Assembly: GCF_036321535.1 (NCBI RefSeq)
Contig: NC_087436.1
Coordinates: 11,470,001-11,534,000, forward strand
Source: Camelus dromedarius
Taxonomy: Eukaryota
DNA: 64,000 nucleotides
Direction of reading: 5' to 3'
Below the pieces are notes generated by a model that saw nothing but the letters and a program-made list of their open reading frames with translations, ran no database searches and had not been told where the DNA came from. The translations under genes and the position numbers were made by a program. This document shows, piece after piece, positions 1-64,000 of the stretch. Each line of letters begins with the position of its first letter. The stretch's first letter is position 1.

Positions 1-1165
1 TTATCTGACATACATCTCAAAAATTTTCTCCTAGAAGAAATAAAAGCAAGAATAAACAAATGGGACCTAATGAAACTTACAAGCTTCTGCACAGCAAAGA
101 AACCAGAAGTAAAACAAGAAGAAAACCTACGGAATGGGAGAAAATTTTTGCAAGTGAAACCGACAAAGGCTTGATCTCCAGAATATATAAGCAGCTCATA
201 CGACTCAATAAGAAAAAAATAAACAACCCAATCCAAAAATGGGCAGAAGACCTAAACAAGCAATTCTCCAAGGAAGACATACAAATGATCAAAAAGCACA
301 TGAAAAAATGCTCAATATCACTAATTATCAGAGAAATGCAAATCAAAACTACAATGAGGTATCACCTCACACCAGTCTGAATGGCCGTCATTCAAAAATC
401 CATAAATGACAAATGCTGGAGAGGCTGTGGAGAAAGGGGAACCCTCCTACACTGCTGGTGGGAATGCAGTTTGGTGCAGCCACTATGGAAAACAGTGTGG
501 AGATTCCTCAAAAGACTAGGAATAGACTTACCATATGACCCAGGAATCCCGCTCCTGGGCTTGTATCCAGAAGGAAATCTACTTCAGGATGACACCTGCA
601 CCCCAATGTTCATAGCAGCACTATTTACAATAGCCAAAACATGGAAACAGCCTAAATTTCCATCAACAGGTGACTGGATAAAGAAGACGTGGTATATTTA
701 TACAATGGAATACTACTCAGCCATAAAAACCGACAACATAATGCCATTTGCAGCAACATGGATGCTCCTGGAGAATGTCATTCTAAGTGAAGTAAGCCAG
801 AAAGAGAAAGAAAAATACCATATGAGATCGCTCATATGTGGAATCTAAAAAACAAAAACAAACAAAAACAAAGCGTAAACACAGGACAGAAATAGACTCA
901 CAGACAGAGAATACAGACTTGTGGTTACCGGGGGGTGGAGGGTGGGAAGGGATAGCCTGGGATTTCAAAATTGTAGAATAGATAAACAAGATTACACTGT
1001 ATAGCATAGGGAAATATACACAAAATGTTATGATAACTCACAGAGAAAAAAATGTGACAATGAGTGTGTATATGTCCATGAATGACTGAAAAATTGTGCT
1101 GAACACTGGAATTTGACACATTGTAAAATGATTATAAATCAATAAAAAATGTTAAAAAAAATAAA
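1..1165 (+). mobile_element. LINE-1 3' portion (ORF2 C-terminus, 3'UTR, A-rich tail), young camelid-type family; runs off the window start
   Basis: Disrupted ORF2 C-terminal motifs ([36 protein letters not shown]), G-rich 3'UTR, AATAAA and A tail. Confidence 0.95.
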
Positions 1166-3024
1166 GGAAGACTGCCTGTTAAGAAAAAAAAATATCCTAG
1201 GAGAATAATAAGAAAAAGACTTACACAAGAACATCACACAAAGATTTATAAAAAGACCAAAGGGTATGGGGGAAAAAAAAAAGCTCACCTGCATTAGTAT
1301 TCATTCAATAAGTCATGATCCTATTGTCATTTGAAGTAAACCCCCAAATTAAAAATACAGAAACATATCATGGATAGATACACATACACCCTTGATAAAG
1401 TGACTGTACCTGCCCTGTTTCAGGGCCATGTCACTCTGCTGCCCGCTTTCCCACGCTGCACAGCCTGATCCTCCTGAAACTAAAACCCACTGCCACTTCC
1501 TTGCCTGGAACCCTTCAGCGAACCCCATCCAAGCACAGACCCCTTGGGCACAGGGAGCGTCAAGGGCCCCCCAGAATCTGCCACCAGCCGCCCCTCCCAT
1601 GTCCTGCCCACATCGGGCTCAAGCTGCAGACAGTGCTGACATCATCTGTAGCTGCTCGTCCTTTTTCTTTACTCATGCATTTGCCTGGAATTCCTAAAGC
1701 CCGTCCCCCCAGGGAGCTCTCTGACCCGGATCCCTGTGGTACCCTGGGCTAACTGCCATCATTTCATTTACCACCGATCCTGGAAACCTTAGTCCTCTCC
1801 TTAGAACGTCAGCTACAAACTAGGTCTGTCTTAGTAACTTTTGTACCCATGGTGCTGGCACAGCACCTGCCTGGTGCATAGAACGCTTAACATGTAAACA
1901 GTTCTGCTCATTCTTTTTTGCTAGTTCTCATAATTCCATTTCCTTTTATTGTTTGAAATGTTCATTATTGGGGTTGGAAAGCGCAGTGGTGATTATACAG
2001 ACGTCACATCAGGCAGAACCTGGGTATTCTAACTTTTAAACCGTACCTTTCTCCGTAAACCAAAATTCATCTCATAAACCTTAGAAACTGACTATAAGAT
2101 CCAAATTTAATTTAAAAATAAACGAGAATTCCTCGTCTACTACGGGGTTTTCCTTTTAAGGAAAACAGCTAAAGGAAAAAGCTCTTCCAGAACACAGACA
2201 GATTTCCACAGAAGGCAATGGCTTTGAGATATGCTTACTAAAAAGGAAAGAAAGAAGAGAAGGAGGAAAAGTCTGGAAACTTGAATACAATCTGAACTTG
2301 AAAAACACAATTTTGGCTTTAGTTTGTGAACACTGTCATTCTGGGGACTCGACGGTGTTGGTTACAGATGACACACAATCACCTTGCCCTCAGCAGAAAA
2401 CCTGCAGAATGTTTCCCAGTGGCTGTATCTGAAGGAGACAGACGTCTGCCCTTCAAAAGTATGGTATGGCCCAGTGAATACACCCCTTGCCAAATATATG
2501 TATAGCTCAAGGATTTTTAAATCAAATATTGATTATTCAGCTAAATACAAGAAAAAAAAATAGCAGCATACATAATCACAAACATCCCCTCCCTCGCGCT
2601 ACGCTTTCAGCCTGAAGTCTCTCTGAGGCAGCATGTGAAGGTTCCAATAGCAAACTGATAAAGTAAAGGGACACGCTAGGAAAACTGCAGGAAAAATGTC
2701 ATCTACTCATAAAAACGCTTCATTTTATCTGGAGAATTAGATATGTTTAATATCCACGTATAAGATGATATGATACTTTCTCCCCATCATAATTTTTATT
2801 AAGTATAATCTAAGACTGAAAAATGTGTTCTTTTTTTTCTTTCAGACAAACTTGCAGCCACAGACATCTTTCCTGTCACTGAACGTACCGATCTGATGAC
2901 AGTCAATACTGAAACACATGGCAGCCTCTCCAAGAAGGGCCAAAATAAAGAGAGAGCCTGCAGTCTTCTCTAAGCAGTTCAGCTGCACTGGCCGGTCTAA
3001 CACTGGTCCAAGTCATCTTCAGAC

Positions 3025-3030
3025 TTTATT
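3025..3030 (-). terminator. Candidate TMEM192 polyadenylation signal (AATAAA); alternatives at 2795..2800 and 1945..1950
   Basis: First minus-strand AATAAA I found downstream of the stop codon; which site is used cannot be told from sequence. Confidence 0.4.
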
Positions 3031-3596
3031 TCTGGAGAATGGAAACCTGTAGGAGCTGCAAAGTAGATGCCTCAGTGAGACCTTGGTCCTACAGTGAAGA
3101 AATTCTCTAGAAAAGGTACAAGGGCCGAGGCATCCAACACCACACAAGCATATGAAATGCATGAGGCTCCACGGGAAAAAAACACTAACCATGAGGAACA
3201 ATGGCTTCTTTGACCAGTTTAAAAGCGGGGAAAACTTCTTTGCTCAAAGCCCAGTTTTAAACAGGTTGTCCTGTCAGACTTATTCCATAAAATGCCAAAT
3301 TATTACAGGGTTGCAATGAGTTTGCAAGAAGGGTTAGTCAAGGAGAACTTTAAACTATACCTATGCCTCGGATAAACCAGGCAGTTAAATAATTCCAAAA
3401 TGTGCAAAACAGACATTCCCCTTGAGTTACCGCGGCTCTCCAAAGTGCCTTTCACATGACGCTCAAGTCCTACTTATTACAGCCACACAAGTGAGAACCC
3501 AATTTAGGTTTCCAACAAAAGCTGTAAAACGTCACTTGGCAAAGCTGCAGTTCCCTAAGACGGCTTGTCAGGGGGTGGGTCCGTCTGAAACCGCTG

Positions 3597-3735
3597 TCAA
3601 AGCCCATGTGGCTGAGAGCCAGGGTCGGAGGACGTGAAAGCCAAGAGCCGTTGGCTGAGCAGTGCGTTGTGGCGCTTCAGGTACATGATGATGTCCCCCT
3701 GCTTCTCCACGATCTCCTCCAGGCTCGAGAGAGTC
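3597..3735 (-). CDS. TMEM192: TMEM192 exon 6 coding part (139 nt including TGA)
   Basis: tttgcag/G ACT...[51 protein letters not shown]. Confidence 0.96.
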
Positions 3736-6700
3736 CTGCAAAGAGCCCAGATGGAGTGGGTTACACATACCATCTCTCTGCAAACAGTCCCCCCCTAGTG
3801 TTCAGTACAGCACCCGGCATTTGTTACCCTTCCGTACATGGTAAAAGCTGAAGCAGTAGCCCCCAGTGAGACTCTTCCATTAGACTTGGTCACATACAGT
3901 TCTAAACATATTCCAATACACACCGAGCCCTCAACGCCAAGCATTAGGATGGTCTCGGGTTTCCAGAAGGAAAAAAAAAACAAAAAACTTTAAATTCGCT
4001 TTCTCTAGTCTTTTACTCTGCACTTACCTGAATCCTGTCTCCGAGGTAATATTGCTGGGGTAAACACAGATTTTTTCTTCTTCAAGTACATCAGGCTGTG
4101 GCTTGGCTTTATTAAATTTCCGAATTTTCACTAAAATAATAAAGATATTATTGTCAGAATACCTAATCATGAAAAATGTTCTTTTTCCATTTATTCAAAG
4201 TACATTAGTAACTGGCTATTTTTTTCAAATAACATGCCCAAAAATTGCTTCATAAAGTGAATTAAAAAGTAGGGAAAACCTGCTTAAAGGGATTGGAAAT
4301 GTCGATGCAGAGAGGCAGGAAAAGAGGCAGGAAGGAGCCACCAGGGTCTGTTGCTGGGAGATGGAGACACGGGGAGGAGCTGGTGAACTGGGCAAACTGG
4401 GAACCACGGATGAACATGAGGCCCTAACTCAATGACTGTCCTTGCAGACAGGACCTTTAGAGAAGTAATCAAAGTTAAACAGAGCAATTGGCAGGAGTGG
4501 GTGGGGAGGCCGATCCGATAGATGAAGAGACACCAGGAATGAACCTGCACAGAGCAAAGGCCACGTGAGGACACAGCAAGAACACGGCGCCCACTTGCCA
4601 AGCCAGAGGCCTCGGGAGAAAGCAGCCCTGAGGCCCCTTGATCTCAGGCTCCAGCTTCCAGAACGGAGGGAAAATCAGTGTTGTAGACACCCAGGCTGGG
4701 TATTTGCCATGCAGCCCCAGCAGGCCAAGGCAAATAGGTAGACGCCAGCTGCAAAGAGGTAAATATGCAGAAACCACGAAGGCTGCAATTTCCCACCTCG
4801 CAGATCTGACGACAGTCAGAGCCGGATGACCTGCATGTCCGAGTAACAGCCACTGCCTGGGCTCTCCCCGACCTGCACCACAAGCCCGGGACACAGCCAG
4901 CAGAGATGACAAACAAAGGCTGAGCCAGGTCCCAGTGAAGGCAGTGACTGCCCCCCTCCCCTAGGCAGGATTGAGAATTCCAGGTCTGTGCAGCTCCAAG
5001 TGGGTCGAGTATTCGGCATGCGGGTGGGGGTGGGGGGCAGGTTAGACGCCCTCCCCGCATTATTTTTCAAAACTCCACATATGATTCTTTCCTTTCTTGT
5101 AACCACCTTTGAGATATAACTCAGGTATGATACAATTGCCATGGCATTCATTTAAAGAGTACATTTCAATGATACCTTCTAAGAGTTGTGCGCCCATCCC
5201 CACAATCAACTGTAAATCATTTCGTCCCCCCAGAAAGAAGCCCGGTACCCGGGAGCAGTCATTCTCCACGTACCCCGCCCCCAGGACCAGGCAAGCACTA
5301 ATCTACCCTCTTTATAGATGTGCGTGTTCTAGGTATTTTATACACATGGGATCATACAATATTCATGACTGGCTTTTTAAATCTGAGCACAGTGTTTTCA
5401 AGGTTCATCCACATTGCACGTGTCAGTACATCTGTCCTTCTATTCCTCCCTTTTCTCGGCTGAATCCTACCCACTGCATGGACAGGACAGGTCTGGTCAT
5501 CAAGTTTATCCTTGCACCACTCAGGTTGTCTCCACTTCTGGCTCCTATAGATGGCGCCGTTTGGAACCTTTGTGCGGATGTAGACAGACATGTACCCAGA
5601 AGTGCGGCTGCTGAGCCACATGTTCAGCCTGTCGTGGAACTGCCAGGCCCCACAGATGACTCTGAAGTGACTCAGCTGAGGAGGAGGCTGAGGAAGCTCA
5701 AGCAGAGGTTGAAGAGAAATGTGAGGTTTAGAGATACACAGGGGTTTCATCAGAAAGGACTAGGAGGAAGGAGGCCGTAAGATGCGGGAAAATCGAAGTG
5801 AGGGGATGTAACGAGAAGCCCTTGACTTTTAGGTGGTGGCCAAGAGAGCTGGAAATGAGAAGCCCCTCAGCGGGCATGTCCCGGGCTCCAGGCTCCCATG
5901 CGATGGGAGACGGGGACTGGGCTGCGGGCGCCACCACGCGGGCGGAGGGAGCTCAGCAAGAGAGAAGATGGGGCCACGAGCTGGGGCGCAGAGGCAGTGA
6001 GTGGGAAGCCAGGGAGCCAGGGTCCCAGGGCTTCAGTCCAGTAAATTTATAATTATTATAATAACTAAAATCTACTACTCATCCATAAAAAATAATAAAA
6101 TAATGCCATTTGCAGCAACATGGATGGACCTGGAGAATGTGAAAGTGAAGCCGGAAAGAGAAAGAAAAATACCACATGGTATCACTTATATGTGGAATCT
6201 AAAAAAAAAGAAAAGAAAGAAAAGACAAACAAACTTATTTACAAAACAGAAACAGACTCACAGACATAGAAAACAAACTTATGGTTGGGGGGGGTAGAGG
6301 GTGGGAAGGGATAAATTGGGAGTTCCAGATTTGCAGATGCTAACTACTACATATAAAACAGATAAACAACAATTGTATACTGTATAGCACAGGGAACTAC
6401 TTTCAATACTTTGTAGTAACTTATAGTTACAAAGAATATGAAAATGAATATATGTGTGTTCCTATATGACTGAAGTATTGTGCTGTAACCAGAAATTGAC
6501 ACATTGTAAACTGACTATATGTCAATAAAATAAAAACTAAAACCTTCCCTATGTAAATCATCTTCTGTTTATTTTATAAACCTGAATTACCAATTATCAG
6601 GTTTTCTGAAAGTAGGAAGCATGTCAATATGAGATTTAAAGAGGTTTTTTTTTTTTTCATGTTCCCACCTATTTGTCTGGGTAATTTTTGGCTCCAGAAG

Positions 6701-9700
6701 AACATATGCAGCCATATTCACAAGTTCTACTATTTTCAATGTTTACCTTTATAAAAAGACAATGTTTAATGCTGTACTTTATTCAGATAAAACATTTTTA
6801 ATTATTATGAATAAGGGTGAAATATTCTTCTAATAAGCCTTTGACTACAGACCAAAGCAATTCACTTTAATAAGGAAGACAATGGATTAAAACAGTTTGG
6901 GTGTCATGGAGCTAATAATATATTTGTGCCCAAATGTAAAAATTAGTTCCCCTCAGGAATCCTGGAACATCTGCTTCCTCTATTTCCTTTTAAATGGTCT
7001 CAGGTTTCTGTTCTTTTGTTTTTAACATTACTATCTTATTTGTGGTACAATTAATTTAATTTTATTTTGGGGGGAGGTAATTAGGTTTGTATTTATTTAT
7101 TTTTACTAATGGAGTTACTGGGGATTGAACACAGGTCCTCAAGCATAAGCACGTGCTCTATCCCTGAGCTATACCCTCCCCCCTGTATAATTAATTTTAA
7201 ATGTTACAGTAAATCCTCTAAATAAAAGAGTAAATTCTAGAGAGAAAAATCTTAGACTACATATTAACTGTATTAATTTCCCCTTATTTACATGAAGACA
7301 TTCACATGATCTTTGGAATAAAGTCGTCACCTCCTTCTGTGTCATAGAGCACATATACATATTGAAGAAAATTCTTTTTAAAAAGTACCCACCTGATACT
7401 TTACAGAGGGCTTTCATTCCTTGCAGTAAATAAATTTCTAGAGATACTATAAAATAACATGCTAGATAAACCCCACACTCAGCTCTAAACTGGAACCCCC
7501 ATTTACAACTCTTGACAGATATGTCACAGGCTGGAGCTGACCTCAGTCAACAAGATAACTTGGTGTTCATTCTGAAACATGGCTCACGTTACTGAAGTAT
7601 TGAGCTGTTTCCTATACACTAAGAAATTAACCTTACTTTAAAACTAAAGTGCACTGTGGGTGAGAATGTAAATTGGTACAGCCACCATGGAAAACAGTAT
7701 GGAGGTTCCTCAAAAAATTAAAAATACAACTACCACGTAATCCAGCAATTCTACTTCTGGATATTCATCTGAAGAAAATATAAACACTTAATTGGAAAAG
7801 ATATCTGCACTTCCATGTTCATTGTAGTTATTATTTACAATAACCAAGATATGGAGACAACCTAAGTGTTCACAGATAAACTAATGGATAAAGATGATGT
7901 TGTGTGTGTCTATGCGTGATCGTGCAGTGGAATATTATTCAACCATAAAAAAGAATGAAATCTTGCCATTTGCGACAACATGGATGGACCTTGAGAGCAT
8001 TATGCTAAGTAAAATAAGTCAGAGGAAGACAAAGACTGTATGATCTCACTTAGATGCGGCATCTAAAAACAAACAAACAAACCAAGCTCATAGACCATCT
8101 CACTTATGTGTGGACTTTAAAAACAAAAAAAGCTAAAGTTCATCCATACAGAGAACAGACTGGTGGTTACTGGAGGTAGGGGGGTGGGACTGGGCAACAT
8201 AGGTGAAGAGAGTCAAAAGGTACAAACTTCTTTTTATAACATAAGTTAGTCCCATGGATGTGATGTTCAGCATGGTGGCTATGGTTAATAAAACTATATT
8301 GTATATTTGAAAGTTGTAAAGAGAGTACATCTTAAAAAGCTCTCATCACAAGAAAAATAATTCTGTGATTATGGTGACAACATTAACTAGACTTATTGCG
8401 ATGGTCATTTCACAATATAAACACATTATCAAATCATGCTGTACACCTGAAACAGAATGTTGCATGTCAATTATACCTCAATAAAAAAAAAGGCGTGACA
8501 TTACTGATTTAAAAACTAGTCACTCCATTCATATTCTAAATACTTTAGGCCTCAAAAGAAGCACAAAAAAATTAGTAAAATGAAACACAATTTTGGCACA
8601 TGTCACTTTCCCTTCATAAGGGAAATGATCTTTCAAAATGGACAGATAAAGTACTTTATTGTCACAAAGCAACTATTGCTCAATGCCACCAAATCAGGTG
8701 CTATTAAAGATTTTAGTGCATGTCAATATTGCAGCAGGAATGAAATCTTGATTTCTTCTGGGCCTGGATTTTTTTCTTTTAAAGTATCCTTCTATTTATT
8801 TTTCATGTTAACATATTTGAAGCTTACTTAATTTTACCACAGAGAGTTTGGAGAGAGGCACAAACACCAATCTTCAGACAGCTCTAAATTTAGAAAGAAG
8901 GAGCTTCTTAAATGGTTTATCCAAAGCAAGTTTGGGCTAAATGCAGTTTGCATGTATTATTTTTTTGTTTTACATTTTGTTATTTTTAAATTTTAAAGCC
9001 AGACTTATGTCTCAGTTGCCTTTTGAGGATGCAAAAGTTTGTGAATCTTTTTTTTTCATTTTCTTTTTTTATGAAAAGCTTTTGTCATTCTCATTGACAA
9101 AAATTTGTCGATGACACAGATTTGGAACTGTGACTCGATGGTAAGTTCCTGGTGGTTTGAAATTAGGGGAGTCTGGATGTGCTCAGCAAGGAGAGAGATG
9201 AGTGCTCAGTAGGGTCTGGGTCAGGTAGTAAGTTCTTCCAGCCAGAAAGGTGATGGCGGGGCTTCAAGTGGGGCTGCGACCAGCAGTAAAGGCCTTTCTG
9301 GATCAGAACAGGCTCCGTGCGATTCTCACCTGTGTACACAAGCAGACACACCAGGGAACAGAGCAGCTCCAGGGCCAGGATGGCCAGCATGAGGTCCAGG
9401 TAGAGCGTGCCCAGCTCAGGGAAGGAGTGCTGCAGGCAGAGGACGAGGAGGAGCGCCGTGTTGCCTGCGGGAGGAAAGCCAGTCGGTGCGGGTGCGGGTG
9501 CTGGTGCGGGTGTGGGTGTCAGTGTCCTGGGAGCCCACGCCACAAGCACCCACCCCGTCACACCCGCGACGAAGGGAGGGAGGCGATGGAAACCGGCATG
9601 GCCAAGAACAAATGATGCCCCCTAACACGAACACATAAGAATCTGGACTTTCTTAAAAACCAAGGAGTGACCTCCAAGGAGGACCCAGTGGTCCCTTCTG

Positions 9701-12700
9701 GTCGGGCAGCGCATCAGGGATCCAGGAAAACACCCTGGATGCGCTGCTGGCCTTGGACAGATGCCCTGACACCTTCGCTCCTCCAATCCTTGCCTGAAAA
9801 GGAGAGTACAAGTACCTTCCTCACAGGACTGCTGTGAGGAGTAAGAGTTAATACGTGAAAAATACTTAGAGTGGTGCCTGGCCTGGAAGTACCCAATAAA
9901 TACGAGCCATTTCCCCCCTGCGCAGCATATCTGTTATTTTTGAAGACCATTTTAACCTCATTCTGCACTTTTACTCTAAAGACTGTCAAAGAAAAGGTCT
10001 TTGATCTTCTGGGTCCTTGTATGAGTGACGTAAAAGTGATGCCATCTGTGGTTAAACTAAGGGTCCAATTGTTTGGAAAGACTGTGATTAAGGGTCACAT
10101 GTGTAACAAGAATTTGAAAGTCAGAGGACAGGAAAAGATCAGACAATCTCTCGTTGGGCCTCAGAAATACTACTTCCAGACCATCACTGGAGAAACTGAA
10201 CATTATTTTGGTCAGTGTACAAATAGGTTTCCTATTTTCACTTTGTTGGGGGAGGAAAGGTTATAGTAACACCTTCTGGCCAAAAACAAGTACTGCATGT
10301 GAGCGGTGGCATGTCAGAAACCGCCCCTCTTCCTCTGGGAGGTGAAGGCCGCCCCCTGGGAGATGCGTCCATCCCTCTACAAGGCTTCTTCCTCTGCTGC
10401 TGGTCGGCCCTCCCGCTCCCACTGAGAAGCTCACTAAGTGGATGAACTCACGGTCTGCCCTTTAAGAAAATGCACTACCAGAACACAGGAAAAAACATTA
10501 AATTATGTAGCTCTGTTTTAATGGAGAAAAATTAATTTCTAATTTGGTTTTGGAATGTTCAACTGTTTATTCTAGACTCAAATTGACAAAGAGAGTTTTT
10601 TTAAAAGGTGAAAACGTTGACTATAAGGCAAAAATATCTGAAGAAGTTCAGTTTAATTCCATGAAGCCTTTACAATGTCTGCAGCAATAAAGAAAAGCGG
10701 GCACATGAGCATTCTGAGTTCTGGACAAACTTTCTGACCTTGCCTTCAGAAACTGTTTTTCAGGTTTTCCATTTTATAACATCTTATAATAGTTGCTCTC
10801 TTATTGCAAGAAAAACACTGAGTTTCATTTAAATTCCCTCTTACCCTACAAGTATACATAGCAATAGTTTTCTATCTCCTTGAGATGGAAAAGCCTGCTG
10901 GTACCAAGGGAGGGGAAAGCCCACATTTCACACAGGGATATGTGCACACCATGCTCACAATGAACACGAGCAGGAAACGCCAGCCCAAGATACGCCTCTT
11001 TGGCATTAGGATTATTTTAAGCTGATTGGTTTTAAGAAACATCAGACACAGATGAATCTCTGAAAACTGAAAAGGAGTCACCTTTTGTGAGAGAGATTTA
11101 CACTTATAAAGGAACTCTCCACTTATAAGGGTGTCTCCCTCTCTATACCAGGAAGAGGAGGGTGACTCTAAATCTCTAGACACTCTCATCAATGGAGAAG
11201 GCAAGGACTTAAATCTGCATAACACCCTTACTCTTGTTTACTGTGCTTTTCCTGAAAACTTCCCATAATTGCCCCTTCCCAACATCCTCCTTCTGTCTTT
11301 AGCTGAAAATGATATTTAAGGTAATGGCTTAGGCCATTTCAGGGAGTTACTCGGTTTTCCTGGGTCTCTTCTCTGTATAAAAGTATTCATGTTATTAAAC
11401 ATCTGCTGTTTTTCTCCTGTTAATCTGTCTTTTATTACAGTGGAATCTCAGCCAAGAACCTAGAAGGGTAGAGGGAATGCTATTTTTCCTCCCCTACAAT
11501 AACCAACACAGATTTCAAAGGAAAATATCAGAAAAGCTTCAAGACATTAAGGTGATCCAAATTTTAGAGGCCACCTCACTCGCACAAAAATGAGAGAAGA
11601 TATCTGATTATAAAATCAAACTTAACATTTTCTTTCTGCTGCTATTCTTGCTACTCAAGCAAGCCACAGGATAGCCGAGAGAGACTGGGAACGGGGAGGT
11701 GGGGAGCTTACCAGTTGAGTGTATCATCAGCGCAAGGCTTTTAAGATGCCTCGTCGACCGGTAGATCTTGTTATAGCCTCTGTTTCTTACTTTGCTGTGG
11801 TGATACTGGATGTATCGTTCAAGAAGGAAATGCAGAATCCACAAAATAACTTTTCCCAGGATTATGACCGTCTGAACTTTCAGTGGGTTGGTATAGTTTC
11901 CTGGGCACTTGTCCTCATTTGGATTGGGGTAAGAACAAAGCACGCCTGTTAAAAACGCTAAAACAACAAACACAACCTGGTGGAAAGGAAAGCAGTAGAA
12001 TTAATATTCAATATTTGGATTTAAGAAACAGTAATCACCATCCCAGCACATATTCTAACACCTATGACTTTCACTGTCTTATTTTTATGAGTTCAAAAAA
12101 AATTTTTTTTTGCCATTTTTACCAACTTTTAAAAAAGAAAATCTGGGGAAAACTTTTGCAGGAAATCCTGGAAACAGATAAAATCACAAATAAGAAATAA
12201 AAATCACCCCAAATCTCATCTAACAGAAATGAGTCTTAATGTTAAACAGTTTCCTGCCCACTTTTCTGTTATTAAAAAGAGTAAAAACAGTAAATTTTGC
12301 GCCTCAAATGTAACTAAGTAAAATCCTGAATTAAAAAAGTTTTTTTCTAGTTTCATTTTCAAGAGAAGAAGAATAACTATCCAATTAGATTGACAAAAAT
12401 TTAGTAGACTGGTGCCAAAATCTGTATGGACATTCTCGTATGTTGCTGACCGGTTTGGGAACTGCTCTTTCAGTTTCAAGATAACTTGGAAATGATCTTG
12501 ACCTAGAAATCCCCGAAGGACCCTAGCCCTCAGAAGTAAAAGTACCAGTACCTAGGATATATAGATATAAATACTCACTGCAGTATTCTCTATATTTGCA
12601 AAAATGGAAAACTGCCCAAGTATATGCGTGCACAGCCACTCATATAACAGAATATTATTCACCTATAAAAGAATTAACTACAGCTCTATGTATTAGTTTG

Positions 12701-15700
12701 GATGGGTGTCTATGACATGTTAAAATTAAAAGTTCTAAGTTGTTAAGTAGTAGTTCACCATGTTCTTGGATTGGAAGAATTAATATTGTTAAAATGGCCA
12801 TACTACCCAAAGCAATCTACAGATTTAATGCCATCCCTATTAAACTACCCAGGACATTTTTCACAGAACCAGAACAAGTAATCCTAAAATTTATATGGAA
12901 TCACAAAAACCCAGAAATGCCAAAGCAATACTGAAGAAAAAGAACAAAACTGGAGGAATAACCTTCCCAGACTTCACACAAAATTACAAAGCTACAGTAA
13001 TCAAAACAGCATGGTATTAGCACAAAAACAGACATACATTTGGATCAAAGGTACAGAATAGAGAGCCCCAAAATAAACCTACACACTTACGGTCAATTAA
13101 TCTTTGACAAAGGAGGCAAGAATATACAATGGAGAAAAGACATTCTCTTCAGCAAGTGGTGTTGGGAAAGTTGGATAGTCACATGTAAATCAATGAAGTC
13201 AGAACACTCTCACTCCATACACAAAAATAAACTCAAAATGGCTTGAAGACTTAAACATGAGACAAGACACCACAAAACTCCTAGAAAAGAACATAGGCAA
13301 AACATTCTCTGACGTAATTGTAGCAACCTTTTCCTAGATCAGTCTACCAAGGCAATGGAAATAAAAGTAAAAATAAACAAATGGGACCTATTTAAATTTA
13401 TAAACTTTTGCACAGCAAAGCAAACCATAAACAAACAAAAAGACAACCTATGGACTGGGAGAAGATATCTGCAAATGATGCAACTGTCAAGGGCTTAACT
13501 TCCAGAATATATAAACGTTTCATACAACTTAATAACAAAAAACAAACAATCCAATCAAAAAATAGGCAGAAGACCTGAAAAGACATTTTTCCAAAGAAGA
13601 CATATAGATGGCCATCAAGCACATGAAAACATGCTCTACATCACTAATTATCAGAGAAAAGCAAATCAAAACTACAATGAGCTATCAACTCAACCAGTCA
13701 GAATGGCCATCATTCAAAAGTCCATGAATGATAAATGCTGGAGAAGGTGTGGAGACAAGGGAACCCTCCTACACTGCTGGTGGGAATGTAGTTTGGTGCA
13801 GCCATTATGGAAAACAGTATGGAGATTCTTTAAAAAACTGAAAATAGACGTACACTATGATCCAGCAATCCCACACCTGGGCATATATCTGAGAAAACTC
13901 TAACTTGAAAAGATACATGCACCCTAATGTTCATAGCAGCACTATTTGCAATAGTCAGGACACAGAAGCAACCTAAATGTCCATCAATAGATGATTAGAT
14001 AAAGAAGATGTGGTATATATACATAAGGGATTATTCAGCCATAAAAAATAATGCCACTTGCAGCAATACGGGTGGACCTATCATACTAAGTGAAGTCACA
14101 CAGAGAAAGACAAATATATACCACTTATATGCAGAATCTAAAAAAAAATGACACCAATGAACTTATTTACAAAACAGAAATAGACTTGCAGACATAGAAA
14201 GCAAACTTATGGTTACCAAAGGGGAAAAGAGGGGAGGGATAAATTAGGAATTTGAGATCTGCAGATACAAAGTACTATATATAAAATAGATAAACAACAA
14301 GGTCCTACTGTACAGCCCAGGGAACTATATTTAATAGCTTATAATAACATAATGAAACAGAATATATATATCTATATATCTATAATTGATCCACTATGCT
14401 GTATACCAGAAACCAATACAACATTGTAAATCAACTATACTTCAATTAAAAAAAAAAAAAGCGCAAGTTCAAACTGTGGTCTCCAGATCAGTTAGAAATG
14501 CAAATGCTCGGGCCCCACCCCAGACACACAGAATCAAAATCTCTGGGGGGTGCAAGCAGCAATCTGTAGTTTAATAAGCCTGCCAGGGAGTCTGATGAAT
14601 GTTCAAGTCTGAGAAACACTGCTGTCGAGTAATAAATACCATATTATCCAATTTGTGGGGGAAGTGGGGGACATCCTTTTATGATATGTTAATCTTTTTG
14701 TACATACATGTATGAACTTAACAAATGACACGGAAAGAGATACAACAAACTGACCCGATTTATGAACTCAGGGAGAAGGGCTGAAGCAAAGAGAAGGGAA
14801 GATTATATCTTTGCGTACTTTGGTAATATTTCACTTGTTACAATAAGTATTATTCTGTACTTTAAAAAAAATCAAATAAAGAAAAATTTAAATGCTGTCA
14901 TTAGCATCCACCATCAAGCACCAATCTTATTATGTAATAAATCTTTTAAAAATACATGTGATTTTTCAAGAGCAGTAATATTTGCTATGGCAACTCAGGA
15001 TGCTGATCATCATAAAGTAAAAAGTGGAAAAGTCAATATATTCCCCCTACTGTAATATGCTGTACATTGAACCCAACTGATCCATTTTACGTAGAGTAGC
15101 ATATAAAGACATTCATTTTTATTGCTCTTTAACACTTAAGACTTTCTTAGTTCCAAAATTAGGACAATCACTCCCATAGTATCAAAGGCAGGCGATCTAA
15201 AATACAATGTTTTTTGTTAAAGTGATGTGTGTGTGTCATACACAAAGTATGTTATACAAAGTATACAAAAAGGAAGCAGAAAGGAAGCGTTTCAGGTGTA
15301 CCTGGGGATCAGGAAGGCATGGCAGAACCAGGCCACTTACTAGGTCTACACGCAGAAAGCAGGTGCACCTCTCAGTGTACTCGGTTCTGAGTTTAAGTCT
15401 CCCTCGGTGCACTTACTGGAGCAGCAGCTGGGGCAGACCCCCAGCCACACCCACCCACCTCATGAACACCCAAGGAGAATTTGCCCTCTTTCGATTTTTC
15501 ACATTGCAGCGAAGAACAAATGACTACAGCCCGCTAGTGCCCGAGATTGCAATAACTGAAATGGAGGAAACAGTGAACAGACATGGAGCAGAGCCACCAA
15601 AAAGCCTGCAAAACCATTCATACATGTGTTTTGCTTTGTTTTTATGATGCTGAATTTATGTATTTATTTATTTGTTTGCTTATTTTTATTGGAATATAAC

Positions 15701-18700
15701 TGACATATAACATTGTGTAACTTTCAAGTGTACACCGGGTTGATCTGAAACATTCATATACTGCTTTAGCCAGCACCTCTACCATGCCACATGATTACCA
15801 TCTCTTTTTTTGTGGTGAGAACAATTAAGATACCTAGTCTCCTAGCAACTTCGAATTTATAATACTTAAGTGTTGACTATAATCATTATGCTGTGCACTA
15901 GATCTCAAGGATTTATTCACCTAGTAGTCACTATATCTGTTTTGGAAAATCCCCAGGGATTTGTAATTTTGTCATATAAAACATGGGGCAACATCATACT
16001 TATTGTTCTGTAAACTGATTTCTCTGCTTCACATTATTTCCTAGGTGTATAGATAAATTGATAAACTTCTGTGTCAACATATATAGATTTATCTGTATCT
16101 TTTCTGTTTTTATGACTGAAAAAGTAATACATGAATAGGGTTAAACATTTGTTTTTTCAAATAGTCCAAAAAAGTAAACAGTAAAATATATTAGGTGTCC
16201 CTTCCACTGAGGCCCTCAGTGCAACTAGTATCCAAAGGGTCTTGTGAACGCGTCTGGAAATATTCCATTACAGAATAAAGGAATACATGTTAAGTTTCTA
16301 GTACCAATTCCAACGTGTTGGGGAGGCTGGGGGGGGGGGGACAATGCTCTGACACCAGCTGGGTGCACCACAATTCAACTCAATTCTGACACGATCTACC
16401 TGGAGACAGCATCAGATCCCAGGGGTTAAAAGCTCAGTCCCACAAGACTGCCCCCGCGTCTGATGCTAATTCCAAGTCCAAGTTGTTCCAGTGCTTCTTA
16501 CCAACCAGTTACAAACCAAAGGTTCCCACCAACTCCTCCCTGGGTTCAATTCATTTACTATAGCAGCTCACAGAACTCAGGAAACTTGTTTACTCACTAG
16601 ATCACCAGCTTTGTACGAAGAATATTAAAGACTACAAATCAACAGCCTGATGAAGAGTGCGTTGGGCCACGTCCCAAACACAGGAGCTTCTGTCCTAGTG
16701 GAGTTTGGGGCCCGGCAGGGCAGTTCACAACAAGGGCTCTGGCTCCCCACCCCGCACTCTCTGAACCCCTCCTTTTGGGACTTTATGGAGGTCTCACTAC
16801 ACAGGCCCGGTTGATTAAATCACTGATCACTGGTGGTTGATCCAATCTCCAGACCCTGTCCCCTCCTCAGAGGTCAGGGGGTGGGGCTGAAAGTTGCAAT
16901 CCTCTATTTCTAGTTGGTTCCCCAGGCAACCAGCCCCCACCCTTAGGTGCTGTTCAAAGTCACCTCATTAACATGAACCCAGCAGTGGTGGGGAGGGGTT
17001 GTTATAAATATCATGACACCCATTTCACCTCTGACTCTGAAAGGATTTCAGGAACTGAGAACCAGAGACCAAAAAATATAACAAAAGATGCTCCCATTGT
17101 TCTTATCCCTCAGGAAATTCCAAGGGCTTTGGGAGCTATGAGCTGGGAACCACGGACATTCCCGGACAAAGACCAAACCAATATGAGAACTATATTTCAG
17201 TCATCTGAATTTCCAAATCTATGTCTCATAGTCACAATATCACCCATGCAAACAACAGCCCTCTTGACTCCCTTTTAAAATGCGCACACCACTGCGAACT
17301 ACATTTTTTTCCATTCAACAATGCAATTGTGAAGGCTAGTCTCAATATATACACAGCCACCCCAGGTTTCTAAGTTTCTCTTTCAACGCTGCATACGCAT
17401 TCCTTCATGTGGATGGGATGTACAGAGCATCCTCTGGATGGTGGTAGTCTGCAGTTTCCTCACATCACAGACGGCACTGCTGTCATAAACAGTGTCCTCA
17501 CATGTGCACAGGTGTGTCTACAATAAATTCTTTGAAGTCGAGATTTGAGTAAAACAACATGCACACTTTAAGTGCTGATAGATATAGCCAAACTGCTCTC
17601 TGAAGAGCTTACACGTTTTTTTTAAAAACGTCACCTCTGGATGGATCACTTTCTTCCAACCAACTTACATGTATTAGCAAGAGAAGGTTTGCTATGATGA
17701 CTGTAGGAAGAGGGTGGAATCTGGGTCTAAAATGAGCATGTAACGAGTGATGGGGGAGATGCTGGATGTCCAGGAGGGGGTCATCTTCGATGCTTTGGAT
17801 GAGATCCAAGGAACCCTGGGTGCAGAAAAAAGGAAGCAAGCTGTAATCACCACTTTTTGGATTATGTCTCCCAGCCAAATCTACTAAACTGTAAAATTTC
17901 AAAATCCATTACACAAATAGAGGCAAGAAAACCCACTCCCTACCTAAAGCCAATTTTGAAGAACTACCATGAGCCTCTTGATGACTACTGCATACAAACT
18001 GGTAAAAACAACAATTATTAAAATAGGTCGAGGAAATCTTAATTCATTTGTCTTCAAATACACAAGATTAAAGCAAGTAATTTTCTTCAAGGCCTCAAAA
18101 CTTACATATTGATTTAATTAACATTTTTATATTATTGATAAAATAATTACATATGATGGCAATTCTTAAACGGTATCTCGGCGTTCCACAAAATTTTGGA
18201 AAGTTGGTGGAGTCTTTTTTAAGAGGTCTTAGAACAAACTTTCAGGTATGACGGAAGTGTTGTGGAGTACTAATAGAAACAGACCCCCCTGATAGACTTC
18301 AGAGTGTAGATAACAGCTTCTCAATGGAAACAACTAGCTGCAATGTCACTGAAGTAGCCAGAAAGGCTGAGCTGCAACCGAAAAATCTAGTGAGTTGTGT
18401 TTAAAGGTACTGTCTTGACAGGAAGAGTGCTTCAGGTCTCTGGTGCACGTGACAATCTCTCAATCTCAGATCCCTACTGAAAACTATTATATACAAGGCA
18501 CTGTTCCTGAGACAAAGGAAAATAAGACACAGTCAAAAGGAGATGACATTTGCATCAGAGAGGTTAGGGATAAAGGCGTGCATGACTGAATAACACAAGA
18601 CTACACAGCAGAATACAGTGAATGGAATACTGCGGGGAAGCACATGATAAATTAGCGAGTGATCAGCACAGAGGACACAACCAATTTAGGTTAGCTAACT

Positions 18701-21700
18701 GCACTAGAATGAGAGGGAAGTGAAGACTTGGTGGGAAAAGGGAAGCCTGAGAACAGGATGTGGAGTCAGAGGATAAGGGCTCCTCACTTGGGAAGGGGGA
18801 CCAGTGGTGTTAAGGATGGGCTGCGGGGCACCAGGATTTAAAGATAACACAGCAATCTGGGGCATGACCAGATCTGGGTGGGCTTCTCAATTTCCACTTG
18901 CAGCCATTCAACGCTGCTGCAGTTTTTTTATTCAATGCCTGGATAGCTTCCTGTTCAGTCTGCTGTGACTGTTCCAGACTGTTCCCTTCCAGACTCCCCT
19001 GCCTCTAGCTTTCTCAGTTAGGAGCTGTGCTGCCTCCGTGGCTTGTGCACCCCTCGAGGCTGTCCCTCCAGTTGAGGCAGCTCCCACAGGTAGCCTTCCC
19101 TAGCACCCAAGCATCTGGATCTCCCCTACGGCCCCTGCCACCTGCGGCCCATGTCTTCCCAAGCATTTTGCGCTCACCTCCACAATCATATTGTCTTATC
19201 TGTCTTCCCCACAAGATCACGTCACAGGATCCACTAACTCCCCACTTCTTCACCTTTGCAATCCTAGCACCCGACAGGGACTCATGATTGGCACTCAGCC
19301 AACATGGGATGAATGAACAGATGCTGCAGACCTGTCCTTGCCTTCCTCTAACTCAGCTAGGATATCAGCAAAGATCTGGGCTAATCAGAGAGATTATCAA
19401 GCACCGTGGGGAGAAACCACTCTGACCAGAGGCAGTAAGTGCTGTGCTTAACGGTGGGCTCCCCCGATGAGCAGCCTGGGTTCAAACATAAGTGCTTCGA
19501 GCTGTGGGCAAGCCTCCCACCTCTCCGCCTCAGCGCCCCCACCTGTACAAAGGAGGGAGCAGCACCTGCTTCCCAGCTTTGCTGGGAAGACAAAGGCATC
19601 AGTGAACATAAAAGTGCTTGGCACACTGCCTGGCACGGAGCAAAGGTCACTAAGTATCAGCCCTGGCGTCCGCTAACTCTCGCTTTCCTTTGTTCCCCAA
19701 GCAGCCTTCATTACCATTCTAACTGCTAGATCTGCTCTTTTCTTTCTGTTCTCACCACCTCAGTCCAGGCCCTAGTGGCAGGTCTCGTGGCCTTTACTAG
19801 GACCCTCCCATCTCCAGACCTTCGTGACCTTTCTCACTGGAGCCAGAGTTCTTCCAAAATGAACACTCAAGTTTCTCTCCCCCTATACCTTGGCTTCCTC
19901 CCCATTATCCTCAGGACCGAGTCCGAATTCTTAGTCCGGCTGTCTGCCTTACAGTCCCGTCCCAAGCAACTTGTCTGGATCGGCCTCTCACCGCCTCTCT
20001 CCACCTGATGCTGACTGTTCAGTTTCAGTCTGTCCAGAAACCCTCCGAATCCCTGGGCCTCTTCACCTGTCAAAGGTTTGTTTCAGTAAAAATGCTGCCT
20101 CCTCTGATGCCTCCACACTGTTCCTACTGCCTTTGTCCCCTGGCGTTGTAGTTTTCATTTCTACAAGTTTGAGTGGGTCTATTTTATATCTCCTGTGTGT
20201 CTTTTTAACCTTTGGATCATATAGGAAAGAGTTGTAATCTTTTAATGTCCTGGTTTGCTATTCCTAGCACATCATTTTTGAATCAGTTTTAATTGACTCA
20301 TTATGTGTCATATTCCGCTGTCTCTTTGCGTGCCGTGATCATTTTTTTCCCACTTTGTTGAGATATAATTGACATGTCACGCTGTATAAGTTAAAGGTGT
20401 ACCATGAGTTGATTTGATACACTTATATGTTGCAAAATGATGACCACCAGCATTAGCTGTTACCAGCATTAGCTAATACCTCCATCATATCACGTAATTA
20501 CAGAAGCCTAGTAATTTTGGATTGGATGCCAGACATTGCAAAATTTACCCCTCTGAGTGCTGGACGTATTTGTATTCCTGTAAATATTCTTGAGCTTTGT
20601 TCTGGGATTTAGTTCAGTCATTTGAAACAGTTTGATCTTTCTGGTCTTTCTTTTAAGGTGCTCTGTAGGTGGGGCCATACCATGTTTGGCCTGATGCTAA
20701 TTATTCCCCACAAGTGAGGCATGACTTTTCTGAACACTCTACCTAGTACCGTGTGATTACGAGGCTTCCTGTCAGGCTGGTAGCACAGGTACTATTCCTG
20801 GCCCTGCTCCTTCTAATCCTTCCAGGTGGTTCTCTGCCAGTCCTCAGAGAGTTTCCTTGGAAGAAAGCAGATCAGGACTCAGCTGGACACGTGCGGGGAC
20901 TCTGCATCTCTCCTGAGCTCTCCTTCTGCACAGCGCTCTGCTCTCTGGGCCCTATGTCCTGTGAAGTCCAGCTGCCTCCATCTCCCCAGATTCAGCTGCA
21001 CCTCCCTCAACTCTGGGTCTCCTAAAGCCCCGCCTGGTCCCCCTTCCTCAGTCACAGCCCCCAAGCTCTCTCAAGGCAGTGAGCTGGGGCAAGCACAGGG
21101 CTCACAACACTTGTTCCCCATCCCTCAGAGACCATGGTCCTTCACTATCTGATGTCCACTATCGCAAAAATTGACAATTCATACATTATATACTGGTTTT
21201 GGGTTCTTTGAGGCAGGATCCTTCATGTTGGCCAGGAAAAGAAGTCCCCACTACTCTCTTACACTATTATAACTCACAGTCCTAAGCACGAGGTATCCCA
21301 GCGATTGGGATGAGATATGCCTCAGAAGGGCAGGACTCTGCATTATGCCATGTTCTTTGTACCCTTAGTGCCTGATACACAGCAGGTGCTCAATATGTGT
21401 GTTGAGTATTCACTCAACTCTTTTGAAAGATGGCCCAACTTCCTGAACAGTTGGGATCTGGAAATTTTTTAAAAAGGTAGTACCTTGACTCTAAGACAAT
21501 AGTCCACCTTATCTCCCACGAGGTCCCCTTCATGCAACTTCTCCTCCAGCCAAAATGAGCTTTCTGGATTGCTCCACAAATATCCTCTCTTCTCTTTTTC
21601 AGAATCCAACTCATCATTCAAGGTCCAATCAAGACTTATGGTCTCTACAAAACTTGTCCTGCCAAGTGTTTTCTTTCTACATTTAAAACTCCTATAAAAC

Positions 21701-23754
21701 GTAATACCTGTAATATTAATTTGGACCATTAGTCATGCTGCCTTGTATTGTTTCCTTTATGAGCAGGCCTTTTGTTTTCCCTGACTGCACTGAAGGGGTT
21801 GGGAGCAATACAGTTTCTCCTCTATGTCACTTATTCACTTTTCAAGAAATACAATGTATTTGGTGGCTATATCAAATACACTGTCCTCTGGATCCTAAAG
21901 GAAATGTAGGAAAACCATGCAAACAGCACCCTGCACCCTGTCACTCTCTGTAACTCGCCATCTGCAAGTGACAGGTGAAGGGAAGATGACCCTGAGCCAA
22001 TCTCTTCATTCCCACGATTAATAAGTACATCGCTACCTGGAGAAGATAGATGTCTGTTTTTGGCCCACACCATCTCTTCCCTCTTCTTTTATGACAATAC
22101 TTCTGCCTCCTTTGGGGACCCAATGTCTACCTCTGCATTATGTCTCAAGGGGATCATCCTTTGATGCTCCTCACCTTCCTCGGGCCTAGGGGTGGTCATG
22201 GAACCAAAGAGGGCGGGGCCAATCCAACTGTCTCTGGGAGCAGCAAAGGGAGGGAGGCCGTGACTGAGGGAGCCCCATCCCACCACAGACACTGAAAGAA
22301 TTCCAGTCACTGGATCTGCTGAGCTGCCCTTGTTTGGGTCCTTTCAGAGGCTTAGGTGTTCATCTACCCTATATCCTTTGGAATAAATCTCTTTCTTCCT
22401 TAAAGTAGCCTGAGTTGGTTTGCCCGCTTGCAAGCAAGGAACCCTAACAAAAAACCTTTGCCTCTTTTAACTCATTTAAGTGTCTGGGCCTAAGACATGG
22501 TTTTTAGCCTTTTACTTCGTGGTAGAAATCATACCCACAAAAATACCAAAAGCAAGCAACTTACTCAGATCTAAAGTGATTTAGTTATGTAGTTGTTGGT
22601 GAAACATTACTCTCCAATTGTGTGGTGAAACAAATTTCTAGGATTGTACTCATCCTAAAGCTAAAAGCTACAGATCCAAGAACCCGAGGCAGCTTAGCCC
22701 TAACCAAAAATTTTTCCAAGAGTCTCATGTTCCTCTCAGATACTCATTTTCTCCATACATTGTCAGCTCCTGAATCTCACCCTTAAAAATTTAGAAAAAA
22801 ATCCATTTTTCTTTAAATATGTACAAGTCTTAAATCTACTTTCAGGGCTTACAGTTACTTTCCATTTTCTCAACTGAAAAAATAAAATTCTTTAGTTTTA
22901 TCATTAGAAATTGGTCACTATTTGCACAAGGATCTAAAGTCTTGTAGGACTGGAACTGTGTTTCATGTGCCTTGCCCGATGCACTTCACTCAGTGCTAAG
23001 ATTACAGTAATATTTCTATTACTTCATTAACCCAAATTAGTGCTTTAATATAACTGTCAACATTGCATTTCTTCTAGGCAAGAATTTATTTCGTGTCAAT
23101 GGGCAACCCAGTTAATTCTGAGCACAAACACATGCTTCCTCTAAACAATGTTTTAATGCACTTAAGCAAAGATTTTTCTAACTACCCTTCACTCCCATAT
23201 ACACTATATCCACTGTAACTAGGGCACTGGTTTCTTAGCAATTTGGTTTGGATCCATTAAAGGAAGGAGATTTAAAAATCCCTTCATTCCTACCATGACT
23301 CGATTCAAAACATCACGACACTGTTTATATCCAGTGAGGGTTTCCGGGCGATGACAGGGACAGGTCTACCCAGGAAGCCGCTGCCGCTCCAGTTCATAGC
23401 CCTCAGGGCCAAGCCCCGGGTCCACGAAGAGCGGGACGTCCTGCGTCCCAGCGGCCAGACGCCCCACATGCGAACCGCGGGCCGCCCCAGTTCCGGGACC
23501 CGACAAACGCCCGCATGGGGCTAGGCGACCGCCCGGCCTCCGCTAGGAAAACAACCCCAGGGCCGGCGCGGCGCGGACCCCGCCGCCTCCCGGGTGCTTC
23601 CTCCCACGACCCCGCGCCCCGGCAGCACGGCGCAGGAGGCGCCCCTCGGGCCAAGGCTGTCCCCACCCCCGTCTCCGCCCAGCGCGCCCAGCTCCGGAAT
23701 TGGGGATCCGGGCCGGCCGCCCGCCATCTGCATCTGCGCACTCACGTCCTCCAT
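3597..23754 (-). CDS. TMEM192: Transmembrane protein 192 (lysosomal/late endosomal), spliced CDS complement(join(3597..3735,4028..4130,9330..9464,11712..11976,17669..17815,23746..23754)), 798 nt, 265 aa
   Basis: Six exons with GT-AG introns and compatible phases join into one ORF ([18 protein letters not shown]...[12 protein letters not shown]...[23 protein letters not shown]...[20 protein letters not shown]) matching the mammalian TMEM192 sequence as I recall it. Confidence 0.97.
4028..4130 (-). CDS. TMEM192: TMEM192 exon 5 (103 nt)
   Basis: ttttag/TG AAA...TTC AG/gtaagt; [35 protein letters not shown]. Confidence 0.96.
4420..4730 (+). mobile_element. MaLR LTR (MLT1A/B-like), degenerate
   Basis: ggccacgtgaggacacagcaagaa...gccaagccagaggcctc...ccttgatctc...ccagcttccagaac motifs typical of MLT1. 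Confidence 0.7.
5060..5620 (-). mobile_element. Old L1M 3' fragment
   Basis: Degenerate match to the antisense L1MB/MC 3' end. Confidence 0.6.
6072..6535 (+). mobile_element. 5'-truncated LINE-1 3' end
   Basis: [11 protein letters not shown] motif, 3'UTR, AATAAA tail. Confidence 0.9.
7056..7183 (-). mobile_element. tRNA-Ala-derived camelid SINE (Vic-1-like)
   Basis: Reverse complement of ggggagggtatagctcag..gagcacgtgct..gttcaatccccagta plus cctaattacctcccc tail. Confidence 0.9.
7655..8491 (+). mobile_element. LINE-1 3' end (older L1MA-like)
   Basis: ORF2 end and 3'UTR ending in tacctcaataaaaaaaaa. Confidence 0.9.
9330..9464 (-). CDS. TMEM192: TMEM192 exon 4 (135 nt)
   Basis: cccgcag/GC AAC...ACA G/gtgaga; [45 protein letters not shown]. 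Confidence 0.96.
9485..9526. repeat. Degenerate (GGTGCG)n hexamer repeat, 7 units, next to the exon 4 acceptor
   Basis: ggtgcg ggtgcg ggtgct ggtgcg ggtgtg ggtgtc agtgtc. Confidence 0.85.
10961..11498 (+). mobile_element. ERV1 solo LTR (MER34-like) in TMEM192 intron 3
   Basis: TG...CA ends, 4-bp TSD acaa/ataa, MER34-type gcctctttggcattaggattatttt and cagccaagaacctagaagggtaga motifs. Confidence 0.85.
11712..11976 (-). CDS. TMEM192: TMEM192 exon 3 (265 nt)
   Basis: ccaccag/GTT GTG...ACT G/gtaagc; [88 protein letters not shown]. Confidence 0.97.
12757..14460 (+). mobile_element. LINE-1 3' 1.7 kb (disrupted ORF2 and 3'UTR)
   Basis: [31 protein letters not shown] and later ORF2 motifs; poly(A) ends at 14460. 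Confidence 0.95.
14465..14622. mobile_element. MER5A hAT-Charlie DNA transposon
   Basis: gttagaaatgcaaat..gggccccaccc..aatctgt..tttaataagc..gtctgagaaacactg. Confidence 0.8.
16316..17245. mobile_element. MER21-like LTR
   Basis: gacaccagctgggtg..caattcaactcaattctgacac..gctcagtcccacaagactgcccc..caggaaattccaaggg. Confidence 0.8.
17669..17815 (-). CDS. TMEM192: TMEM192 exon 2 (147 nt)
   Basis: cccag/GGT TCC...ATA CAT/gtaagt; [49 protein letters not shown]. Confidence 0.96.
19430..19660 (+). mobile_element. MIR SINE, degenerate
   Basis: gcctgggttcaaa..tgggcaag..acctctccgcctcag..cctgtacaaa..taaaagtgcttggcacactgcctggcac. Confidence 0.7.
22120..22450 (+). mobile_element. Old MaLR (MLT1) LTR fragment
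   Basis: 3' end aataaatctctttcttccttaaagtagcctgagttggttt..cttgcaa..ccctaac. Confidence 0.6.
23746..23754 (-). CDS. TMEM192: TMEM192 exon 1 coding part (MED)
   Basis: GGCAGT-ATG-GAG-GAC followed by a GTGAGT donor, inside the CpG island; strong Kozak context (A at -3, G at +4). Confidence 0.88.
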
Positions 23755-23759
23755 ACTGC

Positions 23760-23801
23760 CCGCCGCCGGAGGCCGCAGCCCCGCCGCCCGAGGCCGCAGC
23801 C
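23760..23801. repeat. 21-bp tandem duplication just upstream of the TMEM192 ATG
   Basis: ccgccgccggaggccgcagcc / ccgccgcccgaggccgcagcc (1 mismatch). Confidence 0.9.
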
Positions 23802-24749
23802 GGGCAGCCCGGCCTCCGCACCTGCGCCTCGCGCCGCCTTCCGGAACCCGCCCCAGGGCCCGCCCCTCCCTGCCGATTAGCCGAGGCGCAGAGGACGGGC
23901 CCCGCGGCCCGAGGCCTTCCTGGCCCCTCCGCCTCGCTTCTATTAGCCGATGCAGAGGGGGCGGCCCCGACACCTCGCTCCCGATTGGTCTATGCGGAAG
24001 GGGCGTGCCTCTTCCTGAAGACCAGCCTAGGGCCTCCGCTGCGGCTAGGACGGTCTGTGTTTCTGGGAGACCCCGCAACCTCCCCTTGCGTTCCAGGTTG
24101 GCGGAGATTTTGGCACTAAAGGATGCGTTCCAAGTCCAAGAACTGAAATATTTTTAGTAGCCACTTGCTGCTTTGTAAAACATTAACTTTTCTCCGTCTT
24201 ACTTAATTTTTGTTTGCAGCATTGCCCCATGCATAGAATCAGCGATAGAATCCTAGGTTCCCATTTATCGCTCAAAACACGAACAGAAGAAAGACTAATT
24301 TCTATGAGTATTTACAGATTCCACCAGTGGGACATGAGGCAATAAGAAATGTTTAGGACTTTTAAAAAATGGAACTACATTTTTATAACATTTTCTGAAA
24401 ATACATGATCGTTGTGAAAATGTAAGTAAAATTTTCTGTTAATACTAATCCCCATAGGTAATGCTGATACTAGAATACATGAATACATACACTTCCATAC
24501 TTTTAATGCGTATTTGTACATTGTATACGGTGTAATCTTGTTCGTACCGTTGGTGAAATAAAATCGTTTAAATACCAGCAAAAGAGAAGATGCTGTAAGA
24601 CTCCACCTGATCTTTAAAATCTCATGAAATTTTTAAATCTTTAAAATATCCTGAGGTTATATGAATTATTTCTTAAGAGCTTTGTCTAAACATGCATTTC
24701 CCCTCAACATTTTCTTTTTAAAATTTTCAAACCTATGGAAATGTAGAAA

Positions 24750-25386
24750 TGTTAGAGCAGGCAGATATCTAGCTAGTTATGAACAGAGAAAGGAGAGGAC
24801 ACAGACCAAACGGCAAGAATTGGGCAGAAAGAGAGACACAGGCCAAATGCAGGAAACTATACACCATGTAAGCACAAGGGGTCCCTAAGCAGAGAAGGAA
24901 AAGCAGGAACCTCTGGACTGATAAGTGGTCACACCTTTGGGGGTGATACACAGCCTGGAGGCCAGCAAATAAAGGTGAGAAAAGGCAGGTGTCCAAATGT
25001 ACCCTTCTGCTCATTACAATAAAATTAGCCTTGCAGATAAGAAGTACCCATTATGCACTGATGCCATGACACTTCTGATCCAGACTAAATAAGGACAAAA
25101 ATCCCTCCTCTCTTTGGAAAGGTGAAGTTGGGATAAAAATCAGGAAATACGATCCCAAACCCTTCCTTCCCTAATGAATATTCTGCCCATTCATTTTTAC
25201 ACTCTATGTAACCAACTTGCCAAAGAAACTCAGGGCAGCCGCTTACCTGCCCGCTTTCCCCTTGGGTGTGCACTATCCATCCTTTAATAAATCCTCACTT
25301 TACTTCTGTTAACAACTGTGTCTTGTCTCTAAATTCTTTCTGGGATGGGAAAGAACCTGGAACACCAGTTACATCTACCAGCAACA
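24750..25386 (+). mobile_element. ERV1-class solo LTR about 0.7 kb upstream of the TMEM192 CpG island
   Basis: TGTT...AACA termini, perfect 4-bp TSD GAAA (24746..24749 / 25387..25390), internal AATAAA. Confidence 0.88.
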
Positions 25387-26354
25387 GAAAGACTAGTAGA
25401 ATGAACATCCACATTGATTCAACAGTTGTTAATATTATGCCAACAGTTGCTCTGTGTGAGGGCGCGCCCTTGTGTGCATGTCACACATTTTTTTAACTAA
25501 ATCATCTGAAAGGTTGAGGACATAATGAAACTTCATTCCTGGATACTTCATTGCCTAAAAATAAGGACATTTTCCTACTTAACTACAAAATTATTATCAC
25601 AAGAAAACTAATAGTAATTACATATTTACAAATCCATGGTAAAAGAATTTGCTAAATTGTCCCCTAAATGTCTTTTTTGCTGCTTCCCCCACTCCCCACA
25701 ATCCCCCCATCTCCCACCCAATCAAGGGTCACACATGACATTTAGTTATTATGTCAAGACATGTATTTTAACAGGTGCAGTAAACTGGTTAAGCCAGGGC
25801 TCTGGAATTAGTCATGGAGCTTTGAATTCTGCATCTCATTAAGGCTGTGATCTTGGACACTTTATATAAGTTCTTTGGGCTCAGTTTCCTCATTTGTAAA
25901 AATGAAACTATTACTATTTCCAATTTCAGAGAATTCCCCTCCTCCTCACCTGGCTTTCTCTATTTATTTTTACATACAGATACATATTTTTTTTCAGATT
26001 ATTTTCCATTACAGCTCATTATAAGAAATTGAATATAGTTCCCTATGCTATACAGTAGGTCCTTGTTGTTTATCTACTTTATGTAGAGTAACATGTATCT
26101 ATTAATTGCAAACTCCTAATCTATCCTTTCCCCCCACCCCCTGGTAACCACAGTTTGTCTTCTATGTCAGTGAGTCTATTTTTGGTTTGTAAATAAAATT
26201 TGTATCTTTTTTTTAGATTCCACCTATAAGCGACATCTTATTATGTTATTTGTCTTTCTGTGTCTGACTTAATTCGCTTAATATGATAATCTCTAAGTCC
26301 ATTCATGTTGCTGCAAATGGCATTATTTTATTTTTTATGGCTGAGTAATATCCC

Positions 26355-26356
<2 letters not shown>

Positions 26357-26406
<50 letters not shown>
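26357..26406. repeat. (TG)25 microsatellite
   Basis: Perfect dinucleotide run. Confidence 0.98.
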
Positions 26407-26410
<4 letters not shown>

Positions 26411-26712
26411 CCACATCTTCTTTATCCACTCATCTGTCAATGGACATTTAGGTTGTTTCCCTGTCTTGACTACTGTAAATAGTGCTCCTATGAACACTGA
26501 GGTGCATGTGTCTTTTTGAATTATAATTTTCCCCCAATATATGCCCAGGAGTGGGATTTCTGGATCACATGATAAGTCTATTTTTAGTTTTCTAAGGAAA
26601 TTCCATACTGTCCTCGATAGTGGCTGCACCAATTTACATTCCCACCAACAGTGTAGGAGGGTTCCTTTTTCTCCATACCCTCTCCAGCATCTATCATTTG
26701 TAGACTTTTTAA

Positions 26713-26852
26713 AAAATAAATATTTTATTTTTATTTTTTGGTGAGGGGAGGCAATTAGGTCTATTTATTTTTAAAGGAGATACTGAGGATTAAACCTAGA
26801 ACCTTGTGCATACTAAGCATGCACTCTACCACTTGAACTACACCCTCCTCAC
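26713..26852 (-). mobile_element. Vic-1-like SINE nested in L1
   Basis: 15-bp TSD ttgtagactttttaa (26698..26712 / 26853..26867). Confidence 0.92.
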
Positions 26853-28360
26853 TTGTAGACTTTTTAATGACAGCCATTTTTACTGGTGTGAGGTGATACT
26901 ATAGTAGTTTTGATTTGCATTTCTCTCATAATTACTGATATTGAGCATCTTTTCATGTTCCTGTTGACCATCTGGATGTCTTCTTTGGAGAAATGTCTAT
27001 TTAGGTCTTCTGCCCATTTTTTGATTGGATTGCATTTTTTTTTATATTAAACTCTATGAGCTGTTTGTATATTTTGGAAATTAGTCCCTTGTTGGTCACA
27101 TCATTTGCAAATATTTTCTCCCATTCTGTAGGTTGTCTTTTCATTTTGTTTATGGTAGCCTTAGATGTGCAAAAGCTTTTAAGTTCAATTAGGCCCCATT
27201 TGTTTATTTTTGCTTTTATTTCCATTACTCTAGGATCTGGTTTGAAAAAAAAATATTGCTGAAATTTATGTCAGAGTGTTCTGCCTATGTTTCAGAGAAA
27301 TTTTTGACAAAATGAAATATGCAGGTAATACCCTTACACAAGTACAGCGTGGTCCCTACAAAGCACTCAGCAAATAGTAGTCATGTTTTTGTTTTAAAAT
27401 TAAAAAAAAAAATTGGGGGGACAAAGATGATGGTGTACTTGTTAAGCTAAAGGGTTTGCTTAGTTTAGGGTAGAAATAATCTGAGATTACCCAGTATAAA
27501 CCAGACGGGAGCAATGTTGTCAAAAAATAGGTTTCTGAACTTCATGAGGTTTTATAGGAGCAGGTTGGTGGCGAGTGAGGTTGTCAGCCTAGGAGATGGG
27601 CTTCCATAGGGGACCTTGACTTCTGGGAATTAGACTGAGTGGGTGAAAAGGGTGCTCTATGGATAATTAAAAGTGAATATTTAGAAGGGAGAAGTAGAAC
27701 AAGATTTATCTTTACTTAACCATTTTGTTTAGGCCTAGACATGCAGGAGTAGGTGCTATGTTATGTTTACTGTGTCCAGCTCAAAAGTTAGAAATAAAGA
27801 GAAATATACACTTGCCACTAAAAGTCATCAATATCCATGCTCAATGAATATAATCAGAAACCACGGGTGAGGTGCAGGAATACGGTTCTGTGGAATTCTG
27901 TCCAAAATGCACCCTCCAAAAATATTTTTATAGAACCAAAGCCTCAGTTAGTATGTATGGGGCATTAAAACTTAGTCATTATCAGGAAAGATGATTAAAA
28001 TCTTATGTCTGCATAATGCTCTAATGGTAGTCAAAGCAATCTAAATAAATATAGCCCTGTAAAGAAATTATATTTGTAAAAATGCCTGACATTTCATTTT
28101 TGCAAGGTTAAAATATTTTTGGTACAGATTATTGCACTTGTTTACCTATCAGGGGTAAGAGGAGAGAATCTTTCTTTCTGCCAAATGGTTCACCTGGTGA
28201 AGGTGCAGGTCTGAGGCGTCGTCTCTCCTGTGAGTGTTGTCACCCTCAGCACAGTTGCCAACATAGTGCTCAGCCCTTATCACAGATATTAATGTGTTAA
28301 AATATCTCATTTTCCCCAACATCAAATAAAGTGTGTCTTTAACTCACTGTAACTTCCATT

Positions 28361-28832
28361 TGTTGATGAAAAATTAATCAGTCGATCTAAGAAAGAAATG
28401 GAAACTTTTAACTCAGGCCAACTTGAGGATTATAACCTGGGAACAATCTCTCAGAAAGTTCTGAGAACTGTCCCGCCCACTAGAGGTCAAAGCACAGTTA
28501 TGTAAGGTTTTAAGACAGAGGGCTGTACAGTAAATTATGTATTATTGACAGTTTACACAATCCAGGTCTATGTGTACCAAATGAGCAGTGGTCATGGGTC
28601 ACAATGGTTTCTTACAAGATTAAGAAAGAATGTTATCCTTTAAGGAGTTATCTTGTTGGTGCTAAGAGAATGTTGCTCTTATGGTAAAGGAGGTATTTCT
28701 GCCAAAGGGGAGGTTTGGTCGATGCGTAATGCAGATACACAGTGGACAGTAGAGGAGAGAGAGGAGGCCAAAGGCAGAGAAAATTTTTTTAATTTTTCTT
28801 GTCTTGTCATAAAATATATATTTTATTTTATA
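28361..28832 (-). mobile_element. Probable ERV1-type solo LTR
   Basis: tgttgatgaaaaa terminus, possible TSD catt/tatt, LTR-like composition. Confidence 0.6.
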
Positions 28833-31800
28833 TATTGTTCAGCCTAACATGTGTATCATGTAAACAATAGGTGTCTAATATTTAATATTGACTTTAAAGA
28901 GGGATCTCTTCATCTACTGATACTGATTTTAACTTGCCCTTTTAATCAAATTTTAGATTGAATTGGTCCAAGCTAGATCTTTTTACAATTCTCTTAAGTT
29001 TCCCTGTACCTCTATCAGGAATGCACATATTTCAAATTCTGGCTTTGGAATGCTTTATAGCTAAGTCTCTCTTAGATATCCAGAGATGTGTCACTGAAAA
29101 TCTCCCTCTTAATGAATAGTCAAAAAAGTAAGTCAACAGTTATTTTAGTGCATCAAATTATTTTTGGTCTGTGTACTTTTTCTAGAAAGTTTTTTCTAGA
29201 AAGAAATTTAAGGATATTACAAGCAATTAGAAATATTCCAGTTTCCATTTATTTATTCTAGAAATGTTTGTGTCTATCAGACACAAATAGAATCCAGTTG
29301 TAACCAAATAGAGTCCAAATGTAACCAAACATTTCAAATTTGGGTTAGAAAGCTCTATCAGAGCTCCTCAGAATCCACAAAATTTGAGACTTATTATCCA
29401 GCACTTCCTCCCATGTTATTGATTTGTGTTCTCCGGGAGTTCTTGTTCCTGACATTTAAAAAACACACTTGTTTTTGAAGGCAGAAAAATTTTATTTTGG
29501 TTTCACTGACCAATTCGGGAGTGGGAGAACAAATTTGCTAAAACTTCCAAAAATAATTTGTCCTTGGATAGATACCAAACATGTGAAGTTTTAGACCAAA
29601 ACCAAAATTTCTCTGAAAGTTTAGAAAAAAAAATTTACAGAAACTCAGGATGAAATGAATTTTGTAAACTTCATGGAAATCAAGACTACTCCTTAGTAAT
29701 TTGAGAGCTAGTCTCATCAGATTTCTGCCCCTTCTTGATTCTACTCTAATGTTAAGTCCCAGGCTCTGCAATGCAGCCAGGTTACTCTTAGCATTTCCAC
29801 GGAGGATTTCCTTATTTCAGAAATAACCAGAAGATGGGGCTTTCAGCTTTCTGCAGTGACATCTCATTTAATCAAGTTCTAGACATTTAAGAAGTAACAA
29901 TTTTCTTCTGAAACACAATTCCAATTCTATGTGCTGAGGTATAAAACACATTTGAAAGTGTCTGCCAATAACTTATAAAATGATTATTTTGATTTTCCAA
30001 TATTTAGAAAAGCTTGCAGCTTCAGTCTCTGAAGTTGTTTGAGAAGAAGTGAGATAGACCAGGATGTGTAATTTGCTGTTTATAGCATCTTTGTTAGTAT
30101 AAGCTAGAGATAAATTTATCCTTTAAAGTAAGTGAAAATTAAATTACTTAGAATGTTAAAAAGGAGGAAAAACAGAAGACGAAAAGAAAGAATCTGTAAA
30201 TTTGTACATGGACATACGCATGCCCTGCCTCTCTCTAAGAAGGATCCTAGGTGCAACATTGATGTGAACATGACAACTTATGAAGCCTTTACACATTTTT
30301 TTTGCATTCTTTTTTATTGAAGTATTGTCAGTTTACAATGTTGTGTCAATTTCTGAAACGCATTTACACATTTTGAAACAACATGTCTATTTTGGTCCTA
30401 ATGACAATCCTCAGAAGTGGGGCTGTGCAATATTATTGCTTGCATTCTACAATGAAGAAAATTGGTAAGAGCATTTGAATGACTTTCCCAAGATCACCTG
30501 CTAATCACAGGGAAACTGGAGTCTAACTTCATGTTCAGCACTCCCTCATTCATTCATCAATTGATAATAACTAAAATCTTCAATGTAGGGCACTGATAGC
30601 CACCGCGGGAAACTAAAAAATCAGTAAGTCCTATGTTTCCTGTTTCTATTCCCTACTTCCTGGCTAGTCTTTGTAAATGCTGCTCTCAGATTTGTATTTT
30701 GGCTTAATTTCTACATGGACTGAGTACATTATACTCACATATGCCCATTAGACCCCAGCTTTCTCCTACTTATGCTCTAATACAGTGTTCTGGTCTCCAG
30801 CATCAGCCCAATTCTCCAGTATCTCCTGTCAAACCTTTCATATTTTCAGCTTCTTATTCTCAGAGTTGACAGTTGAAAAGTGTTCCTGGATGTTCTGATG
30901 TGTGCTTGAAGTAGAGCAGGAGAAAACACAGAAACTTTTGGAGAATAAAGAAATATTTCATTATGGATGAGGTGGTGACTGAGTTGTATTTCACAGAAAA
31001 AAAAGTAGGAAAGGAGGGATATTTGGAATAAAAGGAAGGAGCAAGGCACTCAAATTAGAAGCCATAGTCTCCCACTCTAGGCTGAAGAGTAGCTCCCTAA
31101 TCTGGCTTTAATTCAGTTTCGGTTGATAAGTTTCACCTTCGCTCAGGAGACTTGCCCTTGAATGCACTGAATGCAAGCCTTTGTCTATATAGCCCTTCTA
31201 GGAGTAAAAATGTCCTAGTACTTTTTCAACTTGAACTTTATATTTCTTTTATATAAGTACTCCCTGGTTGATGGATTATTTAGTGAATGATGTTGGTAAA
31301 ACCAGACAGATATTTAGAAGAAAATGAAACTGGATTGCTCTCACATTTTTAAGCCAAAATAAATTCCTAGAGGTTTAAAGATTTAAACATAAAAAAAAAA
31401 ATTACCACACATTCTAGAAAAAAGAACATTTTAATATAGTCTTGCAGTAAAGAAAGACTTTCCATGCATAACCCCAAACCCAGAAGCACCAGAGAAAAAA
31501 AGTATAATGAATTTGACTACATAAAAATTTGAAACTTCTGCATGGGGAAAAAAAAAAAAGACAGTGTTAAGTTAAAATATAAATGCCAAATTCCAAATAA
31601 CTAGAAATAACCTAAATATCTACTATTTGTGGAATAGGTAAATAAACTTTGGTGTCTATAATTAGGGTACTATCCAACAATTTATAAAATGAGATAGATC
31701 TGTATATGTTGGCCAAAAAAAGCAGCTCTATAATCTGGTGTGTTATAAAAGCAGGTTGCAAAATAATCATCATGCTATAAATTTTTTTCATGAGGAAAGA

Positions 31801-31999
31801 GTACACATATAATACAAAAATTTTTTTTGATATGCAAATATATGCTATGAAAGTATACAGAGCTTGAGAAATTAATTAAGGAAAAGGAATAAAAGGCATT
31901 CAGATAGGGAAGAAAGTAGTAAAACTATCTCTACTCACAGAAAACATGATATTACATCTAGAAAACCTTAGGGAGTCCACAAAAAACACCATTAGAGCT

Positions 32000-32092
32000 T
32001 GTTTTCTTTTTTTAGTGGAGGATTGAACCCAGGAACCCAGGACCTCATGCACGCCAAACACCCACTCTACCACTGAGCTATATCCCATCCCC
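32000..32092 (-). mobile_element. Vic-1-like SINE, short-tailed
   Basis: 13-bp TSD caccattagagct (31987..31999 / 32093..32105). Confidence 0.9.
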
Positions 32093-33519
32093 CACCATTA
32101 GAGCTAAGAAACAAATTCAGCAAAGTTTCAGGATACACAATCAGCTCACAAAAATTAGTTCCATTTCTATATACTGGCAACAAACACTACAAAATAAAAG
32201 AAATTATTAAAATAATTCCATTTACACTAGCATCAAAAAGAAGAAAATACTTAGAAATAAATTTAACCAAGGAGCTGCAAGACTTGTCACTGAAAACTAA
32301 AGAACATTGCTGAAAAGAATTAAAGAAAACCTAAATAAATGGAAAGACATCCCATGTTCACTGACTGCAAGAATACTGTTGAGATGATAATATTATCCAA
32401 AGTGATAAATAGTTTCAATTCAGTCACTAAATCCTGACAATATTTTTTTCAGAAATGGAAAAACTTACCCTAAAAATCATATGGAACTTCAAGAGACCCA
32501 GCATAGACAAAATAGTCTTGAAAAAGAACAAATTTGGAAGACTCATCCTTCCTGATTTCAATACTTGCTACAAAACTGTAGTAATCAAAACAGTGTGATG
32601 CTAGCATAAGGCTAGACATACAGACCAGTAGAATAAAACTGAAATCCCAGATATAAACCCACACATCTCTAATTTGATTTTCTACAAGGATGCCAAGATC
32701 ATTCAATGAAAGAATGGTCTCTTCAACACATTGTGCTGGGAAAACTGAATATCCACACCATATTAAGAAATTACTCAAAATGGATTAAAATCTAAATTTA
32801 AGGGGTAAAATTATAAAACTTTTGGAAGAAAATATAGAGTCAAATCTGCATGATTCTGCATTTGGCAGTTGTTCTTTTAAATATGACACCAAAAGCACAA
32901 ACAAAAAAAGATAAATTGGACTTCATTAAAATGAAAAACTTCTGTGCATCAAAAGGTGCTATCAAGAAAGTGAAAAGACAATCCACAGAATGAGAGATAT
33001 TTGACACTCATGAATCTGATAAGGGTTTAATATCCAGAATATATAAAGAACTCCTACAACTCAACAACAGCAAAAAATAAAAAAACAAAAACAAAACACA
33101 CACACACAACCAAAAACCCAAATAAAAAATGGGCGAAGGACTTCAACAGACATTTCTCTGAGGAAGATATACAAATAGCCGACAAACACATGAAAAAGTG
33201 CTCAACATCATTAGTCAGCAGAGGCAAATCAAAACCACAGTGAAATACCATGTCACTCCTACTATACTATGAAAAAATGGAAAATCTCAAATGTTGGCAA
33301 CAATATGGGAAAATTGGAATCTCCATGCATTGCTGGTAGAAATGTAAAGCGATGTAGCTGACAACAGTTTGACAGTTCCTCAAAAAGCTAAACAGTGTTG
33401 CCATGACTCGGCAGTTACACTTCCAGGTATACACCCAAGCAGATTGAAAGCAGGCGCTCAGACAGGTGCTTGTCTGACAATGTCCCTTGCAGCATTGTTC
33501 ACAATAGTCAAAAGGTGGA

Positions 33520-33646
33520 GGGGGGAGGGTCCAGCTCAGTGGTAGAGCATGTGCTCAGCATGCACAGGGTCCTGGGTTCAATCCCCAGTAGCTCCACTAA
33601 AAAATAAATAAATAAGTAAACCTAATTACCTCCCCTCAAAACAAAC
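33520..33646 (+). mobile_element. Vic-1-like SINE
   Basis: ggggagggtccagctcagtggtagagcatgtgctcagcatgcac..gggttcaatccccagta; TSD about aaaggtg(g/a)a. Confidence 0.92.
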
Positions 33647-33658
33647 AAAGGTGAAACA

Positions 33659-34226
33659 TTCCTTTTTCTTTTTCTTTCTTTCTTTTTTTGCAGTTCTCCA
33701 TGTTTATTTTGGAATTATGGATAGGAAATATAAACATCATTAAATAGGATGAAAAGAAATAATAATAGTCTGCTTAAAGGCAAATAATGATTATATGTGC
33801 ATGTACATATATATTTAAACTGTTTATGTACACATAGGATAAATATTACACATGAAGGGAGTCAGGGAACTTAAATCTCCTGTAATTTTTAGCTGGAATT
33901 ACAATTTCTTGCCACTGAAATTAAGACCTTTGGCAGATGAGACTCTGAAAACACCACAAATGTAAAAAAATGGAACCAAGAGTTTCAGAGCTGAGCTGTT
34001 CCTTTCAGGTGCATGGGGATAAACACAAGGCAGTCACACAATGCTCAAATACCCACCAAGTCCTCTGTTCACAATTCCATTTCTCGCCATTCCCATGCCA
34101 GTCCAGCCCAGTCCAGCCCCTGCCACCTGGCCTGAACCCTTCGGGTATCTCAGGGACACTAGGCTATCTCTGCAGAAGTGGGGTTGTGAAGGCCAGGCCT
34201 CTCTCTTCCAGCACCTCTCCTCACTC
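33659..34226 (-). pseudogene. Orphan retrocopy of a polyadenylated transcript 3' end (source unidentified)
   Basis: Non-repeat-looking sequence splitting an L1; minus-strand AATAAA (33703..33708) lies 13 nt before an A-rich tail (33663..33689). Confidence 0.7.
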
Positions 34227-34772
34227 ACAACCCAAGTGTCCATCAACAGATGACTTGGATAAGTAAAATGTGGTCCTTACACACAATGGAATATTATCCA
34301 GCCATCAAAAGGAATGATGTTCTGATACATGCTACAACATGGATGAACCTTGAAAATATTATGCTAAGAGAAATAAGCCAGATACAAAAGGACAAGTATT
34401 ATATGATTCCACTTACACAAGACATCTAGAACAGGCAAGTTTATAGAGAAAGAAAGTACATTAGAGGTTACAAAGGGCCTGGGGAAAGGAGGAAGTGAGG
34501 AATTATTTATTGTTTAACGGGTAAAGATTTTTGTTTGGGGAAATGAAAAATTTGGGAAATAAATAATGGTGATGGCTGCATAGCATTGCAAAAGTAGTTA
34601 ATGCCACTGAATTGTAAACTTAAAAATGAGGAACACGGCAAATGACATGTTAGAAATATGTTATCACAATAAAAATATAGTTTAAAAAAGTCTGGAATAC
34701 ACACACAAAACTGCTCACTGTGTAATTATGAATCATTGCATGATTCTAACTCACATGATAAAGAGCTAATGT

Positions 34773-34904
34773 TTTCTTGGGGGGAGATAATTAGGTTTAT
34801 TTAATTAATTTATTTGTTTTATTTTAATGAAGGTACTGGAGATTGAACCCAGGACCACGTGCATGCTAAGCATGAATTGTACCACTTAGCTACACCCTCC
34901 CTCC
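34773..34904 (-). mobile_element. Vic-1-like SINE
   Basis: ggtactggagattgaacccaggaccacgtgcatgctaagc..agctacaccctccc. Confidence 0.9.
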
Positions 34905-35577
34905 CACACCCATAAATTTTAAAATGCAAATTAAAACAACAAAAGAGGCCATTTTACTTATCAGATTGACAAAGATGAAAAGTATGGGTGAGATCACACA
35001 CTGTTAGAGACAGTTAGAGTGATGTGAAATATCGCACCATTCCGAGAACAATTTGGCCAAATCTTTCTAGCCTGCCGAATCAAAATTTATCCTACTTTTA
35101 AATATTCATATTTTTTGTTTGTTTGTTTTGTTTTAACAATATAACATTTTTTATTGACTTATAATCATTTTACAATGTTGTGTCTAAATATTCATCTTTT
35201 GACTCTAGGGCTATTTCCTACTGTTATACTAGAAAAGAGAAAGATATTTGTTTATCGACATTTGTTGGAACATTGCTTCTAAACTCCTCTCTTCGTTAAA
35301 TACAGTAACAATTGAACATCATTAGTAGATGACTAATTAAATAAAATATTGCACCAATGAAACTTACCATTAAAAAGCATAGGGGTTGATCTGTATGTGC
35401 TGATCTTTATGTGCTACAGAATGATATGGCTAAGTTAAAAATTTTTAATTTGCAGTCATATATATATATGTATATATATATTTCCAGCATGATTACCTCT
35501 GCTGAGTAGGGCTGAGGATGTTGAAGAATGTTTTCTTTCCAGGTTAAATTTTTCCACACTTTGAAATGTTTACACTT

Positions 35578-35730
35578 AATTTTGCTTTTGTTGTTGTTTT
35601 CTTCTTTTTTTTCTTTTTTCAATTTTTTTGGTTTTTCTTTTTTATTTTCTTTTTCTTTTTCTTTTTGTTTCTGTTTACACTTTTAATTTTTTTTAATATA
35701 GTTTTTGAGCTTCTTTTTTTTCTTTTTTTT
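35578..35730. repeat. T-rich low-complexity tract
   Basis: About 150 bp of interrupted poly-T. Confidence 0.9.
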
Positions 35731-37309
35731 GTTGGGAGGGGATACACTTAATTTTTAAACATTTAATTAAACAGGTAATTCATGACTATACCATAAGCAG
35801 TTTGGCTTGTGTATTCTTGCAGACATTTTTCTGTATACTTTTATAACATACATTTGCATTTGGTTTTTCTATTACACATACATTTTTCATGAATAAAATT
35901 ATATCATAATTATTTTTTCTATGTTGTAGAGCTGAGTTTTTCTGGATAATGTATATAGATGCACTTCATTTTTTTAAAAAATTGTTGAATAGGATACTAA
36001 TTATGAATATCAAAGTTTATTTAACTTAAATAACATGTGTCCTTATATACATCCTCAAGTAATATATATCCTCAAATAATAATGTCCTCAAATAATGGAT
36101 ACTTAGCTTGATTTCAGTTATTTGATGTTTCAAACAATGCAATAAAGGAACATTTGTCTACTTCCTTCTTTAAATACACCTGTGCCTCTTGGTGCATTTT
36201 CTGTAACAGTTCTGTTATTTTTACCATAAAAAATAGCTTGAAAAAGAATTATGCTTTGTAAGTCTAATAGACATAAATTTGGAAAGGTTTAGACATAAAT
36301 ATCCAACAATATAAATAGAATATATATTTAAAAGATGAAGTTGTTTCTCTATGCATCATTGCAAAGTAGCCAAGACAAATAAAATGGGGGGAAAATGACT
36401 TAAAAACCCACCTCATAGTCTGCATGCCTGTAACATGGTTTGAATTAAATGTAGTGAATCAAAGATGGGAAATTGTAGCTGAAGAAATTAAGAAGAATAA
36501 AGAAATAAGGAGAATAAATAATAATGAGAACGTGGGGAGGAATCCTCCAGGCCTGCAGACAAGGGCAGTGGTAGAGCGAGGGCTTCCTCAGCCCTGATCA
36601 GGGTCCAGCTGCGGAGGAAGACGCACTGATGCTCCCCTGCTCCTTAATGCTCCTTGACCGATGGCTCCTCTTCTTTTCCTAACCTCAGCTTTCCTCCAGA
36701 CACTTGAAAGTAACCAGCCTGAATTTCTATCCTTTTCTCATACTTTTTAACACATTTTAAATCGACCCTTATCCTTTAGTGAGTGAGAAATTAGCGACGT
36801 TTAAAGCAGACATTTAGAGTGTAGAAGGTTAAAAAGATGAAAGCTTTTCTCATCTCTTTAGATCCCAGTTCACCCCGTTTTGGGGTCTGACTTCCAAATA
36901 TAATAATAATCTGTAGTCACCAAGAGTTTCAGGGTTATGCCTAATCCTCGCCACCCCGACCCCTGCCTAAACTTCAGATGCTGTAAAGTGTAATCCACAC
37001 ACCCAACCCAGAACTGACCGTGCAACAAGTGGTGGTTAAATTGAACTCATACAGAAATGAGGGAGAAGGTGTAAAAACAGGATGCCAGTGGAAGGTGGGG
37101 GGTGGGAATACATAGGCTCAGGAAGGATGGGATAGAAGGAGAGATGTGGGGAGGAGGAGGAGGAGAGAGAGGGATGGTGGAATTACAGAAAAGAATGCTG
37201 GTGGCAGGTGAGCAGAGGTACAGAAAAGCAGTGGGGAGAGGCCAGCTGCATGGTGACAGGGTCCTGGCCTGGCCTCCTGCAATGGGCCACCAGCAGCAGC
37301 CGTTTCCTG

Positions 37310-37790
37310 TATTGCCGCAAAACTGGCCTCTATACCCGGAAAACCAGATTAAGATTCAGAGGCAGAGTTTTGGGAGAATCAGAAAAGAACAGCTATATTG
37401 CTTTGCCAGGCAAAGGGGAGTTACAGTGGCTAATGCCTTAAAGACTGTGAATCCCTCTTGGGGTTGTGGTCTTGAAGATTCATAGAAAAACTGGATGGAA
37501 CAGAAAAGGTGATAACAGTCAGGGTGTTTCATTCCTCTTAACCTTAATGAATCCTCCTGGTGTCACGGAGGAACTCTGGAGGGTCTGTCCATTCTTCTTA
37601 AATTATCAGTCCGTTACCTCCTTCCTGGAGCATAGCCTCTGGATTAAAGGTATTCTCAGTAAAGCATGTATAGGAGGAGAGAGCATAAGGGAAGAGTCTG
37701 TAAGGCAGTAAAAGCAAGCTTCAGGACTTCTCAGTCTGAATGAATCAGCAACCAGGTTTAGCATCAGGGAAGCCAGTTTGTTAGTTTGCT
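37310..37790 (-). mobile_element. Probable ERV1 (MER41-related) LTR fragment
   Basis: gcagagttttggg..agaaaagaacagctatattgctttgccaggcaaagggg motif. Confidence 0.55.
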
Positions 37791-39419
37791 TTCCACTCTA
37801 CCTCGCCTGGACAGGTTTCTGCGGATCCTGCACACGCCCTGCATTCCTACTCTTAGAATCCCCTAGGTCTGTGGCAGATTCACTGCCCAGAAGAGTTAAA
37901 TCCCAAGGGCAATTTTGGGCTCTCCTAATAGCCTGCAAGTGTGGGGAAGGGGCAGCCACTTCTCAGGCACCTCCCCCACCATGCTGCACCCCAAGACTTA
38001 GAGATTAAGCAAAGCATTTTTGCCTCAAGTTTTCATGTGTGAGTAAAGAAGTCTTTCAGGATGTCTACAAAACATACTTCCTTTGATTCCAAATTATATT
38101 CCATACATCATTTCTGCCTTCCATCCCCAAATGCTGGGACACTGTCTCCTTGATTTAAGGGGTCCTTTTCCTCTAAGGACACTTCTCACATCAGCCTGTC
38201 TGCCCTCCTCTCAGAGGCACTGCGATGTCGAGGAAAGAGCCTGGGAGTCAGAAAACACAGCTTGAAATCCAGTTCTACAACTTTCCCTCAGAGCCTTACT
38301 TTCCTCATCTCTAAAACGGACAAAATTATATTGTCTCATAAGGTGCCGTAAGGATCAAATCACATGTGAAATCTCGACATGGGACTGGGCACAAATGAGG
38401 AACTTTTGACCTGTTGCTTCCTTCCTGTCTCCCCCTCGCCCTTCCCACTTCTCTTTCCTGTGAACTGCTGGAGGGGGGCCAGGGGCACGGGGATCTCTCT
38501 GTGTGTATCCAGCACAGCAACGCACATCATTAAGTCCTTTGCAAATGCTTTTTGATTAAGTTCAGCACGATCATAGCAGGAGAAAAGCACTTTGCTCAAT
38601 CACCTTGATTGGATGTTTTTCCTTGGCAGAAACTCAGATGGCACTAATGCTAAATTCAGAGTGTGGTTTTGGCAAATCACATAATGATACTTCGATTCAT
38701 TGCTCCCGAGATGGGATGAGACTTCTCACACCTGCCTCACAACTTTGTTTCTGTGCTGCTGAGCAGTCAGACATCTAGAATTTGAGGTCCTGCCCTTTGT
38801 CGATAACACAGTTTTGTAAGACAGAAGCAGAGAGATTAAGTGGAGGCTGGTCAGAGTGGCTGAGGACGTGGTCCATCACCTGTTCACCATGCCCGCCTCC
38901 AAAGGTCAGGAAGAGAGGGCCAGCTGGAGGAGAGGAGGCTTTCAGTAGGGACCCAAGTGTTAGCTGGGGCCTCCCGGCCTTTCTCCCTTCACTGATTGCT
39001 GCAAGAACCCAATTTACACCAGGTGTTTGCAGACTGTAGAATTTAGTAGGGATCTGGGGAGGTGTGGGGCTTTCTGCCATCTTCGGGCTCAGCCCTTTTC
39101 CCTCCTCCTTGCTCCATGCATACCCTGGTTGCATCTTGTGTTGCACTCGGAACTGTAAGCTGTCCAGCAGATGGAACTGACTGGCTTCACGACAGCTGAG
39201 CCATCTGGTTGCAAGTTCCCGGGACCACACCTGCACTTAGAGGTGCAGTTCTCATCCAGTCCACTGAGCAGTGCTGCTCCTCCACTAGGAGGATGGACAG
39301 TGGCCTCTTAGAGTGTAATCTTTCTCAGCAAGTGGATAAGTACGTAGTGTTTCTGGCTAAGTGCTTAAAGATAGATGGTTGTTTCCGTTTCACATATGAA
39401 GAGGCTCTTTAGTGGGTAC

Positions 39420-39912
39420 TGTGAACGAAAATACTGCAATGTGAGTGAAAATACTGCAAACATATCAGTAAACAAAGAATGCTGAAACCAAGTCACCAGC
39501 GGCTGCCGCCACCCCCCAGTGGGGACAGGCCTGCAGCCCAGCCCCTGCAGCCACTTATAATGGTGTACACTGAGCAGACTCAGAATAAGAAAGGACAGGA
39601 TACTGGCCCTAGATGGCTAGGTGCTTGTCAAAGGAATGAATTCAATGAGCCCAAAGGTTTGCTCCCTCCCATACATAGAAAAGCACTAAATTCTTTAACT
39701 TGAGATGCCTGGTTTTCTTTAGATAACAAGTATCTTTTATTGTTCCAACTACCTGGTCTTTGTTGTAAAGCTCCTATATATCCTAGCTCCTCCCCTACCT
39801 CTTCGGAGCAGCCCCTCAGAGCCATCTGAGAGGTTAGCATCTCGGCTCGAGTCCTCCCACCAAATAAAACATAACTTTTAACTTTAAGGCTGCGCGTTTA
39901 TTTCAGTCAACA
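39420..39912 (+). mobile_element. ERV1 solo LTR, copy A
   Basis: TG...CA termini, perfect TSD GTAC, TATA-like ctatata and AATAAA. Confidence 0.92.
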
Positions 39913-40467
39913 GTACTAAATAAATCAGGTGAGCTATTATTTGAAATAGCACTTAGGCATTGTGTTAGGAGGTTGACATATTGGAATATCTAAAGACAGT
40001 CTTAAAATGTGAGACCTTAATTAGTGTGTCTCAACTATGATGATCATTGTCTTTTTCATCAACACTAAGGCTAGAGCGTTTGGTTCTGCATCAAGATGTT
40101 TTGTGTACCTGGATCAGTTTCTCCAATAAAAGAATTAGAGGCATTTTGGCATGGTAGTTGAGAGATTTTTTTTTTTCTGTATTATATCATCAACGAATTT
40201 TATTATATCATGTTCTAATTTATTTATTTATTTCATGATTTTTTTCAGTTTTATTGAGGTATAATTGACAAGTAAAATGAAAAGATATTTAAAATGTACA
40301 GCACACTATGTTTAACTTAAACATGTATTATCCACTGTGGCCAACTTTATTGTTGCTATTGTTTGTTTTCGTTTTTCTTAATTCTTATTGATATTTAATT
40401 CACATACCATAACACCATTTAAAGTGGATAATTCAGTGATATTAAAAATACATGTTTACAAGTTTAC

Positions 40468-40946
40468 TGAGAATGAAAAATACTTCAAACCACATCAGTA
40501 AACAAAGAATGCTGAAGCCATCAAGTCATCAGCAGCTGCTGCCACCCCCCAGTGAAGACAAGCCTGCAGCCTGGCCACTGCAGCCACTCACAATGGTGCA
40601 CCCTGAGGGGACTCAGAATAAGAAAGTACAGGATACTGGCCCTAGATAGCTAGGTGCTTGTCAAAGGAATGAATCCAATGAACCCAAATATTTGCCTCCT
40701 CCCATACATAGAAAAGCACTAAATTCTTTAACTTGAGATGTCTGGTTTTCTTTAGATAACAAGTAATGTTTCATTGTTCAAACTACCTGGTCTTTGTTGT
40801 AAAGCTCCTATATATCCTGGGTCCTCCCCTACCTCTTCAGAGCAGTCCCTCAGAGCCATCTGAGAGGCTGTCATCCCAGCTCGAGTCCTCCCGCCAAATA
40901 AAACGTAACGCTCAACTTTTAGGCTGCACATTTATTTCAGTAGACA
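40468..40946 (+). mobile_element. ERV1 solo LTR, copy B (same family as copy A)
   Basis: Colinear with copy A, TG...CA termini, TSD ttac/ttgc, inserted in an antisense L1M 3' fragment. Confidence 0.92.
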
Positions 40947-41141
40947 TTGCCGCTATCTAATTCCAGAATGTTTTCATCACCCCAAATGGGGAATATTTCA
41001 ATAGTATGTCTCAAAACATGCCTTTACTTTAATATAAGATTATACCTAGAAAAATGATTAATTGGAATGCCCTTTAGAAGATTTCGAATTCTTTTGAGTA
41101 AGAGGAATAGCCAAGGCAATCATACAATAACATCTTCCTGC

Positions 41142-41205
41142 AATTAAACTGATCACATTTACTAATTGAACTGATCACATTTACAGTTAAATTGATTACA
41201 TTTAC
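41142..41205. repeat. Three-unit ~21-bp minisatellite
   Basis: aattaaactgatcacatttac / aattgaactgatcacatttac / agttaaattgattacatttac. Confidence 0.85.
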
Positions 41206-41882
41206 AAGAACACTATGATAGTAAATGGTTTGCAAGCGTTTTGCTAAAGAAAAGAGAGCAGATGGAGTAAGGGCAGTAGGGGAGGAAATACATCCTTTCC
41301 TCACCAGTTTAAAATAATCAGCATGCTCTTTATTCTCAGGTAGGGTGGTTTAAAAAAAAAAAAAAAAGAATGTGGGTGGTTGTGTTATTTAGAATTCTCT
41401 TGCCTGCAAACCAGCAAGTGGAAACCAGCCCTGGCCAGCACTAAGAAGAGAGCTGGAGACAGAGATGGGGGTAGGGAGAGGGAGGAAAGGAGAAAGGGAG
41501 AGAAAGAGAGAGGGAAAACTTGAGAGAGTTTATTATAAAGAGGTGGGGATGCCTGCCAGTGAACTGGAGCTAGGTTGCCTGCAGCAAGGGAAATATTTTG
41601 CACCATTTTTCTCTACTCGCTGACCAACTTTCTCTGTTTCCCAAGCCACATGGCAGAAAACCTGGCTCCCAAAACATTCCAAATTTTTATTAGCCTAGAG
41701 GTCCATCCACCTGGTGAAAGAATTTTCTGATTCCCAAGGATTGGGATTGGCCAAGTTTTGGACAGCTGTCCACAGCAGAACCAATCTGTCGATGATAATT
41801 TAGATAGACTTCAGGGTAAGAAAAGCAGGAAAGAGTTGCCTCAAGAAGAGAAATTTGGGAAATCAAATAGGGTTTCACTAGT

Positions 41883-42001
41883 GGGGGAGGGTATAGCTCA
41901 GTGGTAGAATGCATGGTTAGCACGCACACGGTCCTGGGTTCAACCTCCAGGACCCCCATTAAATAAATAAATCTAATTATCTCCCCGCTCCAAAAAAAAA
42001 A
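41883..42001 (+). mobile_element. Vic-1-like SINE
   Basis: gggggagggtatagctcagtggtagaatgcatggttagcacgcac; flanking tttcacta repeat. Confidence 0.92.
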
Positions 42002-42780
42002 GTTTTCACTACAGTGATCTTTATGGTCTCCTCTATCTAAACAGGATTGTTTCTGTTTGAAATTTCTGCAGTTCCCTACCCTTACTGCCACTAGCCATAA
42101 TAAAAGAAATAAACCCACCGCCTTGTTTGAAAATGAATTACAGTCATCACTTCTAACCTCCAATGTCTATTTCCAACTTGAAGAAAGAGGTGGCACTTAA
42201 CCCTACATGGTAGAAAACTGTGGAGTCTATTCAGCCTAGCCTTTCAGTGAGCTGCAGTGAAGACTGACTCAGGAGAAGATAAGGAAGCCTCTGTTCCTGG
42301 CACACTCTCAGATATTCACGAGAGCTTTCCACCTCAGCATTTAAATAATGAAGAGCTGCTGGGAGTTGAAACCAAGTGCTTCTGTTACCCGGCTATAGCT
42401 TGAAAGGAAACAAAACAAAACCCTCTTAAGATGTTGCAGAAAGCAGTTATTTCTGGGATTCTGATAATAATACTTGATAATAGGATCTGTGAATGGCATT
42501 TTGCCTTCAAAAGGGTTTAAAAAGCATTATATGAAAAACAAATGGCCAATAAAAAATTTATATGTACAGCCTCACTAGTGAAAAAAAAAAAAGAAAAGGA
42601 AAGCAGAAACCATTGTTTTGGTCAGCAATTTGCCAATGAATTTAAGAAAATGATCACTGTTCATTTACTGATGGAGGTGTGATAAAACAGACACCATCAG
42701 GATCTGACGATGGGGTGAAAATTGGCAGACTTTCTAGAGGTAAATCTGGTTGTCTGTATTAAGGGAATTTTTAGAAGATT

Positions 42781-42963
42781 TTTTGGGGTAATTAGGTTTA
42801 TTTATTTATGTATTTATTTATTTTATTATAATCTTTTTTCTAGTTTTTTGGGGGAGAGGAGGTAATTAGGTTTATTTTTTAATTTATTTTTAGAGGAGGT
42901 ACTGGGACCAGGACCTCAGGCAAGCTAAGCACACACTCTACCACTGAGCTCTACCCTACCCCT
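42781..42963 (-). mobile_element. Vic-1-like SINE with a doubled tail segment
   Basis: ggtaattaggtttattt occurs twice (about 42787 and 42861). Confidence 0.85.
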
Positions 42964-44005
42964 TGTTTGTTTTATTTCTCCCCCTTTCAAGTTTTTTTTT
43001 TTTTAAGGTTTTTTTTTTAAAGGAATTTCACCCCAACACACACACAAATACATGCATTCAAATGTGTTCGGTGTGACATTTTTTGAATAATAAATGTCAA
43101 AGAGAGAGAAAAAAAGTTAAAATATCAAGTATGAGATTAAATGACTAAGTAAACTAAGGCTTACCAACACAATAGACTATTATGCAAGTGCTTTAACTGA
43201 CGCACAGATATTAATCTCTCTCCATATTTAGAGAAAATTGATAATTCTCAGATGTTCAATAGTGCATTGAACTACTAACACATGATGTTGAACAAATGAT
43301 AAATGTACTATTTGACAAATGCAGTAAAGAATGTCCATAGGTTAGAGTCTGGACAAAAACTATAATATAATGTCAAGTGAAAAAACTAGGATTCAGTTTG
43401 TTACATTCATACACACATGTATACAGAAAACAAAAGCAAGGAATTGCTCCACCATTTTAATAATGGCTATCTCCCAAAGTCAAGTATGAATTTTACTTTT
43501 AAAGTTCATTCTTTATATTTTATGGATTTTCTAATTTTGTGTATAGCTCATATGTATTAGTTTTATAATAAATATATTAAAATTGAAATGCTGTTCAGCT
43601 GCTTTCTAAGGGTTCTCTTTTTTTTTTACATTTTTTATTGACGTGTAGTTGATTTACAGTGTTAGTTTCTGGTGTACAGCAAAGTGATTCAGTTTTACAT
43701 ATACATGCATATATATTTTTTCTTTTCAGATTCTTTTCCATTGTATGTTATTACAAGAAATTGAATATAGTTCCCTGTGCTATATACAGTAGTACAGATC
43801 CTCTTTGATAGCACTATTGATGGTATCTTCTAGAACGTATCAAAGGCTGTCTTCTCTGCCTGACTGTTGAGTTCTAAGTTTTCCCCACTTCTGCCTTTCC
43901 TTACCCCATTCCCTCAGAACCACAGTGCCCTAGTGCCTCAGATGCCATCCAACCCTGTGCCCCACACCCACGTTTCTGTCCTTATGCACTAAGTATTAAT
44001 AATAC

Positions 44006-44601
44006 TGAAGTGGCAAGGAAGGGGACAGGGCACAACCATTGAAGGAATGACACATCCATTGAGGACAGGACACACTGGTTAGAACCAAGATGGCAGAAGA
44101 TTTGACTTCCTGTAGTCCTTGAGCCACATGGCACAGCCACAGGGCCATGACAGTGCCTAGGCTGGTCATAAAGGATCAAAAAGTGGGAGAGGGCATTTCC
44201 TGGAAATCCTCTCCCCTTCCCCAAAGTAGTTGGAATAATCCTGCTCATTAGCATATGAAATTACCAAGCCCACAAAACCTAACAACTGTGCACCTCGTGG
44301 TCACTCTCACTCTGTCACTCTCTCTTGCCTTCTGAGACAGCCTGCACTCTATGGAGTATGTATCTGCTTTTACTTTAAACTAAACATCCCACAGCTCTCG
44401 GCTTCTCTTCCTCTCACCTTTCTGAGATGGCCCACATTCTGCCTATGGAGCGTGTATCTCCTAAGCCACTCTCCCTTCTGAGAGAGACAGACCCCACTCT
44501 GTCTGTGGAGTGTGCATCTCTAAATAAACCTGCTTTCACTTTACCACGCCTTGCTCTTGAATTCTTTCCTGGGTGAAACAAGAACCTATTTTCCCCCAAC
44601 A
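44006..44601 (+). mobile_element. ERV1 solo LTR with internal ~40-bp repeats
   Basis: TG...CA termini, perfect TSD ATAC; three copies of ttctgaga..cac(t)ct..tggag..tg.atct; AATAAA at 44523. Confidence 0.9.
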
Positions 44602-44619
44602 ATACTGGCTATTTATTAA

Positions 44620-44810
44620 GTACTTACCAAATGGCAGGCACTTGCTTTTACAAGGCATTATCTCATGTAACTCTTACAATAACACTATGAGACAGCTAAT
44701 TTAGAGGGGAAATTACAGCTCCAAAAAGTTAAGCAACTTCCCTAAGCTCACACACAGCTAGAGGGTGTTGGGACCAGATTTCAAACCCAGGTCTGTTTTG
44801 ACTCAAAGGC
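44620..44810 (-). mobile_element. MIR SINE
   Basis: atctcatgtaactcttacaataac..aagttaagcaacttccctaagctcacac..gatttcaaacccaggtctg. Confidence 0.75.
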
Positions 44811-45654
44811 AACGTGTCACTAGAAATGATCTGGTCTGTCCCCAATAGCTGACCACTTCCTGCAGACCCCTCATAAGACCCTTCTCCCTCACCTCACTGC
44901 CCCCAACTCCAAACTTACACTTACGTGTCATGTGACCAGCATTGCCAATCTTGGACCTGATTAGTAATTACCAATCCCCCTTTAAAGCCATACTTGAACC
45001 CTGAATTTTTCTTTGCCCCAGATTTTTCCCATCAGACTTTTGGGGACCACCATGTTTCCTACCTTTCCCTCACTTTACTTCATCTGTTTCTTCTTAAAAC
45101 TTGTTTTTTGCACCTAACATGGTGCTATGCATTTAATTTGAGGTTTCTTCAATTAAATTCAATCTTTTTTTCCTACCAATTGTCATGACATTATTATGTT
45201 ACTGTCTTGCTGGGTTACAGTTTTCCTATGGCTTTACTAACTATCTTTCCTCCCAACAACTTGGCATTTATCCCCACTAAAATCTCATTACCAGTGATTT
45301 CCTGATTACTGAATAATTGAAATCTTTTTTTTTTTTTTTTTTTTGCATATTCTCCTCGTTTTTGGTCTGCTGGCTCATTTAACAGCACTTCTGTCTCAGT
45401 TTACCTCAGCCTGAGATCTGGGCTACTTTGTTCTCTTCTTTCCTTCTCCTGTTCTCTCCTTCTCTCTCCTTCACTAACCTTTCTCCTATTCTTTCGTTGT
45501 GAGCTGTCTCTCAAACTTGATCCTCGGCTTTGTCTTTTCTCCCTTTTATAATCATCTTTAGAATGAAGTAATTCCAACACCCTGCCTTTCTCCAATAGCC
45601 TCTTCACAGCCAGAATGAGTGCTTTTCAGCCTAGGACTTGCCTCCATTTAATAA

Positions 45655-45760
45655 GTGGGGTGGGTACAGCTTAGTGGTCAAGCGTGGTCAAGCATACTTA
45701 GCATGGGCAAGGTCCTGGGTTCAATCCCCAGTACATCCAAAAATTTTTTTTTAAAAAAAG
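45655..45760 (+). mobile_element. Vic-1-like SINE with a small internal duplication
   Basis: gtggtcaagc gtggtcaagc; ggtcctgggttcaatccccagta. Confidence 0.85.
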
Positions 45761-47065
45761 AAGTTAGCAAAAGCAAAAAGGATGTCTGCTATGAATCCAA
45801 AGTTTACCAGGCATGTTCCATTAGGCAGTATTCCACAGACTTGCAGATCTTGTCGGGTAGACAAATGACTCCTATTTCTTCCTTCTACTTTGGTTAATGC
45901 TCTGTTGCTAAAACCTTCCCTACCTGCTCCATCTCTCCTGCTGGTCAGAGAGCCCTCTCTGGCTGCTACTAGGTGGACCTCTCCAGTGTTTCTCAGGCCT
46001 GGGCAATTCTCTAGGTTCCCAATTGTCATGACCACCTAACTAAATAAATGGCTTTCATATATAAAGAACTAGCACCCACTTTTCACTTTTCTCCAAATTT
46101 ATACTACTAACTCCTTATAAGAGATTTTCACTTGATTATTGACACCTAAGACCTTACATGCCAGTAATTGGCTGGGTCATTTTTACCCATGTTGTCAACA
46201 TCTCCACTGGTTCCTAGCATCACTACCAGCCCGGCATACTTAGTATCAAATCTTGGACTTTATCTTTTGACCCCTTCTTCATTCTTCATTCACAGTCCAA
46301 ATGGCTCTTCTTTCCAGGGTCTCAAAAACTTTCTGTGCTTTATATTTCTGATTCTCATCATCTTTTATTGTATCGCCCCACCCTCCTTGTTTCTAATACA
46401 CCACTCTTCCATTTCCTCTTAGGCTGAATTCTTCAAATAATTTCCCTTTAACACAGTTTTCATCATGGCATTTCCCCTTTCAAAGTTCTGCAGTGGCATT
46501 TGGAAAAGCCTAATCATGACAAATAAAAAACTCTCCAGCGAAATCAACACTGCTCATTCACTCCTCTCTACATCGGTTCCCCAAGCTTATTTTATATCAC
46601 GTTCTGCTCCAGTTCTTTAGCTCCATCCCAAACTATCTGAGTTCCTTCTTTTGTACTAATTCATAAGTCTGGCTCCAGGAAAGGTCAAATACATTAATTA
46701 TCTCCATCTGAGAGGTCACTGTGGCGAACACTGGAGTCAGCAGTCAGAGATTTGCATCCCAGCTCTGCCATTCACTCATGTGACCTTGTTGAAGCAACTC
46801 CCTTCATCTGTTTCCCACTTATAAAATAAGATCAAAAGGACCAGCCCTGCATTTGCTGTGAGAACCCCTGAGTTAATGTATGAGAAAGTGTTTTATCAAC
46901 CTCCAGGCAATGTAGGAGAACAAGGGAGCCCAGTGAAAGGGACAGCTAAATTTCCAGGAAGCTGCTGCCATCCCCTCTTTGATGTGATCTGATTTTGACC
47001 GGAGAAGCATGTATCAAATAATTTTTTGTAAATTTAAAAGTGTTAATTTAAAAAACCCAAATTCC

Positions 47066-47162
47066 TGGGAGGAGGGTATAACTCAGTGGTGGAGCACATG
47101 CTTAGCATGAGTGAGGTCCTGGGTTCAATCCCTATTACCTCTATTCAAAAAAAAAAAAAAAA
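47066..47162 (+). mobile_element. Vic-1-like SINE
   Basis: ggagggtataactcagtggtggagcacatgcttagcatg..poly(A). Confidence 0.9.
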
Positions 47163-47894
47163 TCACCAAAAAACTCCTTAATAAAAACACCTGACTTGCA
47201 GATGTCACTGTGCTTGGTTCCTGCCTTTTAGCTGAGAATCTGTTTTCTGCTCAGCATCTTGGTTCAGCATGACAAGCAAATTTTTGGCTCCTTAAAAGCT
47301 GGCAAGCCATACTCTTGTCCCTGAAGATATTTAAATCTTTCTTGGCACATGATGGTTTCCTCTTGAGTGTTAAAATGAAATGATGCCTTCCAGACTTTCT
47401 GAAATAGACCTGTAAGAAAGATGTGTGATGCTCTCATTTTGACAAAATGATCTTCATAAATCACAGATGTAATGGGCTGTGGTCAAGTCAACAGCCCTGC
47501 AGGATCTCTCAGATCTCCTGCTTTGCTTTTCGATTCCAATTATTTAGATAATCTTTCTACCCCTCACTTCCTTCTCTTTCTTAGTGTTAATTAACCAAGG
47601 CTGTTTCCCTGATGTTTTTTCTCTGTTATTTTCCCAGGGCTTGCATTTTTTTCCTGGTAGTTCTGACAGACCATCTGTCAAAATTTTGCTGGTTTCACAG
47701 CAGTTTCATGCTTTTGTTTTTTTCCCTCTCTCTCTTTTTAGAACTGCTCAAATTATACACAAATAAATTCTCATTGCAAAAGGTTCAAACAATACAGAAG
47801 TTCGTAGAGTAGTATTTTGGGTTTTTAGTCGCCTGCTCCCCTTCCTAGTTCCCTCTATAGAGGTAACTGCCACTGTTACAGTTTGGTGGGTATC

Positions 47895-48426
47895 TGTCTT
47901 AGTTGGGGGTCCCCAGAGAAACAGAACCCACAGGATATACATAGACAGAGCTAGAGATATAGATAGAAGAGATTTATTATAGGAATTGGTTCCTGTGGTT
48001 ATGGATGCCAAGGTGTCCCACAATCTGCCATCTGCAAACTGGAGAACAGGAAAGCTGGTGCTGCCCTTCAGTCCAAGTCTGAAGGCCTGAGAATGGGGGT
48101 CTCAGGGATGATGGTGTAAGTTCCAGTCTGAGTCCAGAAGTCCAAGAACCAGGAGCACTGAGGTCTGTGGACAGGAGAAGGTGGATGTCTTAGCTTGAAC
48201 AGAGAGATCAAATTCACCCTCCCCTCACCTTGTTGTTCTAGTCATCCCACAATGGGTTGGATGATGCCCACTCACCTTCCTGAGGGCGATCTTCTTCACT
48301 CTATCCACTGATTCGAATGCTAATCTCTTCCAGAGACACCCTGACAGCCACACCTAGAAATAGTGTTTTACCAGCTACCTGGTCATCCCTTAGCCTGGTC
48401 AAGTTGACACATAACATTCACCATCA
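47895..48426 (-). mobile_element. MLT2 (ERVL) solo LTR
   Basis: ccagagaaacagaacc..gagatttattataggaattgg..aagttgacacata..ccatca; 5-bp TSD gtatc/gtgtc. Confidence 0.88.
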
Positions 48427-48502
48427 GTGTCCTTCACTTCTCTTTGTATATATGTAGGCCGTGGACATACACATCATCTGCACAATAGATCTATGATACA
48501 CT

Positions 48503-49775
48503 TCTTTTTTAATTTTTTTTCTAGTTGAGGTAGAGTTGATGTACAAGATTATATAAGTTTCAGGTGTACAAAAGGGTGAGTCACAATTTTTAAGAAGTAT
48601 TTATCTTATTTATTTTTTTGTTTTTGGGGGTAGGTAATTAGGTTTATTTATTTACTTGTTTATTTTAATGGAGGTACTGGGGATTGAACCCAGGACCTCA
48701 TGCATGCTAAGCACGTGCTCTACCACTGAGCTTTACCCTCCCCCGCCCGTGATTCACAATTTTTAAAGGTTATATTCCACTTATAATTATTGTAAAACAT
48801 TGTCTACATTCCCTGTGCTGTGCACTATATCCTTGTGAGCTTATTTATTTTATACACAGTAGTTTGTACTTCTTAATCCCCTACTCCTACCTTGCCCACC
48901 CTCCTTTCCTCTTCCCGCTTGTAACCACTGGTTTGTTCTCTATATCTGTGTATGTTTCTTTTTTTTTTTATTATATTCACTAGTTTGTTTTATTTTTTAG
49001 ATTCCACATATAAATGATATCATACAGTATTTGTCTTTCTGTATCTGACTTATTCACTTAGCATAATGCTATCTGAGTCCATCCATGTTGTTGCAAATGG
49101 CAAAATTTCATTCTTTTCAATGACTGAGTAGTAGTCTGCTGTATATTCATACATACCACATCTTCTTTATCCATTTGTCTGGTGATGGACTCTTAGGTTG
49201 CTTCCATTTCCCGGCAATTGTAAATGTCTATTCAGGTTTTATGCCTATTTTTGATTGATTTTTTTTAATATTGAGTTGTATGACCTGTTTATATATTTTG
49301 GATATTAACCCCTTATAAGTCATATCATTTGTAAATGTTTTCTCTCATTCAGTAGGTTGTCTTTTCATTTTGTTGATGGTTTCCTTTGCTGTGCGAAACT
49401 TTTTAGGTTTAATTGGGTTCCATTTGTTTATTTTTGCTTTGGTTTCCTTTGCTTTAGAAGACAGATCCAAAAAGCATTGCTATGATTTATGTCAAAGATT
49501 GTTCTACCTATATTCTCTTCTAGGAGTTTTATTGTGTCATGTCTTATATTTAGGTCTTAATCCAATTAGAGTTTATTTTTGTATATGGTATGAGAAAATG
49601 TTCTAATTTCACTGTTTTACAGGTGGCTGTCCAATTTTCTGAGCATCACTTACTGAAGAGACTGTCTTTTCTTCGTTGTATATTCTTGCCTCCCTTGTCA
49701 TGGATTAACTGACCATAAGAACATGGGTTTATTTTTGGGCTCTTTACTCTATTCCATTGACCCATGTGTCTGTTT
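48503..49775 (-). mobile_element. LINE-1 3' fragment with an internal deletion and a nested SINE
   Basis: Antisense 3'UTR and ORF2 sequence. Confidence 0.88.
48594..48748 (-). mobile_element. Vic-1-like SINE nested in L1
   Basis: 18-bp TSD gtga(g/t)tcacaatttttaa. Confidence 0.92.
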
Positions 49776-50593
49776 TAACGATGCACTTCTTTTTAAAGTT
49801 AATAATCTTACAGAACATTTTGTGTCAGTACACATGTGTTTACCTCATTCTTTGATAATTATACAGTGTTCTATTCATGAATATGTCATCATTCCTTTAT
49901 CACCCGCCTATTGTTGAATGTTTTTTAACGTGGGAAACTGTTTCAGTAAAATACCCTTGAACCTAGGTACATATAAGCATGTATCTGTAGCATAAATACC
50001 TAGAAGAATTGCTAAGTTAGATGGATTCATTAGAATATAACTTGATAGACAGAGGGATATATATACACATACATATATGTATATACATACACATTTGTAC
50101 ATATAGTGAGCACTCAAAAATATTTATTAAATTGAATTGAAATAGTATCTGCATTTTTAATGTAAGACCTACTATAATAAGAAATTACAGGAGGAAAACA
50201 TGTTTAACGTCATAAATTATGAAAAAGCATTTGATAAAATGTAACACACACTCCCAATTTCATAGCAAGAAATAAAACAAAAACCTTAATACACTGGGAC
50301 TAAAAGGAAACTTCTTAATTTGATAAAGAGCATACATGGGAAAGCCATAGGCAACACCACATTTAGTGATGAAACAGTAGAAGTAGTCCTGTTAAAGTTA
50401 GGGAACAAGGTGGGCCCTGATAATAACTAGTACTCTTCAACATTTTGCTGGCTATTCTAGCCAGTTCAATAAGACAAGAAGAATAAGGTAAGTAAGATTA
50501 TTGGACAGGCAGAGACAAATCTGTCACTATTTGTCAGTAATATCATTATCTCCCTAAACAATCCAAGAGAATCTATTAGAGCCAATTAGATTT

Positions 50594-51044
50594 TTTTAAT
50601 TGATTTATAATCATTTTACAATGTTGTGTCAAATTCCAGTATAGAGCACAATTTTTAAGTTATACGTGAACATATATGTATGTATATATTCATTGTCATA
50701 TTTTTTCCTCTGTGAGCTATCATAAGATAAGATCTTGTATATATTTCCCTGTGCTATACAGTATAATCTTGTTTATCTATTCTACAATTCTGAAATCCCG
50801 TCTATCCCTTCCCACCCTCCGCCCCCTTGGCAACCACAAGTTTGTATTCTATGCCTATGAGTCTATTTCTGTTTTGTATTTATGCTTTGTTTTTCTGTTT
50901 TTGTTTTTGTTTTAGATTACACATATGAGCGATCTCATATGGTATTTTTCTTTCTCTTTCTAGCTTACTTCACTTAGAATGACATTCTCCAGGAGCATCC
51001 ATGTTGCTGCAAATGGTGTTATGTTGTCGGTTTTTATGGCTGAG
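50594..51044 (-). mobile_element. Young LINE-1 3' end (same family as 1..1165)
   Basis: 17-bp TSD tagagccaattagattt (50577..50593 / 51045..51061); sits within an old L1M ORF2 remnant. Confidence 0.95.
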
Positions 51045-52941
51045 TAGAGCCAATTAGATTTAGTAAGGTCATCAAATACAAGGACAAATACAAAAATCAG
51101 CGTTGGTGTATAAACGACTTTGTTTTATCCATCATTAATAAACAATTTAAAATGTAAGACTGAAAGGCTCCCAGACATCTCTAGTGACTACTTGATCCCT
51201 GGCACCACTTCCCATGGTCACAATCAGTGACCACCATCAAGATATTAATCTCAAAAATATCCCCACTTCTGAAATTTCATTTTCAAATACTCTACTACTT
51301 CCTTTTAGCTCAGTTACTCAAGTAACCCCCACTCTTCAACCTCTTGGAGACATCCAGTCCCTGGGCCATACCACAAGCTCAGGTTCCTCTCATCTTAGCT
51401 CCCTCCTGGCTTGTCTAGATTCCGTGGTCTTACCTCCCTTCCCCCTCCCAACCCTTGACCTCCCCTGGGTTGGTGGGGGGGGCGGTGGTAAGGGGGTGGG
51501 TGGTGTTAGGGAATCATTCTGGTTTAAAACTTTCTAAGAATTTGACATTTTAGGGGTCATCACATAATTAAGACATACTGTTTGGTATGAAAGTATACAG
51601 TATGGCACGTTAAAGTGAATGTAAAATAGAAGAACTCTATCTAAAGTGGAAACATAAGCCCCCTTAACAGAGCAGGACAAAAGGGACTCAAGCAGAGATA
51701 AACTGAAAACAACAAGAACTCACCGTTTGTTCCTTACGAGAGATTATTGCTGGTAGCGCAGTAACTGGAGAAGTGCCTTCTCTGATGGCAGCCTCCTCCC
51801 CTCCAGCAGTGGGTAAACACTATGTTCTGGTACTCCATTTTGTTTTTTCTTTTTTCTCCAATATTGTTCCCAGGTAAAAAGAACCATAGCTTTTCAAAAT
51901 GTTTGATTCTGTGTCTTGAAGCAGGAAAAATCAAGACAAGCCTGGAACTTTGTGTTTTTTCTTCTTTTGTCCAGAAAGCAAAGATATTTGCATTCAGCAC
52001 CTGGCTGTTGAATACATAGAGGCTAGCCGGAAGAGAGGTAAGCACTAAGCACCATCAGTTTCCCTGCGTCCTAATTACCATGTTGTTCCCCAAGTGTTTG
52101 AATTCTTACAATTATTTTAAATTGGTTTTTGATCATCAGCCCAGGCATTCTGGAATTGCTTCCAACATATGCAGGTCCAGAAGAGATTTCCTCAGGAACA
52201 AAAGCACAAACCTTGCAAAGGCAGCCAGTATGATGAGTGGAATCGACACCTAATTAAAGACAGTAATAGCACATAAAACTATTGGTTCCCCAAGTTATTT
52301 CTTTTCAAACAATCTTTCTGTAACTTTCTCCTTTTAAACTGATTTTTATTTATATACATGTTACTGTTTGCATATTCATCTATATTACAATGGTTTTAGG
52401 GCTGAATTCCAATTTCATAAGCCAAGTTTGGTAGAAGGACCTTGACTCTCTGTTGATAGTTAAAAAAACCAAGGTAACACATAGCTACGAGGTCATTGCA
52501 ATGCAGTCATTTTTCTAGTATTGTCTACAAAGAGTGCTGAGGACTGAACAACCCAAGTTATGTGAGTTTTTTAAACCTCCACATTAAAACTACAAATGTG
52601 AGCTTCATTTCTTAAAGGGATGAAAATGTACAAAGATACATGTAAAAAGAGAGAATATGCTATGGAAAGAGGGACAATGCTACATAGAGTGAACTACATT
52701 GAAAACTAGCTAAGACATTTCATATATATATATATATTTTTTAGTTAAAATTACATTTATTGATAAGCCAACATTTGACCCTAACCCTAGTACACCAAAC
52801 CCGAAGTAGCACATATTCAGAAAGCTAAGACACGATTAAACTGAGAAAAATATATTAGAGAATGGAAAAGTAAATCTAAATTAAAAGATAAGGAGAAAAA
52901 AATTTAAATATACTGTAAATCCAAAATAGATCTTTTTTGCA

Positions 52942-53070
52942 GGAGAGGGTATAGCTCAGTGGCTGAGTGCATGCCTAGCATGCACGAGGTCCTGGTTCAA
53001 TCCCCAGTGCCTCCATTTAAATAAATAAATAAACATAATAACCGCCCTTCCCCAAAACCAAAAAACAAAC
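52942..53070 (+). mobile_element. Vic-1-like SINE
   Basis: gagagggtatagctcagtggctgagtgcatgcctagcatgcacgaggtcctgg. Confidence 0.92.
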
Positions 53071-53367
53071 AAAATAGTTCCTCTTTTACAGGGAGATAAA
53101 ATTTAGCAATTATGTCAAATAAATAAATTCAGGAATTGGTGGTAGAACAAGTTAAATGATTGGAGTGAAACTGACAGTATTTATACATGAGTAGTATTTC
53201 AGAAATAAACGCACTTAACTATAGAGGAAAAACAGTGAGAAAGCAAAACTACAAGCCGAGGAGGCACTCAGCATTGTTCTAAGCCCGCATAGAACCACGT
53301 TCTTCGAGCCCCTCGGGAGCTGGTCTGCACAGCCCATGGGCTGACTATGGGGGCCAGGTACGGAGAG

Positions 53368-53462
53368 GAGCGGTGGTACTTCATAACTACCAGAGGTAAA
53401 AGCCGCAGAAAGAAAGAAAAGAGAGTACCTAGCCTTAACATGTGAACATGATCAAAATCGGA
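53368..53462 (+). repeat. 95-bp direct repeat, copy 1
   Basis: Identical to 56945..57039. Confidence 0.97.
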
Positions 53463-53727
53463 ACAGGAGAATGCTTGCTTTGAAGTCTGCCTTCAGCATC
53501 TGGACACCTCGATTCGTCAGTGCCACATGAAGGCAGTGGTCCACCGCAACGTTCTCCGAATACAAGACCCGGTTCAATTTGATTCAGTCTTTCCCATGTA
53601 ATTCTAACCGTTCATTTTTATAACTAGGATCGGACGCATATTATCTCATGAATATTAAATACCTAAAAAAAGTAATTTTTTATAAACACTTGGTGGATAA
53701 AATACATATTTAAAATCAATCAGTGTA

Positions 53728-53942
53728 TAGTATATGTAAAATAAACAATAAGGACCTACTGTATAGCACAGGGAACTATATTCAATTTCTTATAATAAGC
53801 TATAATGGAAAAGAACCTGAAAAAATACATGCATGTACGAATATGTATAACTGAATCGCTCTGCTGTACACCTGAAACTAACATTGTAAATCAACTACAC
53901 TTCAATAAAAAATTAAATTTAAAAATAAGAAAAAAAAAAAAG
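53728..53942 (+). mobile_element. Short LINE-1 3' end
   Basis: 16-bp TSD aaaatcaatcagtgta (53712..53727 / 53943..53958), poly(A). Confidence 0.93.
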
Positions 53943-54504
53943 AAAATCAATCAGTGTAATTAGTAACTATTTTGTATTTTAGAAAACAGTATTTTGGCGG
54001 GCTTGGTTTACGTGAACAATGTTCTGAGCCGCCACTCTGCCTGCGCAGGTGGTCGGAGGCTGATTACTGGAAGCGCAGGTGAAAGTAGACTTCATCACAA
54101 ATAGGAGGCTCTGTTCTCATTTGAAGGAGTACAAGCCAAACATCATTGCTCCAATTCACTGATCTCTGCCTGTATTTCTTGCATTAAAAAATAATAACAG
54201 AAGGCAATTAAGCACATGAACAGACTGAATAAAACTGTTGGGTGTTAACCCTGAAAGAGAACACACCTAAATGTCATTCTCGTGATTGTGCAATTTCGTA
54301 ACACGTCTGCTCTCAAAAGGCGTTGCAGAAAAATCAGCTTAATTTCAGAAACATACATGTTATCTATGAACATGTAAATTTCAACAATACAGTCTCGAAG
54401 TTGAGGCACCTTTTCATTCTTCTCCTTCTCCTAATGAGGGTATGCTATACTTTTCTATCATGCTTGGTTGCTGTTCACTGAATAAACTCAACAGAAATTT
54501 GGCT

Positions 54505-54990
54505 ACTTTTTTAACTGAGATAATACTGATTTATAGCATTATATACGTTTCACATGTACAACATTATATTTCTACTTCTGTACACCCTACAGAGTGCTCA
54601 CCACCGAAAAATGTAGCTTCTATGAGTCACTGTACAGTTAATCCACTTCACCCACTTCACCCTCTCCTTCCCCTCTGGAAACCACTACTCTGTTCTCTGT
54701 ACCTACGTGTTTGTATTAGTTTGGTTTGTTCTAGTTTGGTTTGTTCATTTATTTTGTTTTTGTTTGTTCATTTATTAGTTTTTTAGATTCCACACATAAA
54801 TGAGATGATACCGTATTTATCTTTCTCTGTCTGACTTTTTTCACTTGGCACAGTGTCCTCAAGGTTCATCCATGTTGTCACAAATGGAAGGATTTCATCT
54901 TTTTATGGCTGAATAATATTTTAGTGTGTGTATGTATGTATGTATAATATATATATTATATATATACACATACATATATACCACATCTTT
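54505..54990 (-). mobile_element. Older LINE-1 3' end
   Basis: Antisense L1 3'UTR (ttagattccacacataaatgagat...). Confidence 0.85.
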
Positions 54991-55014
54991 ATTGAGATTT
55001 TACTATATTTAATT

Positions 55015-55819
55015 TTTTAAACATTTTTTACTGATTTATAATCATTTTACAATGTTGTGTCAAATTCCAGTGTAGAGCACAATTTTTCAGTTGAACATAC
55101 ATATATTCACTGTCACATTTTTTTCTCTGTGAGCTACGATAAGATCTTGTATATATTTCCCTGTGCTATACAGTATAATCTTGTTTATCTATTCTACAAT
55201 TTTGAAATCTCAGTCTATCTCTTCCCACCTCCTGCCCCCTTGGCAACCACAAGTTTGTATTCTATGTCTGTGAGTCTATTTCTGTTTTGTATTTATGCTT
55301 TGTTTGTTTGTTTGTTTGTTTTAGATTCCACATATAAGCGATCTCATATGGTATTTTTCTTTCTCTTTCTGGTTTACTTCACTTAAAATGACATTCTCCA
55401 GGAGCATCCATGTTGCTGCAAATGGTGTTATGTTGTCATTTTTTACGGCTGAGTGGTATTCCATTGTATAAATATACCACATCTTCTTTATCCAGTCACC
55501 TGTTGATGGACATTTAGGCTGTTTCATGTCTTGGCTATTGTAAATAATGCTGCTATGAACATTGGGGTGCAGGTGTCATCCTGAAGTAGAGTTCCTTCTG
55601 GATATGTGCCCAGGAGCGGGATTCCTGGGTCATATGGTAAGTCTATTCCTAGTCTTTTGAGGAATCTCCATACTATTTTCCATAATGGCTGCACCAAACT
55701 GCATTCCCACAGGCAGTGAAGGAGGCTTCCCTTTTCTCCACAGCCTCTCCAGCATTTGTCATTTGTGGATTTTTGAATGATGGCCATTCTGACTGGTGTG
55801 AGGTTATACCTCATTGTAG
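55015..55819 (-). mobile_element. Young LINE-1 3' end (same family as 1..1165)
   Basis: 15-bp TSD ttactatatttaatt (55000..55014 / 55820..55834); ORF2 C-terminal motifs. Confidence 0.95.
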
Positions 55820-56944
55820 TTACTATATTTAATTATTACATAAACAATTCACCTGGCTTTAAAAGCCAGGAAAACCAGAGTTGTAGGCCTGAGTCATATA
55901 ATCACATATATTTCAACAACAAAGTTGAATGAAAATTAAGAGGCTTGGGACCTTAAAGGCTTGGAGGGACAGAAACCAAGTGCAAGTATGGTTGGGAGAC
56001 TGAGCAGAGGCTGGAGAACTGTGCTTTGCAACATGCCCAGTCTAGTGTGTTTTTTGCACAGTCATTTCCAGACCCGCTTAGACTCCTACATTTTATCTCA
56101 CAGTGTGAGCTTGGTGACTGTCTCATTTTTTTTTGTATGTCTGTAAAACGGGACTAGAGGAATCTATGTATACCCCTCTCCCAACGCTTATGAAAAAGAC
56201 TGGCAAACATGTGGTACACACTTCAATTTTAAATGTCATAAACAGGCAAGTCTACGATTTTACTTGTTGTTTTTCTTATCCAACCATGATTTTGGTTTTT
56301 TGGAACAAACCAGAATATGCCTACATCTGCACACTACTGGTCTGTTTCATGTGGGTTTCCTGTTTTATTGAATCGGTATTTTGTCAACACACCAGTAAAG
56401 ATCTTAAAACACATATATTTTACTTGAATCCTTTGTAGAATAACCATGTGCTTTAATGTGATTATAAACATTGGAATAAATCTAGCCTCAAAAAAATAGA
56501 GGATTCTCTATATGCTTATGATATTTCTCTTTCCAGACATTTTCTGTTTGGAAATAGATATTGTCTGAAGACAACATATAGAGACATTAAGAAGTAAGGA
56601 TAGTAAGGGGATAATAAGGTATTCTATATTTGGAAAAATTACTTTTTTAAGATAGAATTTTGAAAGAGTGTATTGTTTCAGAGAAGAACTAAGACTATCT
56701 AGAATTTGAGGAGCTGCTCTGAATCCAGAACTATTTCATTTGCCACGTTGATGTGATTTCTCTTTTTCCCCTGGGCTAGTTTCATCCCAATTCTTTACTT
56801 TTTCTTTTCAATAAAAGTAGTTGTTCTTCTTCAGGCACAAAAACAGTCTGTTATTTTGATAGATACTTGGTTTATAGGGATAATAATTTCCAAAACTTTA
56901 TTATGATTTTTTGATGGAGGAGTAGGAAGGTTCCCCACATATAT

Positions 56945-57039
56945 GAGCGGTGGTACTTCATAACTACCAGAGGTAAAAGCCGCAGAAAGAAAGAAAAGAG
57001 AGTACCTAGCCTTAACATGTGAACATGATCAAAATCGGA
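56945..57039 (+). repeat. 95-bp direct repeat, copy 2, ending in an inverted repeat (57024..57050)
   Basis: Identical to 53368..53462; catgatcaaaatc-g-gattttgatcatg. Confidence 0.97.
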
Positions 57040-58114
57040 TTTTGATCATGCTCAAATATTTCTAATGAGCAAATTAAATATTTTTTACAAGGTAAAATGT
57101 TTGACTTGACATTTCTACTTCCTGGCCAGTAAAAGCATATGGAGAATTTAGGCACTTATAGTTAGTGATAATTAGCATATTTACAGTATATTTAAATATA
57201 TTCAAATATATAATATATTAAATATATTTAATCATACCATTCAACACTCCAATTTTACAAATCTTTACCTACCATTTTCATCACCATCAGCCCAACCATG
57301 CTGTTCAAGGCAGACCTAGAACCAATGGAAAATCAAATTTGGCCACTCTAAGATTCTTTAAAAGTAATAGATTCTGTATTTCTAAATATCTAAACTGCGT
57401 GTTTTGGTTTTCTTAATGACCTTATGATCATGAAATCCACATCTTTTTACTACAGCCCATTGAGAGCAGTTTGTTAGAGGTGCTTATAGTTCTTCTAACG
57501 GTTTAAAATGAGATTAAACACCTGTGACTCTATTAATGCCACTGCGTCCTCCTTTTTCTCTCCAAGATCATCACTGTACCCCATTTCATACTTGCTTAAC
57601 ATTTACAATATGCCAAGAACTATACAAAAGACAAAATTTCATCCCTTGGGACTGGAACTTAAAAGAATCCCATTTCTTTTATCTTATTGTGGGAGTCTGG
57701 GGGAGTATTCTCCCTAACAAGCGTATATGTATTCGTGGGAAATCTAGCAATTGGTGTCCATTCAAGCTTGGAAAATTTTATGAGTATATTCGACAAGCTA
57801 ATTGTGAAAGGGTTGGTGAGGGAGAGCTGTTCTCCCAGTGTCTGGAGAGCTGGAATTGAATCTGGTAAGACTGGCAAAAATGAGACCAGGGAAGGTGAAA
57901 AGGGCCATGGAAGGAGGGAAAAGGATAAAAACTGATGTCCACCAGTGAGAACAGAGAAGCCACCCTTCATAGCTGGGAGCGGGTCTGACCCTTCCATCAG
58001 CCTCAGGAGGACACCCTCGCACCTGGCCCTGCTGTTGACTACACGCCTGTGCCTGGAGCACCAGCCTTGGGCGAGCTCACTGCGTGTCCCTGATGAAGGG
58101 AAACAGAAATAAGA

Positions 58115-58785
58115 CCATTGTGTAATTATGTCTGAGCTCAGCCATAAACAAGGTCACTATGGAGTTGTAAACATGGTAAACGCCCTCTCTCCCAGCAGAG
58201 TAATTGCTGGTTCTTTACTGATTGCAGCTTTAGCCCCGCTTCAATTCTCCTGCCTTCTACGTAAAAGTGATTATGACATCCAGTCATAGAATTGCTCTTG
58301 CTTTCCCAAACACCCAATCCATGGCAAATGCCTGCTTAAAAAAATGTTTTCATTGAAGTACAGTTGATTTACAATGTGTTAGTTTTAGGCATACAGCAAA
58401 ATGAATGAGTTATATACATATATATGTAGTCATATATATAAGAATATATGTGTATATATATCCTTTTCCGTTATTGCAGGATATTAAGTTTAGTTCCCTG
58501 TGCTATACAATAGGACCTTGTTGTTTATGTAATTTATATATAGTATTGTGGATCTGCTAATCCCAAACTCCTAATTTATCCCTCCCCATCATGCCTACTT
58601 TTTGAGCCTTCCCCCAAACGTGTAACACAAGCCAAATTCTCATAGAAAGTTCTTTCTAACTCTTTTTCACTGGGAGGCCCTATACTTCCCCCATAGTGTG
58701 TGGTCTCCATGATTGTAGTGAACTCAGCCAACAATCTCAATTGTGTTTGACTGCAGGTGTATTACTGATGGGTTTTGGCAGCAGT
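58115..58785 (+). mobile_element. MER31/MER67-like LTR interrupted by an antisense L1 3' fragment (about 58340..58590)
   Basis: Ends with tgtttgactgcaggtgtatt..tgatgggttttggc, MER31-like. Confidence 0.6.
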
Positions 58786-58839
58786 GTATAAACAAGAGGC
58801 AGGCCCAGATTGAGAATTTCTATAGATTTTCTTTTCAAA

Positions 58840-58990
58840 ATGTGTCAGAATCACCTGAGCCTGCTTCTAAAGATGAAGCTTCCTGGGCTCAATCCTAGAT
58901 CACCTGAGCCCCAGCTAAGGCCCAGCACCTGCATTTTCACAAGCTTCCTGGGTGACTCCCCAGGTATATGAAAGCCTGGAAATAATTGCT
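58840..58990. mobile_element. MER5A-like DNA transposon
   Basis: cagaatcacctg..ggcccagcacctgcattttcacaagcttcctgggtgact. Confidence 0.75.
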
Positions 58991-59472
58991 TGATATGTTT
59001 CCCCATGTGCTGAGGACTTTTCCATCCAAGTAAAGCCAGCAGGGCACTGTGCACCTCACCCACACACGTACCTCTCCTTGGGAGGTCACTTCCAAAACCT
59101 TGCAAGCTTAAAAGCACAGTTTTGTAAATAGAGCTGATCCTCATTGTATTGCAAGCGCTCAAGGCCTGGCAGGTTCACGCGGGACTCGGGCAGACTTAAG
59201 AGCACTCTCAGCCGTGGGTATCTCTGACATGCCTTTATTGCGAAGGAGTACACAGGCTTCAATGGTGGTGGTGGAAAGTCCCACCTGCCTTGTATATCAA
59301 AGCAAACAGAGCCGGCATCTAGCCAGCTATGACCTGTGGGCTAACCAGGGCACGTGTGCAGCGCAAGTCATCATTACATAACGGTACGTGGGTCCCGCGC
59401 ATGCGGGGTAATACTGCTGAGTCACTGGGCACGCGTCGTCCGGCGGGGGAGCCTGAGTAACTCCATTTTCCC

Positions 59473-59665
59473 TACACACGTTATTTGCAGATTCTCCATT
59501 TGCGAATTCACCTACTTGCTAAAATTTGTTTGGAACCCCCACATCCATACTTGTGGCCCTTTGAGGTCATTTGCGGACGTGTGCAGAACCTCGAAAATCT
59601 GCATGCCGGATGCGCACAGTTTTAGCTGAGGTGGAAGCAGGCGCCCCCGCCTTGTTTCAGTTCTC
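59473..59665 (+). mobile_element. MER6-like (TcMar-Tigger) fragment
   Basis: atttgcgaattcacctacttgctaaaatttgtttg..ggtcatttgcggac..cagttttagctgaggt. Confidence 0.75.
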
Positions 59666-59844
59666 CTGGGGAGAGGACTGGAGCGCGGAGGGGGAAGGGC
59701 GGGCGGTGCACGAGGCTTCCGCTGTGGGGCCAGTCGGAGGGAGCTTGAGTCCAGGTCTAGCATCTGTGAATGAGGCAGCCTCAGGCAAGCCACCTAATAT
59801 TCCTGGAACCTCCAGGTCTCTGTCTCTGTCTCTCTCTCTCTCGA

Positions 59845-60560
59845 TTTCTTTTTACTGTGGTAAATTATATATAACATAAAATGTACCATTTAAACCATTT
59901 TTAAGTATACAATTCTATTGTATTCAGTACATTCAGAACATTCTGCAGCCATGATTGTCATCCATTTCCAGACCTTTCCCATCACCCTAAACAGAAGCTC
60001 TGTCTCCGTGAAACAATAATGTCCCATCTCCCCTGGTGACTTCTATTGGACTTTCTGTCTCTAAGAATTTGTTTATTCTAGGAACCTTATATAAGTAAAA
60101 TTATGAAGCAGGTGTCCTTTGTGTCTGGCTTATTTCACTTAGCATGGTATTTTCAGATTTCATCTGCATTGTCATATCAGAATTTCATTCTTCATCACAG
60201 ATGAATAATATTCCATTGTATGTATGCACCACATTTTGTGCATCCATTCACAGGGACATCTAAGTTGTTTCCCCTTTTGCCTATTGTGAATAACACTACC
60301 ATGAGCATCCACGTACAAGTGTATGTTTGAGTTCCTGTTTTCAGTTCTTTGTGATATACACCTAGAAGTGGAATTTCTGGGCCATGTCACACTTCCCTGT
60401 TTAACTTTTTGAGGAACTGCCAAACTCTTTGCCACAGCAGCTGCATCATTTTACATTCCCACCAGCAAGGCACAAGGTTTCTATTTTCTCCACATCCTGA
60501 CCAACATTTATCTTCCTCTTAAAAAAAAAAAAAAGCCATCCTTATAGGGTTGAAGTGGTA
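59845..60560 (-). mobile_element. L1MB-like 3' fragment
   Basis: Antisense ORF2 end (KMWCIHTMEYYS) and 3'UTR. Confidence 0.85.
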
Positions 60561-60892
60561 GTTTTCTTTTTTGTAAAATAAAGAAAATAGAATCTACCAG
60601 GGTTAGTTTTTTTCAGATGTGAAGATTATAATTGGTGTGAGATATATATATATATAAATTTGCTTCCATGCCTTCTCAAGGCATATTACCCTCTTAGCCT
60701 TGTGATAAATTCACCAACCCAGAAGCTCTCTGAGTCTCCTTGTTCAAAAATTTTATAGAGTTTAATCCCTAATACCTCCTCCCTCCCCCTAGGTCAGTGG
60801 GTGGGTCTGAGAGCCCCCACCCTTTAATCGCTTGGTCTTCTGGTGACCAGACCCATCTTGAGGCTACTTAGGGTCCCCATCCTAAGTCACTT

Positions 60893-61523
60893 TGTAACCG
60901 AGCAGGACCTGCCTGGAACAGACCTCCCCCACCCCACCATGTCCTCCACCTGCCTCTTGTCTGTAGAAAAACTTTAGTCTCCTAGGCTTCCCCAAGTTCC
61001 AAAGAGTACGTTTAATCAGAGAAGTGAGAAAATACAGAAACAAAGGAAAACAGTCAAGCAAGACAAAATAATACTAGTTTAGCCATTAAAATAAGTCAAA
61101 GATCTTTAGTTCCTCCTCCAGGGCTGTAGATACTATCCTGAGCCATGTCCTTTGAGCTGTTTTGCAGAGACTGAAACCCCCACCAGGTGGAAGAAGTTAA
61201 CTGCATGCAGCCCACAAGCACATAGACCCCAGGCTGGTTGGAACCGGAAGGTTGATGATGTTGACTCCTGATGACCTTACCACCCACCAATCAGAAGACT
61301 GTCCACGAGCTGATCACATACCCCACAGCCCCCTCCCTCACCCTGCCTTTAAAAACCTTTCTCTGAAAACCACTGGGGAGTTAGGGCCTTTTAAGCACTA
61401 GCTTCCCTGTTCTCCTTGCTTGGCACCTGTAATAAATTCTGTACTTTCCTTCAGTACAACCTGGTGTCAGTAGATTGGCTTTACTGCACGCTGGCAAGCA
61501 GATCCAAGTTTGCTTCGATAATA
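60893..61523 (+). mobile_element. MER41-related ERV1 LTR nested in a MER21-like LTR (about 60600..61660)
   Basis: tgtaaccga...ttcgataata termini, AATAAA at 61431; MER21 motifs cctaagtcac and aactcaggtgtg..caggaaattctaaggg on the two sides. Confidence 0.8.
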
Positions 61524-62039
61524 ATGTCATAGCACGAACTCAGGTGTGCTCCAAAAGGACTCCTAATGAATTCCTAAAGACTCATCACTCAGGAAATTCT
61601 AAGGGTTCAAGACCTCTGTGCCCAGAACCAGACATAAAAGATGTAATATTTCTTGTACCACAACCTCAAAACTCATCCATTTACATGCTGGTGAACATTT
61701 GGGATGTATCCAGTTTTTCACCATTACAAGCAATGTTGTAATTAATATCCCTGAACACATCTTCTGATGCATGTGTGCAAGAATTTCTCTAGGACATTCT
61801 CTCTAGAGATGAAACTGAAGAGTCATATAGATTATGCATATTTTCAACTTTACTAAGAACTTGGCAAATTATTCTCAACTTGGTAATTGTATTTATTTGC
61901 ACCCCTACCAAATGTTTGGGATTTCCAATTTTCTCTCACCCTCAAATCCTTCTTTCATGCCTCAGTGTGCACAAAACAATGTAGGAAGGAAGGAAAACAG
62001 CATTTATTGAATGGCCTACTCTGCACACTAAATATGCAT

Positions 62040-62651
62040 TGTTGGGGTTCAGGACACACTACCCCCAAATATGGCACTTTGGTAAATTAAATATCTTAAG
62101 CTCAAAGAGCTTGCGAAAATGGTAGAAGCAGGAAAGTCACTCTGAACCACTCCCTGCCTTCTGTCTTGAAAGAAAATAAATCTCCCATGTGAGACGTACC
62201 CTCCCTGTACCAGGAGGGTGGAAGGCATCCTCACCACCAGAGACAGGGAATTTGGGGCTGGGAAGGCTGTGTAGATGAACTTGTCTGTTACTTCTTCCCC
62301 ATTTTGCTATCCTAGGCCAAACTCCTTTTTCTTGTCAATTTTTAAAAAACAAATTTAGTTTTTCTTCGTCTAAAATATGTAAGAGCTTCCTGCTTTGTTC
62401 ACTTCTATGAGTCTCATATCTTTGTGGAACTGATGTATCTACTATGTAATTAAATATGTCTTTCTCCATTTAAAAAAATTTTTATTTGTCTTTTTTTTTT
62501 TTTAATGGAGGTGCGTGCTAAGCATATGCTCTGCCACTGAGCTACTTCCCACCCCTCTGTTTTTCTCCTGTTAATCTGCCTTTTTACTTACAGAGGGGTC
62601 TCAGCCAAGAACCTAGAAGGGTAGAAGGAATATTCTTTTTCCTCTCCTACA
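62040..62651 (+). mobile_element. MER34-like ERV1 solo LTR with a nested truncated SINE (about 62471..62555)
   Basis: TG...CA termini, TSD gcat/gtat; 3' end nearly identical to the LTR at 10961..11498. Confidence 0.85.
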
Positions 62652-62830
62652 GTATTCACTGTTTTCATATGTGCTATTTCATTTGACCCTTCCTTGTTTT
62701 ATTTATTCCTCTTTATCATCATTTCCACACCTATTCTCCACCCCCTCCTCACAAACACATCTCTTTCTAATGGGCTTAAAGTATATCCTTATGTTTGCAT
62801 GAACTTGTGTTTTGCATGCATGCATTTTTT

Positions 62831-63430
62831 TAATTGAAGTATAGTCAGTTTATAATGTGTCAATTTCTGGTGTATAGCACAATGAATGTTTCAGTCATAC
62901 ACATACACACATATATTCATTTTCATATTCTTTTTCATTATAGGTTACTGCAAGACATTGTTTATAGTTCCCCCTACTATACAAAAGAAAATTTTTGTTT
63001 ATCTATTTTATATGTAGTAGTTAGTATCTGCAAATCTCAAACTCCCAGTTTATCCCTTCCCACCCCCTTGTTCCCCAGTAACCGTAAGATTATTTACTTT
63101 CTGTGAGTCTGTCTCTGTTTTGTAGATAAGTTCATTAGCTTCTTCTTCTCCTTCTCCTCCTTCTCCTCCTCCTTCACCTCCTCCTCGTCCTTCTTCTTCT
63201 TCTAAGATTCCACAGATGAGTGATATCATATGGTATTTTTCTTTCTCTTTCTGGCTTACTTCACTTAGAATGATGATCTCCAGGTTCATCCTTTTTGCTG
63301 CAAATGGCATTATTTTATTCTTTTTTATGGCTTAGTAGTATTCCATTGTAGAAATATACAATAGCTTCTTTATCCAGTCATCTGTTGATGGACATTTAGG
63401 TTATTTCCATGTCTTGGCTATGGCATATAA
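62831..63430 (-). mobile_element. LINE-1 3' end containing a (TTC/TCC)n tract at 63140..63202
   Basis: 18-bp TSD tgcatgcatg(c/t)atttttt; MPFAA..MNLEIIILSEVSQ motif. Confidence 0.92.
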
Positions 63431-64000
63431 TGCATGCATGTATTTTTTAATTTATATAACAGTATGTATACTATATCTCATTCTTTTTCTTGCTCTTTAT
63501 AGTCAGCAATGGTTGTTGGGATAATCCCTATTGCTTTTGTATCTCTGGTCTCTTCCTTCTCACTGCTTCACTTCATTGAAGGATCATAAAGATTGTGCCC
63601 ATTTCCAACTTTACTAAGAATGTGGCAAATTATCCTCCAGCATGGTGGTTGTATTTATTTGCATTACTTCACTTCTAACTTACTTCTACTTCAAGTTATG
63701 CATCCACCTCAGTTTGCTGAAATCTTCCCCCAGTGACAGATACTCACACGGCTTTCCAACAACCTCTACTGCCATCAGTTCTGCAATGAAAGTAGTTATA
63801 TATGCTCCCTCGGAGACCCACATGAGAGCGTCTTTGGGGTATATACTCCAAGAGGACGGAGACTGCTGGGCCACCAATTACACATGTACTAATCTAACTA
63901 AGCACTGCTAGATTGCTCTTCAGAATGTGTACGAACCTACCTCCCATCTACAGTGTGTAGTGAGTGCTTCATTAGCCCTCCAGCCTCTTCAGATCACCAT

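What the first reader, a model, noticed from the sequence alone, without database searches (positions are those of the whole stretch)
56945..57060. Exact 95-bp templated insertion copied from 3.6 kb away, ending in a fold-back palindrome
Seen: 56945..57039 is 100% identical to 53368..53462, including CpGs, and does not resemble a repeat I recognise. It has no poly(A) tail and no TSD. At its right end the sequence reverses on itself: a perfect 13-bp arm, 1-nt loop, 13-bp arm (57024..57050), extending imperfectly to 23 bp with 3 mismatches (57014..57060). Established: templated insertions with snap-back or microhomology junctions are a signature of Pol theta-mediated end joining and of FoSTeS/MMBIR template switching. 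Inference: this is a recent repair scar, possibly polymorphic, with the 53.4-kb copy as donor and a hairpin-capable junction.
Basis: partly seen in the sequence, partly recalled or inferred. Interest (0 to 1): 0.7.

Follow-up and report, generated by a model that had tools for sequence, protein, structure and literature searches.

The report
Small copy-paste DNA repair scar
A 95-base piece of non-coding DNA in this mammal was copied exactly into a spot 3.6 kb away and ends in a small hairpin, most likely the inherited scar of a polymerase switching templates during repair, a known and fairly ordinary kind of mutation.

Summary
56945-57039 equals 53368-53462 at 95 of 95 bases. It is the longest exact repeat in the window and ends in the window's longest perfect hairpin (13-1-13 bp), with no TSD and no poly(A). 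CpG content points to the 53.4-kb copy as donor (likelihood ratio about 70). Public assemblies hold 0.98-0.99 of the sampled words of the region, which favours a real sequence over a misassembly (P about 0.05 for the best rows, but those may be the source sample).

Best reading: a germline templated insertion made by template switching. The native right flank probably already resembled the donor in inverted orientation (11 exact plus 7 of 10 bases), and the hairpin records a U-turn between the two donor strands. A plain Pol theta snap-back fits less well, because only one terminal base pair is available. 'Recent' means only younger than about 5-10 Myr, and polymorphism is unshown. Complex templated insertions are common germline variants in humans. 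Verdict: new member of a known kind, interest about 0.2.

The parts
53368..53462 (+). Donor copy of the 95-mer, inside a CpG-rich non-coding block (about 53200-53640)
   Evidence: Identity; 16 CpG in the 400 flanking bases, against 3 in 1000 at the acceptor
56945..57039 (+). Inserted copy, direct orientation, 3577 bp from the donor; either end may hide a few bases of microhomology
   Evidence: 3 CpG in 95 bp in a CpG-poor setting, P about 0.003 at the flank rate
57024..57050 (.). Perfect inverted repeat, 13-1-13; folds as a 12-bp stem with a 3-nt loop
57035..57039 (.). U-turn point: two bases can be read from either donor strand (2-nt microhomology)
   Evidence: Sequence; inverted alignment of donor 53437-53462 to 57060-57035, 22 of 26
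57040..57050 (-). Inner right arm: 11 bases equal to the reverse complement of donor 53447-53457. Either native flank (best reading) or newly synthesised (rival)
   Evidence: its only 11-base partners in the window are 53447 and 57024
57051..57060 (-). Outer right arm: 7 of 10 match to the inverted donor (microhomeology), read as native flank
   Evidence: P = 0.008 for a fixed 10 bases, 0.023 allowing best extension
53437..53457 (+). Donor-side landing site for the right break end (18 of 21 identical to the reverse complement of 57040-57060)
   Evidence: duplex -10.9 kcal/mol (11 nt) to -13.9 (21 nt)
56915..56944 (+). Left flank; no visible microhomology with the donor's left flank, no TSD

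Best explanation
A real germline templated insertion made by two or three template switches (MMBIR/FoSTeS-like; polymerase unknown). Step 1 (inferred): a break or stalled fork at about 57040 left a 3' end whose last 21 bases happened to match the donor 3.6 kb away in inverted orientation (11 exact plus 7 of 10), and this picked the donor. Step 2 (geometry shown, cause inferred): after about 2 bases the polymerase jumped to the opposite donor strand at a 2-base microhomology and ran back the other way, which made the hairpin with a 1-nt spacer. Step 3 (copy shown): it copied about 93 more bases. Step 4 (inferred): it rejoined the left end at 56944 with little or no homology. The same steps in reverse order give the same product. 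No function is implied: it lies in non-coding, CpG-poor DNA about 33 kb from the CpG island next to the TMEM192 exons.
For: Exact, unique, maximal copy. Direction from CpG content, likelihood ratio about 70. The arm matches only the donor end and its copy. The match continues imperfectly beyond the perfect arm (P 0.008-0.023), as expected if the arm is native flank. An 11-mer plus 7-of-10 partner within 5 kb occurs at 5 of 4588 repeat-poor sites and at 0-0.00075 of shuffled sites, so such a match can single out one donor. A switch between strands has no minimum loop, whereas the one-strand fold-back has a single pair (+2.9 kcal/mol) or a disallowed 1-nt loop. 19 of 23 listed runs hold 0.98-0.99 of 168 sampled words. 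60 of 1671 words are junction-specific, so a run lacking both junctions would reach 0.99 with P about 0.05. Multi-template, direction-reversing germline insertions and microhomeology are described (PMC8421209; PMC6902434).
Against: The empty allele was not seen, so it is unknown how much of the right arm is native; this is the key step and it is inferred. The support for homeology is one modest P value computed after seeing the data. The two 0.99 rows are one sample flagged as a possible source; the 5 unflagged rows (0.98) give only P about 0.26, and that test assumes random word sampling and rounded shares. No microhomology is visible at the left junction. The 21 bases of homeology are longer than the 7-14 bp reported in PMC6902434.
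Confidence: 0.5

Rival explanations
1. Real insertion, but the hairpin was made new by Pol theta snap-back (SD-MMEJ): the left end copied 95 bases from the donor, folded back on itself, added about 11 bases and used their end as microhomology to join the right end.
For: A 13-bp inverted repeat spans the junction, the SD-MMEJ signature (definition in PMC2943611). Pol theta makes inverted-repeat insertions by stem-loop extension (PMC11292364). A further 6-bp inverted repeat spans 57050/57051.
Against: Only one terminal A:T pair is available, and one pair almost blocked extension in vitro. The 7-of-10 outer match would be chance (P 0.008-0.023). TMEJ insertions in the literature are shorter and simpler (PMC8421209). 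Short SD-MMEJ-consistent repeats occur by chance at 43-54% of junctions without a net insertion.
Confidence: 0.22
2. Assembly or library artefact: a read-length piece from 3.6 kb away was placed here by gap filling or a chimeric molecule.
For: 95 bp is about a short-read length and 3.6 kb about a mate-pair insert (general knowledge). There are zero differences between copies. No listed run reaches 1.00.
Against: Two runs hold 0.99 of the sampled words, where about 6 of 168 should be missing without the junctions (P about 0.05). It needs two false junctions plus a hairpin. The window has no N.
Confidence: 0.1
3. A free fragment or cDNA of the donor patched a break by end joining (class 2 TSIP-like), the hairpin arising during joining.
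For: No TSD and no poly(A). Donor intact. Size lies within the 73-414 bp of experimental TSIs (PMC5110952). The donor block is CpG-rich and might be transcribed.
Against: Those TSIs came from distant regions, not nearby. A diffusible patch does not explain a donor 3.6 kb away whose end matches the flank in inverted orientation. Transcription was not tested.
Confidence: 0.1
4. Two events: an older short inverted copy of the donor end (now 3 of 23 diverged) that later seeded a conversion-like copy of the 95-mer.
For: All three mismatches sit in the outer 10 bases and none in the inner 13 or the 95-mer.
Against: It needs two rare events at one site. No other colinear inverted homology between the two regions was found at low stringency.
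Confidence: 0.06
5. The 95-mer is a member of a young dispersed repeat family.
For: Could not be excluded genome-wide, as no genome is held.
Against: Only 2 full copies in 64 kb. No TSD, tail or terminal repeats at both ends. At the donor it is a seamless part of a longer CpG-rich block. No Rfam hit there.
Confidence: 0.02

Closest known systems
Complex MMBIR-linked templated insertions (MMB-TI, 'complex' class; Osia et al. 2021, PMC8421209)
   Same: Germline insertion from more than one template or direction, with reversal of direction and microhomology or microhomeology at switches; 33 of 103 and 26 of 99 curated events in two people were complex.
   Different: MMBSearch looks for templates within about 100 bp. 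Here the main template is 3577 bp away and in direct orientation, and the reference (empty) allele is unknown.
Class 2 templated sequence insertion polymorphisms (Onozawa and Aplan 2016, PMC5110952)
   Same: No TSD, no poly(A), donor intact, size in range; TSIPs of both classes number 25-30 per person.
   Different: Their donors are distant and proposed to be RNA-derived. Here the donor is local, the junction is a hairpin, and polymorphism is unshown.
Snap-back SD-MMEJ / Pol theta stem-loop extension (PMC2943611; PMC11292364)
   Same: Inverted repeat spanning the junction.
   Different: Their templates lie within about 20 bp of the break, and extension is efficient with two or more terminal pairs. 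Here there is one pair and a 95-base copy from 3.6 kb away.
FoSTeS/MMBIR join-points with microhomeology (PMC6902434)
   Same: Imperfect match (70% or more over 5 bp or more) at a template switch, with the exact part next to the junction.
   Different: Described at large pathogenic copy-number gains with 7-14 bp of homeology. Here the gain is about 100 bp with up to 21-23 bp.

Membership tests
MMB-TI (complex class) | Inserted sequence copied from an identifiable template | tested here: met
   95 of 95 identity
MMB-TI (complex class) | At least one inverted template close to the site (within about 100 bp) | tested here: inconclusive
   The 11-13 base arm is inverted and adjacent but may be native flank; the main template is direct and 3577 bp away
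MMB-TI (complex class) | Microhomology or microhomeology at the switches | tested here: inconclusive
   2 bases at the U-turn and 18 of 21 at the right end; none visible at the left end; needs the empty allele
MMB-TI (complex class) | Absent from the ancestral or reference allele | not tested
Class 2 TSIP | No TSD, no poly(A) tract | tested here: met
Class 2 TSIP | [quoted passage not shown] | tested here: not met
   Donor 3577 bp away
Class 2 TSIP | Polymorphic in the species | tested here: inconclusive
   All 19 holders listed are at 0.98-0.99, but the list shows only best holders
Class 1 TSIP / L1-mediated retrocopy | TSD of 5 bp or more and poly(A) tail | tested here: not met
   (best 7 of 9, imperfect)
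Snap-back SD-MMEJ | Inverted repeat of 4 bp or more containing the junction, within 20 bp | tested here: met
   13 bp (definition)
Snap-back SD-MMEJ | Foldable primer repeat at the 3' end (two or more terminal pairs for Pol theta) | tested here: not met
   One A:T pair with a 3-nt loop, +2.9 kcal/mol; two pairs need a disallowed 1-nt loop (requirement)
Snap-back SD-MMEJ | Dependence on Pol theta | not testable with these tools
   Historical event
Dispersed repeat family | Many copies genome-wide | tested here: inconclusive
   2 full copies in the window; no genome held

The most novel reading that the evidence does not exclude
The scar is an unusually clean germline record of a broken end finding a donor kilobases away through about 21 bases of inverted homeology, then U-turning from one donor strand to the other (the displaced strand of a D-loop or the other arm of a fork). 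It leaves a 1-nt-spacer palindrome that mimics, but cannot easily be, a one-strand snap-back. If general, zero-to-two-base-spacer hairpins at the ends of kb-distant templated insertions would be a countable signature that separates strand-switch repair from Pol theta snap-back in pangenomes.
Probability: 0.3. Interest if true: 0.4.

Novelty: new member of a known kind. Interest (0 to 1): 0.2.

Why it matters
As a single locus it matters little: it is a 95-bp non-coding gain of a kind that human genomes carry by the dozen per person. Its value is as a worked example. One empty allele would decide between homeology-guided strand switching and Pol theta snap-back. A homoplasy-free insertion could serve as a lineage marker if it is variable. 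A perfect short hairpin was also created in the genome. No effect on a gene is evident.

Tried and rejected
No whole genome is held, so no genome-wide copy count or orthologue alignment was possible.

Null searches:
- Rfam at gathering threshold: 4 tRNA-like hits, none at either copy.
- Donor block against phage records, distant blastn: no match.
- One exact 22-base pattern from the 95-mer in metagenome contigs: 0 hits; uninformative, as host single-copy DNA is rarely assembled there.
- Six-frame translation of the donor block has stops in every frame, so no ORF spans it.
- Three look-ups of earlier findings returned nothing.

Readings rejected:
- Degenerate TSD (left flank end against 57051-57059, 7 of 9): AT-rich and one of many offsets tried.
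- Old inverted duplication of the whole donor region: three weak inverted matches are not colinear.
- Separate templated origin for the left flank: only 8-9 base chance matches.

Literature:
- I recall that Abyzov et al. 2015 found micro-insertion templates at 2-6 kb from human deletion breakpoints, which would fit 3.6 kb. The paper is not held, searches did not recover the statement, and I saw only its reference entry, so it is not used as evidence.
- A search for this locus in camelid papers listed one unrelated paper.
- A search for fold-back library artefacts found no paper with all five terms.
- A bioRxiv preprint on SV mechanisms had nothing relevant in the passages shown.

Full report
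Setting. The window is mammalian. Two minus-strand frames at 9166-9618 and 11611-11997 hit Pfam TMEM192 (E 1.5e-5 and 2.2e-27; 2 of 3 frames scanned). A CpG island lies at about 23-24.5 kb. L1-like fragments and tRNA-like elements are scattered through it. No genome is held.

Observation. 56945-57039 equals 53368-53462 at all 95 bases, and the identity stops at both ends. It is the longest exact repeat in the window and the only 100% alignment among 130 self-alignments of 60 bp or more. At low stringency the 95-mer has only these two full copies, plus the inverted match of its last 26 bases to 57035-57060 (22 of 26). The hairpin 57024-57050 is the longest perfect stem in the window. It folds with z = -5.6, while the donor equivalent does not fold better than shuffles. 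There is no poly(A) and no exact TSD.

Direction. The donor flanks carry 16 CpG in 400 bases and the acceptor flanks 3 in 1000. The 95-mer has 3, giving a likelihood ratio of about 70 for origin at 53.4 kb. The donor block has stops in all six frames, no Rfam hit and no phage match.

Is it real? A search with 56200-57900 (168 sampled words) listed 23 runs, 19 of which hold it: two at 0.99 and seventeen at 0.98, from 11 samples, 6 studies and two organism labels. Fourteen are flagged as possible sources and five are not; the other 4 rows are unindexed raw-read runs. Of 1671 possible words, 60 cross a junction and are absent from the donor region, so about 6 sampled words should be lost without the insertion. 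Under random sampling P(2 or fewer) = 0.049 and P(4 or fewer) = 0.26. The best rows, one sample that may be the source, therefore argue moderately against a scaffolding or gap-filling error. The independent rows are only weakly informative. No row reaches 1.00, the sampling scheme and rounding are unknown, and only best holders are listed. I put a real sequence at about 0.9.

Age. Zero differences in 95 bases gives a 95% upper age of 5.3-10.5 Myr at assumed rates of 3-1.5e-9 per site per year, with a median of 1.2-2.4 Myr (rates from general knowledge). Recent polymorphism is allowed but not indicated.

Junction anatomy. The reverse complement of 57040-57060 matches donor 53437-53457 at 18 of 21 bases, the 11 nearest the junction exactly. 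Beyond the perfect arm 7 of 10 pair and then pairing falls to background; chance is 0.008 for a fixed window and 0.023 for best extension. Such an 11-plus-7-of-10 partner within 5 kb exists at 5 of 4588 repeat-poor sites and at 0-0.00075 of shuffled sites. Read along the bottom strand from the right, the sequence follows the donor's top-strand sequence for two more bases, which can equally be read from the other donor strand, and then runs back along the donor for the rest of the 95. This is a U-turn with 2 bases of microhomology. If the copy's 3' end had folded on itself, it would have had one A:T pair over a 3-nt loop (+2.9 kcal/mol), or two pairs over a disallowed 1-nt loop. Purified Pol theta was almost blocked when only one terminal pair was available (PMC11292364). 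A switch between the two donor strands has no such limit. The left junction shows no microhomology with the donor flank, though some could be hidden inside the copy.

Mechanism. Shown: the copy, its direction (by composition), the hairpin geometry and the inverted homeology. Inferred: a break or stalled fork near 57040; annealing of that end to the donor through the homeology (duplex -11 to -14 kcal/mol); a strand switch after about two bases; about 93 bases of copying; and rejoining at 56944. The reverse order gives the same product. I give this 0.5, new snap-back synthesis 0.22, artefact 0.1, a free DNA or cDNA patch 0.1, two events 0.06 and a repeat family 0.02. The empty allele separates the first two.

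Comparison. It works like the complex germline MMB-TIs of Osia et al. (PMC8421209): 33 of 103 and 26 of 99 curated events in two people were complex, some reversing direction. Their search covered templates within about 100 bp, and they note that TMEJ insertions in the literature are shorter and simpler. It shares the lack of TSD and tail with class 2 TSIPs but fails their distant-donor feature (PMC5110952). It meets the formal inverted-repeat criterion of snap-back SD-MMEJ (PMC2943611) but not the primer requirement. Microhomeology at template switches is described (PMC6902434; PMC13015775). I file it as a local templated insertion of the template-switch kind, without claiming a polymerase.

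What I saw of each paper. PMC5110952: parts 1-2 of 4 of the text. PMC8421209: passages and part 1 of 2 of section 10. PMC11292364: passages and section 6. PMC2943611, PMC6902434, PMC13015775, PMC6305656 and bioRxiv 10.1101/2025.09.20.677549: passages only. Abyzov 2015: nothing but a reference entry; its 2-6 kb template distance is recalled and unverified. No supplements were read; the event lists of PMC8421209 may hold closer matches to this geometry. One search for this locus in camelid papers listed a single unrelated paper, which does not show that it is unpublished.

Verdict. It is a probably real, non-coding repair or replication scar of a known kind, with one instructive detail (the strand U-turn guided by inverted homeology) that is inferred and testable. 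Interest 0.2.

Noticed in passing
window 53200-53640: The donor lies in a small CpG-rich block (observed/expected up to 1.04 in 53501-54000), possibly an unmethylated regulatory element. 53521-53538 loosely resembles a CTCF core motif (recalled, not tested).
   Followed up: partly
window 53330-53343: Perfect 14-bp palindrome about 25 bases upstream of the donor's left boundary; it could have helped end the copying, or be chance.
   Followed up: no
window 9166-9618 and 11611-11997 (minus); 23000-24500: TMEM192 coding exons and a CpG island, presumably its promoter.
   Followed up: partly
window 39448-39907 and 40477-40941: Direct repeat pair of about 460 bp, 89% identical, 569 bases apart; LTR-like pair or old tandem duplication, not classified.
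   Followed up: no
window 33527-33596, 34828-34899, 48669-48740, 52945-53015: Four Rfam tRNA hits that belong to a mutually similar family of about 130 bp; read as tRNA-derived SINEs rather than tRNA genes.
   Followed up: partly
window 53728-53942: L1-type 3' fragment with an A-rich tail, flanked by a 16-bp direct repeat at 53712-53727 and 53943-53958, a likely TSD.
   Followed up: no
window 347-1165, 50593-51045, 55008-55821: L1-type 3' fragments 88-90% identical to one another, the youngest-looking repeat family in the window.
   Followed up: no
window 57049-57085: The right flank holds further short inverted repeats: 6 bp at 57049-57054/57066-57071 and at 57056-57061/57076-57081; common by chance in AT-rich DNA.
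   Followed up: partly
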